Positions 1 through 32,000 of a stretch of 32,000 nt of DNA are shown here, in pieces. The notes below the pieces were generated by a model that saw nothing but the letters and a program-made list of their open reading frames with translations, ran no database searches and was not told the DNA's origin. The stretch is from Candidatus Thorarchaeota archaeon (GTDB lineage Archaea; Asgardarchaeota; Heimdallarchaeia; Hodarchaeales; Hodarchaeaceae): contig JBHLRO010000002.1 of assembly GCA_048882505.1 (NCBI GenBank), positions 30,001-62,000 on the forward strand, in the 5' to 3' direction. A program made the translations under genes and the position numbers. Position 1 is the first letter of the stretch, and every line of letters begins with the position of its first letter.

Positions 1-1
1 C

Positions 2-886
2 ATGCTCCTAGAATGTAAAGACCTCATTAAAATCTATTCGTCACCCGTTGAGGGCCTAAATTTTCCCGCACTTCGTGGGTTACATTTCTCACTCCGAGGA
101 GGAGAAATGGTCTCAATCATCGGCCCTTCGGGCGCAGGAAAAACCACGCTATTTCGCTTGATCAGTGCCTATGATCGACCAAGCTCGGGGGAAATCTGGT
201 TTGAGGGGGATCTGATCAATCAGTTTTCTGAGGCTGAATTATCAGAATATCGAAAGAAGATAGGCATAATGTACCAATCACCTAGAGAGAACTTGGTATG
301 GGGAATGAATGCATTGGATAATGTATTATTTCCTATGCGATATTCCGGGAGGTTTATTCCCTATCACAAACAAAGAGCGCGTGATTTACTAAAGAGAGTG
401 GGGCTAAAGGGGAAAGAATCAAGAAAACCAGCACAGCTTTCAGGGGGCGAGCAACAGCGAGTTGCCCTTGCAGTGGCCCTTGCGAATGAGCCCAGCTTGT
501 TACTTGCCGACGAACCTACTGGAGAACTCGACAGTGTTACAACATCCGTAATAATTGATTATTTTAAAGAATTAAATGAAGAACTTGGGGTAACTATCTG
601 CGTGGCAACCCATGACCATCGTTTTTCTACCAGAACCGATCTTACTTATCAAATTCAAGATGGACGATTAACTGCATATCAGTCTCAGAAGGAGGGGATT
701 CTAAGTTCTGAAGAACGAGAGGAAATGGCCATCATTGACTCCAATGGAAATATAAGGCTGCCGGATGAAGTCTTAAAGCATTTTGAGGGTGTCACTTCAG
801 CGAAAGTGGTTGTGAAGAAGGATAAGATCGAATTGGTAAATTTAAGTTCAGACCAAAAGAAGAAGAAGGTAGAGAGGGATGACTGA
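2..886 (+). CDS. ABC transporter ATP-binding protein (LolD/MacB-like) with C-terminal AbrB-like extension
   Basis: Walker A GPSGAGKT, signature LSGGEQQR, Walker B LLLADEPT, H-loop VATHD; C-terminal IIDSNGNIRLPDEV resembles the AbrB/SpoVT beta-hairpin motif. The start is at the window edge and could lie further upstream. Confidence 0.9.
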   Translation: MLLECKDLIKIYSSPVEGLNFPALRGLHFSLRGGEMVSIIGPSGAGKTTLFRLISAYDRPSSGEIWFEGDLINQFSEAELSEYRKKIGIMYQSPRENLVWGMNALDNVLFPMRYSGRFIPYHKQRARDLLKRVGLKGKESRKPAQLSGGEQQRVALAVALANEPSLLLADEPTGELDSVTTSVIIDYFKELNEELGVTICVATHDHRFSTRTDLTYQIQDGRLTAYQSQKEGILSSEEREEMAIIDSNGNIRLPDEVLKHFEGVTSAKVVVKKDKIELVNLSSDQKKKKVERDD

Positions 887-1583
887 AAACGAATCTCTAT
901 TTAGATTAGAGAACCTACATCGATATTATGTCAACAAAGCTGAAATTGTAAAAGCAATCGACGGAATTGATTTAACCATCAATTCTGGGGAGTTTGTTGT
1001 CATTTTAGGCCCCTCGGGGTCTGGAAAAACAACATTACTAAACTTGCTTGCTGGACTAGATAAAACTACAACGGGTTCTATATATTTTAACGGGCAAGAC
1101 GTGTCCCAACTTAGTGATTCTGAACTTTGTCACATCAGACAATTTGACATAGGAATCATATTCCAGTTTTATAATATGCATCCAGCGTTTAATGTCCGAG
1201 AAAATGTGGAGTACCCCATGTTGATCTCTAAAGTTCCACGAGAAAAAAGGCGAAAAAGAGCTAGTAATCTACTTCAACGATTGGGGGTATATGAGAAACG
1301 AGAAAGTTTACCCTCAGAATTGTCGGGCGGAGAAAAACAGTTGGTAGGAATTGCTAGAGCATTGACAAATGACCCCACGGTTATTATTGCCGATGAACCA
1401 ACAGGAAATCTCGATTCCGAAAATGCTGCTTCGGTAATTGAAATCCTTTTGACAATAAATAGGGAAGGAAAAACTATAGTAATGGTAACTCATGATGAGA
1501 CGTTGGTAAAGGAAGAAATGCGCGTTTTGACGCTAGTAAATGGAAAAATAAGGACTCATGGTGCCGACTCCACTGGTCCGTAA
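879..1583 (+). CDS. ABC transporter ATP-binding protein (LolD/MacB-like)
   Basis: GPSGSGKT, LSGGEKQ, IIADEPTGNLD, MVTHD; overlaps the previous gene by 8 nt (coupled). Confidence 0.92.
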   Translation: MTENESLFRLENLHRYYVNKAEIVKAIDGIDLTINSGEFVVILGPSGSGKTTLLNLLAGLDKTTTGSIYFNGQDVSQLSDSELCHIRQFDIGIIFQFYNMHPAFNVRENVEYPMLISKVPREKRRKRASNLLQRLGVYEKRESLPSELSGGEKQLVGIARALTNDPTVIIADEPTGNLDSENAASVIEILLTINREGKTIVMVTHDETLVKEEMRVLTLVNGKIRTHGADSTGP

Positions 1584-1689
1584 CTTTGAAACTTAGTTCA
1601 AGCATATTTTTCCAGTCTCCTGGGGCCCCGTTTTTTTATCTGAATGGGCGCCTCGCCTCTCAATATTTAAATGAATATGAAATCGGCTT

Positions 1690-1953
1690 TTACCGAATAT
1701 TAAACCCTTTGCCGAAGTTCAGCTCGATGCAAAGGTCACAGGGCAAGGAACTCTTTATTTTACTAATAATGCTGGCAAAGATAAGAAGACCGAGTCCAAC
1801 TAGGGCGGATTGGATGGGGCCTGTCACATCCCCCGTATCGAGAACCGTATCATGGTACCCTTCATGGGCTGTGACAGTTTGACCAAGTACGAAGAGGGGT
1901 AAGAAAATTAGACCCAATAAAAGCGTATACGGTTTTCTCATGGTAGAACCCAA
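1690..1953 (-). CDS. Small hypothetical membrane protein (signal peptide plus one TM helix)
   Basis: Hydrophobic N-terminus (LLLGLIFLPLFVLGQTVTA) and a second hydrophobic segment (ALVGLGLLIFASII); no family recognised. Confidence 0.5.
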   Translation of the reverse strand: MGSTMRKPYTLLLGLIFLPLFVLGQTVTAHEGYHDTVLDTGDVTGPIQSALVGLGLLIFASIISKIKSSLPCDLCIELNFGKGFNIR

Positions 1954-2303
1954 ACAGAAGTTAATCCTGAAGAGGAGGATTAGGGATTACTCTACGGGAT
2001 TTTTCTAAAAAGCAATCTTTACGATGACTGTATTTTTGGTTTTTTTTGGTAGTATAATCGTCGAGATGGTACCACCGAATAGTTATCTCCTCCTAGTCTC
2101 AGAAATCGGCTAGTGTACGGCTCAAAATCCATCGTATAAGGCGATTGTTAAAAAACTTAAACGACAATATGTGCAACCCTTGAGATTTGAGGGAAATCAG
2201 CGAGGAGCCAATGCTCTACTCACAAGGCATGAAGAAGGTAAGATGATGGGAACTCAAAGAAAGTTAGGTGTTTTTTTAAAATCCTTTACGATTTGGAAAA
2301 AGA

Positions 2304-3347
2304 GTGGCTCAAATGAGAAATATTGATGGTTCTCGCGGTGAGGGAGGAGGTAGCATACTACGAATCGCTACTGCCCTTGCCGCCGTGACACAAGAGCCAA
2401 TAGAGATCACTAATATAAGAAAAAAACGGCCTAAGCCCGGATTGAAGGCCCAGCATTTAATGGGATTACAGGCATTGGCTGATTTTTGCGGGGGTAGCCT
2501 AGAGAATGCTTACCTTGGCTCAGAAGCTATTAGCTTTTTTCCCACCAATGATTGGAAGTCACATCTAAAGATTCATGTTGCAACCGCAGGTAGCATCGGT
2601 CTCATTCTTCAAACCCTTCAAATTGCTAAACTGGCAAATAAATCCCTTTCCCTAACGGTGGAATTCCAAGGTGGGGCCACATTCGGTAAATGGGCACCAA
2701 GTATTCCATATGTCGATCATGTGACCTGGACTGTTCTTAGGATGATGGGGTGCCAGCTGGAATTAACGGTTGGACGCCACGGATTTTTTCCAAAGGGCGG
2801 CGCCAAGGTTGGTGCAAAAATGACGTCTATGGGCTCCTTGAACGGGCTAAAATCAGATGAATTCCAAGCACCCAACCACGCCACGGTTCTCTCATTCGCG
2901 TCAGAACATCTGAAAAAAGCGCATGTTGCAGACCGACAAAGTAAGACAGTTGTGAATGCATTGAAAGGAAGAAACATCGCTACCACGGTTTACAATGAGA
3001 TTGTTCCAGCAGATAATCCCGGATCTGGGATCTTAGTCTTCTCACACAGTGGAGATAACATCATCGGAGGGGATTTTGTTGGAGAAAGAAAACTTCGGGC
3101 GGAACAAGTTGGCCAAAATGCAGTCGAACGATACATCAAAGTCGTGAAGAGTAAAAGTACAGTGGATCCACTTTGTGCAGATCAAATCCTCCCAATCATG
3201 GCCTGTGCAACCTCCTCAAGCGTTTTCACAACCCCTTACATTTCAAACCATACAAAAACTAACATTCGTTTGATTCAGGAACTCCTCGATGTTACAATAA
3301 CTCCTACAAAAGAAGAAACAAACTATCTTATCTCAGTCGACCTTTGA
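2304..3347 (+). CDS. rtcA: RNA 3'-terminal phosphate cyclase
   Basis: DGSRGEGGGSILR, RPKPGLKAQHL, GFFPKGG, ADQ and SNHTKTN (catalytic His) motifs; GTG start. Confidence 0.93.
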   Translation: MAQMRNIDGSRGEGGGSILRIATALAAVTQEPIEITNIRKKRPKPGLKAQHLMGLQALADFCGGSLENAYLGSEAISFFPTNDWKSHLKIHVATAGSIGLILQTLQIAKLANKSLSLTVEFQGGATFGKWAPSIPYVDHVTWTVLRMMGCQLELTVGRHGFFPKGGAKVGAKMTSMGSLNGLKSDEFQAPNHATVLSFASEHLKKAHVADRQSKTVVNALKGRNIATTVYNEIVPADNPGSGILVFSHSGDNIIGGDFVGERKLRAEQVGQNAVERYIKVVKSKSTVDPLCADQILPIMACATSSSVFTTPYISNHTKTNIRLIQELLDVTITPTKEETNYLISVDL

Positions 3348-3677
3348 AGACTGGGTTTCGTCCATTATCCACTGTAAATAGTTCTTACTTCCCGATTGGA
3401 TAGGATATACAGCAAGTGCGGGTAAATCATAGGGGTGGATATCTAGAAGTGTTGTACGAATCTGATCTACCAACTCGGTTCGCGTTTTACACCATAGAAT
3501 GATCTCCTCTTCTTCTTCGATTTGACCATGCCATCGAAATATCGATTTTACCTGAGGGATGAGATTAGCGCATGCGACTAGATTTCGTTCAACCAAAGTT
3601 CTTCCGATATTTGTGGCATCTTCTATTGTAGCAACAGTGGTGTACACAGCACAATACATAAAAAAGTCTCCATACAA
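3333..3677 (-). CDS. cutA: Divalent-cation tolerance protein CutA
   Basis: LVERNLVACANL, SIFRWHGQIEEEEE, HPYDLPAL, YLQWI motifs; the true start may be the ATG at 3659. Confidence 0.93.
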   Translation of the reverse strand: MYGDFFMYCAVYTTVATIEDATNIGRTLVERNLVACANLIPQVKSIFRWHGQIEEEEEIILWCKTRTELVDQIRTTLLDIHPYDLPALAVYPIQSGSKNYLQWIMDETQSSKVD

Positions 3678-3691
3678 CTTTGAGCTTCTAG

Positions 3692-4078
3692 TTACTTCTT
3701 CTGATGAATGCTCCGTTTTAGCCTTTTCCGTTTTTGCCTCTTAGGATTCAAGTATCCAAATCGACGCTCTTGCCCGCACATTAGACATTGATAGTGGACT
3801 TGCCGCTTTTTGCTGTTTAATCTTACCCGGGTGGTCTCCACGCTTAAGGGGGTATGACATGCCCGACAAAATTTCATTCTATACTGACGGGGAAGGGGAA
3901 TCTTCACTCGTGTTCGAATCTTCAGTGCATCTTTGGCTAGATCCTGTGCCCGCTGAGTGTCATGCACCCGTAATTGGAGACTTTCGTCTAGTAAATATAA
4001 TACGGCCTCTTTTCCAAACGAATGCTGTTCTCGCTTCTCGGTTCTTCGGACTAGACGCTTTTGCTTTTTAGATACCAT
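3692..4078 (-). CDS. rnp4: Ribonuclease P protein component 4 (Rpp21)
   Basis: Basic protein with FCRACHTPL ... CLMCG zinc ribbon, and RVRL ... RRF typical of Rpp21/Rpr2. Confidence 0.88.
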   Translation of the reverse strand: MVSKKQKRLVRRTEKREQHSFGKEAVLYLLDESLQLRVHDTQRAQDLAKDALKIRTRVKIPLPRQYRMKFCRACHTPLSVETTRVRLNSKKRQVHYQCLMCGQERRFGYLNPKRQKRKRLKRSIHQKK

Positions 4079-4163
4079 GATTCCTGAATGCTCGGGAGGT
4101 GGAGTTGAGTGTTCAAGAAATGTTAATAGCTTTTTAATAAGAAATGGTTACACGCCCTACTGC

Positions 4164-4171
4164 TTATAAAA
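4164..4171 (+). promoter_or_regulatory. Putative TATA box for the tRNA-Glu/SmAP1/rpl37e unit
   Basis: TTATAAAA about 45 nt upstream of the tRNA 5' end, in the divergent rnp4/tRNA intergenic region. Confidence 0.5.
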
Positions 4172-4264
4172 GGCTGTCAGAGTGATCTGTTGGTCTTAAA
4201 AAGCTGCTAGAGGCACGCTCCGATAGTGTAGCTTGGCCCATCATTTAGGGCTTTCACCCCTAAG

Positions 4265-4299
4265 GCTTCGTCCCCCTTAAACCTGGGACGAAGGAGGAT
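4265..4299 (+). other. tRNA-Glu intron 1 (35 nt, position ~45/46, relaxed BHB)
   Basis: Perfect 9-bp intron stem CTTCGTCCC/GGGACGAAG; central helix CCTA/GAGG with one mismatch; 3-nt bulges AG|G and AT|A. Confidence 0.75.
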
Positions 4300-4312
4300 A
4301 CCCGGGTTCAAA

Positions 4313-4342
4313 GGGTTTAGAGTCGTTCTCTCGTCCTGAAAT
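4313..4342 (+). other. tRNA-Glu intron 2 (30 nt, position 59/60, strict BHB)
   Basis: T-stem CCGGG/CCCGG, perfect central helix TTCA/TGAA, bulges AA|G and AT|T. Confidence 0.85.
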
Positions 4343-4382
4343 TCCCGGTCGGAGCATCTAATCTTATGGATATGAAAATCAT

Positions 4383-4622
4383 ATGGTACAACGCCCATTA
4401 GATGTTTTGAACGAAGCCCTCAATAAAACGGTGATCCTCAAGGTTCGAGGAAACCGAGAGATTCGAGGTATCCTTCGAAGTTACGATCCACATCTTAATC
4501 TTGTGTTGGAAGACGCCGAACTGATTCATCCTCCCCAAAACGAAGAGGATGAGGCGAAAATCGAGGAATTAGGTCATATCATCCTCAGGGGTGATAATGT
4601 CATCCTAGTTTCGCCTCCATAA
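4383..4622 (+). CDS. Sm-like archaeal protein SmAP1 (LSm family)
   Basis: RPLDVL, Sm1 motif [18 protein letters not shown], Sm2 motif [13 protein letters not shown]; directly upstream of rpl37e as in many archaea. Confidence 0.95.
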
Positions 4623-4649
4623 TCACACCCCCAGCAGGAAGTATTCAAT

Positions 4650-4838
4650 GTGACCAAGGGTACAGCATCATTTGGCAAACATACAAGTAAACGCACTCAC
4701 ATCCAGTGTAGGCGGTGTGGTCAGCGAAGCTATCATAAATCTAAACATCGCTGCGCACATTGCGGATATCCTAGCCCAAAATTACGGCGTTTTTCGTGGC
4801 AACGTAAGAATTTTAACAGACGTCGAAGGATAGACTAA
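4650..4838 (+). CDS. rpl37e: 50S ribosomal protein L37e
   Basis: [18 protein letters not shown]...SYH...CAHCGYP; GTG start with an upstream AGGAAG. Confidence 0.96.
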
Positions 4839-4894
4839 TACCGTTCTAGCAGGTGTGAATTTAAGTTAATAGCCGCGGTAGCTTAGACCGGGAG

Positions 4895-4926
4895 AACCAC
4901 GCCATTTTGCTGGTGTATTTCCTGTA
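4895..4926 (+). other. tRNA-Phe intron 1 (32 nt, position ~22/23)
   Basis: Central helix CGGG/CCTG, bulges AG|A and TA|A; intron hairpin ...CACGCCA/TGGTGT... Confidence 0.75.
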
Positions 4927-4941
4927 AGCGCCGGACTGAAG

Positions 4942-4968
4942 GCGTTTAATCATCAAAAAATGATAGAA
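4942..4968 (+). other. tRNA-Phe intron 2 (27 nt, canonical 37/38)
   Basis: Inserted one base 3' of the GAA anticodon; central helix CTGA/ATAG (3 pairs including one G-T, plus one mismatch). Confidence 0.85.
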
Positions 4969-5130
4969 ATCCGGTTGTCGCGTGTTCAAATCACGCCCGC
5001 GGCATTAATTTCTCTTTCTTTTGATTATCGTGTGAATTCTGGTGTAGATATTGATAAACCTTCACAAATTTTTTTATAAGTGCAAGTGATTGCCCCCTCA
5101 TCGTTGATAGCGCGATGAGTTGATAACGCA

Positions 5131-5820
5131 ATGAAACCCGTGGTTTCCATTTCTTTAGGTGGATCGGTTATCAATCCTGGTGAAATTGATACCCAATTCC
5201 TTGAACAGTTTACTGGTATGATCAAAAGCTTCTTTCATCAGTCAAAGTTCGTTGTGGTCTGTGGCGGGGGAAAAGTTGCTCGACAATATATTGCGGGGCT
5301 CCCTAAAGGATTAACTGAAGGCGAAAGGGATACTATGGCAATTGCTGCCACGTGGTTGAATGCACGACTGCTTTCATACTACTTTAGGGGACATTGCTCT
5401 GTGATATTACCAACAACTCTGACGGAGGTAGCTGAGCAGTTACAGACTTACGATGTTAGTCTGACAGGAGGATTTTTACCAGCGGTCAAGACAGATGAGG
5501 ATGCTGCTGTTCTTGCTGATTTGGTGGGCTCTGATATACTCATTAATGTTACTAACGTGGATGGCATCTATGATAAGGATCCCCAGGAGTTTAGCGATGC
5601 CAAAAAGCATGATGTTTTGACTTATCGGGAATTTTACGAGGTTGTGTCACCGTTATCATTAGGTGCTGGATCTAAGGCCCCGTTCACGCTAATTGCGGCC
5701 AAAATCTGTGAACGCACCAATGTTCGAATTGTGGTGTGTTTTAAAGACATCGAGAAGATTCGAGAAGCAATTCAAGGGAAAAATGTGGGAACCGTCATTC
5801 AAAACCCAGAAACGGGCTAG
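5131..5820 (+). CDS. pyrH: UMP kinase (archaeal type)
   Basis: SLGGSV, VVCGGGKVARQY, TDEDAAVLA, TNVDGIYDKDP amino-acid-kinase motifs. Confidence 0.93.
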   Translation: MKPVVSISLGGSVINPGEIDTQFLEQFTGMIKSFFHQSKFVVVCGGGKVARQYIAGLPKGLTEGERDTMAIAATWLNARLLSYYFRGHCSVILPTTLTEVAEQLQTYDVSLTGGFLPAVKTDEDAAVLADLVGSDILINVTNVDGIYDKDPQEFSDAKKHDVLTYREFYEVVSPLSLGAGSKAPFTLIAAKICERTNVRIVVCFKDIEKIREAIQGKNVGTVIQNPETG

Positions 5821-5890
5821 AGGCCGCGTTCAGACACTAAGTCCATTAATATCATAGTGGATATCATCTAGGAAGGCCCCAAGAGTACAA

Positions 5891-6868
5891 ATGGAATATC
5901 CAGCCAATAAACAAACTGAGACCTTTGGAACTGCAGTCTTTTGGGCTGAGGAGTATTGGGCTTCAGTTAAACTTGAGTCATTAAGAAATAAGAATCCAAA
6001 TCTAGATTTATCTGGTTTTGTCAACACATCATTTCAAAAAAGGTTATCTACGGTGGTAAAGGAACTTCCTCATACGAAGATACAGGGCACACGAAATTAT
6101 AGTGATCTTGAAAAGATTTCCCCTCCTCTCTGGGATGATCAGAGGCGGTTCATTAATCTATCTCCTTCACACGCCCCTTCGCGTTACATTGCTCAAAAAT
6201 ATTTCTCCGACGTTGGAAATGATCTTGCTATAATCTCATTTGACGCCCATTTCGATCTAGCCAGCCCCCTAGGGACAATCCATGGCAATTGGCTATCTGA
6301 TGAATTATCAAAACGTACTGCAGTAATCGGTGGATGGGCCGAGGCGTCCTCAGATCGTAGGAGGGCCCAACATTCCTTGAGATTTCTGACTCCATCCTTT
6401 ATCTCCCTTATTGATGATCCAGAGTTTACAAGTTGGTTGTCAGGCAAAAAAACCTATGTAACTATCGATTTGGATTATTTTACTATCGGGCAGTCTCCAT
6501 TCCTAGGTTATGCCAATTATTGGCACCGAAACAGGATCATAGGACATACTTTGAATTTAGACCAACTATTAGAATCGAAAAAAGAGGACAATAGTAATAT
6601 AGATTGGTTAGGTGAATTATTCGATTATCCCAATTTGGGCGGATTTTCCGCTAAAAAGAAGAAAAACATTCGGAGAACATCTTCTGAATTATTCAGGATA
6701 CTTGCTCAGTTGGCTGAAGCATTCGAGGAAACCCCTACGGTTTCTCTTCTTGCTCTAGACATTGTAGAATACTCACCAATATGTGATTGGAACTTCTTGA
6801 CATTAAAAGAGTTAATAGACTTCTATTGGAGATTTTGGGCCCTTTTCCATTCGTATCGAATAGGATGA
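5891..6868 (+). CDS. Divergent ureohydrolase (arginase/agmatinase-fold) protein
   Basis: SPSH (GGDH equivalent), FDAHFD, TIDLDY and LDIVEYSP motifs; the rest is divergent. Confidence 0.65.
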   Translation: MEYPANKQTETFGTAVFWAEEYWASVKLESLRNKNPNLDLSGFVNTSFQKRLSTVVKELPHTKIQGTRNYSDLEKISPPLWDDQRRFINLSPSHAPSRYIAQKYFSDVGNDLAIISFDAHFDLASPLGTIHGNWLSDELSKRTAVIGGWAEASSDRRRAQHSLRFLTPSFISLIDDPEFTSWLSGKKTYVTIDLDYFTIGQSPFLGYANYWHRNRIIGHTLNLDQLLESKKEDNSNIDWLGELFDYPNLGGFSAKKKKNIRRTSSELFRILAQLAEAFEETPTVSLLALDIVEYSPICDWNFLTLKELIDFYWRFWALFHSYRIG

Positions 6869-6971
6869 GATCACTAGTAGCGATTCAAAAAAGAATCTTT
6901 TCGGGGAATTTAATTAACAGACAACCTGTCCCCATATATCCATTAGAACATAGAACGAGGCTGAAGTTCCC

Positions 6972-8066
6972 ATGAGCTATCGTCAATATAAAATAGAGAA
7001 ACAACTAGCCGAGTTACAAAAAAAAGAATCTCCAGATGGGAGTACCTGCCTCATTTCGCTGTATGTGCCGCCAAATCGCAAAATAGCGGACTTTGTTCAG
7101 GAGTTATCTGATGAAATTGGGACAGCAACAAATATTCGCAGTAAGTTCACCCAAAAGAATGTGATATCTGCGTTAAAAAATGTGATTGGCAAACTTAAGC
7201 TGTATGGCAATATAGCTCCAGATTCGGGGTTAGCCATTTTTTCAGGGGTGACTGGAACCAGCAACAAATACAGACTAGAATCTTTTGTGTTTGACCAACT
7301 GGCAGAGCCAATATCTCGAAAACTCTATGTATGTGATAATAGGTTTCACGTTGAACATATACTAAATCTGCTTGTCGAAAAAGATACATATGCTCTACTG
7401 GCCATTGATAGTGCCAAAGCCACAATTGCTACCTTGAAGGGTGATAATGTACAAATTATCAAGAGCACACGGAGTGGAGCAGCCAAAAAGCACCGCAAAG
7501 GAGGGCAGAGCAGCGTGCGTTATGCACGATTGCGTGAAGAAGCAATCCAGCGATATTTGAAACGGGTTGCTGATGAAATGAAGGAGTTTTTTATTGAAAA
7601 TGCTGATGAAGAGCTAAAGGGGGTGATCCTTGGAGGCCCAGGTCAGATAAAAGATCAAATCGTGGAGTATTTTGATCCTCGACTGAAAGATAAGATTGTT
7701 GGAACCAAAGACCTGGGGTATGGAGGGGATAAATCAGGGATAAATGAGCTGGTAGCCAGCTCCACAGATATTCTAGCAGGCGTAGCTATCGTTGAAGAGA
7801 AGAAACTCGTACGTCAGTTCACACAAGCGTTAATCGATAACAAAGCCAACTATGGTGAGAAAGAGGTTCGTGAAAACCTGAGAATGGGAGCGGTGGATAC
7901 TCTTCTTCTTTCAAGTGGTCTTGACACTACTCTCATATTAGAACTGGGAGAACTGGCGGAAAAGACTGGTACGCAAGTCGAAATTATCAGTCTGCAAACT
8001 GAAGAAGGACGTAAGATCCAAAGTTTCGGGGGAATTTGTGCTATCCTTCGTTACAAAATCAACTAG
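6972..8066 (+). CDS. prf1: Peptide chain release factor aRF1
   Basis: ISLYVPP, TATNIRS (NIKS-like), LYVCDNRF (YxCxxxF), HRKGGQS, FGGICAILRY; C-domain is compact. Confidence 0.93.
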   Translation: MSYRQYKIEKQLAELQKKESPDGSTCLISLYVPPNRKIADFVQELSDEIGTATNIRSKFTQKNVISALKNVIGKLKLYGNIAPDSGLAIFSGVTGTSNKYRLESFVFDQLAEPISRKLYVCDNRFHVEHILNLLVEKDTYALLAIDSAKATIATLKGDNVQIIKSTRSGAAKKHRKGGQSSVRYARLREEAIQRYLKRVADEMKEFFIENADEELKGVILGGPGQIKDQIVEYFDPRLKDKIVGTKDLGYGGDKSGINELVASSTDILAGVAIVEEKKLVRQFTQALIDNKANYGEKEVRENLRMGAVDTLLLSSGLDTTLILELGELAEKTGTQVEIISLQTEEGRKIQSFGGICAILRYKIN

Positions 8067-8083
8067 TAATGAAAAAAGGCAGA

Positions 8084-8157
8084 TGCGCCGACCGAGATTC
8101 GAACTCGGGTAATCAGCTTGGAAGGCTGAGATCCTAACCGGACTAGATTATCGGCGC
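8084..8157 (-). tRNA. trnG: tRNA-Gly (anticodon TCC), intron-less
   Basis: Minus strand GCGCCGA...TCAGC-CTTCCAA-GCTGA...CCGAG-TTCGAAT-CTCGG-TCGGCGC-A, a full 74-nt cloverleaf. Confidence 0.96.
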
Positions 8158-8323
8158 TTCTTTTGTATCTGAAATAAAGAAACATCAGCAAATAATCTTT
8201 ATATGGAAGGGATTTTTTGCGTTTATTTCGCAGTTTATCCTACTCTATAAATTTTGAGGGTTCATCCGATATGAATCGATTTCCCGTTCTTCTCCTTCGG
8301 AACAGATAAACTCAAGTCAATTA

Positions 8324-8343
8324 CTACTGAATGAATTCAATAG
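8324..8343 (-). repeat. Right-end subterminal hairpin of the IS element
   Basis: Minus strand CTATTGAA-TTCA-TTCAGTAG, 8 bp with one G-T pair. Confidence 0.75.
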
Positions 8344-9497
8344 TTTGTAGCTAGCACTCGCCCTAACTTAACAAGCGTTAGAGTCAGGGGTAGAACCGCC
8401 ACATTCGGACTATTGACAGAAGCCCGCCCGAATTCAGCTTTGCCAAAGACGGATAGATTCCGCGCCGCATTCAGATCCGCGTTGAGTTCAAACCAACACT
8501 CGCGACAAAAGAAGACCGATCGAGAAGCCCGATTACTTTTCGAGATATATCCACAGCGAGAACAGCGGCGTGAGGTGCACTTGGGATTCACAAACAAAAT
8601 CATTTTTCCCAGCTTTTCCGCCCGTTCAATGAGAAATTGCTCTAGTTGGTAATAGGCCCAGTTTCCGAATTTTCTTCGAAGTTTCTTGGAGATTCTTTTG
8701 ATATTTTTGCTATGTTGTTTTAGACCCCGAATGTTTTCCAAAACTATACAATCATAAGGCAACTCACAAACCCATTTCGAGATTTTTCGATTTTCATCAG
8801 TCATAAACCGTCTCTCTCGACCGCTTAGCTCACGTAATTTGCGTTTGGCGGAGCGAGTGCCTTTTGACTGAAGTTTCTGTCGTAATTGTTGGTATTTCCA
8901 TTTTATGGCGAGGATATGATTTGTCGGATAAAAAAAGTTGTTGGAACAGACCGCGGCTCGCCTAATCCCGCGATCAACACCCAAAAAGGTAGTAGGTTGT
9001 CTTACTGAAACATTTGGCAATTCCAGCGTGAAATAAGCAATAATACGTCTACTATTCTTCTTGTAATGGAGAATCAGGGATTTGACAGTACCATGTAAAT
9101 ATTGGTGGAAATAGACTGGTACGATAAGATTATACCGTTTTCTGCCTCTTATGGTACTAAGCGAAACTTGATTTGATTCTAGAAACGGCGTAAATGTCCG
9201 TTGATTGTATCGAATCCCGCTTATTTCTTTCTTTACTGGCTTCTTATGCTTGAATTTTTCTCCTTTCAACATATCTGAAGCCACGTCTCTAGCACATTGG
9301 ACAAGGGATGATTGTAATGATGGATATTTCTCACGGATCGTTTTATAGGTTTTCCGGTGAAGTGTAGTTTTGTTGTAGGTTTTTAGCGCCCATCCAATGT
9401 CAATGACATGTTGAACCGCCTGATTATAGATGCGGATGGTTTCGAGTAAATCAGGATCAAACGGTAAAGGACATTGGATCGTTCTTAACATCTGCAT
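8337..9497 (-). CDS. tnpB: RNA-guided endonuclease TnpB
   Basis: RuvC-I GVDRG, RuvC-II IVLENI, zinc finger CSRC...CREC, RuvC-III NADLNAARNL; D-E-D triad intact. Confidence 0.95.
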   Translation of the reverse strand: MQMLRTIQCPLPFDPDLLETIRIYNQAVQHVIDIGWALKTYNKTTLHRKTYKTIREKYPSLQSSLVQCARDVASDMLKGEKFKHKKPVKKEISGIRYNQRTFTPFLESNQVSLSTIRGRKRYNLIVPVYFHQYLHGTVKSLILHYKKNSRRIIAYFTLELPNVSVRQPTTFLGVDRGIRRAAVCSNNFFYPTNHILAIKWKYQQLRQKLQSKGTRSAKRKLRELSGRERRFMTDENRKISKWVCELPYDCIVLENIRGLKQHSKNIKRISKKLRRKFGNWAYYQLEQFLIERAEKLGKMILFVNPKCTSRRCSRCGYISKSNRASRSVFFCRECWFELNADLNAARNLSVFGKAEFGRASVNSPNVAVLPLTLTLVKLGRVLATNY

Positions 9498-9598
9498 GAT
9501 TTGCTACTATCATTACTTTAAAAGTTTTAAATACCATAGCTTCAAGAAAGCAAATATATTCGATCTGAAAGAGCCGCCTCTCTAAATAACAGATCCTA

Positions 9599-9616
9599 TC
9601 CAGAATGAATTCAGGA
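9599..9616 (-). repeat. Left-end subterminal hairpin of the IS element
   Basis: Minus strand TCCTGAA-TTCA-TTCTGGA; AAACTCCTGAATTCATTC matches the right-end AAACTATTGAATTCATTC at 16/18. Confidence 0.7.
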
Positions 9617-9662
9617 GTTTACAACACCGTTCTCTTTACGAGAATTGGCAAGGACTGATTGA

Positions 9663-10109
9663 ATGACACAACACCCTCCTGAGCATCAAGAAATGCCTCG
9701 GTTAACGACGTTTCAGCGGTTTGAATTGTTAATTATTCCTCTTTCTTTTTTGTTGTCTGAATTCTTTATGCTTTCCCTCGCAAGTATGTTTTTGGGCAAA
9801 GATGCTTTATCAATTGTGGGAATCCCGTTCCTTGGTGGTGTTACACTAAGTTTGCCAATTGTTGCGGTTTTAAATCACGGACAATGGTTAGATTCATTCC
9901 AGCGTCTAGAAACTCTCCTTCGCTTTTTGGTCATGATTGGAGGGGCAGCCTTGGTGCCAGTCTTATTGAGTCAATTCGTCATATCGTTCTCTGGGTATGA
10001 AGTTTTCTTTTTTCTGGCTTTGATTTTTTCAGCACTTGGGGCGACAATCACTCTCTCTTGCCTTCTCGTTCTGTGGCGTGGCCTGGCTATTGAGCCGATT
10101 TCAGGATAA
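9663..10109 (+). CDS. Hypothetical integral membrane protein (~4 TM)
   Basis: Four long hydrophobic segments; convergent 23-nt overlap with the next gene. Confidence 0.65.
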   Translation: MTQHPPEHQEMPRLTTFQRFELLIIPLSFLLSEFFMLSLASMFLGKDALSIVGIPFLGGVTLSLPIVAVLNHGQWLDSFQRLETLLRFLVMIGGAALVPVLLSQFVISFSGYEVFFFLALIFSALGATITLSCLLVLWRGLAIEPISG

Positions 10110-10788
10110 TTCGTGCATCAACAACCGAAACCCCCTTGGCCGTGGCAAATACTGGATTAAGGTCTAGTTCTTCGATTTCTGGGTGAGACTCAATAAATCG
10201 CGAGGTTTTTAACAATAACTCTACAAGAGCATGCTTATCAACGGGGGGTTGTCCTCTAACTCCATCCAATAATGGGGCTGCTTTGATCTCGGAAAGCATT
10301 TCAGCTGCATCCTCAGGAGTTATCGGGATCAATCGAAACACAACATCCTTAAAGACCTCAACAAAAATCCCACCTAGCCCAAAAGATAAGATTGACCCGA
10401 ACATTGGGTCTTGGGCTGATCCTACTAAAAGTTCAATCCCAGTTTCCATTTTTTCGAGAACGTATCCTTCAATGTGAGCAGAAGGAGCCTTTTGTCTGAG
10501 TGTTTCCTCAAGTCCTTCAAACTTCTCCTGGAGATCCAACACATCCATTATTCCTGTAATAACTCCCCCAACATCCGATTTGTGGACAATATCAGGGGAA
10601 CTAACCTTAAGAACGAGCGGAAAACCAATTCTTTTTGCTTCGGTAAGAATCTCCTCAAGGGTTTTCCCAAATCCAGTTGGATTAATGGGAAAACCTTCGT
10701 ACACAAGTATGGCTTTGGATTCTTTGATAGTAAGTACCTTTCTTCCTTGTTGGATTGCTTGCGTTATGACGCGTTGAGTTTCAACCAA
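10087..10788 (-). CDS. acdB: ADP-forming acetate/acyl-CoA synthetase beta subunit (ATP-grasp)
   Basis: IGFPLVLKVSSPDIVHKSDVGGV, DPMFG...FGLGGIFVEVFKD, ELDLNPV...VVDARI. Confidence 0.9.
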   Translation of the reverse strand: MVETQRVITQAIQQGRKVLTIKESKAILVYEGFPINPTGFGKTLEEILTEAKRIGFPLVLKVSSPDIVHKSDVGGVITGIMDVLDLQEKFEGLEETLRQKAPSAHIEGYVLEKMETGIELLVGSAQDPMFGSILSFGLGGIFVEVFKDVVFRLIPITPEDAAEMLSEIKAAPLLDGVRGQPPVDKHALVELLLKTSRFIESHPEIEELDLNPVFATAKGVSVVDARIILKSAQ

Positions 10789-10849
10789 GATTCATCGCTA
10801 CCTGTCCTTAATTTAATACGAGAGTGGTCAAAAGGAATCTCTTTAATAC

Positions 10850-11782
10850 TTAATAATTCAGTTCTGAGCCGAGGGATTTCATCCTGCTATCTATTTTCTT
10901 TACCCCTGTAACCATTCTCCCGTTCCTGCTCTCCCCCTTAGTCACGCTCACGAATTCAGGAGCATCCTCCAGCACCTCAATACAATCCGATGTCAATGCA
11001 AAAAGCGTTGCTTTTGTCCCGATGCCGCGCACCCCTGCCAGAATCAAAACCCAATGGCGTTCACTATCGGGACGGCGAAACAACGCAATTAATCCATTTT
11101 CTGGATTTGCATAAGCAGTTTTTCCAACCATTATCCGGTTTTCAACAAAGCAGATCCCAAACTTGTCCTCTAAAGTAGAGTTATAATCTGCAGTGAGAGT
11201 ATTGGTGATGTGTCCTCCGAGGATAATGAGATTCGTCCGCTCCTTTTGGTGATATTTTTCATAATCTACGTCGGTACTGAGAAAATAAGGAAAAAGCCGG
11301 TTTTCACGCCTCCACCTGGTAAGATGACATCCCAAATATCCGCAGAGTTCTGAAACTAGATATCCATCGCGTGAAATGGCATCATACCGTCCATGCGGTT
11401 CTGCTGAACCCACAATGATTCTTGCATCAAATTCCTCATTCTTCACGAATCGTCCGGCGAAAATCCTATCAAAAACAGTATCATTAGGAACTCCTCTTTT
11501 GCGAGAATCTAGTGATAAATAGTATTCGACAGCCACGGGCTTGAAGAGCTTCGCTCTCCCTCGGTTTTTTCCAGGCTTAATACCGATAGGAATAATGAGT
11601 CCCGCTTCACGAAGTTTGGCCATATGATAATGAACTTTCGACTCTGAAATGTTGAGTTCTTCTGAAATACGTTTAGCATAATTGGTCTCATCATCTGAAA
11701 GCAACATCATGATTTGCCAGCGGAGATCATGCGCCAAAAGTCTTGCGATTTTCGGATCAATTTTACGGGAATGGCGTAACAT
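10850..11782 (-). CDS. ArsR-like winged-HTH transcriptional regulator with uncharacterised C-terminal domain
   Basis: N-terminal LRWQIMMLL...YAKRISEELNISESKVHYHMAKLREAGLI; C-terminal IIVGSAEPHG...LIILGG...LAGVRGIGT. ATG at 11782 preferred over the upstream TTG at 11797. Confidence 0.75.
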   Translation of the reverse strand: MLRHSRKIDPKIARLLAHDLRWQIMMLLSDDETNYAKRISEELNISESKVHYHMAKLREAGLIIPIGIKPGKNRGRAKLFKPVAVEYYLSLDSRKRGVPNDTVFDRIFAGRFVKNEEFDARIIVGSAEPHGRYDAISRDGYLVSELCGYLGCHLTRWRRENRLFPYFLSTDVDYEKYHQKERTNLIILGGHITNTLTADYNSTLEDKFGICFVENRIMVGKTAYANPENGLIALFRRPDSERHWVLILAGVRGIGTKATLFALTSDCIEVLEDAPEFVSVTKGESRNGRMVTGVKKIDSRMKSLGSELNY

Positions 11783-12161
11783 CGGATTAACTACCAAAGC
11801 TGTGTTATTTAAACATTCAGGTCAGATTCGTGTCTAATCGATCTTACTACTTCAAATCAGGCTAGAGTAGTCAATATGAGGATCTACCTTCTGTTCCAAT
11901 TGTTTCTCCTTAAAAACACATCTATGTGAGTAAAAAGAAAAAAATGACTCATATTGGTCGTAAAACTGTCTGTTTCCATGTCTCCTTGAAAAAATGGCAT
12001 GACATATTCAGGAAACCTTTAAGGTAACACATTTAAAAGCCCCCCTTATAGCTAGAACTACTCGTTTCCTACTTTCGTTTCCTTACTCTAGATCTAAAAC
12101 TCGCGGAGTGACAGGGAAAACCGGGATTTTCAGGTAATAGAATCTAAAGGAAGTATCTTCT

Positions 12162-13991
12162 ATGTGTGGGATTATCGCTATTACAACCAGTGCTCGCAAA
12201 AATGTTTCCCCAATGATCACAGCTGGACTGAAACGCCTAGAATACCGAGGATATGACAGTGTGGGGGTTTCTGTGTTGAACGGAGATGGACAGATCGAAA
12301 CCTTAAAAGACAAAGGTACCATTGATCAGGTAAGTAAGCGTATGTCATTTACCAACCTTGAGGGACAAGTCGGAATTGGTCATACACGATGGGCTACTCA
12401 CGGGCCGCCAAATCAAATTAACGCCCATCCGCACTCTGATTGCACAGGAAAGATCGTCCTGGTACATAATGGCATTATCGAGAACTATATGAAGTTGAAA
12501 AAGGGTCTTCTCAATCGAGGCCATGAATTTGTTTCAGATACCGATACTGAAGTTATCTGTCATCTGCTTGAAGAAGCATTGGACGATCCTGACGAAAAAA
12601 CGTCCGTTTCGGCTTTTAAACAGGTACTAGCTCAGATTGAAGGCACCTATGCACTTGTCTGGTTTACCCGCGATGATCCTGAAACCATTTTTCTGGCCCG
12701 AAAGGACAGCCCCTTGGTAATTGGAGTCAAGGATGACACGAAGTTTGCAGCAAGCGACATTCCCGCGTTTTTAGAATATACCAAAAGAGCTATTGTCTTG
12801 AAAAACGGAGAAATCGCCACCATTACACCCCAAACGGTTTATATTGAAAAAGGGGGATATCGTATTCAACCAAAGCCTGTGATTGTCACATGGACCGCTG
12901 AAAGTGCTCAAAAAAGTGGATATCCGCACTATATGCTTAAAGAAATTCACGAACAACCCCTTGCGCTGAAAAACACCTTACTCATCGACCAGAATATGAT
13001 CGAAAGCGCTGCGAAAATGATTTTGGATGCAGATCAGATCGCAATACTAGCATGTGGTACAAGTTATCACGCAGGGTTGTCGGGATATCATTATCTCCAA
13101 CCAATGTTAAAGAAAAAGCCTATCTTCCCTTTAATTGCTTCAGAATACGAAACGTACTCCTCTTTTATGGATGAAGACAGCTTAATCCTAGCAATTAGTC
13201 AGTCAGGAGAAACACTTGATGTGATGAAGGCGGTTAGTGCTGCACGTAAGGCTGGAGCCTCAGTTGTTACTGTGGCGAATGTTATTGACTCATCTATCCC
13301 TCGAATGAGCCATGTCTCGCTCTATACAAAGGCGGGGCCAGAGATCGGAGTTGCAGCTACCAAAACCCACACCGCCCAAATTGCCCTGCTTGGCCGACTA
13401 GGGCTCCAAGTTAAGCACGAACTAGGGCTCCTAACCTCTAAAGAATTGATCCAAGACCACGATTATCTTTTGCAAGAAATCTCAAAGCTTACTCGAACGG
13501 TTATTACTCAAAATGAATTTAAGGCAAAAGAACTAGCAGGAAAAATCTCCAATCAGCATTCTGCCTACTTTCTAGCACGTGGGGCGAGCCTTCCCGTAGC
13601 TATGGAAGGCGCACTAAAACTTAAAGAAATCTCTTATATCCACGCTGAAGCTTTTCCTGCTGGAGAGTCAAAGCATGGCCCAATTGCTATTGTCGAACCA
13701 ACCTTCCCCGTGATATTGATAGCTCCTGATGATTGGACCGTTAAAAAAATCGTAAGCAACGCTGAAGAGATGCGTGCACGTGGTGGACATATCATATCGG
13801 TAGCAGAACCCAACCACCCAATCATTGAACGGTCTGATTTTTCTTTTGTGGTACCCAATCCGTCTCTTACGTTTCTCCGTCCTATCCTAGATGTGATCCC
13901 CCTTCAGATGCTCAGCTATTACGCGGCTACCAGCCGAGGTTATGATCCTGACAAGCCTAAAAATCTCGCCAAAACAGTAACTGTCGAATGA
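12162..13991 (+). CDS. glmS: Glutamine-fructose-6-phosphate transaminase (isomerizing)
   Basis: MCGI N-terminal nucleophile, LEYRGYDS, GHTRWATHG, SQSGET, ESKHGP, DKPKNLAKTVTVE. Confidence 0.98.
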   Translation: MCGIIAITTSARKNVSPMITAGLKRLEYRGYDSVGVSVLNGDGQIETLKDKGTIDQVSKRMSFTNLEGQVGIGHTRWATHGPPNQINAHPHSDCTGKIVLVHNGIIENYMKLKKGLLNRGHEFVSDTDTEVICHLLEEALDDPDEKTSVSAFKQVLAQIEGTYALVWFTRDDPETIFLARKDSPLVIGVKDDTKFAASDIPAFLEYTKRAIVLKNGEIATITPQTVYIEKGGYRIQPKPVIVTWTAESAQKSGYPHYMLKEIHEQPLALKNTLLIDQNMIESAAKMILDADQIAILACGTSYHAGLSGYHYLQPMLKKKPIFPLIASEYETYSSFMDEDSLILAISQSGETLDVMKAVSAARKAGASVVTVANVIDSSIPRMSHVSLYTKAGPEIGVAATKTHTAQIALLGRLGLQVKHELGLLTSKELIQDHDYLLQEISKLTRTVITQNEFKAKELAGKISNQHSAYFLARGASLPVAMEGALKLKEISYIHAEAFPAGESKHGPIAIVEPTFPVILIAPDDWTVKKIVSNAEEMRARGGHIISVAEPNHPIIERSDFSFVVPNPSLTFLRPILDVIPLQMLSYYAATSRGYDPDKPKNLAKTVTVE

Positions 13992-14000
13992 TCCGCTTAG

Positions 14001-14327
14001 TTACTCGGCCGTATTGTCATCCACCGGAATTCGATAGAAGGGTTTCTCGTGTCCTACTTGAACACAAATCGCCCCAGGTAGGCATTCGTGAGGATCACCC
14101 TTTTCGATATAGTCAGAAAAGTGCCGAACTATTTCCTCTCTCTCCTCTGAAAAAGCAATCACCCTGCTGCCATATAACAGCACCCACATCCCCTTTAGGA
14201 CTCGTTGAAGGAGAGTCTGGATACTCCAATAGCTCTCTTCTTCACGGAGGAAGTGATCGAGGAGACGTGTCATCGTATATAACCATATCTCGCTGGAAAT
14301 TTCCAAATTTCCAGCCATTAGACTCAT
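14001..14327 (-). CDS. Hypothetical protein, possibly DUF5678-like
   Basis: KGMWVLLYGSRVIAFSEEREEI resembles the DUF5678 pattern from memory; weak. Confidence 0.4.
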   Translation of the reverse strand: MSLMAGNLEISSEIWLYTMTRLLDHFLREEESYWSIQTLLQRVLKGMWVLLYGSRVIAFSEEREEIVRHFSDYIEKGDPHECLPGAICVQVGHEKPFYRIPVDDNTAE

Positions 14328-14502
14328 GTGTTGAGATATTTGAGCCTCTAGGCTTACGATTTTGTGGGCTGACCCTCAGAAAAATGTCGGATTTAAAAAT
14401 GTTATCTCCTTTTAAATCCCAAGAAACGGATTGGTACAATATCGGTGCGGTATTACGTTAAGCGCCGTGGCGAAAATATCTAGTATGATTTCGCAATCTA
14501 CG

Positions 14503-15000
14503 TCAAATGGGTTCGAAAAGGAGCCAAAAATGGATAGCAAGCCCGAGCAAAATACTCATAGCTACCAATCGGATGGTGCTGCCGATTAACCGTTCCCTAA
14601 TCGTTCGATCTTGACTTGTTTCAACAAAAAAGATTAGCCAAATTGTAGAGAGTATTCCTAAGATGCTAAACATGAGGGCGAGCGGAAAATACAGACCAGG
14701 ATCTAAAATAGGATTCCATGGCCCTGGTCCGCCTGCGATTGTGCTGGTATTGGTATCTTCAGTCTCAGATGTGGTAGTGGATGTTGTAGTGTTTGTTGTA
14801 TCCGTGGTATTTTCTTGGGTAATCACTAATGGTAATTTAATTTTACTAAATTCGTTACCATAGAGGAAATGAGGAGAATCTTGCACTTCCTGGTTGCCAG
14901 ATATAATCAGGGTGGGATAAGGATTTAACACTAAACTAGCAAGGATGATTAATGGCATTAACTTACCTAAAACTTGTGAGAAGGTCTTGAGGGTCATCAT
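14503..15000 (-). CDS. Hypothetical membrane-anchored protein with Thr-rich linker
   Basis: N-terminal hydrophobic signal, TTDTTNTTTSTTTSET low-complexity linker, two C-terminal TM helices. Confidence 0.7.
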   Translation of the reverse strand: MMTLKTFSQVLGKLMPLIILASLVLNPYPTLIISGNQEVQDSPHFLYGNEFSKIKLPLVITQENTTDTTNTTTSTTTSETEDTNTSTIAGGPGPWNPILDPGLYFPLALMFSILGILSTIWLIFFVETSQDRTIRERLIGSTIRLVAMSILLGLAIHFWLLFEPI

Positions 15001-15155
15001 TGATCCTTATTCCGATTTCAAGGAGGTTTTAACTCGTTTTTCGAGTACTAGGCGTTAAAACACGCCCCTTTTATCGCTTTTGGCGTAATTTACTTAGCCT
15101 TTTCTTTCTTTGGCTGAGTACTCATCTTTCATTTAAGGGTAGAACAAACCTCCTT

Positions 15156-15533
15156 GTGAGAACAATGCCAGTCGAAAAATCGCGGTTCCCTCTCATACGA
15201 ATTCAAAAAGCCCTTCAATTGATGGTAATTCTCCATCTAGCAGATGGTATCGTAGATCAGAGCGGGGATGAGGAGTTTGCCAACGCACTTCTGAAATCAA
15301 ATTTTCGCGTTGTTTTGCAGTCAAATCTAGCAATGCCCATCCGTCTGGCCCACAATAATGTGCATGAAATTTATGAAATGGTAATCTTAAATCAACGCGG
15401 ATTTGTGGCAAAGGAAGGACGGATTAATCGTTATTTGGTAGTACTCGCGCTAGATAAAGAAAATATTCTTGCTGCCATTGGTGACGACCTAGATCCGGGG
15501 ATGGTACTATTTGAAATAATGCAGTACATCTAA
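15156..15533 (+). CDS. Putative Roadblock/LC7 (MglB-like) domain protein
   Basis: VILHLADGIVDQS strand-DG pattern, central helix, beta strands and terminal DLDPGMVLFEI pattern; judged by eye. The start may be the ATG at 15165. Confidence 0.5.
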   Translation: MRTMPVEKSRFPLIRIQKALQLMVILHLADGIVDQSGDEEFANALLKSNFRVVLQSNLAMPIRLAHNNVHEIYEMVILNQRGFVAKEGRINRYLVVLALDKENILAAIGDDLDPGMVLFEIMQYI

Positions 15534-15564
15534 AATCATTTTTCTTTGGGACAGTGATAATTCC

Positions 15565-16590
15565 ATGGCTACTCATTCCGCCTCTCACGAAAAAACTTTC
15601 TCCCTGTGGGAACGTCTCCGCGCAATCTTGATTTTACTTCGACCGCATCAATATTATAAGAACGTCCTAGCCTTTTTTGGGATATTTTTCTCTGGAAATC
15701 TGTTTCGTACTGACCTCTGGATTCCTATCGGACTTGCCTTCCTAGCATTATGCCTTGTTTCCAGCCTTAGCTATCTAATCAATGACTTTCGGGATCGTGA
15801 AAAGGATCGACATCACCCCGAAAAGGCCCAACGTCCTTTTCCGTCAGGAAAAATAAGCCCACTTCAGGGATTGGCCATTGGAGTTATACTTCTAATTATT
15901 TTATGTGGGGTCCTGATTTTTATCCCTCAAACTACTGAAGAGATTTTTGTCTGGCCCACAATACCTGATCAGGAAGCAAATATTGTATTAGAATCCAAAA
16001 TCGCATTTCTCTTGGTTCTTGGTGCGTTATTTATTACCAGTCAACTCTATAACTTGCGTTTGAAAGAAATTGTCTTTGCTGATGTTATTACCTTGTCCGT
16101 GAATTATGTCTGGCGAGCCATGGCGGGAGCGGTACTGATATCGGTTTCAGTTTCGCCATGGCTGATTATCCTTTGTTTCATCACTGCTATGTTTTTGTCA
16201 TTAGCCAAGCGTAAGGGTGATTTGGCAGTATTGGGAGAATCTGCACGGCAGCATAAAGAAGTTTTCAGATTTTATACTCCTGAACTCATAAATCAGAGTT
16301 TAACCACAATTACCGCAATTGAGTTGTTAGCAGTATTTATCTATCTCGTAGATCGACATGCAAACGAGACCGTGTTTCTTGTCGCAGCATTGCCGCTGTT
16401 TTCTCTCGGAATTTTCCGCTTTTTATTTTTGGTCTCTAATAATAGTGTGGTTGGTCGAAAGGCTGAGCGGCTCTTTTTTGATAAACAGATCTTTTTTACT
16501 GGTTTGATTATTGTAGTATTGTTTGGGATCGCGATTTACTTCCCCGGCTTCTTAGACAATCTCTTGGGACTACCGCCAGACATGCCATGA
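15565..16590 (+). CDS. UbiA-family prenyltransferase, decaprenyl-phosphate phosphoribosyltransferase-like subgroup
   Basis: LRPHQYYKN, YLINDFRDREKDRHHPEKAQRPFPSG, FLSLAKRKGDL; multiple TM helices. Confidence 0.85.
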   Translation: MATHSASHEKTFSLWERLRAILILLRPHQYYKNVLAFFGIFFSGNLFRTDLWIPIGLAFLALCLVSSLSYLINDFRDREKDRHHPEKAQRPFPSGKISPLQGLAIGVILLIILCGVLIFIPQTTEEIFVWPTIPDQEANIVLESKIAFLLVLGALFITSQLYNLRLKEIVFADVITLSVNYVWRAMAGAVLISVSVSPWLIILCFITAMFLSLAKRKGDLAVLGESARQHKEVFRFYTPELINQSLTTITAIELLAVFIYLVDRHANETVFLVAALPLFSLGIFRFLFLVSNNSVVGRKAERLFFDKQIFFTGLIIVVLFGIAIYFPGFLDNLLGLPPDMP

Positions 16591-16677
16591 TCGGGTTACG
16601 GTCAACGATCCTTTTTTCTTCCCCCCTCATCTCAGATAAATTAAGGAAAAGGGAAGTGAATTTGGTTACTTGGTCTC

Positions 16678-17061
16678 TCAATCGTCGTTGTCGTCGTTTT
16701 CGGCTTCTTCTTCGATTTCCTCATCCAAATTAAGGTCATCAAGATCAATGGGTTCTGGAGGAGGTGTTGTCGCCATAGTATAGCCAATCCAGGCGATAAT
16801 AAAGCCAATCATCATCGTAGCTAGAAATACGGGCCAAATAACGGCGTCCTGCCACCCGACTTTCAAAAAAGGAATCAGGTTGACTAACCAAGTAAGATCT
16901 AGGCCAAAAAGGGGACCTCGGGGGTCTCCAGCAATCACCTGTGTAGTAAAGTAGTATTGGATGGGTAGATAGATAATGTAAAGGATCATGAGGACTAAGG
17001 TTACAAAGAATATACCATATCCATAAATTTTATCTTTAGACATTTCCAATTCATTCTCCAA
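16678..17061 (-). CDS. Two-TM membrane protein with WIGYTMATTPPP motif and acidic tail (DPM2-like?)
   Basis: Two TM helices followed by AWIGYTMATTPPPEPI, a motif I recall in a conserved archaeal small membrane family; the DPM2 resemblance is inference. Confidence 0.7.
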   Translation of the reverse strand: MENELEMSKDKIYGYGIFFVTLVLMILYIIYLPIQYYFTTQVIAGDPRGPLFGLDLTWLVNLIPFLKVGWQDAVIWPVFLATMMIGFIIAWIGYTMATTPPPEPIDLDDLNLDEEIEEEAENDDNDD

Positions 17062-17348
17062 ATTTCTCTAGTTCGCTTCTCCTGATCTTTCATCGTAGAT
17101 TTGAAAATAGGTCGAAATAAGGGACAGAGAGCCCGATATTCACCCTTCTTTTTATCTTTTTATGTGCGTCCAAGCTGAGTTATTAAATTCTTTCTTCGTA
17201 AGATTGGAACCATATCTATCTCTTAGGCTTTTTACTCCAGGTTAAAGGTGTTGAGTTGAATTTGCTACAAAGGGGAAGTACGAGGATATCTACAATATCT
17301 GATCTATTCCAATTAGAAAGTACTTTTCTGTGGGGAACCCGGGAGTCA

Positions 17349-19703
17349 TCAGAAGAATGAGGTGACATAAGCCCAAGAAATCGCGGCTTTTTGAATTCCT
17401 GAGGTTCCCAAGTTAACCTCGGCATAGAAATATATTGTACGAATTCCCAATTGGGTGATATCTATGTTGAAAGAGATAGAGGCCACTCCTTGGCTATCAG
17501 ATTCATCAAAACCAAGAAAAATACCAGAACCGTTTTCTCCTGATATGCCGGCGTAGAAACTAAAATTGGCTCCTTGGGAGGGTAACCACATGACCGCCGA
17601 AGGTGTTTTAATAATCCGAACTGAGACAGTGACCCCGACCCCGTTAGCAAGAGTATAGGGGCTAAGTGGGTCGTTACTGGCCGTGTAATTAGTGATTACT
17701 CGCCCAAAAATCCAGTCTCCACTACCGTTTGTTTCCATGTCTTGATGGTCGAGACCCGCCTGGAAAAGCCCCTCGTTTTCCAAATCATAATCAGGGCGGA
17801 TAGTAATGGATTGCCCCAAGGACGAAGTTGGGACGATATCGGTAGGGGGGGTCAAACCATATTGACTTGCCAGGTAGGACAACAGGGGATCAAAGCTTAC
17901 CCATTCCGCTCGATAGCCATCGGTAGGATCCAGCATGGGAACCAACACTTCGGCCCAGGCATGGAGAAAACGCATGGTAACTGCACGGTAGGGATAATAA
18001 TCAATGGAATCATTCCCTCCTAGATATCCGATAACTACTCTGGTAGGAATCCCTTGCAGTCGATTGATGATGGCATAAGATCCCGCGAAGTGAAGAGATA
18101 CTCCACCTTCGGTGCCATCGTGGGGACGACGGAAGAACCACTCATTAAAATCTTCATACGGGGCGGGATGCGCGTTTGCCACTCCTGGTGCAAAACCAAT
18201 TTGTGTTCCTAACCACATGTTCATATCAAAAGTGAAGTTTTCGAATTCGAGCATGTTATTATAGGCTTGCGCAAAGACCGAAAGCCCTGAGTCATTCCAT
18301 TCGGTTGCATTTCCATACACAAAGGGGGCCCAGTCCTGATATCGCGAAGAAGATGTATCTATATAGGGGAGATTTGTCATCTGAGGCGGTAAGCTACCTG
18401 TTATATTCGGAAGTTGAAGATACAAATTTTTGATGGCGGCCCACTTATTCGCATCATTACCTAAAGCCTGCAAATAGTCGCCTTCAGATCTCGTCAAGGA
18501 GAATGCGGCGGCCGATTGAACGTCTACCTTCTCGTAGTCAATATCATAAGTAAAAAGCCCCGTTTCATCGGATGTAGTATCAAGTAAGAGGTTGGCGTCC
18601 ACTCCAAGCAAGTCATCGGAATGGGAGAGCGGGAATACCTCCCGTGCATTCTTGGTAGTCGCACTTAGCGAATTTCCATTGCTATCAAAAAATTGGAAAG
18701 AACTAGAGTCGATATACGAGCCTTTCTGCCCATTCCAAGTAGCAGGAAGATAATTTTTAAAGTTCGTATTAACGGTGACATCCGCAAGGGATGAATTATG
18801 GTCGAGAGGGAGATGTACAGTAAATCTTGCAGTTCGGTCAGCAGGATCCACAAGTTGCGAATAGTCACTTGAACTAGGGGCCCCTGTGGATAATATTCGT
18901 TTTACTTTCTGAGTAGGATTCCAATCTGTCGTATACGGGGGTTTGGCTGTGTACTCATAAGATTCGAAAGTTCCAAGCCGCCAATAGGCGGTAGGACTTT
19001 GGGGATTAGCTTGATCACTAGTGACATTGAAGAGGATGGTGTCTGGGGCACTTAGACCCGCAGTGAATTGGTCGAGAAGGTTTTCTAACAGGTAAGTAGC
19101 ATCCCATGTTGGGGTGTTGAACATAGACCAATCGATTTCTTTATCCGTATAATCAGGAAATAGGTTCTGTTGCCGAGGGGTGTTTAAACCAGCAATCTCT
19201 GTTAGATATGTGCCTAAAAACAGGAGCAATACGAGGATGGTGGGCAGAAGATTCAGTAGATTTCGGGTAACGTTTCTTTCTGCAAGTTCCTCTAATCTAG
19301 AACGAGCAACCTTAGTTGCAACCAAAAGGGCGAGAGTAAGTAAAGAGGTGACCTGGAGAAGCGAAAATGCAGTGGATGAGGCATTCTCGACTTGTTGAAC
19401 ATAATAAAATCCAGCAATCTGCAGAGATATACTTCTCACAATCTCCACGGCAAATGCAAACCCGTACGGCCCTAACATCTTACGAGAGCGGCGTAGAAGA
19501 AACCATTCTGGAATCGAGACAACTGAAAAGAATAAAAATCCAGGAATCGCGGTCTGGAAGAAGTTGGCTTCTTGAGAATTCGTCCCCACCATTGAAGGGA
19601 TAAATGAAACGGCAGTTAACAGACTGGTAAAGGCACTGAGTAAAATAAGATATCGTATTGAATTGGGGGCAGGATCACGTCCAAAAACATCGTCCGAACT
19701 CAT
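17349..19703 (-). CDS. Membrane-anchored transglutaminase-like (TgpA-type) domain protein
   Basis: About 5 N-terminal TM helices, YWRLGTFESY, GGVSLHFA...RLQGIPTRVVIGY, HAWAEV, WVSFDP. Confidence 0.8.
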   Translation of the reverse strand: MSSDDVFGRDPAPNSIRYLILLSAFTSLLTAVSFIPSMVGTNSQEANFFQTAIPGFLFFSVVSIPEWFLLRRSRKMLGPYGFAFAVEIVRSISLQIAGFYYVQQVENASSTAFSLLQVTSLLTLALLVATKVARSRLEELAERNVTRNLLNLLPTILVLLLFLGTYLTEIAGLNTPRQQNLFPDYTDKEIDWSMFNTPTWDATYLLENLLDQFTAGLSAPDTILFNVTSDQANPQSPTAYWRLGTFESYEYTAKPPYTTDWNPTQKVKRILSTGAPSSSDYSQLVDPADRTARFTVHLPLDHNSSLADVTVNTNFKNYLPATWNGQKGSYIDSSSFQFFDSNGNSLSATTKNAREVFPLSHSDDLLGVDANLLLDTTSDETGLFTYDIDYEKVDVQSAAAFSLTRSEGDYLQALGNDANKWAAIKNLYLQLPNITGSLPPQMTNLPYIDTSSSRYQDWAPFVYGNATEWNDSGLSVFAQAYNNMLEFENFTFDMNMWLGTQIGFAPGVANAHPAPYEDFNEWFFRRPHDGTEGGVSLHFAGSYAIINRLQGIPTRVVIGYLGGNDSIDYYPYRAVTMRFLHAWAEVLVPMLDPTDGYRAEWVSFDPLLSYLASQYGLTPPTDIVPTSSLGQSITIRPDYDLENEGLFQAGLDHQDMETNGSGDWIFGRVITNYTASNDPLSPYTLANGVGVTVSVRIIKTPSAVMWLPSQGANFSFYAGISGENGSGIFLGFDESDSQGVASISFNIDITQLGIRTIYFYAEVNLGTSGIQKAAISWAYVTSFF

Positions 19704-19836
19704 CTACTCATCAACCAAGTTCTATTTGCCTATTTAGGAATTATTCTTCAACAATGAGGACAGAGGGCTTATATCAAAAATTTCTGAGATGAAAACTAAT
19801 AAATTATTGGGTATAGAAGAAAAGGACAATGTAACC

Positions 19837-22332
19837 TCAGTTATCTGTTTCAAAGAAGAAGATGGAACAAAACACACACAACCGGTATGGTTTTTTTCCT
19901 CGTTTGAAAATAGATAATGTCTGACGGCCACACCTTGTACAAGGTGCTCCGACAGAAACATTGGTTCCCTTACGAGGATGAGGAGCCTTCCAGGTATGTT
20001 TACAATTACTACACATGACTTGGGTTACTGGAGATGAATCTTGCTCAATCCGAACGTGCACCTCATGACCACAATGCGGACAATCGCCAAGATACTGTTC
20101 GGGGGGAGTAAATTCCCAGGATCCTGAGATAGGACAATCAGTACGATCACATTCACTGCAAAACCAGGGTTTATCTTCTGTTCCTTTGGTAGACCAACAA
20201 TATGGACATAAAATCCATTTATGATATCTAGTGGAGACAAGGAGAGGGATTCCATTACAGATTCGGCAGAGTTCATCTGTAATGGTTTCAAGGTTCCCTT
20301 TTTTAGGAAGAGGAAGGCTGGTTTCGCATAATGGGTTGGAACACCGTAAGAATCGAGATCCTGCCTTTCCTTGGTGTAAAACCAGGCTTCCCTGACATTC
20401 AGGGCATATTCCTAGATGTTTTCCGATTCCAGTCATTGATTCAATGCTTCTGGCTAGTGTGGAGAAGATTTCCTCTTGATTCGCTTTTAATTGTTGCATA
20501 CCACGAGTTGTAACGTCCATAACCAGCTTATCAACATCTTCGGGAGTCTTTTCATGGGTTCGAATGTGTTGTGTCCAGGTTTCAACTCGACCACGAATTT
20601 CGGGGAGGATTAGTTCCCCTGCATTTTGAGTTAAAACCTGATAGAGCGCTAGTCCGAGCGAGGTTGGAACTAAGTTTCGCTGGGGGCCCTGTACAACAGT
20701 ATATTGCCGTTTTTGTACGGTGTCTATATGCGATGAACGAGTGGCATCGGTCCCTAGGTTTAGTGCCGCCATTTTCGTAATAAGATGGGCCTCGCTCCAC
20801 AATTGGGGAGGCGTGGTAAATCCATGGTGTTTATAGGTCTCAAAGAGAAAACTGGTTCCTTTCTTTAGCGGTGGAAGTTCTTGGATGGAGATAGTTTTGT
20901 ATTTATAGAACTTTAAGAACCCAGGCTCCAACAATTTTTGGCCTTTCGCAATGAATTCTTCCGAAGCCGCCGTTATAACGAGATATTGATTGGTTACCTT
21001 GGCATCGATATGGACGGTAGCCAAAAAACGCCAAACAACGTACACATAGATAGCCCATGCATGATTGATCATACTTGGGGTTTTGGAAAAAGATTTTGCA
21101 ATTTCAGGGCGTGTAGCTGCCTTGGCAGGACGAATTGGTTCATGATCCTTTGTGAATCGCCCTTTACTTGGATTTGTGGTTCCACCAATGGCAATGGCCT
21201 CTTGGGCAGCATTACCGAATTCCGGATGGCCAACGAATTTATTGGTCAGCGGGGTCAAGTCTTTTTGAAGGTAATATGAGCTCTCAGTTCTAGGGTAGGT
21301 AATAAATCCGTTATTGTAGAGTCTCTCTGCAATATCAGCAACTCTTTTCGGACTGATTTTAAGGAACTGTGCACATTGGGACTCGAGCGCATCGGTATCT
21401 AACGGGATGGGCCGTTTTATAAACGCGATCTCCTCGTTGTAATCCGTAACTAGACATTGCTGTGTGTGCCTAAGTTCAGATAAAAGGGAATCTATTTCCT
21501 CTTCATCGTATGAAGGATTACCTTTCCAATCCAGAAACAAAGAATCCTCATCAGTGAGCTGAAGCTTAAGGGCTAATCGCCAGAATGTTTGAGGGTTAAA
21601 CTCTTTGTTTTCTAAATACCGATGCGTGATCAACCATAATACTGATGTTTGACAGGGTCCATATGAAACTAGGGTATTATGAATGCCTTGATTCTGGACT
21701 CCAACCGTAAGGAAACGAGTTAGTGATGACCCCATACGGAGATCTTGTTTTCGAAGAGAATCGACCTGCTTTATCCAATCCCAATCCAGAGTACCTTGGG
21801 TCTCGAAAGCGCGTTTAAGGGCCATCGGACCAGTACTTGTGAATTGCATACGACCATGTTTGATTCTTTTATTTATCCCTGTGACGATATCTACGACCTG
21901 TCGACCTATTGATTCCCCATGGCCATCCCAATCGGTTGCAATTATAATGACATCAGAATACCGCCCTATTTCTTGGACATGGATGACCATCGATTCCCGA
22001 ATGGGGATTTCGATTGGTTCTAACTCCACTAGATCCAGTGGGTCTGAATTATGCCAATTACTTTCCTTGTCATATGGCGGGGGGTATTCGTATTGAAGGA
22101 CATGGCCCGTGACGCTGGTGATGATCAGTTGATCGTCCTCGGAGAGGCGGTATTCGTCACTTCCAATCTTAAAAATTATTTGTTGGGTGGAAATAGGTGT
22201 TTTATATACATAATTGTACTTGGTTTTGCCTTTTGCCCCCTTGAACTTTAATTTATATACAATTGAAAAACCACGTACCAGCGCGCGTGCGATTGATGGT
22301 TTTTCTGCAAAAATGGATACTGTGGCGACCAT
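19837..22332 (-). CDS. Type IA DNA topoisomerase (topoisomerase III-like) with C-terminal zinc ribbons
   Basis: TOPRIM AEKPS and ATDWD, VTGH, SYGPCQ, catalytic ITYPRTES, LGTDAT; several CxxC pairs at the C-terminus. Confidence 0.93.
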   Translation of the reverse strand: MVATVSIFAEKPSIARALVRGFSIVYKLKFKGAKGKTKYNYVYKTPISTQQIIFKIGSDEYRLSEDDQLIITSVTGHVLQYEYPPPYDKESNWHNSDPLDLVELEPIEIPIRESMVIHVQEIGRYSDVIIIATDWDGHGESIGRQVVDIVTGINKRIKHGRMQFTSTGPMALKRAFETQGTLDWDWIKQVDSLRKQDLRMGSSLTRFLTVGVQNQGIHNTLVSYGPCQTSVLWLITHRYLENKEFNPQTFWRLALKLQLTDEDSLFLDWKGNPSYDEEEIDSLLSELRHTQQCLVTDYNEEIAFIKRPIPLDTDALESQCAQFLKISPKRVADIAERLYNNGFITYPRTESSYYLQKDLTPLTNKFVGHPEFGNAAQEAIAIGGTTNPSKGRFTKDHEPIRPAKAATRPEIAKSFSKTPSMINHAWAIYVYVVWRFLATVHIDAKVTNQYLVITAASEEFIAKGQKLLEPGFLKFYKYKTISIQELPPLKKGTSFLFETYKHHGFTTPPQLWSEAHLITKMAALNLGTDATRSSHIDTVQKRQYTVVQGPQRNLVPTSLGLALYQVLTQNAGELILPEIRGRVETWTQHIRTHEKTPEDVDKLVMDVTTRGMQQLKANQEEIFSTLARSIESMTGIGKHLGICPECQGSLVLHQGKAGSRFLRCSNPLCETSLPLPKKGNLETITDELCRICNGIPLLVSTRYHKWILCPYCWSTKGTEDKPWFCSECDRTDCPISGSWEFTPPEQYLGDCPHCGHEVHVRIEQDSSPVTQVMCSNCKHTWKAPHPRKGTNVSVGAPCTRCGRQTLSIFKRGKKPYRLCVFCSIFFFETDN

Positions 22333-22370
22333 ACGTCTTCTAACTGCAATCTTCGTTTTGGAATTATCCT

Positions 22371-22967
22371 ATGCCCCCAATTTCAAAGAAAAATTTAAAG
22401 TTAAAGGATTTTTACAGTTCCGCCTTGAATACTGAAACGGTGGAATCTCGAATTTCAACCTCATTACGAGTTTATATAACTGGTGTTACTGGTACAGGAA
22501 AAACTACGGTAGCAGAAAGACTTTCCCAGCTTCTAAATCTCCCCTTTTTAGAAATCAATACTATTGTACTCGATGAAGGGTACTATCTTGGCTATGATAT
22601 TACTCGAGATACAGTCATCATTGATGAGGAGCTGCTGGCGCCGCATTTGGAGATGTTGGTAACAAAACAGTCTCGTATTGGTCTGGTTGGAGGGATTGTT
22701 TCTCTACGAACACCATTCGATCTCCTTATTCTTCTTCATTGCCAGATTCCAATTTTAAGATATCGACTACACGCACGGAACTATTCTTCTGCAAAGATTG
22801 AGGCTAATGTAGAAGCGGAGATCATGAATGTTCTCTATTATGATGCTCTCGAGCTCCTTTCTGTAAAACATATCATTGAGGTTTCTACTGGCGATTCATC
22901 TGTCGATGAAACATGTCAACAGATCATTTCTTTAGGACAAAAGTATTTGTTGGGCGAACTGATATGA
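22371..22967 (+). CDS. Adenylate kinase AK6/Fap7-like P-loop kinase
   Basis: YITGVTGTGKTT, LRYRLHARNYSSAKIEANVEAEIM lid motif; start codon uncertain. Confidence 0.8.
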   Translation: MPPISKKNLKLKDFYSSALNTETVESRISTSLRVYITGVTGTGKTTVAERLSQLLNLPFLEINTIVLDEGYYLGYDITRDTVIIDEELLAPHLEMLVTKQSRIGLVGGIVSLRTPFDLLILLHCQIPILRYRLHARNYSSAKIEANVEAEIMNVLYYDALELLSVKHIIEVSTGDSSVDETCQQIISLGQKYLLGELI

Positions 22968-23645
22968 TTGTCGGATAGAACGAGCTGTTGCGTCATCAAC
23001 TGCCACTAGAGGGGACATATGGCCAGGTAAAAGGATTTTGATATCGAGCTGTGCCAAGTATTTCAAAGACGTTACCAACTCGGAATTGGAGCCCGTCGGG
23101 AGATCTGTGCGGCCAAACGATCCTTGAGGAAAAACGGTATCACCAGATACCAAAATTTTTCGTGTTTTCTCCCAAAGACAAATAGATCCCTTAGTATGAC
23201 CAGGAGTATGGATTACATGGAATGTAAAATCACCAACATTGACTTGGTCGCCATTATCTAACTTGGATGATATTTCAATTGGCGAACAGCGAGCTCCAAA
23301 GAAAGGAGCAATAACAGAACAATCTCCCTTTTCTAAATATTGACTTTCTATTCTTGAAGCAGAAACTTCGATATCTAAATCCGTTTTTAGATTCATTAGA
23401 CCCCCACTATGATCCAGATGCCCATGGGTGAGTAACACACGATTAATATTGTTTTTTCGGATAATCTGTTGAAATGGTGGCGAATTTGTTGCTTGATTTC
23501 CCGTTCCGTAGGGTGTCTGAAATCCCAATCCAGTGTCGATCAAGAGTTTTTCCGATTGTGACTCAATAATAAAGGCATTACAATTGAGGCCGTCCCCAAG
23601 CAGCCAATAGATTCCCGGGAATATCTGTCTCATAAGAACGTACAT
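22932..23645 (-). CDS. MBL-fold metallo-hydrolase
   Basis: LIDTG, THGHLDHSGG, HTPGHTKGS, SGDTVF, LPGH. Confidence 0.93.
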   Translation of the reverse strand: MYVLMRQIFPGIYWLLGDGLNCNAFIIESQSEKLLIDTGLGFQTPYGTGNQATNSPPFQQIIRKNNINRVLLTHGHLDHSGGLMNLKTDLDIEVSASRIESQYLEKGDCSVIAPFFGARCSPIEISSKLDNGDQVNVGDFTFHVIHTPGHTKGSICLWEKTRKILVSGDTVFPQGSFGRTDLPTGSNSELVTSLKYLAQLDIKILLPGHMSPLVAVDDATARSIRQSYQFAQQILLS

Positions 23646-23820
23646 TTAGGGTAGATATAAATGGAGTTCGTAAAGTATCGAGACTCACTCATTATATGAA
23701 AAAAGGGGAAAACAGTGTGAAGTCGGTTTTTGGATATACAGTACCGTCTGCAAATCGTGATAGCTGATCAAGCCACTAAATGGAAATTTTTGGGTTAATC
23801 ATTAGTGCCCTCGAATCAAA

Positions 23821-24063
23821 TCACTCTGAAGCCCCTTCCACTACTATCATAGTCAGTGTTGACCGGACATTCTCAAGGCCCCGAATATTACTAGTAATAA
23901 TTTCTTTTAATTCGTCCATAGTATCGGCTTCAACCTTCGCCACGATATCGTAGACGCCATACACAATCCAAGCGCCAGTAACTCCATTAGTCTTCTTTAA
24001 ATCAGTAAGAACTTCATCTTCGGATCCTATTTCCGCATTCACCAGTACAAAAGCAGAGGGCAT
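23821..24063 (-). CDS. Stand-alone Lrp/AsnC ligand-binding (RAM) domain protein
   Basis: AFVLVNAEIG, VYGVYDIVAKVEA, IRGLENVRSTLTMIV. Confidence 0.9.
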   Translation of the reverse strand: MPSAFVLVNAEIGSEDEVLTDLKKTNGVTGAWIVYGVYDIVAKVEADTMDELKEIITSNIRGLENVRSTLTMIVVEGASE

Positions 24064-24468
24064 TTTCTGTTTAGCTCCTTTTGTTCACTATTTTAGCAAT
24101 ATGCAAATTCAACCTATTATTCAACAGATGGTGTCAATTGATCAAATTGAATATAACTAGTAGTTCTCTGTTCGTTTATTTAAAAGCATTCGGTTTTCCC
24201 AATGTGAGTTTAGGGAGGAAACCTGACTTCATAATAAACCAATCTAATAAGAAACATGGCCCTATTTCATAATGGACAAGGTTGAAAAGAGATACGGTGA
24301 TTTGTTTGAGATAGATTGATTCTATCAGGATAGAAGTGTTTAAATTCTTCCAATTTTTACTGTTTAATCTTCTGGGAGCTTTTAACCCCAAAATTCAAGA
24401 TACCCAGCGTAGCAGCATAACCAAGTATTATCTGGGTGTTTTGAGGCCAAAAAAACGACTCTGACACT

Positions 24469-25038
24469 ATGGTAGTAGAGGCTCCTTTAGCCATGAATAA
24501 CCCATTTGATCCTCTTGAACACATTTCTGGAATGATTATTATCAAGGGTCGCTGTTATTCATCCAAAGAAGTGATTAGAGGGCTTCTGGAGCTCGGAATC
24601 AACATAACTGAGAATGCTGAAGGACTAAAGATCGGATTCAAGCATTTCCCACCTCAACCTGTCTCACCCCAGTCATTGGCGAACGAAACTCCACCGAATT
24701 GCCCGTTTGGCCCATATATGGCCAATATAACGGCACAGCTGAATGAAATCTCAGCCCAGCTCGAAAGTACCCCCAAACCAACGGTTAATACAGCTCCGAA
24801 CTATGCTCTTACTTCAGACACTCCCACTGGAAGCCCTCCATCTTCCTCCTCTCCCTCCTCATCTTTTTTTTCACCGTTTGAAGCAGCACCTTTTCAGTCT
24901 CCAAAAACACATGATAAAGAGCGGTTCTTTAGCAACAGTTTCTTGGAGGAACGCCAAAAGTGCTCTTCATGCGGAGCCTCATTGCCTCAAAATGCCTTCT
25001 TTTGTAATAAATGCGGAACACATACTCGAACAGGATAG
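24469..25038 (+). CDS. Hypothetical protein with Pro/Ser-rich linker and C-terminal zinc ribbon
   Basis: CSSCGASLPQNAFFCNKCG double-CxxC ribbon at the C-terminus. Confidence 0.75.
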   Translation: MVVEAPLAMNNPFDPLEHISGMIIIKGRCYSSKEVIRGLLELGINITENAEGLKIGFKHFPPQPVSPQSLANETPPNCPFGPYMANITAQLNEISAQLESTPKPTVNTAPNYALTSDTPTGSPPSSSSPSSSFFSPFEAAPFQSPKTHDKERFFSNSFLEERQKCSSCGASLPQNAFFCNKCGTHTRTG

Positions 25039-25053
25039 ATCTTTAACCGTGTT

Positions 25054-25587
25054 TCAGCTAGTCAGACGGGTTTTCCAATCATGAACCTTCTCTACTAGGT
25101 TTTCTTTTTCTTCTGTAGTAATTTCTCGTATATTCTTCAATTGAGATGCGTAACGGCCCATTTCGTGAAAAGCAGGATGAAATCCAATTCCAGCAGATTG
25201 CATAACCTTATCTCGGAGGAGGGATAAAGCCTCTGCGATCTCCTTACCATTCGTCATGTTGTAAGTTTGAGATAGAAAGCCATCTAGCAAGCGCGCCGCT
25301 TTCGAATTTACTTTAGCATCAAATGTCATTTTTTCCGAAGAAGTCGGACTTGTAGTGGGACGGGGTTCTGTTTTGACAGGAGCTACTGGTGTGGGCGACG
25401 GGGTGGGCTCTGGAGTAGCGGGCGGAGAGGTATCTTCGGTCGCTGGTATAGAGGCTCCCTCCATCGATGCAAAGATTTGCTTCATTGTGGATGAAATCTT
25501 TTCAATTTTGGTGGCAAGAACTTTCGCAGTTTGGGAGACCAGATCTAGGTCTTGTAATAGCTGTTCAACTTCTTTTGAACTTGTCAT
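25054..25587 (-). CDS. Hypothetical protein (helical N-terminus, Pro/Thr linker, helical C-domain)
   Basis: Clean 177-aa ORF immediately downstream of pgk on the same strand. Confidence 0.75.
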   Translation of the reverse strand: MTSSKEVEQLLQDLDLVSQTAKVLATKIEKISSTMKQIFASMEGASIPATEDTSPPATPEPTPSPTPVAPVKTEPRPTTSPTSSEKMTFDAKVNSKAARLLDGFLSQTYNMTNGKEIAEALSLLRDKVMQSAGIGFHPAFHEMGRYASQLKNIREITTEEKENLVEKVHDWKTRLTS

Positions 25588-25684
25588 GATAACACTTCCC
25601 TAATTCCACTGGATATTGACTTACGACTCACTTGACGCACTCTATCACTTTTTATTTTTTCCTTTTTATTTGTTCCAATTTCGG

Positions 25685-26887
25685 TCACCTGTAAGCCTTC
25701 AAAACGGTAATTGCAGGCAGTTCTTTCCCCATTAGAAACTGAAGCATTGCTCCTCCAGAAGTAGAAACATAGGAAAGGTTTTTTATGTTGTGTTTTTCAA
25801 TAATTGCAACACTATGCCCTCCTCCAGCTAAGGTGAATCCTTTTGTATGTCCCATTGCTCTCAAAATTTCTACTGTCCCAATTTCAAAACCTTTTTCTTC
25901 TATCTTTCCCATCGGCCCATTATACACGACTGTAGATGCGTTTTCAACCAACGTGCTGTACGTCTCAATGGTTTTATCTCCAATATCTAGGATAGGATAA
26001 GGTAATGGGAGGTCATTGAGTCTAAAATTGCGTTTTCCGTCAGCCATACATGCAAAATCAATTTGTGACTTAATCTGATTTGGGAATAAATTGATCAATC
26101 GTTTAGCAATATCTACAAACGTTAACAATCCTGTCTGTCTCAAAAATTCCTCATTCGTTTCTCCCAATAAATATTCCAGAGCTTTGAGGAGAATCAAAGA
26201 GATACCGCCCCCTGTTAAGACATAATCAGCAATATCACGAGATAAAACGTATTCTGCTACTTTAAATGAATCTTCTGGCTTTATTCCTCCCATCACAAAC
26301 ACACATGGCTTATCTGGAGAGTCCATCACGCGCTGAAGGTTCTTAATTTCCCGTTCCATAATGAGTCCAGCATAAGAGCGCATTTTTGGCGGGAATCCCA
26401 CCAAACTCATGTGATTACGATGTGCCGTAGAAAACGCATCATTGACAAAGATGTCCCCTACGCGACATAAACTCTCTATGTATGGATCCTTAGCATGATC
26501 CTCTGGGGTTTTATTTTTCGTCTCATTCGGAACCATCCGTACATTCTCGAGAAGCAGAATATTTCCCTCACTCATGGCTGCAATGGATGTTTCGACCTCA
26601 GACCCATGAGTAAAGGGAATGAAGTCCACACGATAGTTCTTTCCTAAGACCTCCTGAAGTATTTCAGCATGTCCTTCTAGACTTCCAAAATCAGGGCTTG
26701 ATGGCCTCCCCTGATGTGCAATGACGACAACTTTCCCTTTTTGACTTGCAAGATATCGCACTGTTTCAGCGTGGGTTCTGATACGGGTATCGTCCAGAAT
26801 ATTTTTTTCCGAATCCAAAGGACAGTTGAAATCAACCCGTGTTAAACAGACCAGATTCTTTACATTAACCTCGGAAAGAATTCGCAT
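25685..26887 (-). CDS. pgk: Phosphoglycerate kinase
   Basis: RVDFNCP, AHQGRP, LLENVR, FVNDAFSTAHR, YNGPMG, GGGHS, VSTSGGA. Confidence 0.97.
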   Translation of the reverse strand: MRILSEVNVKNLVCLTRVDFNCPLDSEKNILDDTRIRTHAETVRYLASQKGKVVVIAHQGRPSSPDFGSLEGHAEILQEVLGKNYRVDFIPFTHGSEVETSIAAMSEGNILLLENVRMVPNETKNKTPEDHAKDPYIESLCRVGDIFVNDAFSTAHRNHMSLVGFPPKMRSYAGLIMEREIKNLQRVMDSPDKPCVFVMGGIKPEDSFKVAEYVLSRDIADYVLTGGGISLILLKALEYLLGETNEEFLRQTGLLTFVDIAKRLINLFPNQIKSQIDFACMADGKRNFRLNDLPLPYPILDIGDKTIETYSTLVENASTVVYNGPMGKIEEKGFEIGTVEILRAMGHTKGFTLAGGGHSVAIIEKHNIKNLSYVSTSGGAMLQFLMGKELPAITVLKAYR

Positions 26888-26981
26888 GGTGGTGGAACAT
26901 TCCTGTAGAGCGTATTAAGGGCTCGCATGTAACCTATCTGTTTATATTATTCCTTACCCTTTCCTTAGAATCGCAATCAAA

Positions 26982-27956
26982 ATGATGAAAACTGCACACG
27001 CATCGGCACCAGGAAAAATCATCTTATTTGGAGAACATAGTGTAGTGTATGGGAAGCCTGCACTCGTATCAGCCATAGATAAAAGAGCTCATGTCGAAGT
27101 TGAAAGATATCCAAGCGCTTCCCAAAGGATTTGTATCTCAACGGTGGATTATAAGTCTTCTCATGAGATGTTGTTCTCTACAGACCCTAACTTCATCACG
27201 GGTCAACCGATGCATATCCACCCCCTTCTTCGGATTATCCAATCAGTTTACATTCAAGAAGAGATAGAAGAATCAATCACGGTCAAAGTAACTTCGGATC
27301 TCCCTAGAAGTGCTGGCTTGGGATCTTCGGCGTCGGTATGCGTGGCATTAACTGCTGCACTAGCAGATGTGTTTAATCTTGGCTATTCTTTAGAACAAAT
27401 TTCGGCCTGCGCTTTCAAAGGGGAACAACTTGTCCACGGAACCCCTTCAGGTATCGATAATACGATTTCTACATTTGGAGGGTGCATCCGCTATCACAAG
27501 GGAGAAATCCAACCAATCGAGGGAAGCTTGGTTCAATTGATAATTGGGAACACCGGGATTACCAGAGAGACCAAAACCTGGGTCGGGAAAGTCCGATCCA
27601 GATATGATACCTTTCCTTATGTAATTGAACCCATTATTAATGCTATGGGAGATTTGGCCAAGGAAGCAGAGGGAGTGCTTGCCACGCGGGATCTAGTGCG
27701 ACTAGGGGAGCTTATGGACATCAATCACGGGATGCTAAGTTCTATTGGCGTTTCCATAGCAGAATTGGATCACCTAGTTAATCAAGCTCGTTCTGCCGGC
27801 GCATATGGTGCTAAATTGACAGGAGCAGGAGGAGGAGGCTGTATGTTTGCCTTGGTGGATGATGAAAACCATGATAAGGTGTTTCGGGCACTGTACGAGA
27901 GTGGAGCTGACCCAATTCGGGCCCAATTCGAAACTGAAGGTGTTATAATCCATTAG
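26982..27956 (+). CDS. mvk: Mevalonate kinase
   Basis: APGKIILFGEHSVVYG, GLGSSAS, HGTPSGID, AKLTGAGGGGC GHMP motifs. Confidence 0.95.
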   Translation: MMKTAHASAPGKIILFGEHSVVYGKPALVSAIDKRAHVEVERYPSASQRICISTVDYKSSHEMLFSTDPNFITGQPMHIHPLLRIIQSVYIQEEIEESITVKVTSDLPRSAGLGSSASVCVALTAALADVFNLGYSLEQISACAFKGEQLVHGTPSGIDNTISTFGGCIRYHKGEIQPIEGSLVQLIIGNTGITRETKTWVGKVRSRYDTFPYVIEPIINAMGDLAKEAEGVLATRDLVRLGELMDINHGMLSSIGVSIAELDHLVNQARSAGAYGAKLTGAGGGGCMFALVDDENHDKVFRALYESGADPIRAQFETEGVIIH

Positions 27957-28058
27957 TTTGATGGAACAGTAATGAATGAAGATTCAAACTACAGATTCAC
28001 AAACGAAAGAATAATTTCTCTGGCCTAGTATTGCAGCCCCTCACTGGAATCACGACCA

Positions 28059-29378
28059 ATGGATCTACGAGAATATCTTGTTAGACTTGAAAAACGCGGC
28101 AGCTTGGTTAGAGTTAAAAAAGAAGCACAGGTAGATATTGAAATTGCGGCCGTACTGAAGACTGCCGAACCCCAGCCATTTCTGTTTGAAAAAATCAAGG
28201 ATTACCCTGATTTTAGGATTATAGGAAACCTATTTTGTACCAAGCAAAGTATTGCGGACTATTTACAGATTCCCCCTTCGAGAATAATCCATAGGATGAA
28301 AGAAGCGATTGAAAAGCGGAGTCCTCCGGAAGAGATTGATAATCCTCCATGTCAGGAGGTTGAAAGTCGAAGAGTCGACCTTGATGAACTCCCGATAATG
28401 AAACATCATGAAAAAGATGGGGGGCGGTATATCTCCTCCGCAATCGTTGTTACCAAAGATCCCGAGTTTGGCCAAAATTGTGATTTTCATCGTGCTATGC
28501 AAGTTAGTAAGACCTTAATGACCACCAGAATCGTGGAAGGGAGAGATTTTCATAAATTCTTAACCCGGGCCGGAGAAGTAGAGGCCGCCTATTGTATTGG
28601 AAACACAGCCAACATATTGGTGGCGGCAGCCACGTCTGTCCAAACAGGAATTGATGAACTAGAAATCGCTAATGCCCTGGAACCTTTTGCCGTAACTAAA
28701 GCTAAAAGCCTTGACCTCCTCATCCCGGCGAGTTGTGAAATTGTGTTAGAGGGTAAGGTATATCTGAATGAACGAGGTACAGAGGGTCCATTTGTCGATC
28801 TAACTGAAACTTTCGATCGAATTCGTGAGGAACCTGTTTTTGAGGTTCAAAAAATCACTCATAGAAAAGATCCGATCTGGCAGGCCCTCCTACCAGGAGC
28901 ATTAGAACACAAAGTGTTGATGGGGATGCCCCGAGAGCCCATTATTCATCAAAAGGTGACTGAAGCGGGAGTTAAATGTCTTGATGTAAATATTACTCCT
29001 GGTAGCTCATCCTGGCTTCATGCGGTAATCAAAATTGATAAAAAGGCGGTAACTGACGGCATTACGGCAATTAGAGCCGCCTTTGCTGGACACCGTAGCT
29101 GTAAGCATGTGTTTGTGGTAGATGAGGATATTGATATTTATAATCCACTGGATGTTGAATGGGCCATGGCCACTAGGTTTCAAGCCGCCAAAGATTTGGT
29201 TGATATGGGGCTTGAACCAGGGTCCAGCCTTGATCCTAGCGCAGAACCAGGAACAAAAATGACCAATAAGATAGGTTTCGATCTTACAGCACCGTTAGGT
29301 GATGAAAAAAGGCATTTTGTAAGAGCACCAGTGGCCAAGATAGATTTAAGGGAGTATCTCGAGGATTCTACCCAATAA
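28059..29378 (+). CDS. ubiD: UbiD-family prFMN decarboxylase, likely trans-anhydromevalonate 5-phosphate decarboxylase
   Basis: EIVLEG, EGPFVD, VVDEDIDI, WAMATRFQ, SSLDPS, KIGFDLT; function inferred from the gene context. Confidence 0.9.
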   Translation: MDLREYLVRLEKRGSLVRVKKEAQVDIEIAAVLKTAEPQPFLFEKIKDYPDFRIIGNLFCTKQSIADYLQIPPSRIIHRMKEAIEKRSPPEEIDNPPCQEVESRRVDLDELPIMKHHEKDGGRYISSAIVVTKDPEFGQNCDFHRAMQVSKTLMTTRIVEGRDFHKFLTRAGEVEAAYCIGNTANILVAAATSVQTGIDELEIANALEPFAVTKAKSLDLLIPASCEIVLEGKVYLNERGTEGPFVDLTETFDRIREEPVFEVQKITHRKDPIWQALLPGALEHKVLMGMPREPIIHQKVTEAGVKCLDVNITPGSSSWLHAVIKIDKKAVTDGITAIRAAFAGHRSCKHVFVVDEDIDIYNPLDVEWAMATRFQAAKDLVDMGLEPGSSLDPSAEPGTKMTNKIGFDLTAPLGDEKRHFVRAPVAKIDLREYLEDSTQ

Positions 29379-29510
29379 TTCCCAATATCTAGGTTCTCAA
29401 TTCTTCAGAGGACAATTGTTTTATGCTTCAGTCTAAAGATGTAACGTAATATTAGATTGATTTTCTGAATATGTATGGAGAACAACATAACACTCGAATT
29501 GGGTACGAAC

Positions 29511-30686
29511 ATGAAATTAACAACCGAAGAAAAGGCAATGGCCGATGGAAAGGCTGGCAAAGCTGCACAAAAAGCGATGGAGATTTTAGTAACTTTAGGG
29601 GAGATTTATGATGCAGAACAACTAATCCCCGTTACATCTGTTCAAATAGCTGGAGTGAGCTATGCAAATCTACAGGAACCAGGGCTAGCATGGCTAGAGG
29701 AGATGGCAGTTGATGGTGAAATCCAGGTTCTCACAACCTTAAATCCCGCTGGGATGGATCTTCAGAACTGGCAGAAACTCGGAATCGATGGAGAATTTGC
29801 TAAAAACCAACAACGAGTTGTGGATGCGTTTCAGAAACTGGGGGCCATTAATACGTGTAGTTGCACACCCTACCTCTTTGGAAATTTACCCCATTATGGA
29901 CAGCATATTGCGTGGTCGGAAAGTAGTGCCGTTTGTTACGCTAACTCGGTAATTGGGGCCCGTAGCAATCGTGAAGGAGGGCCCAGTGCTCTAAGCGCAG
30001 CCATTATTGGAAAAACGCCAGAGTATGGATATCATCTTTCAAAAAATCGGCAGCCCGAAGTGAAAGTAGATGTCACGGCCAAACTGCGTGGGACACACCA
30101 ATTTGGTGCTCTGGGTAAAGAATTAGGTGATAAACTAGGAAACAAACTGGCCTATATTACGGGGATCCCAGAAGCATCTGTTGAAGAACTAAAAGCGCTT
30201 TGTGCGTCTTATGCCACGTATGGAGGTATAGGAATGTTTCACATGGAAAATATCACACCTAATCCTGTTCACAAAATCCCAGAAGAAACGTTCACGGTTC
30301 AGGCCGAAGACATTACACAAGTTCTCCAGGAGTTGAGACAGGCAACAACCATCGATTTCATAAGCATTGGTTGCCCCCACGCGTCATTAGCCGAGCTAGA
30401 GAACGTAGCCAAAAAACTCAATGGAAAAACAGTTCGGAAAGCAATGTGGATTACTACCTCTCGGCCTATCAAAGAAATTGCAGATCGCATGGGCTATACC
30501 CAGATGATTGAGAATTCTGGGGCCATTGTTGCGGCCGATACATGCTGTGTGGTGGCTCCCATTAAAGGCCGATTCGTCGGGTTGGCTACCGATTCAGCGA
30601 AAGGATGTTATTATGGAGCGGGTCGCAATCAGTTTGAAGTTTCAATCATGAGCGTAGATGAATTGATCGAAGAGGCACTTAAATGA
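29511..30686 (+). CDS. Aconitase X large subunit, likely phosphomevalonate dehydratase large subunit
   Basis: TTLNP, TCSCTPY, AWSESSAV..ANSVIGARSNREGGP, GCPHAS, DTCCVV. ATG at 29511 preferred over 29475. Confidence 0.9.
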   Translation: MKLTTEEKAMADGKAGKAAQKAMEILVTLGEIYDAEQLIPVTSVQIAGVSYANLQEPGLAWLEEMAVDGEIQVLTTLNPAGMDLQNWQKLGIDGEFAKNQQRVVDAFQKLGAINTCSCTPYLFGNLPHYGQHIAWSESSAVCYANSVIGARSNREGGPSALSAAIIGKTPEYGYHLSKNRQPEVKVDVTAKLRGTHQFGALGKELGDKLGNKLAYITGIPEASVEELKALCASYATYGGIGMFHMENITPNPVHKIPEETFTVQAEDITQVLQELRQATTIDFISIGCPHASLAELENVAKKLNGKTVRKAMWITTSRPIKEIADRMGYTQMIENSGAIVAADTCCVVAPIKGRFVGLATDSAKGCYYGAGRNQFEVSIMSVDELIEEALK

Positions 30687-31075
30687 AGGAATTGGTCGGT
30701 AGACGTATCTACAAGGGAAAGGCAGAGGGAGAGGCACTAGTTACCAGGCAAGCCATTTCGTTTTATGGAGGAGTCGATCCTGAAAAAGGGATGATTGTTG
30801 AACGGGGCCACGAGCTAGAAGGGCAGCACATTACCAACAAGATCCTGGTATTTCCCCGTGGAAAGGGTTCTACAGTTGGCTCATATATCTTATACCATCT
30901 GAGTAAAGTAGGGAATGCTCCAAAGGCCCTCATCCTTACTGAATGCGAAGCGATCGTAGCTGTTGGTTGCATTATTGGCGAAATCCCTTGTGTCGATCAC
31001 ATTGATATCCAACAGATTCATACTGGGACCGATGTACGAGTAAATGCTACTCAGGGTATCATCGAGGTAATGTAA
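30683..31075 (+). CDS. DUF126 aconitase X swiveling subunit, likely phosphomevalonate dehydratase small subunit
   Basis: GEALVT...ISFYGGVDP..G, KILVFPRGKGSTVGSY; ATGA overlap with the large subunit. Confidence 0.92.
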   Translation: MKELVGRRIYKGKAEGEALVTRQAISFYGGVDPEKGMIVERGHELEGQHITNKILVFPRGKGSTVGSYILYHLSKVGNAPKALILTECEAIVAVGCIIGEIPCVDHIDIQQIHTGTDVRVNATQGIIEVM

Positions 31076-31090
31076 GTACTTCATTGCGTC

Positions 31091-31675
31091 ATGGTGGAAT
31101 TGTTGGAATCAAAGCGAATAACAGTAGCATTGACTGGGGCATCAGGGGCCATTTATGGGGTTGAACTTGTAAAAGCGTTGGTTCAAAGTGGGATTGAGAC
31201 TTACGTGATCCTTAGCGAGTGGGCGGAGTATGTTTTGAAAGAAGAAACAAACACTAGCTTGGATCAGCTTAGGAATTTAACAGATCGTGTATATTCAAAC
31301 CGTGATATGGCTTCTCCCTTAGCCAGCAGCTCTACTCTGATCGATGGGATGGTGGTGATGCCTGCCACAGTCAAAACTGTGTCAAATATCGCTAACGCAA
31401 CAACAGGTGATTTAATTTCGAGAGCAGCCGATATTATGCTCAAAATGCAGCGTCCCCTTATTATTGGGATCAGGGAGACGCCCTTAAGCCCTCCTTGCCT
31501 TCATAACCTTGCCCAGCTTTCAACCTATGGTGTGGTAATAATGCCCTTGAGTCCGGGTTTTTACCATTACCCGAAAATAATACAGGACCTCGTAGATTTT
31601 ATTATTGGAAAAACTTTGGATATTCTTAGAATTCCAAATGAAAAATATCGGCGGTGGAAATCACAGGAATCTTGA
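31091..31675 (+). CDS. ubiX: Flavin prenyltransferase UbiX
   Basis: ALTGASGAIYG, RAAD..LK, RETPLS, PGFYH.P. Confidence 0.93.
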   Translation: MVELLESKRITVALTGASGAIYGVELVKALVQSGIETYVILSEWAEYVLKEETNTSLDQLRNLTDRVYSNRDMASPLASSSTLIDGMVVMPATVKTVSNIANATTGDLISRAADIMLKMQRPLIIGIRETPLSPPCLHNLAQLSTYGVVIMPLSPGFYHYPKIIQDLVDFIIGKTLDILRIPNEKYRRWKSQES

Positions 31676-31680
31676 GTACC

Positions 31681-32000
31681 ATGGAAGTAGACTACAACTC
31701 GGCCATTGAAGACCATTTGAAAAAAAACAACGTGACATCCGACCGTAAATTAGCACATCTCCAGATTTGTTTGGAACATGATGTGCAGGCTCGGAATGTC
31801 ACGACAGGTTTAGAAGACATCACTCTCATTCATCGGGCCACTACTGACCTCAACCTTGATGAAATCGACCTAGAAACCAAGATATTTGGGAAAAAACTGG
31901 CTTTACCTCTAATTTGTTCGGGAATGACTGGCGGTCACGATTTTGCAAAGAAACTGAATTTGTTTTTATCTCAGGCTGCCCACCAAACACGAATCGGTAT
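31681..32000 (+). CDS. fni: Type-2 isopentenyl-diphosphate delta-isomerase (FMN-dependent), 5' part, truncated by the window end; absent from the ORF track
   Basis: Manual translation MEVDYNS...DRKLAHLQICLEHDV...GLEDITLIHRA...EIDLETKIFGKKLALPLICSGMTGGH. Confidence 0.9.
   Translation, partial: MEVDYNSAIEDHLKKNNVTSDRKLAHLQICLEHDVQARNVTTGLEDITLIHRATTDLNLDEIDLETKIFGKKLALPLICSGMTGGHDFAKKLNLFLSQAAHQTRIG

Follow-up and report, generated by a model that had tools for sequence, protein, structure and literature searches.

A tRNA-Glu(UUC) gene with two predicted introns at non-canonical positions in a Hodarchaeales archaeon

Introduction

Genes for tRNA that carry several introns with hBH or HBh' motifs are known (Yoshihisa 2014, PMC4090602), and positions 45/46 and 59/60, the two sites that concern us here, both appear in a published list of intron sites in archaea that are non-canonical (PMC4090602). 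In Asgard archaea, an (alpha-beta)2 EndA with an L1 loop has been reported (Kaneta et al. 2018, PMC5829648), and in three complete Asgard genomes 92-95% of the tRNA genes contain introns, over half of these genes having several (2024, PMC11291895). A comparison of 90 Asgard genomes found T-arm and variable-region insertions at BHB motifs, as well as two EndA paralogues in most of the genomes (bioRxiv 10.64898/2026.10.13.758758); the word stem "Hodarch-" is not present in the text of that preprint. A preliminary description of the locus studied here regarded tRNA genes with several introns at non-canonical positions as best known from Thermoproteales, a view that is out of date now that heavily interrupted Asgard tRNA genes have been published (PMC11291895; bioRxiv 10.64898/2026.10.13.758758).

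The locus lies at positions 4217-4356 of the plus strand of a 32,000-nt stretch of DNA, the whole of which we refer to as the window. We conclude from comparative sequence analysis that it is very probably a functional tRNA-Glu(UUC) gene, present once in the genome of a Hodarchaeales archaeon, its two introns being predicted to be spliced out at the two published sites.

Results

Anatomy of the gene

Removal of 4265-4299 (35 nt) and 4313-4342 (30 nt) from the 140-nt precursor leaves 75 nt, and the joined exons (4217-4264, 4300-4312 and 4343-4356) are recognised by ARAGORN as tRNA-Glu(ttc) with a full cloverleaf. The predicted spliced form has an acceptor stem of 7 bp, an anticodon stem of 6 bp, a T stem of 5 bp and the T loop TTCAAAT. 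By cloverleaf count the inserts are at 45/46 and 59/60, and it is excision at both of these predicted sites that restores the canonical cloverleaf: ARAGORN called no tRNA in the 140-nt precursor or in either single-deletion form. The parts of the gene are as follows.

4217..4264, plus strand: exon 1, comprising the acceptor 5' strand, D arm, anticodon arm and variable-loop positions 44-45 of the ARAGORN cloverleaf
4253-4255, plus strand: anticodon UUC, within exon 1
4265..4299, plus strand: intron 1, 35 nt, positions 45/46, relaxed HBh' motif
4300..4312, plus strand: exon 2, 13 nt, comprising variable-loop positions 46 and 48, the T-stem 5' strand and T-loop positions 54-59
4313..4342, plus strand: intron 2, 30 nt, positions 59/60, strict hBHBh' motif
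4343..4356, plus strand: exon 3, 14 nt, comprising position 60, the T-stem 3' strand, the acceptor 3' strand and the discriminator A

The preliminary description had given the same coordinates and sequence, the same tRNA identity and the same two intron positions, all of which agree with ARAGORN on the spliced form, with an enumeration of BHB motifs and with a comparison of motifs among genomes. The junctions that it predicted, CCCTAAG joined to ACCCGGG and TTCAAA joined to TCCCGG, are likewise consistent with the enumeration and the cloverleaf.

The best match of the predicted product among reference tRNAs is tRNA-Glu(CUC). Aligned with an intron-less tRNA-Glu from another family of Heimdallarchaeia (reference score 49), it shows about 62 identities over 75 positions without a gap, and exon 1 has 82-95% identity to the tRNA-Glu genes found throughout the genus. 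The 3' CCA is not encoded, nor is it in the tRNA-Glu, tRNA-Asp and tRNA-Phe genes seen in the studied genus. Upstream of the gene, a putative archaeal TATA box, TTATAAAA, lies at 4164-4171, 46-53 nt 5' of the mature end, which if used would give a leader of about 20 nt; a further A/T-rich stretch, TTAAAAAG, is found at 4196-4203.

Cleavage motifs and folding of the precursor

The central helix of intron 2 pairs TTCA (4307-4310) with TGAA (4337-4340) in four of four positions, between the bulges AA^G and AT^T; its outer helix is the 5-bp T stem itself (4302-4306/4344-4348) and its inner helix has 2 bp. In intron 1, the central helix between CCTA (4259-4262) and GAGG (4294-4297) has three pairs and an A.G opposition, the bulges are AG^G and AT^A, the inner helix has 9 bp (4266-4274/4285-4293) and an outer helix is absent. 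A BHB intron is recognised in part by its flanking helices, of which intron 1 has h' only and intron 2 has both. The earlier characterisation of intron 2 as a textbook BHB and of intron 1 as a relaxed one with a 9-bp stem was thus reproduced by enumeration. Given the lack of an outer helix and the A.G opposition, cleavage of intron 1 would depend on an enzyme of broad specificity, an activity that we predict for this organism below.

Two other readings of sequence elements within the introns were considered and set aside. A C/D-box guide RNA was rejected because CUGA is present but a C box is absent and the introns are only 30-35 nt long, and the Shine-Dalgarno-like GGAGGA at the 3' end of intron 1 is accounted for by its pairing to CCUA.

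In the precursor's minimum free energy structure (-54.3 kcal/mol, z = -2.8), the acceptor and T stems form alongside the 9-bp intron 1 helix and three pairs of that intron's central helix (C4259-G4297, C4260-G4296 and U4261-A4295), and the anticodon stem is absent. In the model, then, pairing in the central helix of intron 1 is at the expense of the anticodon stem, as had been proposed: the motif would borrow bases 40-43 of that stem, and the anticodon arm would form only after removal of the intron or refolding. RNAfold is a weak guide here and its predictions prove little: it fails to fold the mature tRNA itself into the cloverleaf, and the AU-rich central helix of the T-loop motif has a low predicted probability.

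From this competition it had been suggested that the two introns are removed in a fixed order, the precursor having to refold. The use of anticodon-stem bases 4259-4261 by the central helix of intron 1 and the precursor fold without an anticodon stem both point in this direction, and some refolding would indeed be needed once intron 1 is gone. That refolding, however, concerns the anticodon arm and not the other intron. The two motifs share no bases, the fold of the full precursor holds the intron 1 helices and the T stem together, and the pairing probability of either motif stays the same when the other intron is deleted in silico: that of the intron 1 central helix is 0.47 vs 0.46 with or without intron 2, and that of the intron 2 central helix is 0.08-0.09 with or without intron 1. 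We regard a fixed order as unlikely; as modelled, the cleavage motifs are mutually independent and would require none.

Conservation and synteny

A DNA search of 60 related genomes gave matches in 19 of the 21 genomes of the same genus. All six differences from the sister species (G016), to which the 140 nt are 96% identical, fall within the introns, the exons being the same in both; two of the six, C4272T and G4287A, form a compensatory pair within the 9-bp helix of intron 1. Judged by this pattern of substitution, the exons appear to be under purifying selection. A 794-nt contig from an independent metagenome study carries the same six changes and both introns, with no indel, and an intron-less joint across either intron was found in none of the contigs of four DNA runs. 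The inserts cannot therefore have arisen in assembly.

The gene sits amid RNA-processing genes, which in the interval 2304-4838 of the window are arranged around it as follows.

2304-3347, plus strand: RtcA RNA 3'-phosphate cyclase
3333-3677, minus strand: CutA-like protein
3692-4078, minus strand: RNase P Rpp21/Rpr2-like zinc protein
4383-4622, plus strand: Sm protein
4650-4838, plus strand: ribosomal protein L37e

Eleven genomes of the genus share the order Rpp21, tRNA-Glu(UUC), Sm, L37e, and a survey of orthologues of the kind that the preliminary description had called for found the syntenic tRNA-Glu(UUC) gene, 136-140 nt long, to be interrupted in all 11. The positions of the introns nevertheless vary among these orthologues. 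Two of them (L021 in G020 and L028 in G018) have a D-loop intron and one near the anticodon stem or variable region, and the T-loop intron is absent from both, so that intron positions have changed within one genus at one syntenic locus.

Boundaries of the introns

To place the boundaries without bias, we enumerated BHB candidates over the 140 nt, a candidate being a central helix in which at least three of four positions pair, bounded by two 3-nt bulges and accompanied by a flanking helix, and passed those combinations that leave 73-78 nt to ARAGORN. Among 143 BHB-like candidates and 239 length-compatible combinations, the pair 4265-4299 and 4313-4342 had the top score. It is also the only one of the listed solutions to give both a canonical 7-nt T loop and the variable loop AGAC, which is that of relatives' intron-less tRNA-Glu genes. 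As a rough null, the same solver was applied to 74 genomic regions, and it found no tRNA in the 43 that have only short chance BLAST matches, with thousands of combinations tried in each of these. ARAGORN itself is lenient, and tolerant of D-arm variants in particular: in a motif-free deletion scan of a nearby tRNA-Phe locus, very many were accepted. For this reason comparative evidence weighs more than an ARAGORN call alone, and D-arm introns are delimited by the BHB motif and by comparison with relatives.

The gene could be real and intron 1 nonetheless have other boundaries, such as 4270-4301 with a longer variable loop, or be removed by a route that does not involve a BHB. Other deletions (ranks 3-10 of the enumeration) were also accepted as tRNA-Glu by the lenient ARAGORN, and the central helix of intron 1 contains a mismatch and is without an outer helix. 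Moreover, in seven species the first intron seemingly begins one base upstream, at 44/45, with a poor motif; no clear BHB motif fixing the first-intron boundaries was found in the distant syntenic orthologues (L006 and L013-L018), and for L014 and L028 the BHB solver gave no solution for the first intron. Against this, the alternative boundaries score lower than 4265-4299, and only the latter restore the AGAC loop of the relatives. In addition, five distinct introns occupy the identical 45/46 site, following CCUA AG^N and all ending in (G/U)AGG A(U/A)^A, so that the geometry is kept and the inner sequences differ. One of them (G004) has a perfect central helix, CCUA/UAGG, with four of four pairs, and in another (G010) the 9-bp helix has a wholly different sequence and is still fully paired. 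Quite improbable in the light of this series, a different placement of intron 1 is not the reading that we adopt, and 4265-4299 is retained.

The 59/60 site is still better represented. A survey of the tRNA-Glu(UUC), tRNA-Glu(CUC) and tRNA-Asp(GUC) genes of 20 genomes yielded 22 distinct introns exactly at 59/60, all with the same helix and bulge geometry and with divergent inner sequences. In these introns UUCA pairs with UGAA, GGAA or UGGA, the bulges are AA^N and AN^U, and the T stem serves as the outer helix. GGAA replaces UGAA opposite UUCA in the 59/60 introns of eight loci (L006, L007, L013, L015-L018 and L029). An A.G opposition beside the 5' bulge, at the inner end of the central helix, is consequently seen both in CCUA/GAGG at 45/46 and, in seven species, in UUCA/GGAA at 59/60. 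It is conceivable that this A.G class is a lineage-specific relaxed substrate of an Asgard endonuclease or, given that intron 1 sequesters the 3' strand of the anticodon stem, that intron 1 acts as a maturation checkpoint of the sole tRNA for the major Glu codon, and we consider either proposal a long shot. The 11 syntenic orthologues and the 22 introns at one site provide a series for studying intron gain, loss and sliding.

Need for the gene and its detection

Within 305 long ORFs, GAA outnumbers GAG by 7270 to 3516 and is thus the major Glu codon. A DNA search, ARAGORN, the Rfam model and BLAST with reference tRNAs found only two tRNA-Glu loci, 4217-4356 (UUC) and C2:10862-10966 (CUC), and no second or intron-less tRNA-Glu(UUC) was found in the MAG assembly, which is 94.5% complete. 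The split gene should accordingly be the only source of a GAA-reading tRNA within the assembled MAG. An intact intron-less copy elsewhere in the MAG, which the preliminary description had named as a sign of a pseudogene, was looked for in this search and not found. That the locus is a decaying tRNA pseudogene with two insertions and no working tRNA product, as might be read from the failure of ARAGORN and the Rfam tRNA model to call it, is extremely improbable, given that it is the sole tRNA-Glu(UUC) gene found while GAA is the major codon, that its exons are invariant where its introns vary with one compensatory change, that its synteny is kept in 11 genomes and that both inserts lie at exact BHB cleavage geometry.

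The anticipation that standard pipelines may miss the gene was borne out for two tools. The locus was passed over by ARAGORN in its default and -i modes and by the Rfam tRNA model, both in a gathering scan of the window and in a genome-wide RF00005 scan (E <= 1). Since the gene so missed is the sole decoder found for the major Glu codon, and hence essential, a tRNA would be wrongly reported as missing when such MAGs are annotated automatically.

Other tRNA genes of the genome

The two-intron tRNA-Glu(UUC) gene is one of several interrupted tRNA genes, which include a second one in the window and a cluster outside it; an intron-less gene is found in the window as well.

4872-5004, plus strand: tRNA-Phe(GAA) with two introns, 516 nt downstream of tRNA-Glu(UUC)
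8084-8157, minus strand: intron-less tRNA-Gly(UCC), Rfam 64.3 bits
C2:10670-11440 of the studied genome (G000): cluster of interrupted tRNA genes (L032), about 20 kb upstream of the window

The tRNA-Phe gene has a canonical 37/38 intron of 27 nt (4942-4968), with three of four pairs in its BHB, an inner helix of 5 bp and an outer helix of 6 bp, and a D-arm intron of 32 nt that is best placed at 4895-4926, with a central helix of four of four pairs. ARAGORN -i miscalls this locus as tRNA-Leu(taa) with one 47-nt intron. The cluster holds an Ala-like gene of 161 nt, tRNA-Glu(CUC) and a tRNA-Asp(GUC) gene of 146 nt, the last with a 42-nt intron at 37/38 and a 29-nt intron at 59/60. The tRNA-Glu(CUC) gene (C2:10862-10966) has a 28-nt intron at 45/46 that is related to intron 1 of tRNA-Glu(UUC), the two genes sharing 82% identity from exon 1 through exon 2, intron included. 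With other interrupted tRNA genes in its genome, tRNA-Phe among them, the cell must splice such introns, and the tRNA-Gly(UCC) gene indicates that some of its tRNA genes are uninterrupted.

By a rough, incomplete count, introns interrupt at least 23 of the approximately 39 tRNA genes that could be recognised, and about 10 have roughly 55 nt or more of extra sequence. The genome-wide solver returns one solution per region and some of these are wrong, for example the long "introns" around intron-less tRNA-Pro, tRNA-Gly and tRNA-His, so that the intron burden is given as rough lower bounds only. Chaining of BLAST matches to reference tRNAs, with both ends required, recovered almost nothing; looser clustering worked and was noisy. 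In two genomes of another family of the same class (G028 and G036; loci L113-L161), tRNA genes are mostly compact and mostly encode the 3' CCA. The Rfam tRNA model has 40 and 36 matches in these two genomes, vs 28 in the larger studied genome.

Splicing enzymes and host

Two EndA paralogues of 182 and 213 aa, with PF01974 and PF02778, are encoded in the genome, at C18:41065-41613 and C18:72020-72661, as is an RtcB ligase. The best PDB match of the 182-aa protein (EndA alpha) is the catalytic subunit of Aeropyrum pernix EndA (3p1z_B), to which it aligns end to end with an E value of 1.2e-41. It keeps the catalytic Tyr/His/Lys, the His being the residue that is replaced in the 3ajv mutant, and it aligns without a gap through the Crenarchaea-specific (L1) loop of 3p1z_B, K39 falling on K44 and K41 on R46. 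This loop and K44 give A. pernix EndA its broad substrate specificity (Hirata et al. 2011, PMC3241643). Aligned to M. jannaschii EndA, the 213-aa protein (EndA beta) lacks the catalytic His, which fits a structural role as the beta subunit. By homology, the pair fits a broad-specificity (alpha-beta)2 heterotetramer, and the prediction that this lineage has a broad-specificity EndA is consistent with this predicted class and with its loop lysine.

The closest relatives of EndA alpha, at 73-95% identity, come from MAGs of Heimdallarchaeota, Hodarchaeota (Ca. Hodarchaeum mangrovi among them), Hermodarchaeota and Promethearchaeota, and the Thorarchaeota EndA comes next at about 50% identity. Going by these sequence affinities, the host is a Hodarchaeales-type Asgard archaeon (Heimdallarchaeia), which agrees with, and narrows, the earlier suggestion of an Asgard lineage. 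Hodarchaeales is an order often placed closest to eukaryotes.

Discussion

We propose that a precursor of about 140 nt is transcribed carrying two introns of the endonuclease type, for which the predicted (alpha-beta)2 EndA, its alpha subunit equipped with the Crenarchaea-specific (L1) loop, would act as the splicing endonuclease. EndA would cut after the second base of each 3-nt bulge in two motifs, the strict hBHBh' one of the T loop (59/60) and the relaxed HBh' one of the variable loop (45/46), and the RtcB ligase would then join the three exons. CCA, not being encoded, would be added after splicing.

The arrangement resembles that of Thermoproteales (Sugahara et al. 2007, 2008; PMC4090602) in combining a strict hBHBh' with a relaxed HBh' motif, in having two or three introns per gene, and in an (alpha-beta)2 EndA, which is here predicted from homology. 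It differs in its host, a mesophilic sediment organism of a different phylum. The enzyme, in turn, is like that of A. pernix (PDB 3P1Z/3AJV, PMC3241643) in the Tyr/His/Lys of alpha, in a loop with Lys at the K44 position and in a His-less second paralogue; unlike in A. pernix, the beta subunit is closer in sequence to proteins of M. kandleri, M. jannaschii and ARMAN-2 than to A. pernix beta.

The closest parallels are with the published Asgard sets, with which the studied genome shares several short introns per tRNA gene, non-canonical sites in the T arm and variable region, BHB boundaries, genes that are missed or miscalled by standard tools, and two EndA paralogues. Unlike those sets, the host here is a Hodarchaeales genus, with by rough count at least 23 of about 39 tRNA genes interrupted. 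Each element is in the literature already, from the two intron positions and the type of enzyme to the heavy interruption of Asgard tRNA genes, and existing knowledge is unchanged by the finding; the two-intron tRNA-Glu gene illustrates well something previously described in Asgard archaea and is not a new phenomenon.

What the first reader, a model, noticed from the sequence alone, without database searches (positions are those of the whole stretch)
19837..22332. Topoisomerase IA with eukaryotic Top3-type signature motifs and a TOP3B-like zinc-ribbon tail
Seen: SYGPCQT (21649-21666) where bacterial and most archaeal enzymes have SAGRVQ, plus DLRMGSSLTRFLT, LGTDATRSSHI and about five CxxC/CxxC modules at the C-terminus. 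Established from memory: eukaryotic Top3 has SxGxCQ (human TOP3B GPCQTP), DLRIG.AFTRFQT and GIGTDA, and TOP3B has a Cys-rich tail and also acts on RNA. Inference: this is an archaeal relative of the eukaryotic Top3 lineage, possibly with RNA topoisomerase activity.
Basis: partly seen in the sequence, partly recalled or inferred. Interest (0 to 1): 0.6.

Follow-up and report, generated by a model that had tools for sequence, protein, structure and literature searches.

The report
Asgard Top3, cousin of eukaryotic TOP3
This is an intact DNA-untangling enzyme (type IA topoisomerase) of a Hodarchaeales Asgard archaeon. It is a close archaeal cousin of the common ancestor of the two eukaryotic TOP3 enzymes and keeps their ancestral five-zinc tail, but it is not an archaeal TOP3B, and the relationship is already published.

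Summary
It is a type IA topoisomerase. Its best solved relative is human TOP3B (phmmer 1e-75), far ahead of Sulfolobus Topo III (2e-31) and E. coli TopA (1e-28).

The genome is Hodarchaeales. The gene is native: its neighbours are conserved, and 19 of 20 sampled genomes of the family carry it.

On a core-only tree it lies in an SxGPCQ clade with eukaryotic Top3. TOP3A and TOP3B are each other's sisters (100/99). Forcing this clade with TOP3B alone is rejected (AU p = 0.0005). Which Asgard clade is nearest to eukaryotes is unresolved.

The tail has five zinc modules (C4, C4, C3, C4, C4). They align module by module with TOP3B (E 1.4e-15) and equally well with protist TOP3A (E 6.7e-18). So the tail is ancestral to both, not TOP3B-specific. 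The RGG box is absent, and no RMI1, Tudor or RecQ homologue was detected.

In five relatives, including a closed genome, this enzyme is the only type IA gene. It therefore most likely does the housekeeping DNA job.

The Asgard-eukaryote Top3 link is published (PMC12680538). This scan reached the same conclusion on three other Hodarchaeales genomes.

The parts
19837..22332 (-). Complete CDS of the 831-aa type IA topoisomerase (P0001), stop codon included
   Evidence: Pfam Toprim + Topoisom_bac + Zn_ribbon_Top1
21838..22323 (-). Toprim domain (aa 4-165) with the metal-binding acidic residues E10, D134, D136 and E140, plus K11
   Evidence: Pfam PF01751 at aa 7-165; these residues are invariant in alignment A1 across Hodarchaeales, another Asgard clade and TOP3B
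20533..21777 (-). Type IA core, domains II-IV (aa 186-600)
   Evidence: Pfam PF01131, E 4e-84; same coordinates in the genome search; AF2 model pLDDT 89.5, Foldseek TOP3B core rmsd 3.4 A and TOP3A core 2.9 A
21706..21744 (-). DLRMGSSLTRFLT motif (aa 197-209)
   Evidence: aligned to the TOP3B motif DLRIGCAFTRFQT
21649..21666 (-). SYGPCQ signature (aa 223-228), which marks the archaeal-eukaryotic Top3 clade against SxGRVQ in other type IA enzymes
21295..21297 (-). Catalytic tyrosine Y346 in GFITYPRTES (corresponds to TOP3B Y336)
   Evidence: alignment to 9cah; Y346, R348 and E350 invariant in A1
20725..20757 (-). LGTDATRSSHI motif (aa 526-536), domain IV
   Evidence: G527, T528, D529, A530 and H535 invariant
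20326..20406 (-). Zinc module 1, C4 ribbon (C643, C646, C664, C669)
   Evidence: Pfam PF01396, E 3.7e-9
20197..20268 (-). Zinc module 2, C4 (C689, C692, C709, C712). TOP3B has a D1C3 site at this position
   Evidence: TOP3B motif types from PMC12318649
20134..20160 (-). Zinc module 3, C3 (C725, C728, C733; CxxCxxxxC), as in TOP3B motif 3
20002..20082 (-). Zinc module 4, C4 (C751, C754, C774, C777)
19867..19941 (-). Zinc module 5, C4 (C798, C801, C819, C822). The protein ends nine residues later, with no RGG box

Best explanation
The gene encodes a native, intact type IA topoisomerase of a Hodarchaeales archaeon. It belongs to an archaeal-eukaryotic 'Top3' clade marked by SxGPCQ. It branched off before the eukaryotic duplication that gave TOP3A and TOP3B, so it is a cousin of their common ancestor, not an orthologue of either.

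Mechanism (inferred from conserved residues and from the solved TOP3B and TOP3A structures): the Toprim acidic cluster (E10, D134, D136, E140) and K11 bind Mg2+. Y346 in domain III cuts one strand and forms a 5'-phosphotyrosine link. The domain I-III gate opens and a second strand passes into the central hole. The break is then resealed. The 198-residue tail binds five Zn through C4, C4, C3, C4 and C4 sites. By analogy with TOP3B, it holds the nucleic acid upstream of the cut and makes the enzyme processive.

Some Hodarchaeales have this enzyme as their only type IA gene. Its main job is therefore most likely the general one for DNA: relaxing negative supercoils and unlinking single-strand-containing catenanes, hemicatenanes or R-loops. 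Activity on RNA is possible but not indicated by any specific feature.
For: Identity: Pfam Topoisom_bac 4e-84, plus Toprim and Zn_ribbon_Top1. Catalytic residues are invariant in A1. The AF2 model has pLDDT 89.5, and its best PDB match is the TOP3B-TDRD3 entry 9cah_A, E 2e-52.

Placement: core-only tree of 81 rows x 598 columns under LG+C20+F+G4. The SxGPCQ clade has support 99/96. A 56-row clade of Asgard lineages plus eukaryotes has 100/98. Eukaryotes are monophyletic at 100/99 and TOP3B at 100/100. AU tests reject Hod+TOP3B (p 0.0005) and Hod+TOP3A (p 0.001).

Tail: all tail Cys are invariant or nearly so across Hodarchaeales, a 910-aa Asgard clade and TOP3B. Cys spacing is the same in TOP3B and in protist TOP3A. 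hhalign over the whole tail gives TOP3B 178 columns at E 1.4e-15, and protist TOP3A 185 columns at E 6.7e-18. The tail-only model superposes on the solved half of the TOP3B tail, 104 columns at rmsd 2.9 A and 29% identity.

Native gene: the PGK...MBL-AAA_18-Top3-transglutaminase...UbiA gene order is kept in a closed 4.9-Mb Heimdallarchaeial genome, and the Top3-transglutaminase pair is kept in a 42%-identical relative. The gene is present in 19/20 genomes of the family and 2/2 of the sister family. G+C is even across the window.

Housekeeping role: the ordinary SxGRVQ paralogue is found in only 15/24 genomes of the order. In five genomes, including a single-contig one (96% complete) and a 99%-complete one, this enzyme is the only PF01131 gene.
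Against: No biochemical data exist for any member of this clade. The mechanism is transferred from TOP3B, TOP3A and E. coli enzymes. The sister of eukaryotes among the Asgard SxGPCQ clades is unresolved: four alternatives have AU p 0.18-0.39. So 'cousin of the ancestor' cannot be sharpened to 'closest relative'. The ultrafast bootstrap had not fully settled (correlation 0.987). The AU test used LG+F+G4, because the mixture-model test did not finish. 'Only type IA gene' rests partly on incomplete MAGs.
Confidence: 0.85

Rival explanations
1. It is an archaeal orthologue of TOP3B specifically. On this reading the TOP3A/TOP3B split predates eukaryotes, or the gene came from a TOP3B donor.
For: TOP3B is the best PDB sequence hit (1e-75, against 1.6e-59 for TOP3A), and the alignment runs into the tail. 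The five-module tail matches TOP3B.
Against: TOP3A+TOP3B are sisters at 100/99 with the Hodarchaeales clade outside. A forced Hod+TOP3B clade costs 147 lnL units, AU p 0.0005. Protist TOP3A has the same five modules. Pfam's Zn_ribbon_TOP3B model does not match; the generic PF01396 does. Module 2 is C4, not D1C3, and there is no RGG box.
Confidence: 0.03
2. The gene is recent eukaryote-to-archaeon transfer, or eukaryotic contamination of the assembly.
For: It resembles eukaryotic proteins more than typical archaeal ones.
Against: Identity to any eukaryotic protein is only 26-30%. The flanking genes are archaeal housekeeping genes in a conserved order. The gene is present across the order. There are no introns, and G+C is even. 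All Asgard clades lie outside the eukaryotic crown.
Confidence: 0.01
3. The Asgard SxGPCQ enzymes were acquired by ancient transfer from stem eukaryotes (proto-eukaryotes) into a few Asgard lineages, rather than being the source of eukaryotic Top3.
For: Distribution in Asgard is patchy. Hodarchaeales and six small families are positive. None was found in about 60 genomes of other families of the same class, or in the two largest families (0/76 and 0/68) at E <= 1e-60. PMC12680538 lists Top3 among genes with probable transfer around eukaryogenesis. PMC12395588 argues for such transfers in general.
Against: Rooted on SxGRVQ enzymes, the successive outgroups of the Asgard+eukaryote clade are archaeal: a Methanomethylovorans-type enzyme, then Thermoprotei, with support 99/96 and 97/86. 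So the clade looks archaeal in origin. Within Hodarchaeales the gene is syntenic and vertically inherited.
Confidence: 0.1
4. It is chiefly an RNA topoisomerase, an archaeal counterpart of TOP3B's mRNA role.
For: The review PMC12318649 recounts E. coli topoisomerases cutting RNA in vitro, and reports that the TOP3B core alone still cleaves RNA. In this genome a second, ordinary Topo III could cover DNA.
Against: There is no RGG box or other RNA-binding module. In five relatives it is the only type IA gene, so it must serve DNA there.
Confidence: 0.05

Closest known systems
Asgard 'Top3' paralogue related to eukaryotic Top3 (Heimdall clan, Sifarchaeia, Wukongarchaeia), PMC12680538, Extended Data Fig. 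4f
   Same: Same gene family and same conclusion at coarse level: a second Top3 in some Asgard lineages groups with eukaryotic Top3. My tree recovers Hodarchaeales and Wukongarchaeota members beside eukaryotes.
   Different: In the main text and legends I could read, that paper does not describe the C-terminal domain and does not count Top3 among its structural eukaryotic signature proteins. Its supplementary text was not available. Added here: the five-module tail is shared with both TOP3A and TOP3B, the TOP3B-only placement is rejected, and the enzyme is the sole type IA gene in some Hodarchaeales.
Human TOP3B (PDB 9cah, 5gve)
   Same: Best sequence and fold match. Same catalytic residues. 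Same number and order of zinc modules, including the C3 module CxxCxxxxC and the CPYC motif. Modules 1-3 superpose at 2.9 A.
   Different: Identity is only about 27%. Module 2 is C4, not D1C3. There is no RGG box. No TDRD3-like partner was detected. The protein is not inside the TOP3B clade.
Eukaryotic TOP3A (PDB 4cgy; protist TOP3A such as Naegleria gruberi XP_002672722)
   Same: The core superposes at 2.9 A. Protist TOP3A tails share all five modules.
   Different: TOP3A adds GRF-type fingers after the five modules, and opisthokont TOP3A has remodelled the tail. No RMI1 or RecQ homologue was detected here.
Ordinary archaeal Topo III (S. solfataricus 6k8n; the window genome's own paralogue P0260)
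   Same: Same type IA fold and chemistry. The first two zinc ribbons of the tail are shared.
   Different: It has SxGRVQ instead of SxGPCQ, sits in a separate clade, and lacks modules 3-5. NCBIfam archaeal topA models score far below their cut-offs on the window protein.

Membership tests
Type IA topoisomerase | Toprim domain with the conserved Glu and DxD acidic cluster | tested here: met
   PF01751 hit above its cut-off; E10, D134, D136 and E140 invariant
Type IA topoisomerase | Domains II-IV with the catalytic Tyr in domain III | tested here: met
   PF01131 at 283 bits against a cut-off of 35; Y346 aligned to TOP3B Y336; toroidal fold in the AF2 model, matching solved type IA structures
Type IA topoisomerase | Mg-dependent single-strand cleavage and strand passage | not testable with these tools
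   needs enzyme assays
Archaeal-eukaryotic Top3 clade (SxGPCQ) | SxGPCQ signature in place of SxGRVQ | tested here: met
   SYGPCQ at aa 223-228
Archaeal-eukaryotic Top3 clade (SxGPCQ) | Groups with eukaryotic TOP3A/B to the exclusion of ordinary archaeal and bacterial type IA enzymes | tested here: met
   clade support 99/96, inner clade with eukaryotes 100/98
TOP3B orthologue | Branches with TOP3B to the exclusion of TOP3A | tested here: not met
   TOP3A+TOP3B 100/99; Hod+TOP3B rejected, AU p 0.0005
TOP3B orthologue | Pfam Zn_ribbon_TOP3B (PF23546) at the first ribbon | tested here: not met
   no hit at E <= 0.1, PF01396 matches instead; PF23546 matches true TOP3B at 1e-20
TOP3B orthologue | Five zinc motifs in the order C4, D1C3, C3, C4, C4 | tested here: inconclusive
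   five modules in the same order, but module 2 is C4; the same layout occurs in protist TOP3A, so it does not discriminate
TOP3B orthologue | C-terminal RGG box | tested here: not met
   the protein ends nine residues after the last Cys; 0-2 RG dipeptides in Hodarchaeales tails against up to 11 in TOP3B
TOP3B orthologue | TDRD3 partner (OB fold plus Tudor) | tested here: inconclusive
   no PF08585 or PF00567 match in the genome, but these eukaryotic models had no positive control among prokaryotes
TOP3A orthologue | Branches with TOP3A; GRF zinc fingers; RMI1 and RecQ partners | tested here: not met
   Hod+TOP3A rejected, AU p 0.001; no GRF hit; no RMI1_N or RecQ_Zn_bind match
Canonical archaeal Topo I/III (NCBIfam TIGR01057, PRK07220) | Score above the curated equivalog cut-off | tested here: not met
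   351 bits against a cut-off of 635, and 240 against 458

The most novel reading that the evidence does not exclude
The Hodarchaeales Top3 already works as a two-part machine on DNA and RNA, like eukaryotic TOP3-RMI1 or TOP3B-TDRD3. Its partner would be an unrecognised OB-fold protein too diverged for Pfam, so the TOP3-plus-loop-inserting-partner design would predate eukaryotes.
Probability: 0.08. Interest if true: 0.7.

Novelty: new member of a known kind. Interest (0 to 1): 0.38.

Why it matters
It gives a concrete archaeal model for the enzyme that preceded both eukaryotic TOP3 paralogues. It also indicates that TOP3B's odd five-zinc tail is the old state and that the opisthokont TOP3A tail is the remodelled one. 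In some Hodarchaeales this enzyme is the only type IA topoisomerase, which suggests the eukaryote-type enzyme had replaced the canonical archaeal Topo III in these archaea. That is useful for eukaryogenesis and for topoisomerase biochemistry. But the phylogenetic link is already in the literature, and the scan has reported the same gene from sister genomes, so the gain is incremental.

Tried and rejected
(1) The treekit AU test under the PMSF mixture model did not finish in three runs. I replaced it with iqtree2 under LG+F+G4.

(2) Partner searches found nothing. RMI1_N (PF08585) gave E 0.52 in the genome and 0/24 in the order. TUDOR (PF00567) and RecQ_Zn_bind (PF16124) gave no match. The RMI1 and Tudor models have no prokaryotic positive control, so this shows only that nothing was detected.

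(3) Gene neighbourhoods of three homologues showed no conserved small partner gene.

(4) The VIA-align wide search with the tail model gave only propeller-blade-like matches at Z about 6 for modules 4-5. That is not meaningful.

(5) Foldseek with the tail alone gave no hit below E 0.001. The TOP3B match is at E 1.5e-3 but with probability 1.0 and rmsd 2.9 A.

(6) Supplementary text of PMC12680538 is not held. PMC9369019, PMC8185306 and PMC11894792 do not mention Asgard Top3 tails.

(7) I did not use complex prediction, because no candidate partner emerged.
Full report
**1. The observation**

Window 19837-22332 on the minus strand is one open frame of 831 codons from an ATG. All quoted motifs are present:
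- SYGPCQ, residues 223-228, at 21649-21666
- DLRMGSSLTRFLT, residues 197-209
- LGTDATRSSHI, residues 526-536
- a Cys-rich tail from about residue 640

Pfam finds Toprim, Topoisom_bac (E 4e-84) and one Zn_ribbon_Top1. NCBIfam's archaeal and bacterial topA/topB models all score far below their curated cut-offs. The protein is therefore a type IA enzyme that fits none of the standard prokaryotic equivalogs.

Against PDB sequences the order of hits is striking:

| PDB relative | phmmer E-value |
|---|---|
| human TOP3B | 1e-75 (aligned over residues 70-734, into the tail) |
| human TOP3A | 1.6e-59 |
| S. solfataricus Topo III | 2e-31 |
| E. coli TopA | 1e-28 |
| E. coli TopB | about 5e-17 |

**2. 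Whose gene it is**

The closest homologues (40-85% identity, about 70 clusters) are labelled Hodarchaeales, Hodarchaeota or Heimdallarchaeota. After a 910-aa Asgard clade at about 31% identity, the next hits are eukaryotic TOP3B at 26-28%.

The neighbours are ordinary housekeeping genes: GlmS-like, UbiA, a transglutaminase-like membrane protein, an AAA_18 kinase, an MBL hydrolase and PGK. The same order is found in a closed 4.9-Mb Heimdallarchaeial genome (CP070695.1). The Top3-transglutaminase pair persists in a homologue only 42% identical. G+C is even across the window.

In a sample of 301 genomes of the phylum at E <= 1e-60:
- 19/20 genomes of the same family and 2/2 of the sister family carry the gene
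- six other small families have 27-33%-identical versions
- about 60 genomes of other families of the same class had no match
- the two largest families had none (0/76 and 0/68)

The gene is thus native and vertically inherited in Hodarchaeales, and patchy elsewhere in Asgard.

**3. Phylogeny**

A FastTree of 217 non-redundant sequences gave the first picture. A careful tree followed, built on the core only with the tail columns excluded: 81 rows x 598 columns under LG+C20+F+G4 PMSF. The careful tree shows:
- An SxGPCQ clade (99/96) separates from all SxGRVQ enzymes. The SxGRVQ set includes the genome's own second type IA gene, P0260, on contig 8.
- Inside the SxGPCQ clade a Methanomethylovorans-type enzyme branches first and a Thermoprotei clade second (names).
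- Then comes a 56-row clade (100/98) that is a polytomy of the 910-aa Asgard clade, two small unnamed clades, Wukongarchaeota, the Hodarchaeales group and eukaryotes.
- Eukaryotes are monophyletic (100/99), with TOP3B (100/100) and TOP3A (100/94) as sisters.

AU tests under LG+F+G4:

| Forced grouping | AU p | Outcome |
|---|---|---|
| Hodarchaeales + TOP3B | 0.0005 (delta lnL 147) | rejected |
| Hodarchaeales + TOP3A | 0.001 | rejected |
| Hodarchaeales group as sister of eukaryotes | 0.39 | allowed |
| Wukongarchaeota as sister of eukaryotes | 0.33 | allowed |
| 910-aa Asgard clade as sister of eukaryotes | 0.26 | allowed |
| P0187/P0237 as sister of eukaryotes | 0.18 | allowed |

The protein is therefore a pre-duplication relative of eukaryotic Top3. 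It is not shown to be the closest one.

**4. The tail**

Cys spacing in the Hodarchaeales clade is C2C17C4C | C2C16C2C | C2C4C | C2C17-19C2C | C2C17C2C. TOP3B shows the same five blocks, with the first CxxC of block 2 reduced to one Cys. That agrees with the published motif types C4, D1C3, C3, C4, C4 (PMC12318649 and PMC11743793).

In an alignment of Hodarchaeales, the 910-aa Asgard clade and TOP3B, every tail Cys is invariant or nearly so. So are P676, G679 and the CPxC of block 2.

TOP3A of Naegleria, Thecamoeba, Paulinella, Rhodelphis, Diplonema and Apiculatamorpha carries the same five blocks, followed by extra GRF-type fingers.

Profile-profile comparison of the Hodarchaeales tail:

| Compared with | Aligned columns | E-value |
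|---|---|---|
| TOP3B tails | 178 | 1.4e-15 |
| protist TOP3A tails | 185 | 6.7e-18 |
| opisthokont TOP3A tails | 34 | 0.076 (not significant) |
| ordinary archaeal tails | about 75 (blocks 1-2 only) | 5e-19 to 8e-14 |

A tail-only AF2 model (pLDDT 85.6) superposes on the solved half of the TOP3B tail over 104 columns at rmsd 2.9 A and 29% identity. Blocks 4-5 have no solved counterpart.

The tail is therefore the ancestral Top3 tail. TOP3B kept it and added an RGG box. Protist TOP3A kept it and added GRF fingers. Opisthokont TOP3A remodelled it. The window protein ends nine residues after the last Cys and has no RGG box.

**5. How it most likely works**

Shown: the catalytic set (E10, K11, D134, D136, E140, Y346, R348) is conserved. 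The fold is the type IA toroid, with rmsd about 3 A to the TOP3B and TOP3A cores.

Inferred: the Mg-dependent single-strand cut goes through a Y346 phosphotyrosine. [quoted passage not shown] The zinc tail holds nucleic acid beside the cut, as described for TOP3B in PMC11743793.

One further clue comes from gene content. The canonical SxGRVQ paralogue is found in only 15 of 24 genomes of the order. In five genomes, including a single-contig 4.9-Mb genome (96% complete) and a 99%-complete one, the only PF01131 gene is the orthologue of the window protein. In those organisms it must do the general type IA work on DNA. That argues against an RNA-only role.

No RMI1, Tudor or RecQ-type partner was detected, and no conserved neighbouring partner gene was seen.

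**6. Comparison with what is known, and novelty**

PMC12680538 (2025) already reports that one eukaryotic Top3 clade is related to archaeal Top3 of the Heimdall clan, Sifarchaeia and Wukongarchaeia. It also reports that Top3 is a polyphyletic multicopy gene in some Asgard lineages. Two reviews of archaeal topoisomerases and a survey of type IA C-terminal motifs do not mention it.

Follow-up reports of this scan on three other Hodarchaeales genomes reached the same verdict. I reached mine before reading them.

New here, at most:
- the explicit rejection of TOP3B and TOP3A orthology
- the module-by-module ancestry of the tail
- the distribution by family across the phylum
- the finding that the eukaryote-type enzyme is the sole type IA gene in some relatives

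**Verdict**

This is a real, intact gene and a new member of a published clade. It is of moderate interest.

Noticed in passing
window 17349-19703 (-): A 784-aa transglutaminase-like membrane protein lies directly downstream of the topoisomerase. The pairing is kept in a closed Heimdallarchaeial genome and in a homologue only 42% identical. No functional link is evident.
   Followed up: partly
window 14503-15000 (-): A 165-aa ORF gives a weak, sub-threshold Pfam hit to Ost5, an oligosaccharyltransferase subunit (E 1.5e-4, 22.4 bits against a cut-off of 27.4). It is a possible eukaryote-like OST component.
   Followed up: no
window 22371-22967 (+): An AAA_18 nucleotide-kinase-like gene is transcribed divergently from the topoisomerase. 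The arrangement is kept in CP070695.1.
   Followed up: no
P0001 residues 823-831 (window 19840-19866) compared with alignment A2 columns 201-218: Most Hodarchaeales orthologues end with an extra Cys cluster (CxxxCxxCxxxC) after module 5. The window's subclade has lost it and ends in a Phe-rich stub.
   Followed up: partly
G000 contig 8, L002:1000-3300 (+): The genome's second type IA gene is the ordinary SxGRVQ archaeal Topo III (766 aa). It is missing from 9 of 24 genomes of the order, including a closed one.
   Followed up: yes
G127:C12:231911-234382 (relative genome): The orthologue in one relative carries a single in-frame TAA. This could be a sequencing error or a pseudogene.
   Followed up: no
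L009:8817-9323 (+), Asgard 910-aa clade locus: An uncharacterised 168-aa ORF with no Pfam hit sits directly downstream of the 913-aa Asgard Top3, on the same strand, with an LSM gene upstream. It was not examined as a possible partner.
   Followed up: no
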